A stretch of 64,000 nucleotides of DNA from Styela clava (Eukaryota), in contig NC_135255.1 of NCBI RefSeq assembly GCF_964204865.1, positions 15,066,001 to 15,130,000 of the forward strand, in the 5' to 3' direction. How positions within the stretch are numbered: position 1 is the stretch's first letter; the number at the start of each line of letters is the position of its first letter. The translations under genes were made by a program, and so were the position numbers. Positions 1-64,000 of the stretch are shown piece by piece. The notes beneath the pieces are model-generated. The model made no database searches, was not told where the DNA came from, and was given only the letters and a program-made list of their open reading frames with translations.

Positions 1-74
1 TGCTTAGAATACCGATTCTTATCACAACAATAACCCCAAGAATTCCAACATGACTTTGAAAACATGTATCCTAC

Positions 75-2055
75 CTCCTCCAACAGCAAGTACGAGCTTT
101 GGTGAATCCACATGTTCAGGTTTAGTAAATTTTTGTACTGCTTCCAATGTTATAGAAATACACAGTGCGAGAAGAAATGTTGAGTTGATGAGAGCACCTA
201 AGATCTAATGAACATGAATTATATATTCTTAGAGTATGAAGTCAAAAATTACGAATTTTATTAATGGTGATATTCGAAACCAGAATTCACAACAGAAAAT
301 CAATAAGCATCGAGTTTGCTAAGCATCCTTGATTGACAATTAATTAGGTAAGGCATCACTGAAGTTTTTATTGTCAAAATTTGATTTTTTGTGGTTGAGA
401 GTCAAAATTGTTTCAATTTCTTTCATTTGCAATATCTGAAGTGCTATATATATATTTTTTTTATATTCAATCAATACTGTGACATGATTGCTTGAAAACA
501 TTTGAACCCCAAGGGTCAAAACAAAAGCCTCGATGACTTTCACCCATCTAGCAAACTGACCCCTATGCAGTGTTTATATACTAGTTAGTGTTGATGTTGT
601 TTTGTGAAAATAAATCTCTCTCATAATATATTACCTCAGAGTCAAAGTCAATTTTTAAACGGCCCAGAATTTAGAGTCCACAGCCTTAGTTGGAAAATCT
701 ATATTGACTGATCAAAATTGACCACAAAAATATGTAAACATCAATATGCAAACATAATAAATTAATCCATATCATGAAATTGATTTCTACTACAATTCTA
801 AATGAAATCACAAATATAAGCCACTGATAAACAAACGGAACCCAATTTCAAAATCAATAAAGCATTACATGCTTAATTTGTATGATAGCCTATACTATAA
901 AAACATTCATTACAATTAATTCAGATTTATTTGTAATGATAAATTGCAGAAATTAAATAGACAAGTCAAACATATACTACTGATATATGTGTTGTATACA
1001 GAATTGATGTTTTATAAAACCCCATTCTGTTATTCCCGATTCACAAACTCCATAAATTGTCAACATACCTCAAATCGAACCCAACCAAAAGTATTAAAAT
1101 ATGGCTCTTTAGAAGGCCATGGACGGAACGGATCTCTTGCAGTTCTTCGACTCATTCTTACAGCTACAAGAGCAACTATTAATGATAAAGCATCAGACAA
1201 CATATGAAAAGAGTCGGCAACCAGCGTCAAGCTGTTTGTAATATGACCTGGAATGAAAAATATAACAATTAGTCCACTATGGATTTCAGGTATACTTCAA
1301 AATCAGATAAAATCTCTATGCTAATAGGGTTAAAGGTCGTGTGATGATTTATTGTCAGAAAAAGAAGAAAATCTCTGATGCAGTGTTCAACATGGTGTAA
1401 GTAAGGAAATGAAGTTTTTAAGCTGAAATCAATTCCATTTTGGTCATATGTCATTCTTTCACTGTGATTTATTGTCAGAAAAAAATCTTTGACACAGTGT
1501 TTAAGATGGTGTGAGGAAATGTGGTTTTTTAAGCCGCGATCAATACCATTTTGGTCATATGTCATTCTTTTCTATTATACCAAAAACATTCAGAATAATT
1601 CAATACAAACTGAAATACAATTATGATGGGAAACCGGATATCTCGAAAAAAAAATAATTAGAACAGTGATATTCAAATCTAAAATAAATTGCAAAATAAA
1701 ATTTTAGGACAATATCTAATTGCATACAGATATAACTATTCTCGATTATTTTACCTATACTATTTTTGATTCCTTATGCTAGTCATTATCAGCCTCTAGC
1801 CACATTTAATTAAAATTCATTGAAAATCAATAAATCATACTCACCCACAATTAATTCAGTAAAAAAGTATCCTATAATAAGAATCAACATTGAAACAAGT
1901 CTGCCAGTTTTGGACTTTAATAATTTTTTGCACAATCCACCCCCTTCATCATAAGTTCTATATAAAACAGCATCTTCTCCACCACTGTCTTCGCCACTGT
2001 GTCCATCTACCATAAGTCGACGTTGTTGTTCTTGTTCTTTTCCATTTTGGGCCAT
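75..2055 (-). CDS. SLC30A1: Zinc transporter ZnT1-like (CDF/SLC30 family), first three coding exons; gene continues beyond window start
   Basis: Exons 2055-1845, 1247-1069 and 204-75 are joined by GT-AG introns and read MAQNG...FFTELIVG|HITNSLTLVADSFHMLSDALSLIVALVAVRMS...NTFGWVRFE|ILGALINSTFLLALCISITLEAVQKF. DSFHMLSD (TM2 HxxxD) and NTFGWVRxE are hallmarks of the SLC30A1/A10 clade. His rather than Asn at site A favours ZnT1 over ZnT10. Confidence 0.9.
1345..1571. repeat. ~115-120 bp direct duplication inside SLC30A1 intron 1
   Basis: TGATTTATTGTCAGAAAA...CCATTTTGGTCATATGTCATTCTTT occurs at ~1345-1460 and again at ~1465-1571. Confidence 0.85.
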
Positions 2056-2523
2056 ATCAACTTTCTTTTAATGATTTAACTTTCGTGCCAATGGTATAAT
2101 AGAGATAGAAGTTTGAAAAATAGACAAAATAGATATAAGTTTTAAGTACAATTCCAAATAGTCTTTTGGTCTCTATATTAATACAGTAATAGCTTTATGA
2201 TTGAAATAAATCAGTGAATAGTATTGCTGGATTACCAGAGCCAATGATGAAATATGGAGACACTGTTCTGCTGTTTACTGTTTAGCCGTTGCCTACAAGC
2301 AACTCACAGTATTCAGATATTCATAAATTGACATTGAAAAATCACTATAACTGTAAATTGGTTTGGGTCTAGCTGTCCAGCGAAGTAATCGTTGTGACTC
2401 CTTAAAATAACGCCAAACCAAAATGTGATGTTGGGCGAAATTACTGCGAAACTGATAGAATAGCGCCAAACAGAATTGTAATGTGAAATTTTTCTGTTTT
2501 TCAAGAAAGTCTTTTTGGTGAGG

Positions 2524-2748
2524 AGGATAGGATAGGATTTACATATTTATCCCGGGGGAGAGGAAAGCCGATAAGACGGCTTATCCATATGGCGAACCAC
2601 GGCCTCTCATCCGGTTACCATTCCAAGTCGGGTATGGGATTAGTTTTTTACTGTATTGTTTGTTTTTTTCGGAAGCATGGACTTGGTGGTGGAGGAAGCC
2701 GTAACCGACCAGCGGTTACGTGAACCACCCAACGACGGCGAGGAGTCA
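2524..2748 (-). mobile_element. tRNA-derived SINE, 5'-truncated copy with (ATCCT)n tail
   Basis: Reverse complement of the 10220-10533 element (GGAAGCATGGACTTGGTGGTGGAGGAAGCCGTAACCGACC...). The tail reads GGATAGGATAGGATTTACATATTTA on +. Confidence 0.75.
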
Positions 2749-3487
2749 AGGAGTCAGTCAGGAGTGATACCGGTATCTGGAAATTCATAACTCAGTAACT
2801 GTATCTCTCTGTCTCTAGTACCGGTAATGGTACAGCCATATCGGTATCTCTGATAGTTCAGACTAGGCTGTCATCTCTCTCAATAATCAGATAATAAAAT
2901 ACAGAAATATACCGGTACGGCTAACTTCACCGCAATCACCGGTACCGGTAGGTACCCTAGTAATACAGGTATATAATACGTCCATCCTGCTATCGCGCTG
3001 ACCCTACTGACAGATAGTTTATTTCGAAAACTTCATAATAACTGCCTTAAATACTCAAAATGATGGATTATTATTACAAGCCCTTGTCCAATTGCGTGGT
3101 ACCGGTATATATTTTTATACAGTATATATTTATCTAAACGTTTGCTGACGCACCGTCCTTCAATGACTGACGAAATTCGGTTAGTGATACAAGAAACCCT
3201 TGCGTTACAAGATACGATAGGTTAGAGCAAATATGTGAAAAAGGTTCTCCTTCGAAAAGAACGCAACACGACATAACGGAAAACGGCAAGTTCGAAAACA
3301 ATATTTGGAGTACGGAAATAATTACTATACATTTTCATTTTCGGTAAACAATTTGGAGAAAATCACTCAACTTGACTGTTCCTTTATCGGAACTATATCG
3401 TTATAATTGTACACAGCAAAATGTTGAGAGTCAATACAATAATGAAGCGCATATGCTTCGCTTTGAAGATGACGGCTTTGTTCCTCC

Positions 3488-4520
3488 CCCAAAGTTTAGG
3501 AACTGCGTTCTTCACGAAAGGTCACCATCAACACTTTATTTGATGCTCTCTTCGGATTACATAGTTCTATCTACACTACGCAAAAGAATCTTCAGTTCCG
3601 CCGTAATGCGGCACAGTACTCGACACCAGTTTGCACGGTACAGGTATTAGTTTTCAATTATTTATAGGCAAAATTGCAGAGATAGTGGTAGCAAACAATT
3701 CTAATATTTGCCAATCTTTCGCAATTCTTTTCAGGGACACTTACCGCCGCCATTAAAATAAATCCCGTGTTGCCTTGAAATATTTTTAAACTATGGCCTG
3801 GATGGAAAATTTAGAAATACTTTCAGGTGGCATTATATTTTAAAATCTAGAGTTATGAAATGAAATTCTCATATGCAATATAATACGAATAAAAATCAAA
3901 CGAATCGGAAATAGTTTGATAGCGACTGAAAAGAATAATGCTACGATTTCTGCATTTCCCGCGTCTAAGAAAAGGTTATCGATCGCTCGGAACAATACTT
4001 CATTATGGATCGAAATAATTTGTGGATTTAGTTTTGTTACTCACCCAAAGTTTAGATACCGGGTCTGCCCAAAAAGTCACCATGAACACTTTATTTGATG
4101 CTCTCTTCGAATTACATAATCCACTATACCAAAAGGGAATCTTCAGTGCCGCCGTAGTGCGACACGGTACTCGACACCAGCTTGCACGGTACAGGTATTA
4201 GTTTTCAATTATTTATAGGCAAAATTGCAGAGATGGTGGTAGCAAACAATTCTAATATTTGCCAATCTAGCGCAATTCTTCTCAGGGACACTTACCGCCG
4301 CCATTAAAATAAATCCCGTGTTGCCTACTTGCCTTAAAAGATTTTTAAACTATGGCTTGGTCGAAAACTTCGAAATATTATTATTAGTCGACGTTATGAA
4401 ATTCTTATATACAATATATTACAAATAAAAACCAACGAATCGGAAATAGTTGCACACCTACTGAAAAGAATAATGTGTTAGAAAGGTTGTCGTTCGCTCG
4501 GAACCCTACCTCACTATGAG
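3488..4520. repeat. Tandem duplication, ~555 bp unit, two copies
   Basis: CCCAAAGTTTAG at 3488 and 4044; GTCACCAT-AACACTTTATTTGATGCTCTCTTCG at 3521 and 4076. The copies stay collinear through CGAATCGGAAATAGTT...CTGAAAAGAATAATG...TCGCTCGGAA. Confidence 0.9.
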
Positions 4521-4818
4521 CCTGACTTAGCTCAGGTATTACAACAAACGTATTTTTCGATGTTAAATTGAAAGGATATCTCTATTCAACGTATTAAAAT
4601 CGGTCCACGGTTCACATATCGGGCTGTGCGACATGAACACGCTTTCCATCGCCCTCATGCAACTGCTGATTGGTTACGACATCTTAAACGAAGCCCGCGA
4701 TTCTGGAACGATATATAGTCGACTATTTCCTCGGACTGATAGCCATCGTTTGTTTGCTTCCTGTGAACATTAACAAAAAAGAACGCAAGACGGTGCTAGA
4801 CTTGGCAGTCTTCTAACA

Positions 4819-6177
4819 CAGCGTTTCCCAAACTGCATTCCGCGGAACACTAGTGTTCCACGAGCGTCTTCCGTTAAAAAGGAATCAAAATTACGACTAA
4901 AATGAATTTATTGATTCATATACACGTATACACAGCATTTAAAATAAGAAACAACAAAATAATATAATGAACGGAATATATATGTAAAATATTCAATCAT
5001 ATTTTAGTTCTGTTAGTTTTCGCGGCGTATTGGGCAACTCGCCACCCCGTTGGGAATCGTTGCACTACACCAAGGCTTCCCAACCCGCGGGCCGCATGCG
5101 GCCCGACCTATAAAGTTTGTAAGCAGACTTTTTATGTTTTTACTATTTTATATGTCAATATATAGGGTTAACTACGTTTCTGATTTTGGTATGATTATTC
5201 CTGTCATCTATCTACATTCAAATGCCGGTTCTTATTATTACGTATATATATATATATATGTGTCAAGTCTTGCATCCTGGTGGACATCGACGTCAGTTTT
5301 TTTTTTAATTCTCGCAGAACTTAGCGTTCTGTTCGACCTCGACGAACTCGAAAGATATTGTGCGATCATTGAGGACGAACGCTGAGCGCAATTAAAGGAA
5401 TAAATTTGGAGCCTAAATTTGCGAATTAATTTCATTCTGATTGTTTTCTTACGTGTCTGCTTTGATCGTCTTTATCGCCAGTGTAAAATAAAATGTCAAC
5501 AATATCTTTGGCACTGGTCCTGGGACTCGTTGTCCTTTTATGTTTGTATTTTTTATCAAATGTTTGGGTTAAATAGGATTTCGGAAATATCGTCACTGCG
5601 TATCCGTCAATAATTCTGATAAAATTGACTTAATGGCATTGCCGCATATGGGTCACGAATCAGTATATATAGGCTATTCGCCCAGAAAGCTTTGTAATGT
5701 TACTTCATTAATTATTTGTATTGGTGTTTCAAATTTTACGAAACGGCCCACTTAACCTTGATATTCCCGCAACAGTGGCGCACAATATGCTCATTTAAAC
5801 ATTGTCTTCGCCCCGTGTTACCAGGTATTAGAATTGTAAACTGCTATTCTAATATTCGAATAGTTTGCAAGCCTAACTCAGTAACCAAAAAACAGTAATT
5901 AAATTGATTGATTTGATGTTAATAAACTTGCCCTTTATTTATTATGTAAATTACCTACACCGAAATCAGGACTTAGCTGGTATTAATGTTTGGTACAAAC
6001 GTTTGCGGCCCGCAACGAATTTCGTCACTTAAAAGTGGCCCGCGAGATGAAAACGTTTGGGCAGGCCTGCACTACACCATTTTTCTTCATCAATTTTACC
6101 CTTTTAGTTTCTGGTGTTCCGCGAGGCAAGATAAAAATCGTAGGTGTTCTGTGACCAAGAAAGTTTGGGAAACGCTG
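4819..6177. mobile_element. Non-autonomous hAT (Charlie/Buster-like) element
   Basis: 16-bp TIRs CAGCGTTTCCCAAACT / AGTTTGGGAAACGCTG. Perfect 8-bp TSD TTCTAACA at 4811-4818 and 6178-6185. No transposase ORF. Confidence 0.9.
5071..6069. mobile_element. Second non-autonomous hAT element nested in the 4819-6177 element
   Basis: Ends CAAGGCTTCCCAACC / GTTTGGGCAGGCCTG with subterminal GCGGCCCG motifs. Perfect 8-bp TSD CACTACAC at 5063-5070 and 6070-6077. Confidence 0.88.
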
Positions 6178-6815
6178 TTCTAACATATCCAAAACAAAGC
6201 TATTGCCTGGCAAGCACCACTCCTATGGAACTCAATAATATAAATCAGTTTGCTGCAAAAATTGTATTGAAAAATATTCAAGAGAAAATCAATGATAGGA
6301 AGTAAATATGCTAGTCATGTTGAACTTGAATTAACATCATAAGCTTAGAAAACAAGACGGTCACTGGAAATACAATAAGGCAGTTAAGAATAAAAAATGT
6401 TCCACATATGATCAAATACACACAATCGTAGGATAGTCGTATGGGAAGTCAACCGACTTATAATTAATTAATAATAAGTGATATTGTGCATGCAGTGCAT
6501 ACGGATACCAGCACATCTCAAGTTGGGAGAGAGCCATTAACTCAAATTGAACTTGGCCATATTCAAGCATATCTTGTTTTTGGCACGTAGTATGGCATCA
6601 TATATTTGATACAGATGTATATTTCCAAAATTTGGGGTTTTAAGTAAGTTACTGATAACACAAAAATGCTTATTGACATGAAATGACTTTAAAGTTAACT
6701 CCCGACTCTCAAACAGTGAATAAATGCGGACACATTATACTGTCAAACATTTTCACACTAGACAGTTTCAAAATTTCAGTATTTGGCAGTTAATGGCAAA
6801 TTTTCTTATACATTA

Positions 6816-9800
6816 TTAATATCTTCTTGCAACTTGTGTTTCAAGTCGTTCCATTTGTGCTTGTAAATTCTTGAATCTTGTTTTGGTATCATTGAGATGA
6901 TCGCTTGATTGAACTGTTGATTGGAGTTCTACTAAAGCAACTGCGATTATGTCCAATGCGTTTGTAACAAATTTCCGCCTGAAAGGAAAATGAAGTTCAT
7001 TACCAAGAACAACATAAGTTCGAATACAGCTTAATAACGATATGAAAAAACAAATTTTCAATTCATCTCAGAAAAGATGAAATACGATATCATATGGTAG
7101 ACAACAGCCTCTCATAAAGCAGGTAATGAAAAAGGGTTATGTGAAGCAAATCTATCTACGGGAAGAATCACATTATTTATCAGACCACGTTCCCCAATTT
7201 TAAAAAAATGTCCAGTTGGGTATGGAAGTACTTAATCAGTCAGTAGATTCTTATGAATGTAATGGCAAAGCAGGAGCAGTAAATAACCTATGGGTACGTG
7301 AACCACCCTGCTGCAGTAGTCAAGGAGCATGGTGGATATGCGAAAAACAAATTAATTCGTATACTCCTGGAAAAGTCTTATTTCAACTTATCAACTGTGA
7401 GTCACCTTTGTGGAGCAGGAACATACTGTGATGGGTTCTCAGCAAATGCAGCAAGAATTCTTCGAATTACTCGCAGAATGTGATAAGGTCTTCCTGAGTC
7501 ACTCCAATAAGGAAGCTTAAAATAAATGATGTATGTTAACAATATAAAAGATAGCTTAATATAATTTTCAACAGCAAGCACAGTAACCATGACAACAAAA
7601 AGACTTTCTCCATGTTGATGATATTCTTCAGCAAAAATATAAAATAGTTTGTTATTTTGGAGGAGGTTATATATATGTCATCAGCACTTTCAAATGAGTT
7701 AATTTCCTAGTATGGTAAGGCATAGCCCACTCAATTCCTTAAAATTTGGGTTAGTGGATGACTAATGCCCTACCTAAACAGGCCACTAGGAGTAGATACG
7801 GGATATTATTGTGAATTTTTTTTCCGGTTTTCTTCATGTCAAAACAACTCCACCACCTACCTTTTGTCTGTGCACTGATTGATATAATTCCAATAAATGT
7901 GTGATTTCCACACCGGCATCAAGTAAAGAAGTGAAAACCCATCCTTCCGGCCAATCATTTTGACATGAAACTTTCTCGAGATAGTTTACCAGAAATTCTA
8001 AGAAGAATCATTATATTATTATTTCAAGATATCATTATAATCAAGTAAACGCAGTGAATTTATCAACTGGGTCTAAGAAAGCATGATGGAATGAAAAATG
8101 GATGGCTAACTAAGACATATCTTAGATAACACAGATGTATGGCCTTTCGTTGTATAACTCGCCTTTCATAGAGGTATTTCATTAAGAATTGTTAATATAT
8201 TTGGTCGATATTAACATCATGAACAAAACTTAACACAAACATTGTGAACAAAACTCCATTGATTCCTAGCCTCTGATCTAAAACTTGAAACATGAAGGAC
8301 TAAGATTTTATTAGTGTTATCCACGGTGCACTTACCGACTGGAAAATATCTCATAGCACTGTTGTATTTTCTTCCAAGCTGCGAAAGCTTCATTGACAAA
8401 GCTGTGACTATGTTTTCATTGATTTGATCTTGAACTTTTGCAATTTCTAGAAATTTTTTTCATATGTTTGTTCTTATACTGATTATGGCAAATATAATAT
8501 TTAAGAGTGAAATTGTCATTATTAGAATATTAATATGAGTTATGAACCATGGATAACTTGTATTATCATTAAAAACGAAATTTAAAACTAAATATTTTTA
8601 TTTTGAAAATAATCTGAGAAATAATTTCCATGCATATATTGTGAATTGGCCAATTTCTTAAGATGAGAAATCCCTTAAAAAGGCCATTAATTTTTCCAAT
8701 TTCGAATGTCACCAACCGAAGAAAATCCGCACTTTGATATGAGAGTTCAAATTCGAAATAAAAAAAAAGGATCTATAACTACCCTTAAAATCAGGTAGCT
8801 ATCATACCAAACTCAGTAATGATTTGAAAATCCAATTTGTTACGGAAATCCTTCGTTTTAAACATACTCCCCCACCCATGTAATAATGACAAAAGGAAAA
8901 TTGTACAGAATGTAACTAATAAATAAAAACACTAACCTTGGTCAAGTATATTCTGCCACAGAGCATCTATCAAAGATGGATCGTAATGTCCAGCACAATG
9001 TACTATGGCAAGTTTACACTCGGCAAGCTGGAAGGGTTCTGCATAATCACTGTAGAGCTGAAAAAAAAGAAGAGTGATTAAAGTTAGAAATATTCTGAAT
9101 TTTTTCATTCAAGACTGGTAAAATTCACTCATGGTTAAAGGAAGCCTCTGAAAATGATTTGAGGAGTTAAATTAATTGTAATTAAGTGGCATATGCAAAA
9201 AGCCATTTTAATTTATATTGAGAACACTTAATTAACTTACATATTTGTTTTAATATCACCATTAGAAATATATGAAATTTAGACCAAAGACTTCAGATAA
9301 TTCAAAATTTCGACTCCAGAAAGTGTGAAAATACAACTCCGATTCCAATATGGATAAAAACGTGTAATGAAGTGGAAATAATTCCAGAAGTCAAATTTCA
9401 AACCAAACTTTATGAAGAAATGTAATTGAGTTGAACTTTACCCTTGTAATGTCCATTAACTGTGAATTCAAAGCGGCCACTGCTTCGGTTTGTCCAAGTT
9501 CTTCCAAAGTTTGCAATATTTGCATTTGTAGTTGAGCGACCTAGATAAAAATATTATTTCCTCATGTGGAATTCATGTTTTCAATATAGACCGGATTTGG
9601 CCTGTGGCCGTAGTCTGCCATGTCAGAGCTAACGGTTGCAATTTTAATTGTCCCTCGTAAAAATTTGAAATAAAGGTTTTTAGAATTTGAATTTTAAGTT
9701 TATTTTTCATATTAATTTTCTTTTTAAAATATATACACAACTTGCACTTCAGTTTTACCCAGTCATGGAATTCAGGGGGTTCTAAAAAGATGCTGCAAAC

Positions 9801-12800
9801 CCAGTCGTGTTTTTTTGTTTTCAGACATTAGAAAGCTGCAGTAATCGCAACCTGTTGTGATTTCGAAACAAAAAAGAAATGTTTTTATAATTTAGAATTT
9901 AATCACTGGATATACCATCACACAATACTGTGTTCTAACGGTGGGTGAAGACTGTTAGTCTATAAAAAGTGCTACCACTAGCACTTGAAGTCATGCTACG
10001 AATAACCTATTTTCACCTCTAATTTTTCTTCAAGGTCATGTAATAATTGTCCTCCTTCACTTGCTGTTGTGATAGTGGTTGCACTCTTCCCATTCATTTT
10101 GGCGCGAGATAAATATTCAACTCTTCTGGTCAAATCGTGACTGTTACTGAAATTAAAAAAGTAACAACCAAAATTAGCGATTATGGACTCATCCTAAATA
10201 CGGGGGAACAGGTGCTCGGCGGTGTGGTGCATTGTGCCAAGCGTTAGGAATATGCTTCCCCCTCTAATTACCCTGTGTGGGTTCGCCGGTTCATATCCAA
10301 TGCGGGGATAGTAATGTGCGAGAGGATTGCTGGACTCCTTGCCGTCGTAACATGGTTCAGGTAACCGCAGGTTGGTTGTGGCTTCTTCCACCATCAAGTC
10401 CATGCTTCCGTAAACAAATAACTGGCTAACTAACCCCTTACCCGACATAAACTGGTAACTGCACGAGAGGCCATGGTTCGCCATATGATTAAGCAATCTT
10501 CCCTTTTCTGGGTAAATATGTAAATCCTATCCTAATATTGAAACAGTATATCATCACACACTAATACATTCAAATACTCAGCCATTCAATCACATAACCT
10601 GCATATCAGGATTAGCTTAACATACCCAGATTTATCTGCAAGTTTCATCAAAATTTTTGCTGCTGCAGCATGATCACCAGATCTTTCATAATATTTCCAC
10701 AAGATGTCACAATAGAAAGGATCATCTGGGTGATTTGATGTTACTCTCTTCAAATATTGTTCAAGGTAGGGAGATGATATCTGAGTAAAAAATAGATTAC
10801 TTCAGTCTCTTTCCATGCGATTTCAATTTGCTGGATTGTGTCAGTATGTTTATATTCCCATATTTTTTTTAGTCTATCGGGCTATTTCAGATTCTAGTAC
10901 TAGCCTAGCAAAGTGGCCGCTTTGGGACTGATAAAATCAATTCCGAAACTTGTCTTTATTGGTGACAACAAATTTTATTCCCCTCTGAACAGTGTTTATC
11001 ATAGCATTTGAAAACTCTGCTTTCATTGTTTGCATTGTCATTTACATTTTTGAGTCCATCCTACGTCATACAGGTTTGATTGTTTTCTACAGCCTTTCAC
11101 ATTTCTTATCTGTATAGTACAGCTTGTAGCATCAAGATCAAGCATTTTCCCAAAAGTAAAGTTTCATAAAATACAAGTCATTTGAAATCAAAGTCTGACA
11201 AAACTCAAAATTTTGAATCTCTAGGATGAGTATATTTTGATCAAAAAAACTTTAAAATTCACTTTTATTAGAAAAAACAACAAACTCCAACTAAATTCCA
11301 ACTTAAAAAAAAACTCACTCTTAGTAGCCTATCGGCGAGGCTTTTTCTCAACATCCAATCATATATTGTTACATGAAGCAATTCATCTTCCGATCTCATA
11401 ATGAGATGCATACAACTCTCAGCCTATAAAAGATAAGCTGTTGTAATTCAGGTAAACAAGTAGGCACTCATACCAGCCAGCTTTTGCAAATAATATTTGG
11501 AATGGAAAATCATGTGACATATACAAGAAATGGCCCAAACTGAATAATGTACTATGGATTACTCGATATATTCAAAATTGGGTCATGTTCAATAAAGGGT
11601 ACTCCCGAAGTATGCGAACCAAGATGGCAGACACTGGAACGTAGTATTGTACAAGGTTAGGGTTAGGCCATAATTTTACTCCAATTTTCTTTATTTTAGT
11701 TCTATTACGAGTTCGGGGACTAGCCAAGTGACTCCCGTAGTATTTGTACCTGAAATTATGGCCTAACCCTAACCTGGTACACATACTATGTTCCGGTGCA
11801 CGCCATTTTGGTTTCACATACTAGTACCCAATAAAGAACACATAGTCAATGTGTATTTATTGGAATTGTTTAAGATTTGTTATCAGCACGACATACATAT
11901 CGTTGTGCTTCCTCTGCTTGCAAATTCTGAGTGCTTTTTGTAACTCCTTGCTTGTTGGGGGCTGGAGGGCCTAGTTGTACAGGAACACTTGGTGCCTGTG
12001 GTTGACTCTCACTCGCCAACATTAAATCATCCATCATGTCTGTGATAACTTTGTAGCATTCAGCTCTGAAACAAATAAGATGCAATAAATTATAAACACG
12101 GTCAAAAAAATTGACCCGAGAAACCATTTAAAAAATGACTCCAGTTGACAAAATTGTGATTCAAACTTCAGCTTCTAGCTCTGCGAAAACGACAATTCAA
12201 TACCAAAAAATTTGGTGTATGCAGTTAATTGTCTGTTGAAAATTCTTAGTCAACTTATACTTTCAAGTTTATGCCTAAAATATTGACTTTCGTTCCATCA
12301 ACATCAAAATGAAATTCAGGCTTCATAGAATTAAATTTTTTGACAGCATGAGTTGTGGAATACGACTCACACTTCAAATCCAATAAAAACAATGACCACA
12401 TTCTCCATAGCCCTGCTTACAAACATTAGTTTAATAAACAGGTCCGGCCTGCAGATGCCATCCAACTACAAATGTTAGAATTCGCAGATCTCAATGATAT
12501 TTATAGTTTTATTTTGATTGGCAGATTCAAATCCAATTCTGATGAAACAATTCATTAGGTGAAATGGTATTGTGCCCCCCTCCAACTGCTCTGTGTCCCC
12601 CGGTTGGGAACCTTTGCTATATAAAATTAAAGATCCTTTCTATTTCCTACCTTGCCTCATAAGCAATTCTTCCTTCTACATTTTCCTCAGGTTCGGCACA
12701 AGATTTATAGAAATGGAGAGCAAGGTTTCTTTCGTCTCTTTTCATAGCAGCAGTTGCACATAATTCAACAACACCAGTGTAAAAACCAACTAAACGATAA

Positions 12801-15800
12801 CAAATATATTTCATATAAAAATGTTCTATTTTACATTAATTAAGCATTAAGGCTGAGTGGTTAAAGTGTTGGGCTAACTAATTTGGTACCGCATCTTAAA
12901 AAATATTCAAGGTTCAAAGTATTTTGCCCAGGGTGTAATAAATTAGGCACCAAAAGTATGTGCACCAACATGGAGGTAACTAATTTTGTTCGCCTTTTTT
13001 ACATCAAGTTGTGTGAAGAGACTGAAGCCTATGGGCAAGGGGTATATTCACTTGGCTAACACAGACCGTCCTCGAGGTCGTAATAGAACTATAGAAGAAA
13101 AATCGGAATAAAATTATGGCCTAACCTGGTACACATACTACCACCAAAAGACGTGTGAAAAAAGTACAAAAAATACACATTGCTTGACCTCGCTCTGAAA
13201 AAAACTTTCTCATAAAAAATGATTTAAAACATGACATATCACCTGCTTGAAATTGTTGAGAAACGAGAGATAAATTAACACAATGAGCAACACGTTGAAA
13301 CAAAGAAAGAGATTCTTCTAATTTTGTTGCTTGATCTGAACCTGCAGTTTGTCTCGCTGAGTTCAACAATTCTGATGACTGAAAAGTAATTGTTTGTTAT
13401 TTGATCAGATAATAAATGATTTCCACAATACTTTTATTTATGAAAAAATTTGAAATTGGTAGTTGGAATGAGGCTAGAGAATTAAAGTTATCAACTATCA
13501 TTTGGAAAAGATATTGAAGCCTATATATGGCAATACAACTGCATAATAAAATTAATAAAAACATTCAGAAATCAAAATGAACAATTTAAGTTCTTTTTGT
13601 ATGAAATATTCTAATATAAAGCATTTTTTCATATAACGTTGGAATAAAAATATTATATTTTCTATTCATTTTATGCTTTCAGTGTTATAGATAAACTTGT
13701 CACAGCAAAGGTGAACATCCTGCAATGGGCTCACAGATTTGAATCCTATGGTAGAAATTATCTGCAAGAGGATTTCTGGAACCATATATATGAAAAATTA
13801 ATTAGTTATTATATTCGAGATTTTCTTTTTTCCTGGGATAAATATGAACATCTTATTCTACGTAAGTTACCTCGAAAAAACATAATAATCTCACCCTTGA
13901 GCAAATAACGTCATCCAAGGAATAAAGCGAAGGACATATTTGTCGAAGTTGAGCATTGAGAGAATCCACTTCTGAATTATCATCAATGTATCTATTCACA
14001 ATCACTGATATCATTTCAGAACACAACTGAAAAAAACATTGCATTGGAGAGAGAAATGAAATGGCCCTTATCAAAGTGGTTGGATGGATGCTACACTCGA
14101 ATAATTGGTTAGACAATTCCAAACAAAGAGATTCTGGATCTTCCAAAAATAGTAGCTCCTTACATATTGTAAGATATCAGTGGCCAGGGCCGTAGCCAGG
14201 AAATTGCAAAGGGGGGGGGGGGGGGGTCTGAAATTTGCAATTGACAAGTTAGAGTTTAACAAAACATGGGTTTTCGAGAGTATTAAGGGTCTAAAAAGCG
14301 TTCCAAGATACGAAAAATTGCTATGTATGATACAGAAAAATGCTTTTTTTTACATTTAGAAAGGGGGAGGGGGTCCGACCAGCAATCCCGGGGTAGGCGT
14401 CTGATTGTTCAGAACCTTGTTCGGAGCAAAAATGAATAAATGTCATATAAAATTTGTTATTCAATTTACCGGTAATAATATCTATAATTTGAGGTATTGA
14501 ATTTATACAAGTATTTAACTATAATACGAATATAATGTGAAAGTACAAGAAAATTGATCTAGTCATTATGGCATCATGATTTTGTAGTCTCAAAAAGATC
14601 CAACGACTTCAGACTACACTTTTTATTTTTTACTAATTTAAAAACTACGATAAGTAAAATGGCAGTGGTGTGAAGATAGGTTCTTAATATGTATTGATAT
14701 TTGATAATATACTTTATATTGGCTGACACAGTACTCCATAATAAATAATATTAGATCCAAGTTTCAGGCTGACAAATCTTAATGAAATCTATGAGATTAC
14801 GAACCTGGTGCCCATCCAGAACAAAATCTTGAAATGTGACATTCTTCAACATTGCCAATGTTTCCTGTGAATAAGTAAAGACCATTTATAAATTTATTCA
14901 TTCAAATGTTGTTATATATTCTGTTTTTTAGAATTGGTGAAGAATTCGTACAGCCATCCTCAACAATAAAAAGCCAATAACATTAGTTAAGTCATATTGT
15001 ATAATTGATAGATAAATTATTGTATATTTGTAATTTATAACATTGAATCAAATTACTATTGAAAATGATGTTAGCCATACAGATATGGCCGTATTGAAAC
15101 ACGTTTTGATGCGTAGTAGAGAGTATCAACAATTAAATGACTAGCATATTATTATACATCCTAGACACCAATCAATCTTTTCAAAAAGAAAATACACATC
15201 GAGAAATGATTATAATACAAATACGAGAGTTAAAAATGAAATATCAACTAACAACCTTAGATATTGTTTTACATATCAGGTGCATCTCATGATCACACAT
15301 GAATCTCCATAATCCCAGTACTTGAGTAGTGTGTTCCGTCAGTGTATATAAAGCATAGATTAATTTTGCTTCACCGTGGGCAGCTTGAACTAAAATGAAT
15401 GAAACAAAATTGAGATATATAGGAGCTTAAATTACAGGTTCTGAAAAAGATGAAAAAAAATAGAAAAGTCATCACATCACTGAATTGTGGTATAGGTATA
15501 TTAAAACTACAAAAAAACTCAGAAGAGAAAATGCTTACATATTATATGATTAGAGCAAAAGATAAATACCTTGCTGAGCTCTGAGAGCATTCTGCATCAG
15601 TGATTGACCATGTAATCCACTGCTATCAAATCTTTGTTGTGGCAGCATTGCTGGACTATAATGAAATGAGTAAAAGTAATTGATTTCTTATCAAGACTTA
15701 ACTTGAGGGTTTACAAGTTGGCAATTTATTACCCATCCTGACTTTCATATGTCTATACTAAATCCATGCCTTACTTTCAAAACACAATACTAGGTTTACA

Positions 15801-18800
15801 GAATAAAAAAATCAAGAATATTGAACGATGTATACCAAAAAAAATTCCAAAATAAAATTTCTTGATGGACAAATGACACAGAATGCACTAAATATGATAA
15901 TATATGGCAATTTAAAAAATATGCTTTTTGCAATTTGAACAAGCTAATCTTGGGTTAGAAAATTATAGAACTCTATTCTGTATTACCCTCCAGATAGTGG
16001 TAATCTTGATAGGCAGTGTGCTTCCATGAAGTGTTTGAAAGAATTGAGATCACTCAAGATATGGCTCAAGATTTCAACTTCGGTTCTGTTGATGTTCTAC
16101 AGAAAAAAAAAGTTAGAGACTATGGGGGTTGCTGTAAGGGCATTTTGAACAATTCTGTTCAGGAGGTTCACCGTATGCTTAAGCCATTTTAAAACTTCCT
16201 TTTCTCCAGTATCAATATAAAAATTCTATCCTGTCCTAAGATCAAGCATTCAACTACTAATAAAAACAAGAGCCATGATCCAATATATGGACACAAAGCT
16301 GGCACATCGGTACCCATGAGGTAAGAAGGTTCTAGCCATATAGCTGAGCACCAAGTTTGCTTGAAAGATATTCATGGTGTCAAGACAGAACAAAGTGTCC
16401 CCATAAATTGAAATGAGGCAACAAAGTTTTGAGTGAAATATCAGGTCCCATAGGAGAAATATGAAAAAAGTAATAGCTAAACTATTTATTAGCCAACTTT
16501 GCAACCAAAGGACATTATATTTAATTGCGGACATAGAGGTCGAACCACTGCCAGACGTAAAGTATTCAAAATTGTTATGATTTTACGGCCATAGTCAAAG
16601 TGAGATAAACATTGTAAAGATAAAATCAGAACAACACGAACACTGACATTTTTTATCGCAACTTGCAGCAATTTTTATCAGAAGTTATGGTAATCTGAAC
16701 AATACTTACCAGTGTATGCTGTCGGTTGTCCTGAGTAACAACATAGTCCACAATCAGCCTTCCTTCCCAGATCGGCCTCACGATCCTACAGAACATCTTA
16801 TAAAGGCCTTTGAACTTGTCAGAATAGGATAGCTCAGAAGTAACACCGGCCGGAACAGCTGAATATGTAAAATTATTTACTGTATTTTGAAACCTTATTC
16901 TAAAACACATTTTTTAATAAAATTCATAATGGTATGTATGGTATCATTACCATTGGTCCAAACAAAGCACTACATAAGCAAATTTGGAGAAAGCATGTAG
17001 AGTTTTACTGCTCTGACATTGCCTATCCAGGTTTAATCATATCTGGGTGAGGTGGGTTTAGTGCTTCAACCACTATGTACCATAACTGTAATCTGAAGGC
17101 GATGATCAAATAACAAAAATTCAAGCCAAGATATGAAAGGAAAGTCAAGCAACTTCTCATTGTATCGCACACTAGTTGGGAGAATAGGAATTTTTCATAA
17201 TCCCAACTAAATTTGATAAAAAGATTCATTTGATTCCATCAACCTTGAATAAAAATTGAAACAGTTACCTGTGTTTGTTGCTTGACTAGATATCCTAGGA
17301 CTTTGCATAGTTTGGAATGTTAAGTTTGGAGCAGTAACACCAGGCATAGGAGTGCTGATAACAGGTACTGAAAAAGGAGTGTTGTGAAAATGAATATTGT
17401 GATAAAATAAGTTTGAAGAACTTACAAGTCACCACAAAAGGCCGCAAAGGTCTGTTTCGATAAAAAAAAAAATAATTATTTGTAAAATAATTAGTAATTA
17501 AAAATATCAATTAATTAATAATTAATTATTAATATAAACTTACATCCGCCCGGGCTTCTTACAGACAAATCTTGCAGTCTTTGTCCAGGAATAGGTGACA
17601 TAGCTGCTTGATGACCACCGTATGGAGAATGGGGTGTTGGCAAGTTCTGTCCGAGAGTAGATGGTCCTACAAAAATTAACAATTAGCACAGATAATTAAG
17701 CATAGAAATTTGACAATGGCTAGCCACATATGATGAACACATCTTAAAATTGAAAAAAATGTATGAATTTGACTATTTTAAAAATTCTTAACATGGTTTG
17801 CTTTGTTTGAATGGTCAATGGATGTTTCCTTTAGCATTATTATTGACCAACCAACAATAAGTTATTGATAATGTGGCAATTGAATAAATTGACTCAATTA
17901 CGTATGGCTATGATTAATTAAGATAAAAAAGACTTACTAATAATATCCCACAAAGTTAAGTAACTGCCATGCCAACTAACCTTGATTTTGGTCCAGGTAT
18001 CTGTAAAAAGCATCACCACTATGTCGATGAAATGCGGCAACTGCAAGTTCGATCAGCATTCTGTCAGCTGCCATTCCTGACATTGCTAATATGATACATG
18101 CCACACTAGCTTCGCCGTTCTAAAGAATAAAAAATTCAGACAAATTTAAATTGGATGATGCATGATCATCTAGGATTCATGAATCTTGCCATGATCACTA
18201 AAGAATGTTGTTCACAGAGATGTCATATTTGGATTGAGATTATATCGATCGGGATTCGAGATAAAATATTAAGATAAAACAACAATTCTGCTTTAGTAAA
18301 ACATTTGCTAAACTATCACCTGCCAGTTTATCCTAAATGTTATGATTTTATTGAAATACGAAATGCCCAAAAACTTACCCTGTGGAGTTTGAAAAAGTTA
18401 GCAACAGCTTCTGACTCCGGATCTTGTCTTGTTTCAAGTAAAAACCTCAGCTGATCCACCGGCCTCAATTTGTTGAACATATGGCAACCCTGAAAATTAA
18501 AAAAATTATTTTGAAAATTTTAACATGAAGATGAATTTTTTCAATTTTCAATACACTACAAAAATTGCAATGTTTCCTGATCTATCGGAGTATTTGACCC
18601 AATGAAATAAAAAATTTTGAATATGCTATGTCAGAGCTCAGAGGTCATGTTGAAAATTTTCCATACTATCAATAACAACATTTTAAACCTGGACTCCGTC
18701 TCCACATAGCCCTGTATTAAACGTCATTTCCAGTCCTTTAGTTGTCTATATGGTAGCGTGACAGTGACAATCTCTTTACAGAGAAGATTCAAATCACCAT

Positions 18801-21800
18801 TGGGACCATATATTCATCTCTATTCCTAACTGGGTAACCTATATACCAGGGATGGCAAACCACTGACCCCTAATCGTGTTTATTGCCTCAGTCCCGATAC
18901 AAGCGCTGTGTGCGTGAATATCAAAACTACATTATACCATCGAGAATTATAAAACTTGCGAAAAATGATAAAACTTGCGAAAAATGTAACAATAAATCTT
19001 CATTGATGCAAACTAAGGTTAAATAACTATGATCCACAGTTTTCTTTTCCAAAGTAAAAATACAAATTTCGACCATTTACTAAAAAAATACGCCATCACT
19101 GCTATATACCAAAATAAAGTGATCAAATTCTTTTCAAAACGCTGAAAATCTATAATCTTTTTAGGACAATGTAATGAATTCTAATTAATAAAAGAATGTT
19201 TGTTACTTCTAGACTAAACTTCAATAAATATATACCTGGGCAGTGATTACCACATATTCTGATGGTTTTTGAAAATGCTGAAGAACTTGTATAGGAGGAT
19301 CAGGGGGTATTTCTGTACTTCCGAATGGCAAGCACGCAACTGAAAGAGGAGAAGGGGGCTCAGGTACTTCCACTATTACCCAAGGGCGACTATCAATAGG
19401 CATTGATATCTGAAAAATACAATCAAATTAATAAGAGGCATGTTACATTATTTAATCAACAGTAAAATATTGAAAGAAAAATGGGAAATGCAACTCTGAA
19501 TACCAAAATCTACAAGGAATAAAGTATATTCACCAATTACCATACCTGAGTTTCTGTTAAAATTTTCTCAAACATGAAAGAATCTCTACTGATGCACCAT
19601 ATTGAATCATTGTCTGCATGTGATGATGCAAGAAGAAGAGTTCCTGCACAGGGGACAAAAGAATGTGATGAGAAATAGAATTAATTAAAATCATGACAAT
19701 TGAAAAAAATACTAAGTTTAGATTTACCTGCATTATGATGGGCAGTGTGAACATCCATTGGATGATTTGTATTGCTTGCAGTATATCCAGGTGGTAATCT
19801 GACATGTACAAGTTCTAAGGTATGTGGCCTTCTGTTGGCTATATTTGTGCTAGGTGTTTGTATTGGAGTTCCATTAATATTTGTGGCAGGAGGTGGAGAT
19901 ATAGGCGCAGGGGCTGTTGTCATAAAGTACATTCGAACACCTGTTTGAATAGAATTTTGAATTAAACAGAAATATAAGGGCAATAGGAAGTAATGGGACT
20001 GTATAGAATGCTTTCTGTCTTACGAGTAAAATTATTTTTTATAATATCACAAAGAATTTATATGATTTTGTTACATAATAAAGCAGCAGGGAATAATCAA
20101 TTTTGAACAAATAACGAGGAATAACTGTATCTTAAACCAAGATACCTATTCTCAAGACAAAGAGAGCGATAGAACATTACAGCATAAATTAGAAAAAAAA
20201 TCAAATATTCAAATGCAATGCATGTGAACGCAATGAACTAGAGATTAAAGACTTCGATTTGGCTATATTCATCATATAGTCATATTATTCATCAACTTAC
20301 CAGATCTAGAAACAGCAACAAGATGAATATTCCTTGATTCTCTTTTCGATATCGTTGCGATGTGAATTATCTGATCAAAGTTAGATGGTGCAACAGTGGA
20401 CGCAATTGCTGATGCTCTCAGTCTAATAGAATCCATTTTCATTTGTGCAACACATGTAGTGGATGAACCATCAACACCAAGATCGTAGACCTGAAAACAA
20501 AGAAAATAATGTCATGAATATAAATAGAGTATTGACCAACCAAATAAAGAGGCAAATTATAATACATATTAGTGATCTTGGTGTCATTATTATGCACAGA
20601 AAGCTAATTCGAAAACTATATCAAAATTTGATTTAATCGGTTGGCTGTGCCTGTGAGCTAACTCTCATCGACGCACTGTCTGTCAGTGTGCCACAAGTCC
20701 AGTCCTTATCAGCAACTTCAGTTATGTGGACGTGGAATTAACCACCTACTATCTAGTTGTCTCTATTGCATTAATCTAATCTGCTTCAAGTCCAACGTCT
20801 ATGCCCATGGTTTCAGTACATCTTGGCATTTCAGCAGTCGACCACTTCTTTGTTCAGAGATTAGTATACTCATTTTTTAAGAGCAAATTTTTTTTAAAAA
20901 CTTAAAAATAGACAATGAAATCATAGAAGCTACTTATTTAGATGTAATGAATATGAATGGGGATGTAAAAAACTTAGTTCGACTCACAGTGATAGTTCCC
21001 TTTTCCGATCTTGTATAAAGAATATGTCTTGTATCATCAACGACTATTTGACTTATAGAATCTGAATAAAACAAAAGAATTTATCTTGGACATCATCTTA
21101 ATAAACAAATCATCTCTTTGCACAAGTTGGATAAATGTTCAAATGATATTATTGATAATTCAAAAAGATGGGCAGCAGGAATCAAAATACCAGAAAAACT
21201 GTGTTTCTTGCAATTAAATTTTTCTAAGTTCTATTTTATAATAGCCTTCCATATTATGTTTATCTTTTCTAGCTGAAGAAAAAACATGATATGAAACACA
21301 ATAAATGTTGAAAATATGCTGATATGATAATTCCAGATTGATCAAACAATTTTATAAATAAAACTTATTTACAAAATTGAACATTACATTACAACATTAA
21401 AATTAAAGTCTCACCATCATCTGTGAGCCATGAATTGACAAGAGTTGGAAGTAGAAATGATAATTTACTTCTGGAATGATTAATTTTTGTACATTTTCTA
21501 GCAAACCATCCTCCTGCAGCCTGAAAAAAAAACAATTCTGATTGAATTCTACTGTTAGTATTACTGTAATACAAAAAGTGAAACACCAATAAAAAGCTAA
21601 AGATATAATATATAAGCAATGTTGGAAAATTCAGGTAAAATGGAATATTTTGATTCATTGGAAACTAACAAGTATTGCTCATTCGTATTCACTCTTGCTT
21701 TGATTAATATAAAAGAACCGCCTAACTTTGTTCCCTTTCTGATTATCCCTTGCTCGTGACATTTTTCATCTGGCGTATTTATTTGGAGTATAGCGTACCC

Positions 21801-24611
21801 AAAGTCATCAAACAATTGACCCGAAACCTCACAAGATGCCCCCAAGTACTACCTAAAAGCCTGTACTTCTAGAACCACTGTTAGACTCGCAAACCCCAGT
21901 TTGAAAAACCTGATTTAAACAGAATACAAAACCAAACCTGGTAAGCAATTTCATACAAGCATCCATCTTTACCACCAGTGAAAATTCTGCCAGTTTCAGT
22001 ACATACAGTGTGAACAAGATAAACATTATCTGAAGTTAATGTGAACAATGGATCTGGTAGCAAGTGCATCTCGCCGTTGACATCTAGAAATTTAAGAATT
22101 AGACGATAATTATAACTCAGCTTTATATCTATAATTCAAACTAAAATCTATATAAGATAATAATTCAGTGGCATAAGTCTCTGCATGATTCAATATTGCT
22201 GAGATATACTCCAGACCATGTTGACATAATCTTCTCCGCTAAGACCTGGATGCGGCGGCCTAGTGGTTAGAATGTTGGACTAACTATGCTGGCATAGAAG
22301 GTTACAAATTTCAAATTCAAACATAATATGTCCACCATCTTTCAAAGAGAAGGAATAAATTGGGAAGGTAAAGCCGACTCTGAAGATCATGGTCCTTCCA
22401 AACTAGTAGATGCTTGAATGTTAGTGGATGCCAATAAACTCAAAAATGTAAAAAAGTCTTGTATATGAGAAATGAATGAGATTTCCTTTATGACAGAGTG
22501 ACTTTCATTTTCGGGTTAAAATTCCCGAAATTGTTTGAAACCCTTTTAAACCCACATGCTCTCTAGCAATATCTGGGCAGTAAGATGATTTCGTTCACTC
22601 TCCTAATTGAAAGTTATATTTAAACAATACCTTCTTCTGCAAAACTGACTCCCAGAATAACAATCTCCATCGGTGTTGTCAAGACTAGAAGATATTTGAT
22701 GTGATCTCTGAATATACCTGCAATATTGAACATTAATTGATAAATACAAGAGAAGCATATAAAAAGTATGAACATGAGGTGTTCCCATATTGTCATGTAA
22801 GTGTTCCCATATATTAAAATATAACAGAAAAATATCGGGCGAGTTAAAAGGTGCACAAGGCTCAGAGAAAATATGAAATCGATTGGTCCCTCAAGTGGCG
22901 ACTGGCGAGGAAACAAATTTTTTGCAACAACACAAACAAAAATTGAGAATAATGACACACATGTACAACTCATGTACAAATAGTACAATAAAGAAAAAGT
23001 AATTGATTAAAGAGTATTGATGAAGCTTAATACTCTCCTTTAATCTAAAAGTGCGCAAATAAAAAAATAAATATCCAATGCTCACCAGGTTTGGGTTTGA
23101 CTAGTGCAACACTTAATATTGTCTCAGAGAGTCCATCAAAATAAGCTAGATCTTCTCCATCTGCATATCGCCATACAAATATATCAGAATCCACAGTCAA
23201 CCATGCTCTTCCTATTTCGGGAAAGATACCAACAATGCAATTGCATTGCATATCTTTATATTAGTGTGATGTTAAGAAATCATGTTTTCATCATATATAG
23301 GCCTATATACCACTAATATACAATATAACATTGAGTTATTACACAGAAAACTATTATAACTAAGAAATGCATGAGACCAGGCCTCCCTTACGTACGGACG
23401 TACAGTATATAAAAATGGTCAAATCTTGATAACAGGGTTATGAAAAGCAATGAATAGGCCTATTTATAGAACTTTTGAAGACTGGAATCTTTCCGTTTGT
23501 TGTACCAAGATTTCTATCTTCTATCTATTGTAAGAAGATTTCTATCTTGCCATGCCAGGGCCGAAGTTGTGTTTTCAAACCACCCTTAGTCAGAAGTTGA
23601 TATTTTTAACTTTTCGGAGTGGGAATTTTAGACTTCAAATGATGATAATTGAAGCCAAAAGTTCTGACAGAAACTCAAGAATCAGTAAGTCAACTTAGCA
23701 TTCTAAACAGACAATGGAAGTTGGCTTTCATGTACCAAACTCTAATTTTTGTTGTCAAACTTTGGTTTTCACGGGTTTCGAGCTGAAGCCTGGGTCAAAC
23801 TTTCCACCAACCTAGACTGGATATCAAACTAGTCGGAGTTGTTTTATGAAAAGCTTGAGTTTGTATATCTAGCCAGTGTAAATTTTATGTAAACTCTTGA
23901 TACCCAGATTTTGGCTATAATTTTGTTCAATTTACTCTATTGGTTTAGGCACATGAAATACATCCCTCTGCATCATTAAAAAATTGACACCCAAGAAAAA
24001 ATATTTATGAATACGACATAGCTGAGCGCATTCTAATTACCGTATCCATTTCAAATCTATATACAAAGGATACGTGCAAATTGTTCGACTAATTCGGGAG
24101 GCAGTGGTTTGTTTCGGATATCTGTGAGTTGAGGTAATCGTAAATTTGGATAATCTTCATCATGTGTTCCGCTACTGCTTCCAGAACCTTGAAAATGAAA
24201 AAGTATTGTGTTAATTAAGAAGGCTACTCGAGAGAAAAATCAATAATTGAAAAATTAATTGACTTATAGTGCCAGAATTTTCAGTGGAAACTGAAATTAA
24301 TTTGAAAAACAACATTTTTAATTATGCAGACAAAAAGATGTTTGCCAATTGCCAAGCTCATTTTATGAAAGTTAGACAGTAGCCACGAATTTCACCGCAT
24401 TGATACATATGCTAGAATAATACACTAAAAATCCTATAAGATTTTTTTAATTAAAAAAATTTGGCACAAAAAATATTGACTCACTTATTCCAGTTGCAGA
24501 AATAAGCTCAGACAAATCCAGTTGCTCCCTATCCGCCGCAAGAAATGTTTGTACAAAATTGGCAGCATCTTGAACCTCTTCTTTCAAAGGATTCTTTGTA
24601 GCTGTTGCCAT
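6816..24611 (-). CDS. NUP155: Nuclear pore complex protein Nup155 (33 coding exons traced)
   Basis: ATG at 24611 ([37 protein letters not shown]). Exons include 24611-24485, 24187-24074, 23253-23086 ([30 protein letters not shown]...[22 protein letters not shown]), 22717-22631, 22083-21938 ([18 protein letters not shown]), 21520-21415, 21061-20988, 20490-20301, 19940-19728 (LVHVRLPPG), 19643-19546, 19409-19236 and 18489-18379 (KLRPVDQL). Later exons give [31 protein letters not shown] and [24 protein letters not shown]. Last exon ends with TAA at 6816. All exons join in frame. Confidence 0.96.
10220..10533 (+). mobile_element. tRNA-derived SINE, near full-length, in a NUP155 intron
   Basis: tRNA-like head with A-box-like CGGCGGTGTGGTGC and B-box-like GGTTCATATCC. 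The body is shared with 2524-2748, 25941-26221 and a fragment at ~7285-7330. 3' tail TAAATATGTAAATCCTATCCTA. Confidence 0.75.
11598..11828. mobile_element. Palindromic MITE containing TTAGGG/CCCTAA motifs
   Basis: GGTACT..AGTATGCGAACCAAGATGGC ... GCCATTTTGGTTTCACATACTAGTACC, with internal GGTTAGGGTTAGGCCATAATTT / AAATTATGGCCTAACCCTAACC. Flanked by an apparent 8-bp TSD CAATAAAG. Related fragments at ~12945-13140 and ~59395-59490. Confidence 0.75.
14187..14380. mobile_element. Poly-G-containing hAT-like MITE remnant
   Basis: CAGGGCCGTAGCCAGG...G-run start, the same style as CAGGGGCGTAGCCAAGGGGGG at ~58594. The matching right end is not clearly preserved. Confidence 0.45.
18847..19101. mobile_element. 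Short hAT MITE in a NUP155 intron
   Basis: Ends CAGGGATGGC / GCCATCACTG. Perfect 8-bp TSD CTATATAC at 18839-18846 and 19102-19109. Confidence 0.85.
23254..24073 (-). other. U12-type (minor spliceosome) GT-AG intron 2 of NUP155
   Basis: 5' splice site GTATCCTTT (24073-24065) and branch site TTTCTTAAC (23279-23271), ~17 nt from the AG at 23255-23254, with no polypyrimidine tract. Splicing restores ...EQFA-H-MQCNC. Confidence 0.9.
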
Positions 24612-25362
24612 TAAAATTCAGGGACTAGTTACAGACCTAGCATAAGATAGAATCTGAACAAAAAGCACATTGAAATAAAGCAGTTAAATTAACTGTTATT
24701 TAAATTTTCGAAAAAAATTTGTAGAAATACCATCAGGTGACGACCAAGAAAAAAATGCAACATCAATAAATTTGAAATATTCATTTAAATGAGAAAACTA
24801 CAACATAGATGCTTCAGAAATTAGTTGATATCATAATGAAAACGCACATTGCTCACACAGTACATTACAAACATTTCTTCCAAAAAACACGAATTTCATT
24901 TTAGAAGACACTGTTTATTTTACTCCAAATTCACAAAATGAGTCGAATTCTTTATATTTTATAGCTTTGATGCTTCAACGAATAGACAGATATCTGGTGT
25001 CCAAAAATAAATGACAACCACAAAATTGATAATCGAAATAATGTTTTCCATTTATTTTGGGACACCCTTATAATTTAAAAAACCAGACTTCATCAAACTA
25101 AACAGATAAATGCATGAATCTATTAACTTCATTAGAAAACTAAGCAATTTCTAAACTACAATTGAAAAGAGACAAATTATAATGTGAAATCAGTTCGTGA
25201 TAAAGTGAAGTGTAATGAACTATAAATTTAACATTGTTTGATAGATTACTCGATGATTTTTAATTAAAAGTTACTGCAAAATAAATCTCAAGTGTAATTT
25301 TGACTGCATTTTCAAATGTGCAATTTTGAAATTCACTACAATTACAGTGAATATATGTGAAA

Positions 25363-25863
25363 TTAATCCATAACTTCGCTCCGCAAACGACAAACTGCAT
25401 AGTAGATAAGGACAGCTACGAAGATACCAACAACTTCAGATGTCAACCACAAATCTCTTGTGTTTCCAGGGTGATTGAATTCAATATCAAATAGCGACGA
25501 AAGACCAGAAGTATCTTCTTCATTTCTCATTGCTTTTCTGAGAACATTCATTCCATCATCATCAAAGAGACGTAATTTGTAGGTTCCACTTGCAGCATTA
25601 CTAGATTCTGTAACCCAACTTAGCTGATAAATATTCTGTTCTGGGGATTTGGTAACAGGATATATTTTTCCACCAACTTCTGCAAACAGTGGAAATCCTT
25701 GAGCTCCACTGCTACATTGTAACTTGAATTTCACAATGAAGGCAGTGTCATCTGACAGGCGCCTTTCAGTTGTTGTATAAGTTTCCTCTGTTACTGTATG
25801 CCTCCCACAGATGTTACCCTGCACGAGCGCTACGCATGCAATGATCAAAACGAAAATCTTCAT
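25363..25863 (-). CDS. SSR4: Translocon-associated protein subunit delta (TRAP-delta), intronless CDS
   Basis: 166 aa with signal peptide MKIFVLIIACVALVQG and a conserved Cys pair. Motifs TYTT..LSDDTAFIVKFKLQC, LFAEVGGKIYPV, YQLSW, SGTYKLRLFDDDG and LRKAMRNEED, plus a C-terminal TM (WLTSEVVGIFVAVLIYYAV), match the TRAP-delta family. Confidence 0.93.
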   Translation of the reverse strand: MKIFVLIIACVALVQGNICGRHTVTEETYTTTERRLSDDTAFIVKFKLQCSSGAQGFPLFAEVGGKIYPVTKSPEQNIYQLSWVTESSNAASGTYKLRLFDDDGMNVLRKAMRNEEDTSGLSSLFDIEFNHPGNTRDLWLTSEVVGIFVAVLIYYAVCRLRSEVMD

Positions 25864-25940
25864 CTTGTCTTTTAGTTTATTTATAATGGTGAAAAACTTT
25901 AAAACTAGGATTCAATATTCTAGTACCAAAAAACAATAAT

Positions 25941-26221
25941 TAGGATAAGATTTACATATTTATCCCGAGGGAGAGGAAAGCGATAAGATGGCTTAATCAT
26001 ACGGCGAACCAAGGCCTCTTGTTCTGTTACCAGTTCAGGTCGGGTATGGGATTGGTTAGCCAGTTATTTGAATTCGGAAGCATGAACTTGATGGTGGAGG
26101 AAGCCGTAACCGACCAGTGGTTACATAAACCACCCTACTGCCCCAGGAGTCCAGTAATCTTCTGGCACATAACCATTCCTGTATTCCTAACGCTTAGCAC
26201 GATGCGCCACACCGCCGAGCC
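25941..26221 (-). mobile_element. tRNA-derived SINE copy just upstream of SSR4
   Basis: Same family as 10220-10533. Head on + reads ...CTAACGCTTAGCACGATGCGCCACACCGCCGAGC; tail reads TAGGATAAGATTTACATATTTATCCC. Confidence 0.78.
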
Positions 26222-26717
26222 TTTCAATAGTCAATGCAACTTCACATCAGTACATAGCATTAAATGAAAAACAAATACGGTACAGTAGGGCAGTTGTGTT
26301 CCAAAATGTGTCAACATTTGGTACAATGAAACAAACACTCTGTCTGTCTCTGAAACGAGAGTGTCTGGCATGACGGCAGATTCAGATTTGAGTAACCTAC
26401 CAAAAATGAGTTTTTTCGCTGAACACTCTAGTCTAAAATGATATGATAAATTTTTTTCTTTTTCACAATATGTAAGCCCAGTCTGTCTCGTAAAGAAGGG
26501 GTTTGCACTCACTGTTATAATAGATGTCTTTTAATGTGGGGGTTAATCTTGGAATGGGATACCTAACTCTGTAACTGGGCTGTACTGAAAAAGGTTTGAA
26601 ATTGAGAAAATATCTCATTCAGTCAATATCCTGATATTTTGCGACTAATGCCCTTAACCCAGCTAATACCGCCAGTCCGGAAGTGAAATTTTAAAGCAAG
26701 TTGTCGGTTGGTCGGAG

Positions 26718-27440
26718 AATAGTACAGAATTTTTGGTTAAAATGCCGATATTTACTAATTTTGATGTAAAATTCCTGTTTGGGCCATGTTTGACAAGATA
26801 ATAATATATGTTCCCGACGTACAATTTTTCTGGAATTTGGTTCGAGATGAATTCACAGTATGATTTTTTGAAATATCTTATCTGAAAGTGGGGCACGTAA
26901 TCAAATAGTACAGAATTTTTGGGTCGAATGCCGATATTTACTAATTTTGATGTAAAATTCCTGTTTGGGCCATGTTTAACAAGATCTTATTATATGTTCC
27001 CGACATACAATTTTTCTGAAACTTGGTTCCAAATAACTTCACAGTATGTTCTTTTGGAATATCTAATCTAAAAGTGGGGCACATAATCAAAAAGTGCAAA
27101 CTTTTAGGTTGAAATACTGATATTTATTAATTTCGATGTAAAATTCATGGTTCGGCCATATTTGACAAGATATTATTATATGTTCCCGACATACAAATTT
27201 TCTCAAACTTGGTTCCAAATGACTTCACAATATGTTTGTTTGAGATGTCTTATCTAAAAGTGGGGCACCTAATCGAAAAGTACAGAATTTGGGGTTAAAA
27301 TGCCGACATTTATTAATTTTAATGTGAAATTTCTTTTTGGCCATGTTTGACAATGTATTATTATATGTTTCCAACATATAATTTTCATAAAACTTGGATT
27401 AGGATGACTTCAATATAAGTTCTTTTTTTATATCAACTTC
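26718..27440. repeat. Tandem repeat, 186-bp unit, ~3.9 copies
   Basis: AAAGTGGGGCAC at 26885, 27071 and 27257 (exact 186 spacing). The motif TTTGGGCCATGTTTGACAAGAT...TATATGTTCCCGAC recurs four times. Confidence 0.92.
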
Positions 27441-27834
27441 AAAAATCTGCCAGGCCATCGGAAATTACAAATAAGTGTTTTGTAATTCCGAGTATAGCAA
27501 AATTCCGCCGTAAATCTGGCAAGTACTTTGCGACTATCTTTCCTTTTTTCCGATGCGGCATTTAAGTGCCATGTTAAATCGTTTTCTGGCAACGCTATTT
27601 TACCGTTCCGAAAACGAGAAAGATGTCCGCTGAGAGATGTCTGCTAGGGTAACTTTGGTCACTTTTTATGGATATAATTTGGGTTGAAAATTTCAAAAAT
27701 AACCAATAATCGGCTAAAATATAGACTGTACCTAATTCCCATGTATTATCTGCACCTGAATACAGGAATACAGAAATATAATGTGCCACTTTGTCCAATA
27801 ACTAGGTACGTCAAGTCTATTACGGGTACCGGTA

Positions 27835-29998
27835 CCGTAAAAGCAGGTAACTTCGGATGATTTCACTATATTATGAACAATTTCTCCGCCGTTTATTGTT
27901 CAATTGAAGCCAAACTTGGAATATAATACATTGAAGCCTTTCTCCTCGCGATAAACTCGGTTTCATATCAATCAATACTTTTTTTCATTCAAATTATTGA
28001 CTTTATTTGCCTGCCGATCTGTATTCCAAATGTTTATAACTTCGGATGGCCACTTTTCGCTTTGCGTCACTTCGTCGTGAGAGAGAAATGTCTGCGTGAT
28101 CAGTGACGCGTGATAACGTCGCTGCGTAGAACTTACGACGCCGTGATTCGTTTTGCGTGTCGCACACTGACGTTCATCTATGACGGCCGTTTTTGTGATT
28201 ATTAATTCTTCCGGGTCGGCGGACATCAAAGTTTTATATATCTGGTGTACCCGTGTGTTTACATCGGCAACAGCTCTTGAAGACAAGAAGGACTGATTTC
28301 AAAACCCAAATTAATTTTGTTCTGATTCAATCTTACGTGTTGGCTTTGATCTTACTTATCACCGTTTGTATACTATTAATCGTTCGAGTTTAAAGCGAAC
28401 GGTGATATTATTATCGTCGCCGAGATGGAGATATTTATTAAGACGATGATTGATGTTGTTATGCTTTGCACCCGCGATTGTGCGAATACTGAATTTTTAT
28501 TTATAATAATGATTGAATAAATCGGCCGTTATGCATTTATACTTGTCATAAGGCTTTTGGTCCTGATAGCGGGTCGGACACTAATTATAACTATTTCCCT
28601 CAAGTTTTAACTTTTTTTTTGAACAAAACAATACCCCAACGGTTATTATAGCTAAAACCGTTACCGACTAATTCACAATTTTATCTGCGGAATTTGCGAA
28701 CTCAGCACTTTACTCGACGATTTTGACAGTGTCGCGCCATAATTATTACCGCTAAATGCTTCAAAATACAACGCATGTAATAATTTTGCCCAGCCCTATT
28801 CCTGACGTTTCGCAAAACTAAACCATTTATCTCTTGACTATTCTTAATTTCATGAAAGTGCTATATCTTGCTATTATGATCGTTTCAATACGAAACAAAA
28901 ATGAGACAACATGGGACAAATGAAAATAAAAAACGGACGAATAAAATAAGTCGTAAAAGTAAAAATGGAAAACAATTTTTAATACAAAACAAAAATGAAA
29001 CGAATGAAAATAATAAAAAAGAAAAATGGATGATGAATTACGGTAGGTAGTAAAAGTAAAAAAAATGGAAGTGGACAACAATATGGAACAGTGTAGCTTG
29101 TGGCCGTGTTGATAATTCAGATATAATGTATTCACAGGCAGATAGACATGAAACGGATAAAAACGCCAAAAACCTCCAATCTCCTGCTGTGTGCACCTGT
29201 GCAGAGTTTCATGCTCACCTGTGCAACATTCTACTCTTAATATATTATCATCGCCGATCGTAAAACCTTGTCATTGTGATAGTATAGATACGCGTATCTG
29301 GCTGTTCATCAGCCTTACGTATCAACAACATCTATACGGTCGAAGAATGCCGAAATGTTAACACACAAATTTAATGTGCATTAATCGGATTCACAATAAA
29401 TAAACAGCATATGACCGGGGCTATAATTAAGTTTTTGTAGGATTTGGTGACGAGGATCAGGTAGGAGTTTTCACTTTATATTTAACTACACGTGGCGCCA
29501 CATAGTCTGGCGTTCAAATGTCGCAGCGAGTTACGCACGAGCTACGCAATGTGACGTCGGCCTTAAATGAAGCGAAATTGAATCACGTTGTTGACGTCAC
29601 GTTCAGCGTAAGCACCGTAACGTCGATATTTTGACGAAATTTTTAAATCAAAATAATATATTTTACTTGAATCTCGTACGACATCTCGTGATCACTGTAA
29701 TTTTCCTTGTACATTGTGTATGCCCTCTAGCGATTGACGGTCTTTTAGTGAAGTTAGCGTCGATAGAAGTCGCTATTTTAGCCGCTCAAAAGCGAGGTGT
29801 CAATTTTTGGCAAAAAGGTGATTTTTTGTGTCAAAAAATAAATCCTATTAGGCGACTGAATATGATAAGAGATTAAGATATATAAGGACTCTCTATAGAA
29901 ACTGCCAGAAGCAGAATATGACGTAATTTAGTCGAGATATAAACGATTGAAAATTTCATCCGAAGTTATAAACCATCCGAAGTTACCTGCGTTTACGG
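27835..29998. mobile_element. Non-autonomous Tc1/mariner-superfamily (pogo-like) element, 2.16 kb
   Basis: TIRs CCGTAAAAGCAGGTAACTTCGGATG and CATCCGAAGTTACCTGCGTTTACGG (24/25 match), each flanked by TA (27833-34, 29999-30000). An extra subterminal CATCCGAAGTTA lies at ~29957. No transposase ORF. Confidence 0.87.
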
Positions 29999-32900
29999 TA
30001 CCGTATCTGTATTGTAACTGGCCACTCAAGAAAGTACAGAAGTAATTGCCTCCAGAGCTCCCTGGTCTAGCATGAGAGAGAAATTGCAAAATATGGTACT
30101 ATTAACAAGTAGGTACCGGTACCGTATCTGAATATGTATTTTTCTGCACTTAGAAAGTACCGGTAGCCTATCATATTTCCCTGAACACAGACCTTCTCTT
30201 CAAACAGTTAAATATCAAAATACTTGAGGTGCATGTCGCACATCCGTGTCTTAGCCAGTATGGTCTTGAACATGTATCCCGTCTCTGTTATGTCGTTTAA
30301 TTATTATGCAGATACTATTACACTTTTAAGTAAACGAACATACATAGACTTTAAAACCGGAATTTATCGCGCGATGAAAGTGACAACGCAGACACCGAAG
30401 ACGTGTCGACGCTCTTTTGCGCCCTTCGCTGGTATTTTTTAGACGTTTCCATAATTATTCTAGGAGAGAAAAAAATTATCACACGATTTCCAAGTCCAGC
30501 AATCTCGAAGTCAAGTTTATTCTTATTTCCCATTAAATTCGGACATGCTTGCTCGAACAATGGAGGACTTGCAGTAGTTATATCCAGAATCTATGTATCG
30601 CTTTGAAAATCATATGCTACCCCCAATATTTTATAACTTTTTTACTAGAGTTTCAACCATCCATAGTCATGCCACAAAGGAGTGATACAAAAAGGACTTA
30701 TTTCAAGCCTCGATGCTCATTTTATTAACACCAATATAGCTCAAAACAGAAGGCATCCTAATTTGGAAAAAAATTCCGTCGAATATTAAACTCAAAGAAT
30801 ACTCGCTTACAACATTCAGTGAACGAATGAAAATTCATCTCCTTGATGAATAGATGAACAAAAAAAAAAGACTAGGTTTACTGTATTCTTTATATATTCA
30901 AGTTATATTATTATTGTATTATTGCTTGTAGTATCAGTGTTATACCGGTGCTAATTTTTATCTTAATGTCCATGCTCTTTCATTTAGAACTTTTGCCCAA
31001 ATCTTAATTAACTATTTTCCTCATATTATAATAAATTCTGTCACTAGTGCCCAATTAGAAAAACAGCCCTGTAACATCCTAAATATGAAAAGAATCGAGA
31101 TCGCTAATACAAACTAATCGGAACTGACCAGCTTTTCTGACAAAGATCGCTTATACAAACTGCAATAACTTATATTCCAGTCGAATTCAGTATCTCTCGC
31201 CTCGCCAACAACAATCAACCTATATTTCACCCTCTCGCCTTACAAACAACAATGACTGTTACCTTAAAATTATGAACTTCAAGAGTAAAAGATCCGGTGG
31301 TTGCCAAGTGCTTTATTGCAATGCAAAAGGGCAAACAGTAAAAAACATTCGGTACCGTATTATATTCAAGTAAAAGTATTTATACAGTTAGAAAAGACAG
31401 TAAATATCTAACTCCAGTTTTTGCTAGGAATCCCCAAAGATAACGAAGGAGAAAACAGCAACAAAATTCATGTTACCATGCAGAAGCAAACAATCTTTTT
31501 TTTTTATGTAAGGCCAAGCTCTTTTTGCAAGCGCAAAACGTTTATTTCTGAAAGAGTTTAACTTAACTTCATAGTGTTGAAGTGTTTGTAAACTGTTGAA
31601 TTGACTGACAAATACTGAACCTACATATTGCTAATGATTAATAGTTCCATCAGTAACTCACAATTTTATTTTTTTACCATTCTATCAGTAATTTTATTTG
31701 ATGGCTTGGGATTTGGCTTTAATAAGAGAACTTGGAGAAAGTAAAAAAAAAGACCGGGCCAAACACTGCAGTAGTATCATTTAAAATTGGTGGCAAATAG
31801 AATACAGACAGGTAGCATATTGCGGCTTAGAAGATACAAAGCAAAAATAAAATGAAACACGAAAAGTATAAAAAAAAAATGCTGGTTAGAAGTACCCAAT
31901 ATCTCTAAAACCCAACAAAAATTTCTTTACAAGAAAACGAAAGAGTACGGGAATCTTGAGCAGAAATGAGTGATATTTATAGAAACAGAATAGAGTTACC
32001 ATACTTAAAAAATACAGTCTGAAAAAACCATTGATCAAAAACCAAAAGAAAACTATTGTTTATCACCCTTGTGGCGAGAAATGAAAACGACAAAATGTTT
32101 ATTATGAAACTATTAAAACTCTGCTCACTTGAACATTAGTCATATGTCAAAGGTGCATGAAATGTTTCTGCCAAGAAATTGTCTGGTGAATTAGAACTCA
32201 ATTCCAAATTTTATGTCAAAAATTTCTATCTATCTGAAGTATATAACTTTCTTAAAAGTTTTATTGTGTGAAATGGAACAAAAAGGCGGCTTTTATCCCT
32301 GTCAATGGACAAAACAGCAATAATTAGGTAGTGAACATTTGAGAGGTATTCATTAACTCCTGTTTTCGTCAAACAGCGAAACTTAATTAGTGGAACACAG
32401 ATGATATTTGCATTTTATATTGCAAATTCAACTTTTAAAACACCATTCATCAGACCAGAGCAAAAAAAAGAAATATATAAAGGCCTCATTTGCCACATTA
32501 GGACACTAATAACTGAGTAAAGAAGACATAAAATTATAGCATTGTACCAATTATGAATAAGGAACTTTGAAAAATAATAATAATAAAAGAGTAACATTAC
32601 AATAAAGTGGAAAAGAACAACAAACAAAACACTCCAGCATGAGGTAAGTTAAAACAAGAGGGCATCGGTCACACGTCGGAAATTGTTGGATCAATAAGTA
32701 TAACTATTGGTCAATATTTAAAAAAACGTTAATTTAATATTCATAGAAATAAAGAGGCTGTCAATTATATCCAAATGAAGCTTTATAAACTTTTTTAAGT
32801 CTTGAGACTGGTAATAATATGGAACATACATAATTGTGATTCAGAGACTATTTTTTTCAAGCATGCCGAATAATAACAGAAGCTAAAAAGGATACTATTA

Positions 32901-33425
32901 TCCATTACTATAAGATTATGTTATTCATGGAATGAACTTACAATATATCTTGCCACTTCCTATACTTATTGATTGGAATCCATAGTGCCAAAATTATATA
33001 ATGTTCCATACATGTGATGGATAATCAATCACAGCCAGGAAAACTAATTTAAAAAATACTTAATCGAATGGAAAGCGTAATTTTTTTAAATTTTGGTTCA
33101 CGAAATGTAATGTCCATAGCACAAAGAAGTATTCAACTATTTTTCACATCCTTTTGAGTACGGATAAATCAAGTGACAATCAAACACAAGAATGCTTCCA
33201 ATATGCTCTTTTTATACAGTCAATGGCTAATTAATTTATATATTGAGTTGCACGTGATTGTGGTTTCTTCAGCCCTACTTTGGCAAACGCTGACTAAAAC
33301 AGAAAAACAAACAAGAATGCTGGAGAGTTGATAGGAAGAATACAGACACATAATTGTAATATTCAACTCAGCACCGTATATATATATTTATATAAATATA
33401 AGACTGTGGTTTGAGCATTTGTTTT

Positions 33426-36400
33426 TCAGCTGCTTTCCATTGTAACAGAAGCAGAAGCTATCATTGTTCCTGGGTGCAGGTCACCCTCTTCAACGAGAGG
33501 GGGTGACCCTTCGTCACTGTTCGTATGGGGCCAGAATCGTTCTGTTGTTCCAGGCCTTGTGGTTTGTTGTTTGTTCTTTTTGGATTTGGCTACGTTTGCA
33601 TTTGGATTACTTGCATCGAGCATTGGCTGTAATATTCTCCGACGAGCATTAATAAACCTGTAAATGTGGTCAATAATACAATGTGGTTCGAGCTCGGATC
33701 TCGAAAGTATTTTACGGAAGTGGTGCCCATATTCCGACACATTGCCCTACCATCATGAAATCCATGACGTTAATATAGGTTGAAAAAAGTGTGGCAAACT
33801 ATCTTAAACATTATAAATTTTCAATCGACTATTTTCAAAGTTGAAGCTTGAAACAACAGTATCATATTGTTAATCTTAATAAGCATTCATACAAATGACA
33901 GACATGGGTCAACAATTACTGTATAGCCAAAAACTTCAGCAATAAAGTTGAAAAAAATATAAAAGAGTGATAGTGTAAGTCAATGCAAATATGTATCTCA
34001 AAATGACCAAATTAATATTGGTCTCATGGTTTGTGTACAGCAATAGGCAATTGTCATTCTTCTGAAAAACCTACTAAATTATCTCACCAATTATTAACTT
34101 GTAATAATGTTAAGTTGGTCTGAGCTGCAAGAGTCCTCTTTTCATCTTCCGTTGGGTAAGGATGCTGAAAAATTATGTGAATAAATTAGATCAAGTGTGA
34201 GAGGGTATTACACAGGCAGTCAGGCACACAAAACAATATAGATTTCTGCTTGATTAGGAATAACAAACACTTCAAATGCATAGTACTTACTACTATATGT
34301 GAAAATAACCAGGATCTCAATATTTCAGTGGCTTGTTTAGGTAAGACTCCTCGCTTCGATTTTCTATTGTTACCGTCCTCAATATTATTATGTGGAAGAT
34401 GATACATGTGAGGTGGAATCACCTAAAACAAAATAAAGCAGCAGTTAAAAAGTATCGATCACAAACTTGAGCCAAGCAAAGGTTTATGCACCGAATTCAA
34501 ATTTAAACATAAGATTGTCCAGATAGAACTTAGAAGCATAATCTAATAAAACAAACAGACTACAAACCAAGGAGAAACCACAAACGGTGACTAACGATTG
34601 TAATCATTCTTCTCTGCTAGTGGAAAGGTTTTTCCTAAACTAGTGAAGTACCTGTGGAGCAGGTGGCGGAGCATTAACTCCTACTTGTGATAAAGGTGTA
34701 GAACCGTTGACTATATTTTCATTTGAATGACCATCAGACGATGACGATACACCTGACTGGTATCCACCTACATGAAAAATTGACAAAACATAGATAAGAT
34801 AGTGGGCCTTGTGCAAATCAATTGTTAATTAGGAAAGGAGAAAAAATGTTAAATCCATTATTGCTATCTCTGTCACTGCTTTGCCAAATTACATTAGTCA
34901 TATTAGGTAACATTTCAGAAAAATTCTAATCTGACTTGACCGAATTCATTCCATGAAATCAATACAGACTTTGCACTTCAAATAAAAATAATAAAAAGCG
35001 TACCTTGCAAAACTATTTCTCCTTGTAAGTTGACAGTGACATTTGCATTTGGAGTATTTGCGAGCTGAAAGCAATATTCAATGTAAATATGATCATGCAT
35101 AATATGTGAAAATACTCAAAATAACAAGAAATTACTCGTTGATTGCGCAATAACTCGTTGATTGCGCAATAACTCGTTGATTGCGCAATAACTCGTTGAT
35201 TGCGCAACAGTTGGTAAATTAGTGTGTAGAAATGAACTAAGATTGAAATAGGTTACTAAATAACAGAAAATACATGTGGTGGTAAAATTCACGAATCAAA
35301 AACATAAGATGCAGAGAGCGGACTCGATAATTTGCGACCACACACATACAGTCTAATTCACAGAAATACCCATAGTAATCATAAATGATAGCTCTCTTTC
35401 AAATAAATGATTGCTCTCTTCAAATCATATGCAAATATGGCATAATTGACAATTTATTTAAATTAGATAAATATATTTACTTGGCCATGTACCGATGTTT
35501 GAGCATCTGCAAAAATTCCAGAGTCTGATCTGAGAAGATTTTCGCTGTGCATTTTACCTTTTAAACATGTGATATACCTGAAAAACAACATTTCTACGTA
35601 AACAAACCAAATGAGCCGATTATATCTGTTTACAGATTTGTGGGTAGTTTAGTACGTTGTTGGATTAGTGAAAAATGTCAATCGATTAGTTGAAAGTCAA
35701 ATTATAAGGATCATTTACCTTCTAATGAGAATATAAATTACCTGAATTATAGGTGATTTTACGATAATGGTAGACAAATTAGATGCTGTTTTATCACAAA
35801 ATTGAAATAGCTCAGTGCTAGAACTATGCATTTACATTTTTTCCACCATATAATATGTTTTATAATATCTGAATGGATAACAAATGTTAGGTAAAATATA
35901 GCAATGCTCTTTATTTCTGTATATTCAAATTAGATGGCCAAATGAAGATTTACATTTCAGTATAGTTTTGGTATAATATATAAAAACACTAATTCGCCTC
36001 ATACCTTTAGTATAATAATAAAAATGATATTTTGCAGCAATAATAATGAATTTACTTATTAGGATAAACTCACATACCGATGACAAAAATCTTTGCAGAG
36101 CTCATTCACTTTTTCTAATTCCAATAAATGAATTCGCAAAACTTGGATTGCTTTTATCATCTGAAAATACGAAATGTTAATTAATAAAGAAAATAATCAC
36201 AAATATCAAAGTATCATATATTTTTATTCTGAATTTTAAACCAACGGAATAACACATTCAGGCATATATGCACATTACTCAAAAATTTTTTTGACAAATT
36301 GCCAACTGTTAGATACTAGTCATTTGATGCAACGATAGTTCAAATTCATTTAATGATTTTTGCTCGAGATTGCGCAATTATGGTTTTATTAAATCTGTCG

Positions 36401-37616
36401 AGTCTGAAACTTTGACATTTTTTAGGCTGGGAGTCAACATTTGAAATTGTGGAGAGAGATAGATGAGAAATACACAAACAACCAGTGCTAATCATTCCAT
36501 TGAACCTGATTGATTGGGAATTTACTTTTTGAAATGAATATCCCACAGGATGGTTTCTTAAGTTCTGTTATGAAAGCTAGACCACAAAAGCAAGTTGTTT
36601 CATTTTGATTCCATACTTATGAATCATTGGATCCTGTGTTAGGAGCCATTGAACTAATATGTCAATGTTCTAAAAAATTATAAATTTATTTTACCAAATT
36701 ATCAATCTCTGAATCATTTGTTAATATTGGAGTCATTTCATATTGTCGTTGTCTCACAAATTCTTGCAATTCTTCATCAAATGCAGAAGAAGTAGGAGCC
36801 TCGTCCCCTTGTGTTGCTTGTTCACACTTTTCAAACAACATTTCCAATAGAACAAATAGTGGATGACTGGAAACATAATTCATACATTAGCAAACGATGG
36901 TCAAATTTGTAAAGTTGAGTATAAATTGAAAAAGGGATTTGTGAACTAATTGTTTAGCAATTAGCATACAAAATTACAAAAAAAAACTACAAACTTATTA
37001 CATCTCCTAGAAATATTGTTTTTCAATCATGTCTGTCAACTGATTTTGATCTGCAAGAAGATTACTTACTTCTTGATTAATTTTTTGTCTCTTTCAATCT
37101 GTATTGCATCTTCTAAATCTTGTACAGGGGCATCAGAGTTTTGTCCATGTTCCTGAAGTAGAGATGAACAATATATCTTGGTACTTGCTACTAAATTCAA
37201 CATTTTGGAGCTAGCATTTCTTGCATAATTTACAATCAATAGGCAAAGATAGTTATTGAATTTTGAAAATTTGCATTCAATTCCGGCAGGTGGGTGAATC
37301 TAGGTAGGAAACAGATCAGTTTTCCAAGTGTTTGCTCTACGAGGAAAAGCTCTGCAGGAGTAGCGACTAATTTGTAAGGTCTAATGGGCTACTTTTTTAG
37401 GAGGACTGAAAGCTCTATCGAATTTATCACCCCCTGTTTGTAGAGACTGGTATGGGTTTAGAAACAGCAACCTTGGACCTGTGATGCTAATATAGTTGAA
37501 AATGCATAGACAGAAATAGACGAGCAAAACCAGTGACATTGGGAAAATACATGAAAATAAATGATATTACTTACTTTGATATGCTGAGCCCTCTCGTCAG
37601 ATGTATATTGGCTCAT
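33426..37616 (-). CDS. PKNOX: PKNOX/Prep TALE-class homeobox protein, 10 coding exons
   Basis: Exons 37616-37575, 37152-37070, 36866-36695 ([19 protein letters not shown]), 36160-36078 ([28 protein letters not shown]), 35577-35481 ([18 protein letters not shown]), 35064-35004, 34767-34652 ([10 protein letters not shown]), 34422-34291 ([22 protein letters not shown]), 34164-34088 ([10 protein letters not shown]...QVNNW) and 33657-33426 ([13 protein letters not shown]...RFWP). [25 protein letters not shown] and RFWP favour PKNOX over MEIS. The start codon is inferred. Confidence 0.92.
35130..35207. repeat. 19-bp minisatellite x4 (AATAACTCGTTGATTGCGC) in a PKNOX intron
   Basis: Four near-perfect head-to-tail copies read directly from the sequence. 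Confidence 0.95.
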
Positions 37617-39289
37617 TTTTCTGGTCATTTGTGCATAAGATCATTAAGAATTCCACTTGGTGATTTGACTATTGACATGGGTTGAGGTGAGATCAGTGTT
37701 ACATCACAATGATGTAAAAGCTATACAGTGTATATACAGTGGTATAAGGTAAGAACATGAGACATAGAATATTTAAAACATTTTTACACCAAGCCCTTTC
37801 AATATTGAGTACTAGTATAGTACTATTATATTTTATATTCCACAATGGGTTTCCACATTTAACACGCCGTGAGGTAAGTCAATACGACAGACAGATCAAT
37901 CATTTTTTAACCCAATTCTTTCGGACTGGTTGCCTGAGTATGGCAATATTTACCAGTACATGAATGATTTTGGAAAGTTGGAGGAACCATTGCAATGACA
38001 AGCACAGAAGCATGTTTCAAAAGCTAAGTAACAGCCAATTGCCAGATCTATTATTTTATTAGTGAATCTGGCAGAATTTGTCTATCGTCTGATCTAAATA
38101 GAGAAAAATTCCTTTCAAATTGCACTGCAAATATATAGATATTTTCCAGTAAGTGAATCTAACATAAACTGCACCTCTATGCAACATTACTGAGAGAGCT
38201 TCATTTTTACAAATTGATTATTTTTTCATATTAGCATATTTTCAGAGGAGGCAGAGGTAGAAGTTTTTTATTTCAAAGATTTTTCTTAGTACCATATAAT
38301 CAAACTATTTTATTCCAGTACAAGGATTGTTTATTCTATATTATATATACATTTTATAATATTTTTGAACCATGCAGGTCAGCTCAATATAATATTATCT
38401 TCATCCTAAACACCAACAAATTTATATTTCAAACATTTCATATTTATCCCAATTGTGAATGATTCTATAATCACATTCCAACCTGCCACTAGTCTATAAT
38501 CCATAAAAATAGATTCCAGTTAGCTAGAATGCTGATTGGCAAAACAATCATGATTGAAAATGCACACATTAAAGAAATGATTAAATACGAGCGGGAATAA
38601 CATGCAGTGATATCTTTCCTGTCTGTCTATAGATGACAACTGAGGTACTTCCTTTACATTTTGAATTCAAGCTGTACAATGTAATTGCATGTCCTTACGA
38701 GTGCAATCTGACAATGATTTATGTTTTGCACATTCTATATACTGTGGCTACCTTATCACCAATGAATTGGACATATTTGCAACATTAAAACTAATGATTT
38801 TTTATTGCTATACTGTATTATTTTCTTGACAGCCGTTCGGATATCAAACAATGCATTGAAACAATATGTTATATCTTTTAGCACTTTAGTATGCAAGCAA
38901 TTAGAATACTAACAATTGTTTCCAACTAACAATTGTTTCCAACTAATATACGTCATTCACAGAGTCTGTATTCAAACAATTGAACACAAGCAGAAAAACA
39001 ATCACACCTGGTGAATATACACACAATGCCATTGCAGATGTTTATTTGATCTATGGACTTATTATATATTATAGAACATTCCTTTGGGGACCTGCTTCTA
39101 TGCAACATTGCTGGGATATATTAATACATACAAGTAGTGTTTTATCATATTATGACCAATCTTTAAAAAGTTTGAAGCCAAAACAGCAATAGAATATATC
39201 CTCTGTGTATGTCAGTATGTACAGCTGTAAGATTATACAGTTGGTTTATGCTATGTTTCATCCATGTAGTGCGCTTTATTGCATGCTAG

Positions 39290-39720
39290 ACTAACTTGTT
39301 TAATGAAAATGGCCGCTAACGCTCAATGTACTGATATAACGGTTTTCGAGCGCCCGTGATTTTCTCTCGCCTATCTTTCGCTGTTTCATCAACAGGCTAA
39401 GCTTTCGTATAACTCTTCATAATTCGCGCTCAATATCGGCTTTCACGCATCAACTTACAAATAAACCGTGTGCCAAACATATTACAGCCATTTGTAAAGC
39501 AATGCCGCCTCCGCGATGGCTACAAAAGTCGAACACAACACAATTTGATGGACAAGCAAAGCAACAAACCGACTGTCAATCTTCGTCACTGTGATGGCAG
39601 ATAATGGCGGACCGTGCGAGAGATGCCAGATTGACAACGTCAAAGTCACGTGATCTTTCTGGCTTATGTGATTGGTGGATAATTTGAATGGCGAAACTGT
39701 CGCTCTCGTTGCCGTCTCAA
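39290..39720 (-). promoter_or_regulatory. Putative PKNOX promoter / non-coding first exon
   Basis: CpG-enriched patch upstream of the first coding exon. Minus-strand donor-like GTAAGT at ~39453-39458; CCAAT box (ATTGG 39671-75); E-box GTCACGTGA 39645-53; YY1-like AATGGCGG 39603-10; PBX/PREP-like GATTGACAG on minus at 39573-81. Confidence 0.45.
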
Positions 39721-40344
39721 TCGACTGTTAAAACAACGTGATTGCCGTTGTGGGCTGGGATTACGATATAGAAAAAACACTCACGGACGCTGTGATAATC
39801 TCGGTATCGAGTGGCAGACAGACAAGGAAGAAGATGCATTTTCTTTGATCGTAGCATCCAATTCGTAGAGCCGGATTTATAAGGCTCTAGGGCCTGGTGA
39901 GTATAAAGCTTCATATTTTTCATGACGAATGGAAATAGATGGATAGTTTATTTTGAAAACTCCATAATACACACAAATTGAAAGTGGAGAATTCTGGAGA
40001 GCGGGCAAAACCTTTAAAAAAGTTTAAAACACGAGAAACAGAATGCGCCCGCCCACCAGCACACACAAAGTTACAATATATATCTGTATATTCCTTAATT
40101 TGAATGCCTTGAAAGGATGGAAATAAATTCAATTTTCAATCATTTGAAACTTACACTGGTACAGTAATATACAGATATATGTTGTTAATTAAAGTAATGT
40201 TTATTTTGCCCCATCCCTTAATGATATTGCGATAAACCGAAGATCTTTGGCGTCAAATGTAAACATTGATCAACGGATAATATTATTTCCAATTCTTAAA
40301 AGAATTTTACAATATGATCTATTGAATTGATCATTACTCTACAG

Positions 40345-40900
40345 CAGGCATGTCCAACCTTTTTAGTGCCACTTTCACATGACGAAACTCATTGCGGGCC
40401 TCAAACATATACCACATATACCAGTTCTGATTTACGTTAGTATTTGCGCGTCGCTGAATCAAACGCTTGGATTGCACAAAGCTGTTGCGAATATCTGAAA
40501 TCATGCATTTGTACGCAGTGACTAAATTTCAGAAGTTTTATTTAACGCAAAAATTACATACACACCATAGCAAAAAACAAACAGAAAAAAAAAACGTATA
40601 CCGGAGCCAGTAACAAAGTAGCCTACAGTAGACTTTTTATTTTACGGTTGTGATAAGGATGATCAAAGCCTACCCTACACGAAAGATATTAATCATAACG
40701 ACTTACGGTAAATTTGGGTTGCAAATTTATTCTTATAATTTTCCTCGACCAATGATCGCACAATAGCTTTCGATTTTGTTGAGCAAAACGCGCGGTCCTT
40801 CGAGAAATAAAAAAAAACATCGATGTCAACCAGGGCGCAAGATTTGGTACAAGTGTGATAAGCAGAACCGATATTGGGATATAGAGGGCCGGCACAAACA
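40345..40900. mobile_element. Decayed hAT element of the same family as 5071-6069, in opposite orientation
   Basis: Start CAGGCATGTCCAACC...TGACGAAACTCATTGCGGGCC matches the reverse complement of the 6069 end. Segment 40710-40840 matches the reverse complement of 5270-5420 (GACATCGA...TCGAAAG-TATTGTGCGATCATTG...GAATAAATTTG). The other end is not found. Confidence 0.7.
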
Positions 40901-41086
40901 AACCAAAATCACGAAATATACCTTGCTGAAATAGACAAATCGTTTATATCAGTGCTTACTATAGCCGAAGTAAATTGAAAGCGATGTCTTCAAAATTTTT
41001 AATGTTTGAATGTGAGTGTTCCTTTTCACATCCATAATACAGTTGTTTGAGTTTCACAATTTATTCGAGTAATTCTATATTATTAG

Positions 41087-41134
41087 TTTAATACTACCAA
41101 ATACTCTAAACGTAATACAACCAAACACTCAAGT
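41087..41134 (-). other. Two tandem degenerate copies of a spliced-leader-like 24-mer
   Basis: Minus strand reads ACTTGAGTGTTTGGTTGTATTACG then TTTAGAGTATTTGGTAGTATTAAA. Each is 20/24 identical to ATTGGAGTATTTGGTTGTATTAAG, the stolidobranch ascidian SL as recalled from memory. Confidence 0.6.
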
Positions 41135-41300
41135 ACAAGATCTCGAGCGAGATTTCTCAGTATTATAGGTCTTATTGGCGATTTTGCAGGTGAATGTATT
41201 ACTTTTGACATCATTATTTAAAAAAGAATATTTCTATATTTAAAAAGAGAATATTTAGGTACTTTGTTCGTTTTTTTGTATAATATCATTATGTACGATT

Positions 41301-41604
41301 ATTACTTATCGATTTTAATCGGTAAGTATGTTGATAGGTATTTGTCTGTTTGTCTGTCTGTCTGTTAGATGCACGCGATATCTCACGAAAGCAAATTTGA
41401 ATCGGCTCCAGATTTTGCATGTGCATTCATCATATGTCGGACCAGAAGCCTATTGATTTTGGATGAATTATGTCGTATAATTAGCGAGTTATTAATTGAT
41501 TAGTGATGGGACACAAGGTGTCACTATGGATCAAGAGCGCTGTTTTGGGGGATCCCCTAACTTTCGATCGATAAGTCTTCGGTCTCTGACCAATATTCTC
41601 GTTT
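41301..41604 (+). mobile_element. Helentron-associated (HINE/DINE-1-like) element
   Basis: 5' subTIR ACTTATCGAT within a hairpin, a (TCTG)n microsatellite, and 3' subTIR ATCGATAAGT followed by a short stem-loop ending in a T-rich site. A second copy lies at 43398-43650. Confidence 0.7.
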
Positions 41605-42064
41605 AGTAGTTGGTGCATTTGTCAGTGGCGTCGAAATTCGCTCGTTTTTGTAACGTTGTTGCCAGTAAGCGATAAAAGCACCAACTACAGTCTTGACCCT
41701 CTTCATTTTATTTGAAAAAAATATCCCAACAATTCGTTTGCGATTTCATAAGCTGCTTTTAAACATTTTGAAACCACCGAAAATTGAATTGACCACAATA
41801 ATTGCTAGTGAATACACGTTACAATTATACACACTGCATTCTGACTAATTTATCAAATTACTCCTCGAGCCAAAAATTGAAGAAACTTCTGTCAATGAAG
41901 TTCTACTGGTATTTTGCTCGGTTAATCCCGATTTTCTGTCGAGCTCCCAAATACATAAGGCTGTGGTGTAACCGGAATTTTCAATTTGAGGTCCAATGGC
42001 CCAGTAAAAGTAATCCATATAATGCGTTGCTCACGGTACAACCGTTCTATAGTCTAGTCTAGAT

Positions 42065-44203
42065 CAGAGGTGACGAACCTGCGGCTCGCGGGCCGCGTGC
42101 GGCCTACCAAGAAATTTCATGCTGCCCGCGAAGCTTTCAGGCGATTGAGTATATGTTTGGCTTGAAGTCAAACCTTCAGGGACTGTACAGCGAAAACGGG
42201 AGCGCCGTATTACTTATCTTACTGGGAGCGCTATTTGTATTTCCAATAATCATATTACCTTGAATTGTCTGATCATCGATACCTTTAACAATGGAAGATC
42301 TTGAAAAAATGCCTACATTTCAAAAATCGGTTAATTACCACAGGATGGATTCGTTTATAATTTCTGTATCCGGAGGCTAGCGATCTTTTGTACAAAGCCC
42401 TCGCCACTAATGCAAGAATGTGAAATTTGAGAAAAACATCACGTTCTGAAATAACAAATTAGTAATAATCAAGTTGCGGTGCGGATCGGGCTAGGAATGA
42501 TTTGCGAATTTGAATTTTTAGCTCAATCTTCATTCATAGCCCTCACCCTAAAACAGATCTCGTAATACTTATCTGAAGCATTATTAACTAGGAGAAATAG
42601 GATGAAATTTCTATGAAACTGACTGCCGTAAATAGACAGGTCCCTGGTAAAAAGCCCCATTTTCGACGAATAATGTTTTTCTGTTATGTTATGTTGTCGG
42701 GTATGGATTCTGCAGTTGCGCAAAGTATTCAATTGTCGACTAATCCGAGTCTATTTATAATGTCTTGCCTTAATAATTTAATTGTTTGTGTTAATGTAAC
42801 CTGCGGTATTTCTTCGACTTATCACGGCAATCTACGGCCATAAAACGTTTGTATTTTTGCGATGTAACTAATTATACAAATTTGATCTGGTTGTTGCAAC
42901 ACTCTCTACGCTTTGTCACAACGCTACCACCCGAGATTATTTTCGAGATAACAACGTTAGGAAAATCCTTGAATTTGCGTAAAATATCAGACTTCAATTT
43001 ACCGTGTTCCCCCGAAAATGAGACTGGGTCTTATTTCAATTTTCTTCCGAAAAATACCACTAGAGCGTATTTTCGGGGGTGTCTTCTATTTTCATTTATC
43101 AAAGACAAAATTACAAAATAGAGAATTACGAAATTTTCAAATATGCAAAATATGAAAACCAATATCCATTTACTGTTAAATAACACGTTTTTATTCAAAA
43201 TAGATGCAAAACATAGATTACAATCATTCAAAACGGGTAGGAGAGATTTTCTGCTTTCTGCTACTAGGTCAAAAAAAATTCCACTTTATTGACTAGGTCT
43301 TATTTTAAGAGGAGGGCTTATTGGACACGTCAGTGGACACAGCAATCGTTTTGCATTTATGCTGGTACTCTTCTTCTTCTGTCTGTTCTTCATCGTGCTG
43401 ATAGGTATTTGTCTGTCTTTCTGTTAGATGCACGCGATATCTCACGAAGGCGAGGTTGAATCTGCTCCAAATTGCATGTGCATTCATCATATCTCGGACC
43501 AGAAGCCTATTGATTTTGGATGAATTATGTCGTATAATTAGCGAGTTATTAATTAATTAGTGATGGGACACGCGGTGTCACTATAGAGTCATGAATCGAA
43601 ACCGCAGTTTCGATCGATAAGTCTTCGGTCTCCGACCGATATTCTCGTTCTTATTTATTGACACGTTTTTAAAAAGTCGCTTTTCTCTTTGATTACTGGA
43701 CCAATCTCTTTAAAATTTTCAGTGCTTGTATTAAAATCATTTTTTATTTCATGCTAGATCTTATTTTCGGGAAAACACGGTACAATATAAATTTATTGTA
43801 CAGTGATACCTCGGTATAGTCGATCAAAACATTCGAGTAAAAAATGATGCTGTATTCGAACGGAAATTCGGATCTCGAACACCCGAACCGAGCGGCCGAG
43901 TGAAATGACGAGAGTATACAGTTGAGAGTTTCCAAATCGTCAATTCGTCCTGATATGAAGCGCTTAGTAAAGCAAAAAAGTTTCCAAAAATCTCACTAAG
44001 ATAAACATGCATTGAATGTTCTATTTTTATTTTACGCTGCAATATATCATCAAATAACTTCAGCCGTATGGACGCAGTTGTTCGTTTTTTCCTTGAAAAT
44101 TATTAGGTATAATAGTACAGTATGACTAAAAAGTTGTGCGGCCCGCTCACTCAGCGGTGACTGATAAAATGGCCCGCGATAGCAAATGGGTTTGTCACCC
44201 CTG
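42065..44203. mobile_element. Non-autonomous hAT (Buster-like) element with nested insertions
   Basis: Ends CAGAGGTGACGAACC / GGTTTGTCACCCCTG with subterminal GGCCCGC motifs. Perfect 8-bp TSD GTCTAGAT at 42057-64 and 44204-11. Confidence 0.87.
43398..43650 (+). mobile_element. 5'-truncated HINE/DINE-like copy nested in the hAT element
   Basis: GATAGGTATTTGTCTGT...TTAGATGCACGCGATATCTCACGAA...GATCGATAAGTCTTCGGTCTCCGACCGATATTCTCGTT, highly similar to 41333-41603. Confidence 0.75.
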
Positions 44204-45535
44204 GTCTAGATCTATACCCACTATATCCGTTTATGATAGGTTTGCCTGACCCATGTGCTACCCTAACATCATGTAATAAAATATGACATATACAACATTT
44301 GCGAAAACGTAATGAATAATAGAACCTTGGTTTTTTGCCACTTTCACCAAAGCAGATCAAATCACTTTTTCCTTTGGCACTTGTACACCATAAAGAAGTG
44401 TGTTAGCTGTTGTATTCGAAGTGTTTTCAACACTAAATTATCAACACTGACGTCAAAGTATTTAGACTTTTCCACAATATACAATGAATGTTCCAACGAA
44501 AATTGACTTACTTGCGCACTCCCGAAACAATAGATAGGAAAACATAAAGTTCTCTATGAAACAACAATAGCGATTTCGCAAGGATTTGTTATCCAATAAA
44601 TTGGGATCATGTGCAATTTTTCAATTTGATGAAGTATTCCAATTTTTGTGAGATTTTCGTATTATGTTTCCGAAAAAGCTGGGATAAACTGTGTTAAAAT
44701 GTAAAATCATGTGTCATCTTTTTAATGGCATATGTTTAAATGTTTTTTTCAGCCAAAATAGATTTTGAATTGGCCACCCAAATTGCACGCGCCCAGTCGA
44801 AAAAATACAAAACAATTAGCCGAAATCTCAGAATAGAGGGTTGGAAACTGTAGTGAAAAATAACCAGGAGAAAAAAACTGCATCGTATGATGTGTTTTCA
44901 AAACAAGTGTTACTATTTTTTTCTTCCCCAGGAACTGTCCGCCTGAAATTTGAAATGAACTTGCAATTCTGAATGTCTAAAAACTTGTGACATACGATTA
45001 ATACCTCGAAGCTGAATACAGAAAAAGTCAAAACGTGTTGCTTTGATAGTCAACAAAATACAATTTCGGGGTAAGTAATTAATTGAGCACATATTGTTCA
45101 ATAAGTTTTTGTGGCGAGATGGGCGAAAATTTGCAATACCTAGTATAGGCTACAAAATGGCGGTAATTAAAGAGTTCAATTGTGACGCCTGAACGCCAAT
45201 AGTGCAATGTGCTTATGACCGACGTAAACACGAAGACTGTATCGCGAGTCACGACGCGTAAATGGCAGTCTTTCGATGGATAAAACTTACCTGGAATCAT
45301 AAGCAATAATCATCGCCAGAATATTTCTCTACAAGATTATCTTGTACGGTATATTTCAAAAAATTTGCCAGGTAGAAAATGCCGAACGGGACCCGTCCCA
45401 TTTTCCATAAAGACACGTATAAGTGAATGTACATGGAGATACGTATAGGTAACAAAACATGTCATATTTTGTGTTTGAATTCACTAAATGGTATGGGATA
45501 AATATAACAAATAAAGAAAAACGTATGTTATCCTA

Positions 45536-45731
45536 GGTTCCATTACATTTGAATCCACGTGCATTTGAACCCACGACAGTTGCACCTATGGAAATTTTGA
45601 ATTTTACGAATATTTGAACCCATACTATCCCTAACCCATGGATTTTAGCACCCTCATATAGATTGAACCCGCGGATATACGGGTGCAAATGTATGGGTTC
45701 AAATGTACGTGGTTTCAAATGTACGGTAACC
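45536..45731. mobile_element. MULE-type MITE
   Basis: Long imperfect TIRs built from ACATTTGAACCCACGT units. Perfect 9-bp TSD GTTATCCTA at 45527-35 and 45732-40. Confidence 0.85.
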
Positions 45732-46149
45732 GTTATCCTAGACCCGGAGGATCCTATAAGAGTATAAAGTAGACGGTTCCCAACTTTTCCTGGTTCGCAG
45801 TACTTCCAGTCGCGGGTACATTTTAACAGTTCTAATTTTAATAAAAAGCGTGTCAAGAGTGTTTACAAGTTGTTTTTTGTTTGTGAGAAACCATAGTAAC
45901 AAGAATCCGTGAATTTGAAGTTATATGATACACTCGTATGAAAATGTTAAAAATAAATTAAAATATTATAATATCATCAAGTCATAAGTCCACCATCATA
46001 TACATTTATGCAAAAGCATGCTCGTTCTGTTTAATTCTGATATACACCAAATACTTACGTTCGTCACATAAAGCAAATTATTAATGCAAATAAATTTTGA
46101 ATGGGAATTAAACACAATTTTGCTGAATTTAAGTTGAGCCGACACTGAA

Positions 46150-47301
46150 TCATTTATCAGATTCACCTATCGGTTGCGACATTGCATTATTGCTGTCATC
46201 AGAAGTTGTTACCGACCTTTTTTTTATTCTTGTAATCATCCTTTTGAACGGAATTTTAAAAATTTCCCCGGTGTTTTGGAATGTTGCGATTATGCAAAAA
46301 ACGTTAATCATTAGGCTAATATCATACAATGTAGTGGGAAGAATTCGTGGTATGAAAATATTCTCTCCAGGAATGACGGAAACTATCGCCATAGTGCAAA
46401 TATCTGAGAGAACAGTTATAGCACAGCATATCATAGATCTGTGTATAGTTCTTAGCACAGTGTTAGTGTTTTTCCTACCTAATATAACTTGAAAACAAGT
46501 CAAAATGGAGTTTTTCAGTCTCTTATCAAGCCTTGTAGCTGTATTTGAGTCTTTGCTTCCTGAATTACATATATTTTTATGTCTACGGGTTGTCGAGTCA
46601 TTGAGCATCAATGGATAAATAAATAGGCCCAGGAGGGTCAACTGAGCTACAATCAGAAGACCTCCGAGAAAATAGGATCCCGTGTTTCCAAAGAAATTTT
46701 CAATGTCTGTGAAATTTGCTTCCGAGTTGATGACACATCCGTAAGGCAACGAGGTATACGAGTACGGTATCGTGTACACACAACTAATTCCGATGCACAT
46801 CGGTGTGAATAAAATCATTGCAATCCATCCAATAGGCGACACAAATTTTCCAGCCATTTCGTTCACACTTGGTTGGCTATATATAATCTTTTGGCGCAGC
46901 CATAAGAAGAAATATACTGCGTAAATAGACACCGAAAATGCCCCGTTTGTTATGTCGAAAATGAGCTCACATGTCTCCAAACCTCCTGGAATTATTGGAA
47001 GATTCATCAGTATTGCATTGGCTATCAGTCTTGGAAGAAGCAATACAACTGCTAATATGCACGTTGTATATATGACACCGCGGTTCAGGTTGGATGCTCC
47101 TGGTTTCTGCTTCCATTTTTGTTTCTTTACCCCGTAAATCACTAGACAAGCAAATATATAAATAGTCCCTGTTATGAGGAATGCGTTTAACACTTTGCAA
47201 CCCGTCAGTATTGAAAAGGGTATTTTGAAATCTGTTGAAGAATTGTTGGCTGCTTCTGTAGTTTGATAAGTTTTCATGGTGACATTAAAATCCATGAGCA
47301 T
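46150..47301 (-). CDS. Orphan 7TM GPCR-like receptor, paralog 1 (intronless)
   Basis: Seven hydrophobic segments, N-terminal N-glycosylation sequons, TM3-start Cys (TCE) and ECL2 Cys (PYGC), FLWLRQ at the DRY position, LGLFIYP in TM5 and YDISLMIN in TM7. The likely ATG is 47301, downstream of an acceptor TTTTCAG at ~47351; the track ORF starts earlier at a non-ATG codon. Confidence 0.85.
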   Translation of the reverse strand: MLMDFNVTMKTYQTTEAANNSSTDFKIPFSILTGCKVLNAFLITGTIYIFACLVIYGVKKQKWKQKPGASNLNRGVIYTTCILAVVLLLPRLIANAILMNLPIIPGGLETCELIFDITNGAFSVSIYAVYFFLWLRQKIIYSQPSVNEMAGKFVSPIGWIAMILFTPMCIGISCVYTIPYSYTSLPYGCVINSEANFTDIENFFGNTGSYFLGGLLIVAQLTLLGLFIYPLMLNDSTTRRHKNICNSGSKDSNTATRLDKRLKNSILTCFQVILGRKNTNTVLRTIHRSMICCAITVLSDICTMAIVSVIPGENIFIPRILPTTLYDISLMINVFCIIATFQNTGEIFKIPFKRMITRIKKRSVTTSDDSNNAMSQPIGESDK

Positions 47302-47622
47302 CTTACAAATGCCACCTTGTTTGTGGCTCTTTTGTGTCACTAAACTGTCACTGAAAATATTAAAAAATATATACAATTGAGAATGAAAAAATACAATTTT
47401 GGTTACGTATAACATGGTTATTGTAATTGCATTATAACGATGATGCAAATATAGATAACGTTCAAATAATGCTAAGATTTCAAATTATCTTTCGAGCTGT
47501 AATCTTATAGTATCTCGCGATCCGGATTAGTAGGCGTCATTTTTTTGGACTCGCTATTTTTCAGTCGACACCGAGCTCTTTGAAAGATAACACTGAAACT
47601 ATGCATATATAGTCTTGGTATA

Positions 47623-48735
47623 TCATAGAATTGTTGTCTCTGAGATTTGAGGTTCCTGCATTCTTTCTATATTTTGAGCACAACCTGAGAACAGTGTTTT
47701 TAAAATTCCTCTGGTATTTTGAAATGTTGCCACAATACAGAACACGTTTATCATTATACTAATATCATAAAGGGTAGTCGGCAACACTCGTGGAATGTCA
47801 AGATTTTCCTCTGGGATACTTAATACAATTGCCATCGTGAAAATATCGGATGAAATTGTAATAGAGCAGCACACCATAGATCGATGTATAGTTCGTGACA
47901 CTATATTTGCATCGGGTTCGCCCTTTATCATTCGCCAAATTGCGGAAAAGAGGCGTTTTATTTTGTAAAATTTGATTCCGGTTTCTGATGGATCGTTCCC
48001 TCGTGATATATTATTGTTTTCGTGGACTGCAGAATTGCTGAGCGCCAACGGATAAATGAACAAGCCCAATAGTATCAGTTGTGCCAATATTTGGAGTCCT
48101 ACCATTAAATATGGACCGGATCCTTTGAAAAAATATTCCAAATCTGTCAGGTTGGCACGTAAATTGATGACACAACCGTAAGGGAGTGATTCAAATGATG
48201 TAGGGAGAGTAAACATAACAGTTAGTCCAAGGCTCATGATGATCAGAAGAGACATTGCAAACCACCCAAGAGGATTGGCGTATTTTCCTGTCATTTGTCG
48301 TACCGTCGGCTGTGCATAAATAAGTAGTTGTCGAAACCATAAAAAAGAATAGATCGCAAATGCTGCTAAGGTGTATGCACCGTTAGTGATGTCAAATACC
48401 ACTTCGCACATTTGTAAACCTCCAGGTATGAGCGAAATGTTTATAAGCACGGCGTCTGCTACAAGTCTGGGAAGAAATAGAATAACAGCTACAATGCATG
48501 CGGTGTAAATGACTCCACCATTTACGTTGGATATCCCTGTTGATTTCTTCCATCTATGATTTTTTATACCATATATTATCAAGCTGATTATAATGTACAT
48601 AGTGCACGCCAAAAGTACAGCATTAACCACTCGACAGATAGTCTTAATGTGAAAGACTGATTTCGGATTGTATTCCCGGAGAGCCGGTATTGTGAAATAT
48701 GCCACTGTCGAGTTGTCGCTAGTTAGCTTCATCAT
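47623..48735 (-). CDS. Orphan 7TM GPCR-like receptor, paralog 2 (intronless)
   Basis: 370 aa with the same motifs: LPRL, MCE, FLWFRQ, PYGC, LGLFIYP, RTIHRSM and YDISIMINVFC. Confidence 0.88.
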   Translation of the reverse strand: MMKLTSDNSTVAYFTIPALREYNPKSVFHIKTICRVVNAVLLACTMYIIISLIIYGIKNHRWKKSTGISNVNGGVIYTACIVAVILFLPRLVADAVLINISLIPGGLQMCEVVFDITNGAYTLAAFAIYSFLWFRQLLIYAQPTVRQMTGKYANPLGWFAMSLLIIMSLGLTVMFTLPTSFESLPYGCVINLRANLTDLEYFFKGSGPYLMVGLQILAQLILLGLFIYPLALSNSAVHENNNISRGNDPSETGIKFYKIKRLFSAIWRMIKGEPDANIVSRTIHRSMVCCSITISSDIFTMAIVLSIPEENLDIPRVLPTTLYDISIMINVFCIVATFQNTRGILKTLFSGCAQNIERMQEPQISETTIL

Positions 48736-49707
48736 GTATCAGTTTTAACCATCAATATGAAGAACAGCTCTTATTATTTTAATTTTAACTAAGTAGTAAA
48801 ACAATGATTGGCATTTATCACTCTCAAAAGCATCAGCAACTTAGGTAAAATAATACGATACAGCATGCTATTGGATAGCAGATGATTTAAAATAATGAAA
48901 TAAATAGTAAAATTTTGCACACACGACTGTTCGGTATGTCAAAAACACGATAACAAAGTACAAAATAAATAACTGATAGAAACAAATGATATAAGTTGTC
49001 GTCAAGATTATGCCTCTAGTTCATTTCAATACTACTAAGCATAAAAGCACCCACGTGATATATACAGATTGTTGGCATTTTGGAACAGTGGCTAACGATC
49101 TCAGTGCATTCAAAATGCAATATTTCACGTTTATATAAGTCCATGAGACAATTTTCTGAATCCGATAATAATTTCCTAAATGATTTATTGAGATTATTTC
49201 GAGATATATATAATCAGCCCAATTTTCAATAATGAGCGGATCTGCGTTTAAACTTGTTTGATTTCAGCAATTGACGAAATGAAATTATGTGCGATTATCG
49301 TTAAAATACTAAGGATTGCTCAAATCGTTCCAAATGGGCTAGTTCAATCGATGCGAAATACTTAAAGAAATCTCTATCAATTTTCCTGGTTTGCTAGGAT
49401 ATGAATCACATCACCAACTGTTTTTTAAATGAAATAATTTGGTTACTCTCATAGATAAGAGTAGATAATAAACTCGACTGCAGTTACGAATTACAATCAA
49501 ACCAAATCCGCGACACGCAAGCTTGAGAAATTGAAACGATACGCACAATTATCTGTTTTTTTTTTAATTTTAAGAATCTAAAAGTATGAATAAATCTTGA
49601 ATAAATGAGTAATGAAACTTCGACAACACAGTCCTTCCTATCGTCAATTCTGGCAATGAATCAGTAGTCAATTTTATGTGCCCATTCGCAAAAAACATCA
49701 GACTTTG

Positions 49708-50814
49708 TCAAAAAGCGGTGATCTCTGGACTCTGAGTTTCTGGAGTTCGTATATTTATGATACGTCCCGCAAACAGCGGTTTCAAAATGTTTTTGGTTTT
49801 TTGGAAGGTTGCGACAATACAGAAAACGTTGATCATCAAACTAATGTCATATAAAGTCGTTGGTAACACGCGTGGAATATCCATGTTTTTGTCTGGAATA
49901 CTTGATACCATTGCCATTGTGAAAATATCCGATATTATTGCTATAGCGCAGCATACCATTGATCGATGTATAGTCCGTAACACTGTATTTGCACTTCGGT
50001 CACATTTCATCCCCCGCCATATTGCAGAGAAGAAGTGTTTTATCTTATGAAAGTTGTTTGATATTCCGGGTTCTATATTACCATCCGATAACTTTATATC
50101 CTGGCGAATTACAGAATTACTAAGTACCATCGGATAAATGAATAAGCCCAAGAGTATCAATTGTGCTGAAACTGAAAGTCCCACCATCATAAATACACCA
50201 TAACTTACAAAAAACTTTTCAAAGTATGTCGAATCGGAACGTGGGTTTATAATACAACCGTATGGAAGCGATGTAAATGTCGAGGGTAGGATCATCATTA
50301 CGGATAGTCCTAGACTTAAAACGATGAGTACCGCCATAATACACCATCCAATAGGATTAACGTATTTTCCTGTTAACTGTCGTACTCTTGGATGAGCATA
50401 AATGAGTAGTTGCCGTAGCCACAAAAAGAAATAAATAGCATATATTGATAAGGTATATGTACCGCTATTAACGTCAAACACCGTTTCGCACATTTGCAAA
50501 CCTCCTGGGATATGCAGAAGATTGATAAGCACCCCGTCCACCACAAGCCGCGGAAGAAACAAGATGACTGATATCAAACACGTGGTGTAAATGACTCTCC
50601 CATTCATGTTGGATGTCCCAGATACTTTCTGCCACTTCCGATTCTTTATCCCATATGTGATCAAGCTAATGATTACATAAATGGTGCACGTTAATAGTAT
50701 AATGTTGACCACCTGGCACGTAGTTTTTATTGAAAATGCAAGGTTCGGATTATATCTCAATGCAGAACTGGTTGAAGGATAGATCAGGGTTGAATTGGTG
50801 ATATTTAATTCCAT
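49708..50814 (-). CDS. Orphan 7TM GPCR-like receptor, paralog 3 (intronless)
   Basis: 368 aa from the ATG at 50814 and closest to paralog 2. Motifs LPRL, MCE, FLWLRQ, PYGC, LGLFIYP and YDISLMINVFC. Confidence 0.88.
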   Translation of the reverse strand: MELNITNSTLIYPSTSSALRYNPNLAFSIKTTCQVVNIILLTCTIYVIISLITYGIKNRKWQKVSGTSNMNGRVIYTTCLISVILFLPRLVVDGVLINLLHIPGGLQMCETVFDVNSGTYTLSIYAIYFFLWLRQLLIYAHPRVRQLTGKYVNPIGWCIMAVLIVLSLGLSVMMILPSTFTSLPYGCIINPRSDSTYFEKFFVSYGVFMMVGLSVSAQLILLGLFIYPMVLSNSVIRQDIKLSDGNIEPGISNNFHKIKHFFSAIWRGMKCDRSANTVLRTIHRSMVCCAIAIISDIFTMAMVSSIPDKNMDIPRVLPTTLYDISLMINVFCIVATFQKTKNILKPLFAGRIINIRTPETQSPEITAF

Positions 50815-51079
50815 CAAATCACAGTAAAACCGTCAATGTGAAGAACCTACGATAATAACACAACTATATATATATACGAACTGGCAATCTTCCACGACTT
50901 AAGAGTTCTGAAAGGAAACACAAACAACGAGAGTTATATTATGTACAAAATGCAAATACGTAAACAAAGGTACAATTTCAGAAATGAATACATTCAAACG
51001 TTATGATAAAAGTCACATCAAAAACACAGAGAACGGATTTTCATATATATTTGTTTAATGATAAACATATATAGCCTTA

Positions 51080-51282
51080 GGTGACCGTACATTTGAACCC
51101 ACGTACATTTGAACCCATGTGTATATCCACGGGTTCAATCTATATGCGGGTGCTAAAACCCATGGGTTAGGGTTAGTATGGGTTTAACTATCCGTGAAAC
51201 AAAAAAAATTCCATCGGTGCAATACCATACAGGTGCAATTGTCATGGGTTCAAATGTACGTGGGTTCAAATGTAATGGAACC
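51080..51282. mobile_element. MULE-type MITE, same family as 45536-45731 in opposite orientation
   Basis: Ends GGTGACCGTACATTTGAACCC / GGGTTCAAATGTAATGGAACC. Perfect 9-bp TSD ATAGCCTTA at 51071-79 and 51283-91. Confidence 0.87.
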
Positions 51283-53810
51283 ATAGCCTTAAGCACGTCA
51301 GAGGTCGCTCGCAACTCATTTTCATCATTATTGCTTTCACATTTAGTTGAGTACCAAGAACCTTGATTTTTGAAGAAATATGTATAATAATGTTTTTGTG
51401 TTGAAGTCGGATCTTCACACAATCTCTTCAAATTTAAGATTACTTTACCCTTCTATCACGCCGATCCCGTTTTTATCATTCTGGCGTATAAAAGAGCAAA
51501 AAGGACGTTTATAATCAGAGTTGCGAATAGGCTTAGCGTAGACCTTAGCGCAAATCCATATTTTTTAAACTCAAGTCTGGGCGCAACACCAGCTTGACGA
51601 ACAAGTTTAGTCAATGTGGCGAATAACAAAAAATGATCAATGATTAAATATGCTTATAAAATGATGAGCTGTGCCATAGTTTCTGGTGACGGGGCTTTTG
51701 TGAATTTTCCCGGAATTGAAACTCCGAGCTATTTTAATAATGATCCCGAGAATAGGTTTACGAAAAGTTTGAAAATCGAATATATACATTTGATAGTCTT
51801 GTATCATAACTCTTACATAAAATTATTATGAATTGTCTTAACCCCTCAGAATAAATGTATCTTTTCTCCCCACAACCCAATCTTTCAAACGTCGAATTTT
51901 CCAAATGCGAATGAATTCCCTGATACAGCGAGTGGTTCCCAAACTTTTAGGTAAAATTTGCACAACCGTGGGAATCCGAGAAAACTTTGGGTAAACTGTA
52001 TTGTTATCTTCCCAGCAGCTGTGCAGTTTTACTAAAATTTTCTTCTATGTGGATATATTATTAAGTGTCTCCTCAAAAGATAGATTGGGTACCGTTTTAA
52101 CTACACCCGGGCAGCTAGAAGCATTTACTACAAAAATTTAAAAAAATTGTATTTTAGTGCAGAAGGCGCGTAAGAATATGTTGATTGAGACATATTTTAT
52201 ATCAAAACTTCTTTAGTTTCCGTTCCTTATTTTCGCTATAGGCATCCTTGGTAATACCTTTTCTAGGCATCCCTGTTATATTTGGTAAATGTGTGGCTTG
52301 AACAGGTTCAAATAAATCAAAATCAGTTTTTACAGTCAATCCGAGGACAACATCAAAGATGCTAATTAATAGAAATAATGCAATAAGTCAATTATTGATT
52401 TTCATCGACGAATAGTATATTAATATACTAGAAATATCACTGAAATTTGGAATCTTTACTGTCAACGATGTTCAGATTTTGATTAGATTTCGAATCAAGA
52501 TTGACCGCTTGTGTCCTAAGATAGAAAAATAATTAAAGCCAGCTCACGTGTTAATAGTTCATATTAGAGCAACATATTCATGATTTTCCTACGTAAAGTG
52601 TAATTCAATGTGTCAAAAATGACCTCTTATCAAAATATATACAGGAATTATTTCTTGAATAACAAACTATTATTTAACAAAATTATCAATTTTCCTAGTA
52701 TCGCGTTCGAGTGGATTCATAAACCTACGACAGTGTTTTCGATGTTGAGTAATTTAGTATTCTTACTAGCCTAATAGTTTTCATGAATATCGTGATTACT
52801 AGAGATTTTATGACTTTGAATTCATTGTCTATATCCCACGTTTCCTAGCTAGAAATCTTCCTTAATATTACAACCTTCAAATTACTATAAGTATAAATAT
52901 AGCCTTGACAAGCGACTAAATTAATGACGCGATATGCGTATATCGCTTCTTCCGGTTAGCTATTGTGGCTGATATATATATATAGGCTATATATACCTGC
53001 CGTTGTGTACATTGATAAGAACAATGATGGTGCAAAACACATATTTAAACTGTCAGGGCTTCTGTACTGTTAAAAGCAAGTGATCCATCGTTGTTGTATA
53101 ACCGTACTAATAAGCGCCGGAATACCGGAAACTGATTCCCAATTCTGATGCGATTTTTCAGTATGAACTCTATGTAAGATCTTTGACAAGACTTTTGTTT
53201 ATCGAAATATTTATAGTATGAATACTTGCTCCAAAAAACATTCACACGTAAAATAAAGCATAATCCAAACCATTTTTTGATTTAACTTATCTCAATTGCA
53301 CGACTAAATGTATATTATTTATCGAATTGTCTTCACAGGATCAATTAACAGTGCCCTGTCTCATTTATTGTTCAAAATGTTAATCATCGCTGGAATTAAT
53401 GCGAATTTATTTAGAACCAAAATAACTGCTTCGGTTGTGTTTGGTCATTTTACCCAGCAGTTCAATAGTAGATTTTTGTTGAACACGAACTGAAGTTTTA
53501 AAGCAGACACTGTCCGTTTTTCTTGCCAACTGTTCAAAATTTCGGCGGATGTTACATCGTTTCATGCCATCAATTTCACAAATTTTCTTCACCAATATGT
53601 CATAAATCCATAAATTGTACTACACTTTTTGCAGACTGGAAGTGGCTATGGTTTGTTGCATTGTACTGCAAACAAATCGTCCGATTCGTCCGCTTTTTCC
53701 AAGAAGGTGTCAATAAAAATAAAATAACCTTTCAGAACGACGTGTACGAATACTCTCACATGTAATTACACGTTATTTTCAATCATAGGTTCAATTCTTT
53801 CCGTGTTACG

Positions 53811-54971
53811 TCATAATTTACATTCATTTAAAGTAATAGTGGACACACAAATTGCGTCATTGCTTGTACTTGCAATTTCAGAAGTTTTCTTTGGTTTGGT
53901 TGAATATCCCGTGCTAGAGGCCTCTGCGCAACTCATGCAGACCACAGTTAGGATTTGAACATTGTTTCCAAATGTGGTAAGAAGACATAGTAAGTTCACC
54001 AACGTACTAATGTCATATATGGTATTTGCAATCACCCGAGGAAGATCGAGAGGAACTCGTGTAACAATACCCATGGCTGCAAGATCCGAGATCACAACTA
54101 CTGCGCAACCTATCATGGATCGGTGTATTGTTCTTGCAACCGGACTCGCCCCTGGATTACCCACTATTGTCAGCCATAGAGTCCTTATGAATGAAGACAC
54201 TCTACTCTTCATCCCGGTGAATCCCTCAGTTTGTAGTTTCGTCTTCTTGTCTGAGTTTATTCTTTGTGACATGTTGTCCTTCATCTCCCGGTTGCTTAGT
54301 ATCATTGGATAGACAAACAAACCGAGCAATATTGTTTGAATTACCACTAATGCTCCTGCCAGGACGTACTGACCAACACCTTCGATGAATTCCTCGTAGT
54401 CATCCCGTTCTGACAAAGGTGTTAAACTGCAGCCATATGGCGTTGCAGAAAACTGATCTGGTATTGTATATATGCAACTCAGGCCGGGGGATAATACGGA
54501 AAAGACGACAAGTGCAAACCAAGTGAAAGGTTTCACACATTTCGCAGCTAATGGACGAACAGATGGATGTGCGTAAATTATTTTTTGACGAAGCCAAAGA
54601 AAAAAATAGGTCATGTATGTCGAAACAGAGTACGCTCCGTTAGTCAGGTCTGATACCATCTCACAATATTGCAATCCATTCTCAAACTTTGTAAGATTGA
54701 AAAGTATACAATCTCCAATAAGTCTCGGCAATGAAAAAATCACAGCCACAACGCACATTGCGTATATGATTCCGCAATTCATGCTCGATGCTCCTGACGT
54801 CTTTTTCCACTTGTGCTTTTTCGTTCCATATATCAGCATGCACAGTAGTAACCATATTGTACAAAGCAGTAGGATTCCATTTATTACTTGGAATGCTATC
54901 ATAATCGACAAAGTGTTTGTCCTCACGTTTGTGGTAGTAGTAGTTGTATAATTCGTGATATTCAAGACCAT
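53811..54971 (-). CDS. Orphan 7TM GPCR-like receptor, paralog 4 (most divergent, intronless)
   Basis: ATG at 54971 (MVLNITNYTTTTTT). Motifs LPRL, YCE, FLWLRQ, PYGC, LGLFVYP, RTIHRSM and YDISTLVN. Confidence 0.87.
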   Translation of the reverse strand: MVLNITNYTTTTTTNVRTNTLSIMIAFQVINGILLLCTIWLLLCMLIYGTKKHKWKKTSGASSMNCGIIYAMCVVAVIFSLPRLIGDCILFNLTKFENGLQYCEMVSDLTNGAYSVSTYMTYFFLWLRQKIIYAHPSVRPLAAKCVKPFTWFALVVFSVLSPGLSCIYTIPDQFSATPYGCSLTPLSERDDYEEFIEGVGQYVLAGALVVIQTILLGLFVYPMILSNREMKDNMSQRINSDKKTKLQTEGFTGMKSRVSSFIRTLWLTIVGNPGASPVARTIHRSMIGCAVVVISDLAAMGIVTRVPLDLPRVIANTIYDISTLVNLLCLLTTFGNNVQILTVVCMSCAEASSTGYSTKPKKTSEIASTSNDAICVSTITLNECKL

Positions 54972-56893
54972 TGTTCTTGTTCTATATATTCTTTCATACA
55001 AGCTTACCTAAATGATCTATATATTTACAAAGATGAAATAAGACACTCTAAAAATTGCCAATATATTCAATTGCATTGTTGTTCAATGGCATGTAGTGAC
55101 GCACTGCAGAGAATTTCAAAATACAAAAAGGAGCGCATTTTACGCGAGCCCCGTCGTACTGCTTAATAAATACATATCTACCATAAACCTTGCTTGTTAT
55201 TATGTCAAACAATTGGCAAACTTATGTGCACTTGAAGAGATAACTATAAGCTCTGACAGTATGATGGTGCTTTTATAATTTTGAAACTTTATCGATATTA
55301 TTACAAAGCCTTAACGTGGGGACTACAAAAAGCACCAACAACCCCTTAACCACAGCTATAGGCAATTAATCAGAAACGCCCTTTGTCTACTTGCCTTCAC
55401 TTTAACATGACATGTCAGTCTATAACGTTTGGTCACTGCCGTTTTATTTAACACCAGCTGGCTAACTATGCACGCTTTGATTCCGGAAGTATTTTGCGAA
55501 AATTTAAATTAGAACATTTCGTCATTCAGTTTCTTGTCAGAGAATCTGTGTTGGTTTAACAGTGTCTCCATTGGATTTGGATCTAGTCTACCACTTAGTT
55601 GGCTCAGAGCTACGACAACTATTTCTCTATGCGCGCTTCTCAATCGTTATAATATATATATACAGGATTACCATCTACCTAAAAGCCAAAAATAAGCACG
55701 GGTGTCAGAAGGATAATTATTTTGGTGGGTACTTAATAACAGTAGAAACGTAGAATAAAATGAGAAAGAAATCATACACAAGTCTCTTGTGTTTTTTTTT
55801 AATTCGAAGTCGATTCGAACAAGGTTGCAAAACATAAACACATACTTTTAAATATTAGCATTACTGAGAATCAAAAAAAAGATCGTTTTGATGAGATGCG
55901 TTGTTTAATCATTGGACGGAATGATTGCTGGTATTTTGCAGTATGAAATGCCCAATCACCCCCAGAAGCAGCTACCTTGTAGTCTAGTTTTAGGTGGGAA
56001 AGTTTGCTTGTATAAAAGTCATCATATATACTTTGGTTTCCCACAATGTTTTTTGCAAAATTTTTGTGGTTGTATTGTGGGCACTAATTGCTGTTTTTCC
56101 CGTGCCTTTAATTTAAATTAATATCGCTGTCACAATAGCAGGAGTGAGCATAGCGCACACCCCTCCGACTTCGTTTGACATTAGCCAATTCCTTTTCATA
56201 TTCGTAACGGAACTCAAGCTTACTCTCACTCATTGTATAAATTATGGTTTGTCCCTAAAAACAGTATCCATGAAAACTAGCAGCAATTGTTGTAACTGTG
56301 TCACAGTTTGCCTGGAAAAACGCGAACCTTTCCTTTAACAGAAACATTTCGCGCTGCGAGTGAGTGAGACATAAGGTCAAGGTGAAACGTGGATAAATGC
56401 TACGTTACAATAATAACGCAGGGAGGCGTTACGTATAATAATTAATAATAAACACCGTCTCTCATTTTCACGCAATCTTTGTACGCAAAACACAAACGAG
56501 TCATACATGTTTATAAGACAAAATAAGCACACAACTGAAAAATAAGCACTTTTCTTAGAAATAAGCACATTGTTACTAGACGCGGGCTAGGAAATAAGCA
56601 CAAATCTTAGAAATAAGCACAATATGGTAATCCTGTATATATAGCAGATTACATCCTTTGAGATGGTCATATTACATTTTGGCGGATTTTACGACACGAT
56701 TTCATTTAATGTCAATGGGAATATTCTCAGTTCGTTTTATTCGAAGGTGATATTGGTATGCTGACCACGTAAAACTATATATTTATAATCAATTATTAAT
56801 ATGCTTCCACGAAGTATGAATATCTATTATGTATGTTTTTATTAACCGCTTTGTTATGACTCCAAATTTTTACAATAATGTTATGATCTAAGT

Positions 56894-58128
56894 CAGGGGT
56901 CCGGTCCGCAATAACACGCAAAAATGGCTAAATTTTTTTCCAAGGAAGATTTTCACGAGCATCGTCGTCCTTGTTTATTTCGTAACATTGGCCAATCGGC
57001 AAGATGCAGAAAAGTGACGTAATAACACTTTTGTCACCCTAACAGATTTTCAGTCGTGGTTGTAAACAAAACTTCGTTTTTGCGACTTTGAATGCTACCA
57101 GTACGTAACGTTTTCTGCGATACACTTGTACACTCGTGGCGCTTGCTTTCGACGAAACTGTTTGTTTTTCGTGCTAAAATAAACGTCGAATGTGCATCTT
57201 GTGCTAACAGTACTGTAATCCCTCGCGTACTGCTCCAATTTCAAAAGCCACACTAACTTTTGTACTGCTTTAATGCGGATATTCATGTAGGTATGTTACA
57301 AAAAAATTGAAGTTCATCCGATTTAAATAAAAACTAACGGAGATATCGGAATTTTAGTACCGCCCGACAGCCAATTTTTTCCATAATGATTGTATTACTT
57401 TTTTGATAAGAACTGTACTAAATATGGAAAAATAACACATATCAATCACTAATCTTTCGATGTGCGTCACATCTATGGTATATTGAGATAATTTCAGGAT
57501 TTTATTCTGGCAACGGTCATTGACACCGCCGAAAGATCGTCGCAAATAAACGCTGGAGTTGTGCATGATAGTTTGACAGTGGTTCATTGTGGTTAATAAT
57601 TAACGATGTTCTGATTGTACGAACTTCATAAAAATTGGTAAGTATCAAGTTAGACAAGAAATACACACGTCCATATAAATTTTATTGGTGTCCATAGACA
57701 ATATCAATAATTTGCACTACGTATAACTGGAGCGTAATTTTTAAAAGCGTCGAATGTTGGGAAATTTATGCGCATGAAATTCAAATACCAGATAATAGTT
57801 GTTTATTTTATCTAAATTATGTCAAAATTTCATAGAATTCCAAGCTACAGCAGGCAGTCGTTTTTATGAGCGATATTTCAACACGGCGTAACGGTACTTA
57901 GCAGACGTGATGCGTACATTTTTTGTCGCGGATTTTGTAACATTTCTAATTCATGACAGCAACGTTTTGATAACAGCTAAACTCCTAGGATGTTCTCGAT
58001 CTATATTCTGCGATATTCCCAACATTTGTGAATTTATTGTATTGCATTGACAAAAATATTCATCCGGCCCGTTTCAACACAATTTGAGTCATACCCGGCC
58101 CGCGGTCAAAAAAGTTTGGTGACCCCTG
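56894..58128. mobile_element. Non-autonomous hAT (Buster-like) element
   Basis: Ends CAGGGGTC / AAGTTTGGTGACCCCTG. Perfect 8-bp TSD ATCTAAGT at 56886-93 and 58129-36. The left subterminal part is internally deleted. Confidence 0.83.
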
Positions 58129-60931
58129 ATCTAAGTGAACAGATATTGAACAAGTCACACTGGCTGAGCTATCAGTTTAGTTGTTAACATGACTTAACAG
58201 ATTACATGAATAACCATAGAGATCACCACAACCTAGCAAGCGGAAGTTGTCCGGTTCGTAGTATGTGTACAACAACGCTTTCATCACTGGCAGCGCACAA
58301 CGTATATGATTGCTGTAGAATTACTCATCCAAGGCTGTTATTAAAGACGTTTTATGAAATTTGCTATAATCAGCAGTAGTGGCGTAACTACGTAAATGGC
58401 GCCCATGGCGAAGTTTTAAAATGCGCCCCTTCCCTTAATGACTGTTGTTGAAATACTTGTAGAGTAAAAATACCCGTTTCAGTTATTTCCAATTTGAAAT
58501 GATTTTATCGAAACATTTGATGATTAAAAGTTTTCGCCGTTTTTGCTCCCCTGTCCAAACAACGCACATGGCATGAGTCATGTCTGCCACACCCAGGGGC
58601 GTAGCCAAGGGGGGTCCCCCCCCCCCCCCTTTGGAATGTGTAAAAACGACGACTAATAGGCGCGACTCGCCACGCGCCGAATAAGCGCATAAAACTTTAT
58701 GGCTCCGGATGCCGTCAAGTAGAAGCGACGTGATTGTGACTGAATTCGTGACTGAAGGCGACTTATGGATCTTTCCCCGACCTTTGACCCCCGTAAATTT
58801 CTTCCGAGTTGGCGCCTGTAAAATAGGGTATTTTGCTTCAAACAATTATTCTGATTCACAGCATTCAACAATCTGTTTTGTAAAAGTACCGGTGAAGAAT
58901 TTTAGCGTAGTCTATTGCAGCTATTTCTACACTAATATTTTATTACTGCAGTTAAACTAAAACTTCTAAGAAGACAAAGCGATTATTGAATTATTTGATT
59001 TACATTTAAATATCCGAAACAGAACTAAAGATTAACGAATATATATTTCAAAAACGCGAAAACGAGGTAATGTTTACGACGACGCCTGAAATCAGTCTGA
59101 GCGAGAAAAGTGTCTGAGCGGATGCGAAACCACGTCACTCTTTGCATCTTGCTGATTGGCCAATGTCCCGAAGTAAACAAGGAAGTCGATGCTCGGGGAA
59201 ACATTCATTCAGTCCGCGATTTCTATTTGATGCCTCTATTCCTGGCAAATCCTGACATATTCAGTTTCTATTTCTAGAAACATTCTGTATCACACGTAGC
59301 AATTTTTAGAACATCAGTTCTCTTAGAAACTCGCGTTTTGCGGCCTCTGGCCAGACCACCTGTTGCTGTCAAACTTGGCAATTACAAATGTCGGCGCTCC
59401 GAAAGTATTCGTACCAAGATGACGCACAACCTGAACCCTAACCTGACACACATACTATTTTCAGGTTGTGCGACATTTCGTACGTAAACTGACTTACAAA
59501 TTGTTTCTATTCAGTAACGAACCTCAATGTTTTAAACCGTCAATCATAATAAAGTTGATAATTATGCAAGGCAATGAATAGGCTCTTCTTTTTAGATATT
59601 GCGAATTCATTTGCATTAATTTGGTTAATAAACGAGAATACTGGACATTCGTATCCCGGAACTCAGCCATCAAAGCGAGTATAACCGTAATAATAAACAA
59701 ACAATTAAATCATACATTTAGCGTCATCGTAATTTGAATAAGACTATATCATCGCTATTGATAGACGAAATGCATACACAATCGCATGGAGTTCCTGATA
59801 TAACAACTATTCTATGTATTCAATACATGCAAGACAAATAAACGTGCTTTTGATCACTTAAGATCAGCTCTTTTACGTAAATATTCTGGTCCCAGCCTGA
59901 TTGGCACAGAAAATAAATGTCTGACCTTGAAGTGAATCTTGATTTATTTTCCATTCTATTCTTTACGAGACACATAAAAAAAGACATCTGCAAAAGCTTA
60001 ACACGTGGGCGTGCGATACATACATTATAAAGTAATGCTCAAAACGGAACGCCTGACGCAGTGCGATGAAACTGAGGTAATATACAGTTAATCCAAGTCT
60101 GTGACATTCACACTGACGTATTGCAGGTAACGTAACAATTCGTTCTTGTTGAAATAACAATGGTAGCATCGACTATACCGATTGGAATAGTTTGAATTTG
60201 TTCCAGCTTCACTACCTCCTTAATAAAATTTCTGATCCCCGTGTACAATACTATTCAAGCATCAGGACCGTGTTTCCTAACTTTTTAACAACCTTATCGT
60301 CTTTCTGCGCACCGACCTGCTTTTAAACATATCCTAGTTAATCAAGTGAACCTACACTTTAGAACAATTTGTTGGTGCATAATATTTTGGTGTATTTTTC
60401 AGATCAGTGGAAATTTGTTTGTTCGCACACAAAATATGAAAAAAAGAAAGCGAATAATAATAATTTTAGAAAATTGCGTCAGTGAAAAAAAAACGATCAA
60501 ATCAATGCGCCGACTAATCCAACAAATGCAGCAATTTTCTAATTTTGTCAAAACGGTCATCGCTTAGAATGAAGGCAAGCGAAAGAACAGATTTACCGCG
60601 ACAATGCAAATTGCGAATAGGAAAGCAAGCATTGCCATGAATAATGCAATCACCTTAAGACGAAAAATATTTCTATGATATGGTGACAATATATAACAAA
60701 AAGCACTAAGCAAAAATACGCCACTTTGGCCTATGGAACTGTGGCATATTTCTTAAATTAAAAGAAAAAGAATAAACAAAAGATATGCAGTTATGTACAA
60801 AAGCAAACGACCATTTTTCGCAAGCAATTTGATGTTATCAAAGGTGATACCAGTCTATCAGATAAAGCTGCTGGGGAATATATTCAGATTTAAACTTGGT
60901 TATTGTAACTTTTGCTGCGGTTTACTAAAAG

Positions 60932-63900
60932 CTAGATTCGAAGTACTGTTTCCCCGCCTTCGCCTACAGGTGTGAATGCCGAAGACGTGGAAAATTTTTC
61001 TGGTGTTGGATATGTCGGCGATCTATCGGAATGAACGGCAACGTCAGCACTTCCACCACATCCACTGTCTGTATCATCGTCATCAGAATGATTATGTTCC
61101 AAGTTTTGAGATGCGTTTGTTCTCGAAACGTTTAGAGCTAAAGATAGTTCGTCGCGAAATCGTACGGTCTGATTCGTGTCCCTTTTTTGTTGTCTTGACG
61201 GAATTGTAGATGTGTTTGATCTCATAGAGCTTTTTCTATCCTTAGTAAACCTTTCATTTGTAGCTGAGGGCGACGACATTTTGCATGTTTCATTTTCCCC
61301 TGTGCCAGTTAAATTTGATGAATTATGCTGAGATCCGGTTTCGTCAATTACACCAAGCGCATTTGATCGCGATTCCGGAAGTGGAAGATCGAGCCCGAAA
61401 GTATTGATGGTCCCGTCGTCATTTACGATGCTTGTCCTCTGCTGTAAAGAAAAAGAAAAATTTATGTTAAATTTTGTAGTAAGACAAAACGCACTGGTAC
61501 ACGCACCAGTACTAATTTCTGGTAGGGTTCAAAATCAATTTACTCAGTTTGTGGATGTTATATATTATTGTGAATATTATATAAGGCCCCATTTGATTAA
61601 TTGATCCGTTTAAAAGTCCATTTCGTATATTTCGACGCCGGATAATTTATTTTGTTTGTGAATATAAGGCCCTATTTAATTAATTGCTTCGTTTGAAAGT
61701 ACATTTCGTATTTCTTGACGTCGGTTGTTAACATGTTGAAAATTTCGAATTAAACACTATGCTTAACGTATCGCTCATAGTATGAGGAATTATGTAGAAT
61801 CCATTCCTAACCAGGAATATTCTGGTCTTCATGAAAACTCACCTCGTATTTATGCAAAATCACGAAAACGGTTTGTTAACCCTTTTTAAGCCTCAAGCCC
61901 TGCCCATTTTATGGGTATATTTGAAACTTATTTTTTTATGTCAACCATTAATCCCTAAAGCTTTATTCATGGGTTTTTAAAAGCGTCTGCTAGAGTTCTA
62001 TTCAGCAATATATCTTTAAAACACACCCCTCGAAAAAAATTTTTGCAAAAAAATTTCAAAAATTTCTAAAAAAAAAATTGGACTTTGAGATATTCTGTGT
62101 ACAGTAGAGGGTTAATAATTAATTCCTAATTAATTAATTTTTTCTTCAACGTTTTCGTCAAGTTTTTCCTAACATAACAATACCAAAACGACTATTATAG
62201 CATGAATGGTTATCACTCTGAAATTCACAATTGTATTTACAGTATTGTCAAGTTCAAGGTCAAATTACCGATACTGATGACGTCACAGCTCTTATTATTA
62301 CTGCACAGACCACCCCCAATGCAAAAAAATTAAATTTTTTCGACGGAAATGCGTGTAGAACGGCGTAACCAATCTCATACGCGCATTTACGCGTTAAAAT
62401 TACCATTAATTTTACGTTTTTTTTACATACAAAAAATCTCCATACCTCTGCCAACTATGGAGCATTCGAAATCATATTTATCAAAACAACACAGCGCCAG
62501 GGATGGTCAGGGATAGTTAGTATGACTGAAAATACATGCTAAAACAATAATAAGTCGTTATAAAGGAGTATTTCCTGTCTGAAGGGAGTCACATTTTTCA
62601 GACGTCTGACAGGTGATTTTGAAATCCAGGATATTTATACGATTCGCACTTTGCGTCACGGCTGGAAGGTTTTATCGCTTCTCTCATATCAGGGCATTAC
62701 GTTGATAAACAGCTAAGAGCGATATTGACTCTATAAGTACATAAATTTTAGAATTTATCAAAAAGTACACCCATATGGGCGTTCCGGCTGTAGAAGGGGT
62801 TTGTTAATATTACTGACATAATTGTATTGTATTAAGACCTACCTTGGGAATGTTAGTTGCATTGCTCATGTTGTCCAAACTTCTGACATACAATCCACTG
62901 TTGCTTGAAGTCGAAGAACTTTGAGAATTTCTGGTGCCACCATATGCAGAATGATCCCTGTCCACGTCTACGGCGTATTCTTCTATAGGATTATCTGACA
63001 TGGACATCAAAGATGTTGTATATCCACAGGGATCTGATGGCCTCGACACGACGTTATAAAGGCAAGTTTCGGCTGAATTGACATTGTATATGGATTGGTT
63101 TTGCAGAATAGGTTTGGAATTTACGAATGATGTTCTACATTCCGGAATGGCGCTGCAACAATCTTCGCAGTAAGGATCAAAACTATATCGCGACGAATCG
63201 AGAGTACGGTATTGTCGTAAGCTGCTTCGGTATCCCAAACCTGTATAAAGAAGTTGTGTGTTAATACGAAATAGTCACGCAACGTCATGATAAAAAGTGG
63301 TAATATAGTAAATGTTACCTTGTGTGTTTTTTGCGACGTTAGTTCCAGAGTACGACAGGGAGCTTAGTGCATCACAACTGTTGCCTCCACTCGGCCTTTT
63401 TGAGTAACTATGTCCTTCGTAAAGTGGTAAAACTGGAGGAAGTGGAAGATCCAGAGATTTGTCGAATGACTTTCTGCGGTTGTTTGTGAGGCATTCATCG
63501 CTAGGCAAAACATCTCTTCGAAAGCGAGGCTGCGTGAAATTACGAGGCATATGCGGCTCCTCTGTGATGGGCCTCTGCATTCGAGCACTTTGACTCGTAA
63601 ATCCGAAGCGAGATAGTGACGCTTGTGATGTCACAGCATTAACGTCGTCTTTGAACGTGGGAAACGAGAATTTCGAGGCATGGCCATATCTGGAATCTGT
63701 TGAAAAAAGAAAATAAGTGAATATGTCCCTTGAACAACAAATTTTAAATTCATCCATTGCCATTAGACCTTACCTGGCTGGTCAATAGAACTCTGACTGT
63801 CACACCTTGATACCGAGCAATCTAAGTAGCACGGCTGTCTGGCTTCCCTTGAATCAGAAGAGATTATTTTTGTCGCGGGGTCTTCACTGTCAAATTGATA

Positions 63901-64000
63901 ATCAAATCCAGATTCACCTTCTACGTTTCTGGTTAGCATGTGTTGATCTTCTTTGCAATCAGTGTCAACTTTTTCTTGTCTTCGTTTACTCGTCGAACCG
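60932..64000 (-). CDS. 3' exons of an unidentified protein with a long Ser-rich, probably disordered C-terminal region (5' end outside window)
   Basis: Exons >64000-63774, 63696-63319, 63240-62843 and 61441-60932 join in frame at GT-AG junctions (QP|DSRY, NTQ|GLGY, IPK|QRTS) and end ...GEGGETVLRI-stop. No recognisable domain in this part. Confidence 0.75.

What the first reader, a model, noticed from the sequence alone, without database searches (positions are those of the whole stretch)
41087..41134. Tandem genomic relics of the ascidian spliced leader (two head-to-tail 24-mers)
Seen: two abutting 24-mers on the minus strand, ACTTGAGTGTTTGGTTGTATTACG and TTTAGAGTATTTGGTAGTATTAAA. Known (recalled, needs verifying): the SL of stolidobranch ascidians such as Halocynthia is ATTGGAGTATTTGGTTGTATTAAG. 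Each copy matches it 20/24, but the copies match each other only 17/24, with mismatches mostly at different positions. That is the pattern of two SL copies decaying independently, and the repeat unit equals the SL length. No GT donor or Sm site follows, so this is not a functional SL RNA gene. Inference: a fossil of reverse-transcribed SL-bearing RNA, as with relict SLs in dinoflagellate retrogenes, or an SL fragment carried by the adjacent decayed hAT. Either would point to SL sequence being recycled into the genome of a chordate.
Basis: partly seen in the sequence, partly recalled or inferred. Interest (0 to 1): 0.8.

Follow-up and report, generated by a model that had tools for sequence, protein, structure and literature searches.

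The report
Decayed spliced-leader copies heading a retroposed repeat
Two worn copies of this sea squirt's 24-letter spliced leader sit head to tail at the front of an old mobile-element copy, one of hundreds of places where the RNA tag was copied back into the DNA.

Summary
Window 41134-41111 and 41110-41087 (minus strand) are two abutting 24-mers, each 20/24 identical to ATTGGAGTATTTGGTTGTATTAAG, with no shared changes. Simulated windows gave no match this good.

That 24-mer is the genome's own spliced leader (SL). It is the exon of a tandem SL RNA gene array on C8 and equals the printed 'Chordata 1' SL. I did not see the SL on RNA directly.

The pair is not an SL gene: no donor, intron or array-type promoter follows or precedes it. 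Copy 2 lies at the 5' boundary of a dispersed non-coding repeat ('family X'), at the junction where two other copies carry the SL. An SL-less relative ends in AG at that junction. It also carries a new SL followed by an older one cut after its internal AG. This points to trans-splicing, reverse transcription and re-integration.

The genome holds 866 SL matches against 2 in the control, including perfect SLs inside both LTRs of intact Ty3/gypsy elements and 24-nt-period SL arrays.

How the exactly in-phase pair arose is unresolved. No hAT was found.

The kind is known from dinoflagellates and flatworms; my searches found no chordate report. Earlier notes of this scan described LINEs targeting this genome's SL genes on other DNA, not dispersed relics.

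The parts
41111..41134 (-). SL relic, copy 1 (5' unit), 20/24 to the SL; followed by TT, so no donor
   Evidence: aligns with the upstream SL of L095 in alignment A1
41087..41110 (-). SL relic, copy 2 (3' unit), 20/24 to the SL; positional homologue of the SL at the 5' end of family-X copies L002 and L046
41015..41086 (-). 5' segment of the family-X element joined to the SL (90% identical to L002 over window 41106..41015)
40338..40999 (.). later insertion of another dispersed ~660-bp repeat ('family Y') that interrupts the family-X copy
   Evidence: 70-81% identity to L003-L020 over up to 716 nt; first seen as 75-86-nt matches
40159..40325 (-). middle piece of the same family-X copy
   Evidence: 76-90% identity to L085, L087, L088, L089
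39936..40069 (-). 3' piece of the same family-X copy, ending near an AATAAA-like ATAAACTATC motif; no poly-A tail seen
41283..41330 (-). end of an unrelated dispersed repeat upstream of the SL pair (35-48-nt matches at 92-100% elsewhere); window 41135-41282 between it and the SL pair had no other match in the genome

Best explanation
The 48-mer is a pair of decayed DNA copies of the animal's own spliced leader. They sit at the 5' end of an old, now interrupted copy of a non-coding dispersed element (family X). The proposed mechanism is as follows. Family-X RNA was SL trans-spliced at a 3' splice acceptor, which replaced its original leader with the 24-nt SL. The SL-capped RNA was then reverse-transcribed by retroelement enzymes and integrated, so the SL became DNA. 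The copy in the window carries a second SL exactly in front of the first. It then decayed at the neutral rate and was split by a later repeat insertion. It has no present function as an SL gene. Shown here: the identity of the SL, its place at the element's 5' boundary, the AG acceptor and the truncated relict in a sister copy, and the genome-wide spread. Inferred: the RNA steps, which enzyme did the copying, and how the second in-phase SL was added (a second capture, a reverse-transcriptase template jump, or a 24-nt DNA duplication).
For: (1) The 24-mer is the SL. A tandem array on C8:4.23-4.60 Mb carries it. In the regular 1,634-bp units it sits behind a TATATAA about 25 nt upstream and before GTAAGT, a 6-bp stem (TGAGCC/GGCTCA) and AAATTTATGG. 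It equals 'Chordata 1' of PMC3795323 Table 1 apart from that entry's extra 5' G.
(2) The match is beyond chance. Genome-wide there are 866 matches at 3 mismatches or fewer, against 2 for the reversed control.
(3) In the first 30 dispersed core hits, the same 24-mer sits in at least 12 unrelated flank contexts.
(4) Copy 2 plus window 41086..41015 is homologous to L002 and L046, where a near-perfect SL sits at the same junction and the upstream flanks are unrelated.
(5) Within family X the SL is joined at three or more different points: L087, L084 and L046/L002/window.
(6) L095 reads flank + SL (23/24) + TATTAGGTTGTATTAAG (SL positions 8-24, starting just after the SL's internal AG) + a leader ending ...ACTAG + AATAATATGGG. 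That AG lies exactly where L046 has the SL.
(7) The junction 'SL + relict truncated at the internal AG' occurs 4 times in the genome and 0 times in the control.
(8) The LTRs of Ty3/gypsy family A come in two forms, SL|TTCTTACAG|GTGTATAA (8 LTRs) and SL|GTGTATAA (5 LTRs). They differ by an acceptor-like 9-mer.
(9) The 17% decay of each SL copy is similar to the 10-20% divergence of the adjoining element from its relatives.
Against: I did not see the SL on RNA. The one read-laying run, on SSR4 and NUP155 exon 1, showed proper splicing, but the SL was not among the 24 loose ends displayed (125 were not shown; Logan contigs only). I found no poly-A tail and no convincing target-site duplication for the window copy, L002 or L046, so the integration mode is unproven. 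In the window, 2 extra nt (CT) lie between copy 2 and AATAATAT, so its junction is not identical to L046's. Trans-splicing does not readily give an exactly in-phase full-length SL-SL pair, because it needs an AG abutting the relict. Where re-splicing is evident (L095 and the hits) the relict is truncated. The fold of the SL RNA region is not distinctive (z = -1.6), and Rfam has no match.
Confidence: 0.78

Rival explanations
1. Promoter hitch-hiking from SL genes. The element, or its RNA mobilised by a site-specific LINE, once inserted exactly after the SL exon of an SL RNA gene and was transcribed from that gene's promoter, so it carried the exon as a 5' tag. A second insertion at the same site gave a perfectly in-phase SL-SL. 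A read-through RNA then landed off-target in the window.
For: The route exists in this genome. In 23 of 25 sampled SL genes from the irregular part of the array (L056-L080), the promoter and SL exon are followed by an inserted element (gta[c/t]aactaaattgtgg...) instead of the intron. A dispersed copy of that element, L055, carries the SL without the promoter. Earlier notes s1-817479 and s1-817505 describe the same thing. This route naturally gives full-length, in-phase SL-SL.
Against: Family X shares nothing but the SL with the array-resident elements. None of its 35 genome matches lies in the C8 array. L095's truncated relict and the AG at the junction fit trans-splicing, not target-site tagging. 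No SL-SL hit of the tandem pattern was listed on C8 (100 of 121 hits listed).
Confidence: 0.1
2. Only one SL was captured through RNA. The second unit arose later by a local 24-nt tandem duplication (replication slippage) of the still-intact relict, and both units then decayed. This is the same process that built the SL minisatellites elsewhere.
For: Arrays of SL units with a 24-nt period exist (C13:21.73 Mb), as do arrays with 23-nt junctions (C5:1.575 Mb), showing that SL relics expand at the DNA level. Among the 100 hits listed there, the window is the only simple in-phase pair. The absence of shared mutations only requires that the duplication came before the decay.
Against: A slipped duplication has no reason to be in register with the SL. 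The second unit's first bases (TTTA) do not match the bases after the pair (CTAA), and the first unit's last bases (TACG) do not match the upstream flank (TTGT), as an out-of-register event would leave. Decay blurs this test. The sister copy L095 shows that the family did receive the SL more than once.
Confidence: 0.3
3. A decayed SL RNA gene or pseudogene in place, with copy 1 as the resident exon.
For: A TATAATA lies 26 nt upstream of copy 1 (printout), a spacing like that of the TATATAA in the array genes.
Against: BLAST of a whole SL gene unit against the window finds only the two SL copies. There is no homology to the promoter or intron, and no GTAAGTTTCTGAG, stem or Sm-like motif in 38000-42000. 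Neither copy is followed by GT. TATA-like words are common in DNA of 35% GC.
Confidence: 0.03
4. Chance resemblance in AT-rich sequence, or an SL-like fragment carried by a neighbouring DNA transposon (hAT).
For: None was found beyond the AT-richness of the region.
Against: There were 0 hits at 5 mismatches or fewer in 40 simulated windows. The reversed-pattern controls gave 0-2 hits against 121-866 real ones. None of 10 ORFs in 41289-43490 has any Pfam hit at E<=0.1. Copy 2 is homologous in position to SLs of other family-X copies.
Confidence: 0.02

Closest known systems
Relict DinoSL sequences of dinoflagellate retrogenes (Slamovits and Keeling 2008, as described in PMC6050394; Song et al. 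2017, PMC5585692)
   Same: The species' SL is encoded in DNA at the 5' end of retroposed sequences. Several SLs in a row are read as repeated rounds of trans-splicing and retroposition (PMC6050394, passages). This genome also has the junction 'SL + relict truncated at an internal AG'.
   Different: The host is a chordate. The carriers seen here are mobile elements (a non-coding repeat, LINE-like elements, LTR retrotransposons), not protein-coding retrogenes. The window's second unit is full length and in phase, not truncated. In dinoflagellates the more 5' relicts are younger and less mutated; here both units have 4 changes.
Partial SL sequences inside LTR and LINE elements of parasitic flatworms (PMC12582326; PMC5832876)
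   Same: SL-like loci lacking all other SL RNA features lie in LTR and LINE elements. The authors read them as integrated retrotransposons whose transcripts had been trans-spliced (passages).
   Different: Those papers mention the loci only in passing, as discarded candidates (597 loci) or possible assembly chimeras. Here the junction anatomy is resolved: the AG acceptor, the truncated relict, alternative junctions, and a perfect SL in both identical LTRs of intact elements.
SL-gene-targeting non-LTR retrotransposons (NeSL-1, SLACS and CZAR, recalled from memory; Tx1-type elements of this genome per earlier notes s1-817479 and s1-817505)
   Same: They also put SL exon sequence at the 5' end of retroelement copies, and they exist in this genome.
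   Different: In that case the tag comes from the target site and promoter, not from trans-splicing. Family X is unrelated in sequence to those elements and absent from the array.
SL1 trans-splicing of the C. elegans Ty3/gypsy element Cer1 (PMC3315495)
   Same: It shows that an LTR-retrotransposon RNA can receive an SL (passages).
   Different: Only a spliced subgenomic mRNA is trans-spliced there, and no DNA-encoded SL is reported. Here the SL is fixed in the LTR DNA.

Membership tests
Functional SL RNA gene (as in this genome's C8 array) | Intact SL exon | tested here: not met
   Each unit is 20/24 to the SL, whereas the array genes sampled are 24/24.
Functional SL RNA gene (as in this genome's C8 array) | GT splice donor immediately after the exon | tested here: not met
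   Copy 1 is followed by TTTAGA and copy 2 by CTAATA. The array genes have GTAAGT.
Functional SL RNA gene (as in this genome's C8 array) | SL intron with stem-loop and Sm-like site downstream; array-type promoter upstream | tested here: not met
   BLAST of the gene unit against the window hits only the SL copies, and the motif searches in 38000-42000 were empty. A TATAATA 26 nt upstream of copy 1 is the only resemblance.
Relict SL of a retroposed, trans-spliced RNA (dinoflagellate or flatworm type) | Matches the organism's own SL beyond chance | tested here: met
   establish the identity of the SL. Searches are the controls.
Relict SL of a retroposed, trans-spliced RNA (dinoflagellate or flatworm type) | Sits at the 5' boundary of a sequence that has paralogues elsewhere, with unrelated upstream flanks | tested here: met
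   The window, L002 and L046 share the SL and the downstream sequence but not the upstream flank.
Relict SL of a retroposed, trans-spliced RNA (dinoflagellate or flatworm type) | Junction coincides with a 3' splice acceptor (AG) in copies that keep the original leader | tested here: met
   L095 reads ...AAATTACTAG|AATAATATGGG, and L046 reads SL|AATAATATGGG. Caveats: L084 has AA at this spot, and the window copy has 2 extra nt (CT) at the junction.
Relict SL of a retroposed, trans-spliced RNA (dinoflagellate or flatworm type) | Retroposition hallmarks (poly-A tail, target-site duplication) | tested here: inconclusive
   None was recognised for the window copy, L002 or L046. The copies are old, and their 3' ends are heterogeneous.
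Relict SL of a retroposed, trans-spliced RNA (dinoflagellate or flatworm type) | When several SLs are present, the downstream ones are cut at an internal acceptor | tested here: not met
   The window's second unit is full length and in phase. The feature is met in the sister copy L095 and at 4 genome sites.
5' target-site tag of an SL-gene-specific LINE | The element family is found inserted at the SL exon|intron junction of SL genes | tested here: not met
   0 of 35 family-X matches lie in the C8 array, and family X has no homology to the array-resident element. The test is met for another family.
Minisatellite formed by DNA slippage | Units more alike to each other than to the source sequence | tested here: not met
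   The units are 17/24 to each other and 20/24 each to the SL, with no shared change. This does not exclude an early duplication.

The most novel reading that the evidence does not exclude
In this chordate, SL capture is an ongoing, genome-wide process rather than an accident. Young Ty3/gypsy elements keep a perfect DNA-encoded SL where U3 meets R in both LTRs, behind a pyrimidine tract, so their RNAs start with or regain the host leader. This would be mimicry of trans-spliced host mRNAs, for translation, export or escape from silencing. If so, SL relics such as the window's pair would form a datable record of rounds of retroposition in a chordate, as DinoSL relicts do in dinoflagellates.
Probability: 0.25. 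Interest if true: 0.75.

Novelty: new member of a known kind. Interest (0 to 1): 0.55.

Why it matters
SL relics are the one mark that proves a stretch of DNA passed through a mature, trans-spliced RNA. In dinoflagellates this mark made it possible to count and date retroposition events. Its presence in a sea squirt, a close invertebrate relative of vertebrates, offers three things:
- a way to identify which mobile elements are trans-spliced;
- a way to map trans-splice acceptors that were used in the past;
- a way to follow repeated cycles of splicing and reverse transcription.

It also has a practical use. SL-like hits in ascidian genomes are mostly not SL genes. Here only the units on C8 that keep the intron qualify, and annotation pipelines that look for SL RNA genes or SL-containing reads need to mask the dispersed copies. 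The single locus in the window is an old, inert relic. The interest lies in the class it belongs to.

Tried and rejected
Rfam found nothing in the window (gathering threshold) or in the SL gene unit (E<=1).

The fold of the SL RNA region was not distinctive.

RNA test of SL use. The runs were found and laid on window 23800-26400. The intron 24185->24483 was confirmed in X1 and X2, but the SL was not among the 24 loose ends shown, so the test is inconclusive.

I asked whether copy 1's two changes (G9, C23) mark a variant SL. They occur at only 2 places in the genome, the window and L034/L093. Those two loci are otherwise unrelated, so I treat this as coincidence.

The hAT idea found no support: 10 ORFs gave no Pfam hit, and no convincing terminal inverted repeats enclose the pair.

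The decayed-SL-gene idea was rejected.

Poly-A tail and target-site duplication were not found.

The nature of the LINE-like family with a 5' SL (L022, L044, L047, L048) is only partly settled. Pfam gave a PHD finger (2.4e-5) and Baculo_FP_2nd (8.6e-14). The ORF1-like look is my recollection of a motif, and no reverse transcriptase was seen because the flanks are too short.

Family B (5.0-kb pairs) has 238-bp direct repeats that are 99.6% identical, and an internal ORF with a SAM domain and a sub-threshold PNMA hit. It is LTR-like but unconfirmed.

Literature. Nine searches were run. None gave a report of SL relics in tunicates, and 'spliced leader' together with 'Styela' gave 0 papers. Subscription papers and supplements were not visible. 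The species list behind 'Chordata 1' (PMC3795323) is in a supplement I could not see.

Full report
OBSERVATION. On the minus strand the window reads ...tcttgt ACTTGAGTGTTTGGTTGTATTACG TTTAGAGTATTTGGTAGTATTAAA ctaata... at 41134..41087. Each unit is 20/24 identical to ATTGGAGTATTTGGTTGTATTAAG. The units are 17/24 identical to each other and share no derived base. A scan of the whole window on both strands finds no other match with 6 mismatches or fewer. Forty Markov-simulated windows gave 0 matches at 5 mismatches or fewer. TRF does not call the pair at minimum score 30.

IS THE 24-MER THE SPLICED LEADER? The core shared by both units occurs 544 times in the 377-Mb genome, and the reversed control occurs 0 times. 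The 24-mer followed by GTA occurs 111 times. Of the 100 places listed, 95 lie on one strand of C8:4.23-4.60 Mb, many at a spacing of 1,634 bp.

One unit (L081) reads TATATAA, then 25 nt, then the 24-mer, then GTAAGT, a perfect 6-bp stem (TGAGCC gtg GGCTCA) and AAATTTATGG. The four units fetched are nearly identical around the SL.

The same 24 letters, with one extra 5' G that this genome does not encode, are printed as the 'Chordata 1' SL consensus. That paper says the sequence is identical in all seven chordate species it collected (PMC3795323, Table 1 and passages). The species list is in a supplement I could not see.

Two checks were uninformative. Rfam has no match, and the fold is not distinctive.

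Direct RNA proof failed. RNA-like contigs from three studies confirm an intron in the window, but the SL was not among the 24 loose ends shown at the 5' ends of SSR4 or NUP155. The SL identity therefore rests on gene anatomy, array organisation and the printed sequence. I rate it as very likely.

WHAT THE PAIR BELONGS TO. The surroundings are a mosaic of dispersed repeats. Copy 2 and the next ~70 nt (to 41015) are 90% identical to L002. They are also related to L046. In both of those copies a near-perfect SL sits at the same junction, while the upstream flanks are unrelated.

This 'family X' has 35 matches in the genome and no long ORF. More of the same copy follows in the window at 40325..40159 and 40069..39936. 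It is interrupted at 40999..40338 by a ~660-bp repeat of another family.

No promoter or intron of an SL gene is present around the pair. No Pfam domain, hAT or other, was found in 10 neighbouring ORFs.

HOW THE SL GOT THERE. Within family X the SL is joined at different points:
- far upstream in L087;
- at an intermediate leader in L084 and L095;
- directly before AATAATATGGG in L046, L002 and the window.

L095 (171 nt fetched) reads: flank, ATTGGAGTATTTGGTTGCATTAAG, TATTAGGTTGTATTAAG, TAAGGCCGCAAAATTAAATTACTAG, AATAATATGGGATT... This copy shows two things. The original leader ends in AG exactly where the other copies have the SL. And an older SL was itself cut after its internal AG (SL positions 6-7) and capped by a new SL. 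Both are what trans-splicing predicts. Neither is explained by DNA slippage or by a target-site tag.

The junction 'SL + relict starting at position 8' occurs 4 times in the genome and 0 times in the control. Two of those hits are on the same strand, 6,541 bp apart. I infer that they are the two LTRs of one element, but I could not fetch them.

THE WIDER CLASS. The SL has 866 matches at 3 mismatches or fewer, against 2 for the control.

The first 30 dispersed hits sort as follows:
- 13 LTRs of one family;
- 4 repeats of a second paired family;
- 2 copies of an SL-like unit with a GT donor;
- a LINE-like family with the SL at its very 5' end and differing upstream flanks;
- 7 singletons.

L092 is an intact Ty3/gypsy element, with gag zf-CCHC, protease and RT-RNaseH-integrase. 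Its 754-nt LTRs are 100% identical and run TG...CA. It has a 4-bp target duplication and a polypurine tract. A perfect SL lies at LTR positions 571-594, behind a long pyrimidine tract.

Of the first 100 exact SL hits listed, 49 lie in same-strand pairs or one triplet 5.0-7.1 kb apart (my count).

The LTR family has two forms, which differ by TTCTTACAG right after the SL. Eight LTRs have this 9-mer and five lack it, and both LTRs of an element always agree. This is again the look of a downstream acceptor being used in a later round. I only observed these elements.

A REAL RIVAL ROUTE. Earlier notes of this scan (unchecked leads) describe Tx1-type LINEs that insert at the exon|intron junction of this genome's SL genes. 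I checked this. In 23 of 25 sampled genes from the irregular part of the array, the promoter and SL exon are followed by an inserted element, and 2 of the 25 keep the intron. A dispersed copy of that element (L055) carries the SL without the promoter.

So some SL tags here come from read-through out of SL genes. That route would give exactly in-phase SL-SL pairs. For family X it has no support, because there is no sequence relation to the array residents and no copy in the array.

THE IN-PHASE PAIR. Tandem SLs occur at few loci (121 pattern hits, 0 in the control). Most are in arrays with a 24-nt period on C13 or 23-nt junctions on C5. The window's is the only simple in-phase pair among the 100 hits listed. 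Its origin is open. It could be a second capture at an AG abutting the relict, a reverse-transcriptase jump, target-site tagging, or an early 24-nt duplication. The equal decay of both units (4 changes each) does not tell them apart.

COMPARISON AND NOVELTY. Relict SLs are established in dinoflagellate retrogenes (PMC6050394, passages; PMC5585692, listing and abstract only). Partial SLs in LTR and LINE elements were noted in passing in flatworms (PMC12582326 and PMC5832876, passages). Cer1 shows that an LTR-element RNA can be trans-spliced (PMC3315495, passages).

Nine literature searches gave no such report for tunicates or other chordates. The library lacks most subscription papers.

I file the window's feature as a new member of a known kind. 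It is inert and old, but it is part of a large and partly young class in this genome.

VERDICT. My confidence in the RNA-mediated origin is 0.78. How the doubling arose is unresolved. Interest is 0.55.

Noticed in passing
G000:C8:4.23-4.60 Mb (loci L056-L081): This is the SL RNA gene array. Regular 1,634-bp units (some spaced 1,538 bp) have an intact intron. In an irregular part, 23 of 25 sampled SL exons are followed directly by an inserted element (gta[c/t]aactaaattgtgg...) instead of the intron.
   Followed up: partly
L092 (G000:C1:13883000-13891200) and 12 further LTRs in L026-L050: Intact Ty3/gypsy elements carry a perfect SL inside both 754-nt LTRs (positions 571-594). Two LTR forms differ by TTCTTACAG right after the SL. 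About half of the first 100 exact SL hits lie in such pairs.
   Followed up: partly
G000:C13:21733661-21735268 and 21742148 onward; G000:C5:1574714-1582261; G000:C5:2098084-2098710: Minisatellite arrays are built of SL-like units. On C13 the period is 24 nt. On C5 the junctions are 23 nt within a longer period. Their flanks were not fetched.
   Followed up: no
L051-L054 (= L021, L037 and others): A dispersed family has a conserved upstream sequence, an SL differing in its first base (CTTGGAG...), and GTAGATTTTCC after it. It keeps a GT donor but has a different 'intron'. It could be a second SL-like gene type, a pseudogene family, or part of a mobile element.
   Followed up: no
L022, L044, L047, L048: LINE-like elements have the SL at their very 5' end. 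Their ORFs show coiled coils, a PHD finger (2.4e-5) and a Baculo_FP_2nd domain (8.6e-14). No reverse transcriptase lies within the stored flanks.
   Followed up: partly
window 25940-26220: A very high-copy repeat lies just upstream of SSR4, with summed contig depth up to about 2e5 in the DNA-like run X10. Many rearranged joints map there.
   Followed up: no
window 24185-24483 and 24447-25967 (minus strand): RNA-like contigs confirm a GT..AG intron after NUP155 exon 1. They tile continuously from the SSR4 3' region into NUP155 exon 1, which fits a very tight gene pair. No SL was seen on either gene in the rows shown.
   Followed up: partly
window 41111-41134 and L034/L093 (G000:C1:20924909): These are the only two places in the genome with the SL variant carrying G at position 9 and C at position 23. 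The loci are otherwise unrelated, so this is probably coincidence.
   Followed up: yes
window 41341-41366: A short (TGTC)n / TTTGTCTG microsatellite lies upstream of the SL pair.
   Followed up: no

Follow-up and report, generated by a model that had tools for sequence, protein, structure and literature searches.

What are the four tandemly arranged, intronless seven-transmembrane (7TM) genes in this stretch of the Styela clava genome, and what might they do? They were read originally as a lineage-specific chemosensory or immune receptor family with an unusual activation mechanism. We analysed the whole stretch of 64,000 nucleotides (hereafter the window), whose relevant features are:

46150..47301, minus strand: gene 1, 7TM orphan receptor, 383 aa from M39, the probable start
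47345..47395, minus strand: T-rich tract ending in TTTCAG, candidate splice or trans-splice acceptor (from its sequence and a family-wide enrichment)
47623..48735, minus strand: gene 2, 7TM orphan receptor, 370 aa open reading frame (ORF)
49708..50814, minus strand: gene 3, 7TM orphan receptor, 368 aa ORF
51073..51289, no strand assigned: MITE-like repeat (inverted ends of 47 nt) in the gap between genes 3 and 4, outside the receptors
53811..54971, minus strand: gene 4, 7TM orphan receptor, 386 aa ORF, the earliest-branching of the four

All four are stop-free, single-exon coding sequences (CDS) on the minus strand, the motifs originally quoted are present in each, and each N-terminus contains an N-glycosylation sequon, so that four intact paralogs are indeed present and the short glycosylated N-termini hold at the level of the sequon; no further paralog fragments were found in the window. 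The open frame of gene 1 (46150-47415) runs on to an upstream ATG at 47415 (421 aa), but its start is probably M39 (47301), as in the database protein P0006 (383 aa). The T-rich, acceptor-like TTTCAG lies about 50 nt upstream of this M39 and is separated from the stop of gene 2 by about 270 nt. Among the contig rows listed for four runs guessed to be RNA, which do not cover this part, no junction or loose end fell at the site. Of 100 family ORFs, 34 have a T-rich AG in the 150 nt that precede them, compared with 7-11 of 96-101 in four control windows, and the description as intronless therefore stands for the coding sequence and not beyond it. Neither AATAAA nor ATTAAA occurs in the 400 nt downstream of gene 2, and this, together with the distance of about 270 nt between its stop and the acceptor, raises the idea that genes 2 and 1 might form one operon.

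To place the four genes, we used a tree of 231 sequences, from which sequences shorter than 290 aa and external proteins more than 95% identical to our own ORFs had been excluded. They form a single clade (support 0.998) with the topology ((g3,g2),g1),g4, and pairwise identities follow the same order: 61% for genes 2 and 3, 50% for genes 1 and 2, 45% for genes 1 and 3, and 40-41% for gene 4 against the rest. Both lines of evidence agree that paralogs 2 and 3 are closest and 4 most distant, and both back stepwise local duplication.

Judged by shared sequence features, the four genes are new members of a known, barely studied tunicate 7TM family, that of KH.C3.516 (Cirobu.g00005701) of Ciona robusta, named a 'tunicate-specific 7TM family' by Johnson, Razy-Krajka and Stolfi in 2020 (PMC7397655). 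In the passages on this gene, its authors report no matches outside tunicates, expression specific to the axial columnar cells of the papilla, which they call contractile, and enrichment of a GFP fusion at the exposed tips of these cells (PMC7397655). W-x-R-Q occurs in 11 of the 12 Ciona sequences in the supplement of that paper, and KH.C3.516 itself has W-V-R-Q at +25 from the TM3 Cys as well as GC, Q-x5-L-x3-P, T-D and S-F (motifs read by eye, not aligned by a tool). The four genes share W-x-R-Q at C+25, GC, Q-x5-L-x3-P, S/T-D, S-F and the tandem arrangement with the KH.C3.516 family, and they differ from KH.C3.516 itself, which lacks these features, in a longer third intracellular loop (ICL3), a D at C+5 and the YD of TM7. 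No Ciona orthologue was identified among the sequences compared. In the tree, the four genes fall in a branch rich in sequences of their own genome and distinct from that of KH.C3.516, and the expression of the latter therefore cannot be transferred to them. The passages and supplement of PMC7397655 that concern the family contain no repertoire count, motif register or fold; our literature search retrieved neither ligand, coupling or knockout data for the family nor papers naming other family gene IDs, and KH.C3.516 itself turned up in three records, two of which are versions of the same paper.

The S. clava genome contains at least 209 distinct related loci, 181 of them with open frames of at least 290 aa; 124 of the 209 sit less than 30 kb from another, and one array holds 22. 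The loci were pooled from four lists (104 of 109, 82 of 131, 14 of 116 and 9 of 102 rows) with repeats removed by eye and four split pairs joined; the 105 loci from the last three lists were counted outside the family-profile check, in which the profile matched 101 of 102 fetched ORFs. A profile search matched 1141 clusters (50% identity), with named relatives from Styela, Ciona and Clavelina; every named match was a tunicate, names being carried by 2 of 20 clusters looked up among the best 150 of 1141. The top Atlas clusters for the family were mostly Chordata, and word-based homolog searches proved insensitive (3 and 10 matches). Three ascidian orders (represented by Styela, Ciona and Clavelina) share at least one subfamily: P0090 from Clavelina (profile E 8.6e-57) and the S. 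clava locus L030 both contain a 9-residue motif of KH.L25.4. As far as the named matches show, a lineage-specific family is supported in the sense of an expanded, lineage-restricted one, and the immune role attached to it is not the leading reading.

The cluster might instead be decaying duplication debris with no present function. Broken copies do exist elsewhere in the genome (28 of the 209 loci have frames shorter than 290 aa), and in the sequencing runs guessed to be RNA, which carry no tissue labels, genes 1-3 are covered by small contig pieces alone; contigs of four of four such runs cover parts of gene 4. Yet all four frames have stayed intact while synonymous divergence has reached saturation, genes 2 and 3 have evolved under purifying selection (dN 0.26, dS 1.39, dN/dS about 0.19), and 8 of the 12 variants listed in the CDS of gene 4 are synonymous; we regard decay as highly improbable.

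We then asked how the conserved residues relate to the switches of class A G-protein-coupled receptors (GPCRs), whose reference positions we take to be the familiar ones (the N, D, S and P columns are visible in our own class A alignment). The WLRQ motif had been taken as a replacement of DRY and as part of an unusual set of switches. CWxP and the D/E and Y of DRY are indeed absent, but the Arg of WLRQ sits at TM3 Cys +25 in 229 of 235 motif-bearing proteins (235 of 262 bear the motif), and the DRY arginine therefore appears to be kept, which speaks against an unusual activation mechanism as originally proposed. The same C-to-R spacing of 25 is found in class A genes of this genome, and hhalign places LRQ over DRW of class A. 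The YDISxxxN of TM7 probably does not replace NPxxY, as had been thought: the TM7 Asn is, from its position, probably the N of NPxxY (N7.49), with the helix-8 aromatic at +11 (an aromatic residue occurs there in 70%), and YD lies 1.5 turns upstream. N1.50, D2.50, P5.50, CWxP and NPxxY were not found, leaving the TM7 Asn as the sole plausible remnant. The TM1 Asn is unlikely to be N1.50, because the modelled helix (23-57) carries it in its outer half and its conservation is 42%; the Y-P of TM5 likewise differs from the class A pattern, P...Y.

The TM1 Asn, the SD of TM6 (described originally as invariant) and the YD of TM7 are kept in all four genes, but none is invariant across the family (n=231): TM6 S reaches 45% and D 84%, and TM7 Y 57%, D 61% and N 76%. 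The TM3 and ECL2 cysteines, in comparison, are conserved at 99% and 100%. A TM2 Arg/Lys, conserved at 84%, offers, as far as residue conservation indicates, a potential internal salt-bridge partner for the Asp residues, an alternative to the binding of a cation. The long and variable ICL3 was correctly recognised: the P228-R284 span, which contains it, measures 56-62 aa in the four genes and 16-202 aa across the family (226 of 231 measurable). Inner helix halves are better conserved than outer halves in six of seven helices of the family alignment, and this contrast is a general trait of GPCR families.

Structure prediction gave a GPCR-type seven-helix fold in both models obtained, as anticipated: the AlphaFold2 model of gene 3 (pLDDT 85.8) has seven helices, an ECL2 hairpin and a short helix 8, and the other model has a pLDDT of 90.4. 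With Foldseek, the best 50 rows for both models were all GPCRs, with TM-scores of about 0.3-0.57 and E-values (1e-4 to 5e-3) so similar that ranks barely differ; the best rows are mostly peptide receptors. In VIA-align, classes A, C, D (Ste2) and T tie with TMEM87 and with microbial rhodopsins, all within Z 15-17, and non-GPCRs score as high as GPCRs (TMEM87A: Z 16.4, rmsd 4.5, 261 aligned; microbial rhodopsins: Z 16.4, rmsd 3.3, 205 aligned; TAS2R14: Z 16.5, rmsd 3.8, 264 aligned). Comparison of the family with class A by hhalign gave a probability of 13.5%, over TM2-TM4 only. Pfam 7tm_1 matched none of the four genes at E up to 1; in a scan of 84 members (E up to 0.1), it was absent among the 25 of 36 families listed, whose best E was 0.001, and no GPCR family passed, the best being one 7tm_2 match (E 0.019). 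A PDB sequence search with two profiles found no GPCR at E up to 10. Atlas clusters of fungal DUF7703, Dicty_CAR and THH1/TOM1 scored 0.82-0.85, where values below 0.9 are leads only, and were discarded, being unconfirmed by Pfam. Of the class-A-like architecture originally described, the TM3-ECL2 Cys pair stands, the TM1 Asn is unlikely to be in register and the TM5 Y-P departs from the class A pattern; the label is weakly supported, because the models are about equally near to several 7TM classes and no Pfam GPCR family passes.

These ties and failed searches would also suit proteins that do not couple to G proteins, i.e., 7TM trafficking chaperones, channels or effectors like TMEM87/GOST or microbial-rhodopsin-fold proteins. 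We consider this improbable, since the family shows several hallmarks of GPCRs: the Cys pair, the Arg at exactly C+25, a Pro in ICL2, helix 8, an ICL3 that is long and variable, and a cytoplasmic face that is conserved. In addition, the top Foldseek rows are all GPCRs, and a family of about 200 copies is not what one would expect of housekeeping 7TM proteins.

From sequence and models together, we lean, with a little better than even confidence, towards tandem paralogs of the KH.C3.516 family that act as GPCRs for outside chemical cues. Chemoreception, the half of the earlier functional proposal that now leads, was put forward for this family already in 2020 (PMC7397655). A disulfide between the TM3 and ECL2 cysteines is likely. 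A ligand would bind the outer half of the bundle, where the paralogs vary; the conserved inner half (TM3 Y-x3-W-x-R-Q-x3-Y, TM5 Q-x5-L-x2-Y-P, TM6 R, TM7 N...F) would relay the signal, and the kept R3.50 equivalent might engage a G-alpha tail. The TM2 Arg/Lys and the Asp residues of TM3, TM6 and TM7 could make up a buried network of polar residues that stands in for the D2.50, CWxP and NPxxY switches of class A, and downstream signalling, by analogy with work on the Ciona papilla, might proceed through Gq/PLC or Gi.

The immune part of the earlier proposal survives as a rival, in which the signals would be internal or immune (peptides, lipids or microbial products) and the GPCRs would sense them in hemocytes, the gut or neurons. 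An endogenous ligand also fits, because Styela, Ciona and Clavelina have all kept at least one subfamily; Johnson et al. name a neurotransmitter ligand as an alternative (PMC7397655), and KH.L141.50 is a marker of another single-cell cluster (cluster 3, 37% vs 1.4%). The peptide receptors among the best Foldseek rows point the same way, but their ranks are too alike to indicate a ligand; the number of intact copies (about 180, most of them divergent), together with recent arrays and broken copies, suggests many varied ligands, and the sole localised member is found at an environment-exposed tip (PMC7397655). On balance, an internal role seems rather unlikely, and we retain reception of outside cues as the preferred reading.

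According to the relevant passages, tunicates have no orthologues of vertebrate OR, V1R or V2R (PMC7776563), and a 2026 paper on taurine chemotaxis is still without the receptor (PMC12922724); the KH.C3.516 family has been a standing candidate for tunicate chemical sensing since 2020 (PMC7397655). To this we add four more members, the size of the repertoire (at least 181 long frames), the residue register and the lack of class preference in the fold. It is possible, if somewhat doubtful, that the family is both the smell/taste repertoire of tunicates and a GPCR class of its own, in which the kept TM3 arginine and a novel network of Arg/Asp switches would carry the signal. Its 180 or more intact genes, invisible to Pfam, would then nearly equal the 204 S. 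clava GPCRs catalogued by domain matches (PMC9138782), with a fold equally distant from class A, TMEM87 and microbial rhodopsins, and an olfactory-scale receptor family would have evolved independently in the sister group of vertebrates. Repertoire and register provide targets for expression mapping and deorphanisation, with a bearing on larval settlement and biofouling.

Among known systems, class A GPCRs (7tm_1) share the seven helices, the TM3-ECL2 Cys pair, the Arg at 3.50 spacing and probably N7.49 with the family, which differs in having no 7tm_1 match, D2.50, D/E3.49, CWxP or NPxxY Pro/Tyr and in a misregistered TM1 Asn; TM-scores to class A are about 0.5. TMEM87A (GOST), fungal Ste2 and microbial rhodopsins are tied fold matches, and fungal DUF7703 and other fungal 7TM clusters have weak Atlas feature scores (0.84-0.85), but identity to these proteins is 6-10% and the family contains neither a GOLD domain nor the retinal Lys. 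Vertebrate odorant, V1R and TAS2R receptors and the serpentine chemoreceptors of nematodes have no sequence relationship to the family by Pfam scan, and the resemblance is organisational, homology not being implied: these chemoreceptors are characterised by coding sequences of a single exon, large repertoires, a variable outer face and tandem arrays that include broken copies, and the S. clava family shares all these traits, with TAS2R14 among its tied fold matches.

All four genes of the cluster are minus-strand frames free of stops (ORF calls and translations), which confirms the original prediction of four intact tandem paralogs, and no other family sequence was found within the 64-kb window. 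The genes and the other elements near them are as follows (window coordinates unless a locus is named).

46150-47415, minus strand: gene 1
47623-48735, minus strand: gene 2
49708-50814, minus strand: gene 3
53811-54971, minus strand: gene 4
51073-51289 and 45536-45731: MITE-like repeat of about 200 bp, two copies, with 38-47-nt inverted ends
25363-25911: TRAP-delta (SSR4) gene, single ORF (Pfam E 3.9e-51)
10218-10376 and 2689-2748: pogo/Tigger-like DDE transposase fragments
60932-61528, 62810-63274 and 63275-63769, minus strand: frames of 154-198 aa with no Pfam match
Styela clava locus L033, 3982-5034: pogo/Tigger-like DDE transposase, 351-aa ORF, beside a truncated family gene

Genes 2 and 3 were the closest pair (61% identity), gene 1 shared 45-50% with these two and gene 4 40-41% with genes 1-3; as predicted, 2 and 3 are thus most alike and 4 most distant. 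A tree of 231 sequences united the genes in a single clade (support 0.998; order ((3,2),1),4), nested in a 14-member branch consisting entirely of Styela clava genes (support 0.79). Synonymous sites were saturated in every gene pair except 2/3 (dN 0.26, dS 1.39); the copies are therefore old, and purifying selection acts on them. That the cluster represents debris is hardly credible. Gene 1 probably starts at M39, because the database protein begins there and is preceded, at a distance of about 50 nt, by a T-rich TTTCAG. Acceptor-like sites were enriched upstream of family ORFs (34/100, against 7-11 in each of four control windows), and the description of the genes as intronless is therefore safe for the coding part, but not beyond it.

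The family is large, as the profile search proposed for sizing it revealed: 1141 clusters at 50% identity (E up to 0.001). A single protein query gave 109 matches in the Styela clava genome, and 101 of 102 long ORFs cut from these loci matched the family profile, the remaining one being a transposase. Four pooled queries raised the number of distinct loci to at least 209, spread over 15 contigs, a lower bound in which 105 loci were counted from query matches alone; 181 had an open frame of at least 290 aa and 124 lay within 30 kb of another, one array holding 22. A four-gene cluster is ordinary for this family. Where members carry a name, they are entered as 'uncharacterized' proteins from Styela clava, Ciona intestinalis or Clavelina lepadiformis, and 18 of 20 looked-up clusters carried no name; going by the named members, the family is likely confined to tunicates. 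By comparison, a catalogue built on domain matches counts 204 GPCRs in S. clava (PMC9138782). The array of 22 consists of short members (about 300-311 aa) on both strands, several copies broken, and occupies G000:C16:3018676-3097928. Loci L030 and L042 (G000:C9:14.21-14.22 Mb) form a subfamily whose ICL3 is very long; it is kept in Styela, Clavelina (protein P0090) and Ciona (KH.L25.4 motif), and is a candidate for an older, conserved function.

Structure prediction against GPCR folds bore out a receptor-like architecture. In the models of gene 3 (pLDDT 85.8) and of the short member L085 (pLDDT 90.4), the seven helices are joined by an ECL2 hairpin and followed by a short helix 8. The Foldseek top 50 were GPCRs throughout, but at TM-scores of only about 0.3-0.57. 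Neither Pfam nor PDB sequence searches with family sequences or profiles gave a passing match to a GPCR. In VIA-align, gene 3 matched Ste2 (Z 16.9, rmsd 7.8, 259 aligned), TAS2R14 (16.5, 3.8, 264), TMEM87A (16.4, 4.5, 261), NPY4R (16.0, 4.4, 264) and GPR156 (15.9, 4.3, 232) in a tie; for L085, microbial rhodopsins (16.4, 3.3, 205) and P2Y1R (15.7, 4.8, 264) were tied. The predicted fold is of GPCR type, with matches tying across classes in a comparison limited to two family models. That the genes encode 7TM proteins without G-protein coupling seems an improbable reading.

Conservation over the 231 sequences (gene 3 numbering) was highest at C187 (100%), C109 and W132 (99% each), Q135 (95%), R134 (94%), R/K284 (93%), Y139 (92%) and F337 (90%), followed by Q218 (88%), P228 (86%), D296 and R/K89 (84% each) and N329 (76%); D114 (62%), D323 (61%), S295 (45%) and N37 (42%) were less conserved. 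The TM3 Cys-to-Arg spacing was 25 residues in 229/235 motif-bearing proteins, as in Styela clava class A genes, and hhalign, independently, aligned the two Cys residues and set LRQ against DRW, in a weak match (probability 13.5%); WLRQ was therefore rightly placed at the DRY position. In class A, the arginine of DRY matters for G-protein contact, and it appears to be kept here. Class A receptors also combine the NPxxY Asn with a helix-8 Phe at +11. An aromatic residue at +11 from the TM7 Asn occurs in 70% of the family and is absent in genes 1-4; given this resemblance, the YD would sit near 7.42-7.43, facing the pocket, rather than replacing NPxxY as YDISxxxN was thought to do. The TM1 Asn, originally taken as a class A feature, is unlikely to be N1.50, since it is poorly conserved and, in the helix modelled for gene 3, about 20 residues separate it from the inner end. 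For the Asp residues, a salt bridge to the TM2 Arg/Lys is at least as likely as the putative cation binding, because that basic residue is conserved.

Genes 1-4 most likely encode G-protein-coupled receptors, and receptors for outside cues are the somewhat favoured reading. In six of seven helices the inner half had lower entropy than the outer one (TM3 1.94 vs 3.0; TM5 2.01 vs 3.32), the halves of TM2 being equal. A variable outer pocket would take the cue, a conserved inner face with the TM3 arginine would serve coupling, and a buried Arg/Asp network might stand in for the class A switches. Contigs of four runs from three studies, guessed to be RNA and none recorded as such, covered gene 4 for the most part, together with its 3' side, whereas genes 1-3 were met by short pieces; from runs presumed to be RNA, this is compatible with low expression in tissues that the runs do not name. 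The MITE-like repeat was very deep in the same contigs. Receptors for internal or immune ligands, the latter also part of the original prediction, are a less probable alternative. The Ciona relative KH.C3.516, according to Johnson et al., is arranged in tandem and specific to the axial columnar cells of the papilla, whose exposed tips are enriched in it (PMC7397655).

Those authors propose the KH.C3.516 family as chemoreceptors, a proposal that a review cites while calling the function not established (PMC7776563, section 11). No functional follow-up was found in the literature searched, most subscription papers lying outside that search; in the available excerpts, KH.C3.516 is mentioned once, as a marker (PMC10962819), the taurine receptor is left open (PMC12922724), and a survey of 169 Ciona GPCRs found no chemosensory homologues (PMC2396169). 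Ciona metamorphosis requires Gq, Gs and a divergent Gi, with upstream GPCRs unresolved, according to PMC12176390. Six single-ORF G-alpha-like genes of Styela clava (L121-L126) lie on G000 C9, C17 and C1, those on C9 and C17 including tandem pairs. They may be counterparts of the divergent G-alpha genes of that paper and are candidate partners of the receptor family. Two of them resemble Gi but have an unusual C-terminus; of the remaining four, three were translated and proved strongly divergent. The family is an attractive candidate answer to the open question of tunicate chemoreceptors. Compared by eye, the 12 sequences of Johnson et al. carry W-x-R in all cases and W-x-R-Q in 11 (PMC7397655), KH.C3.516 shares GC, Q-x5-L-x3-P, S/T-D and S-F with the Styela family (by eye and short motif alone), and the KH.L25.4 motif was found again in P0090 and L030, both of which score against the family profile. 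Judged by these sequence likenesses, genes 1-4 belong to the family of KH.C3.516, as new, uncharacterised members of a group already described and already put forward as chemoreceptors of tunicates.
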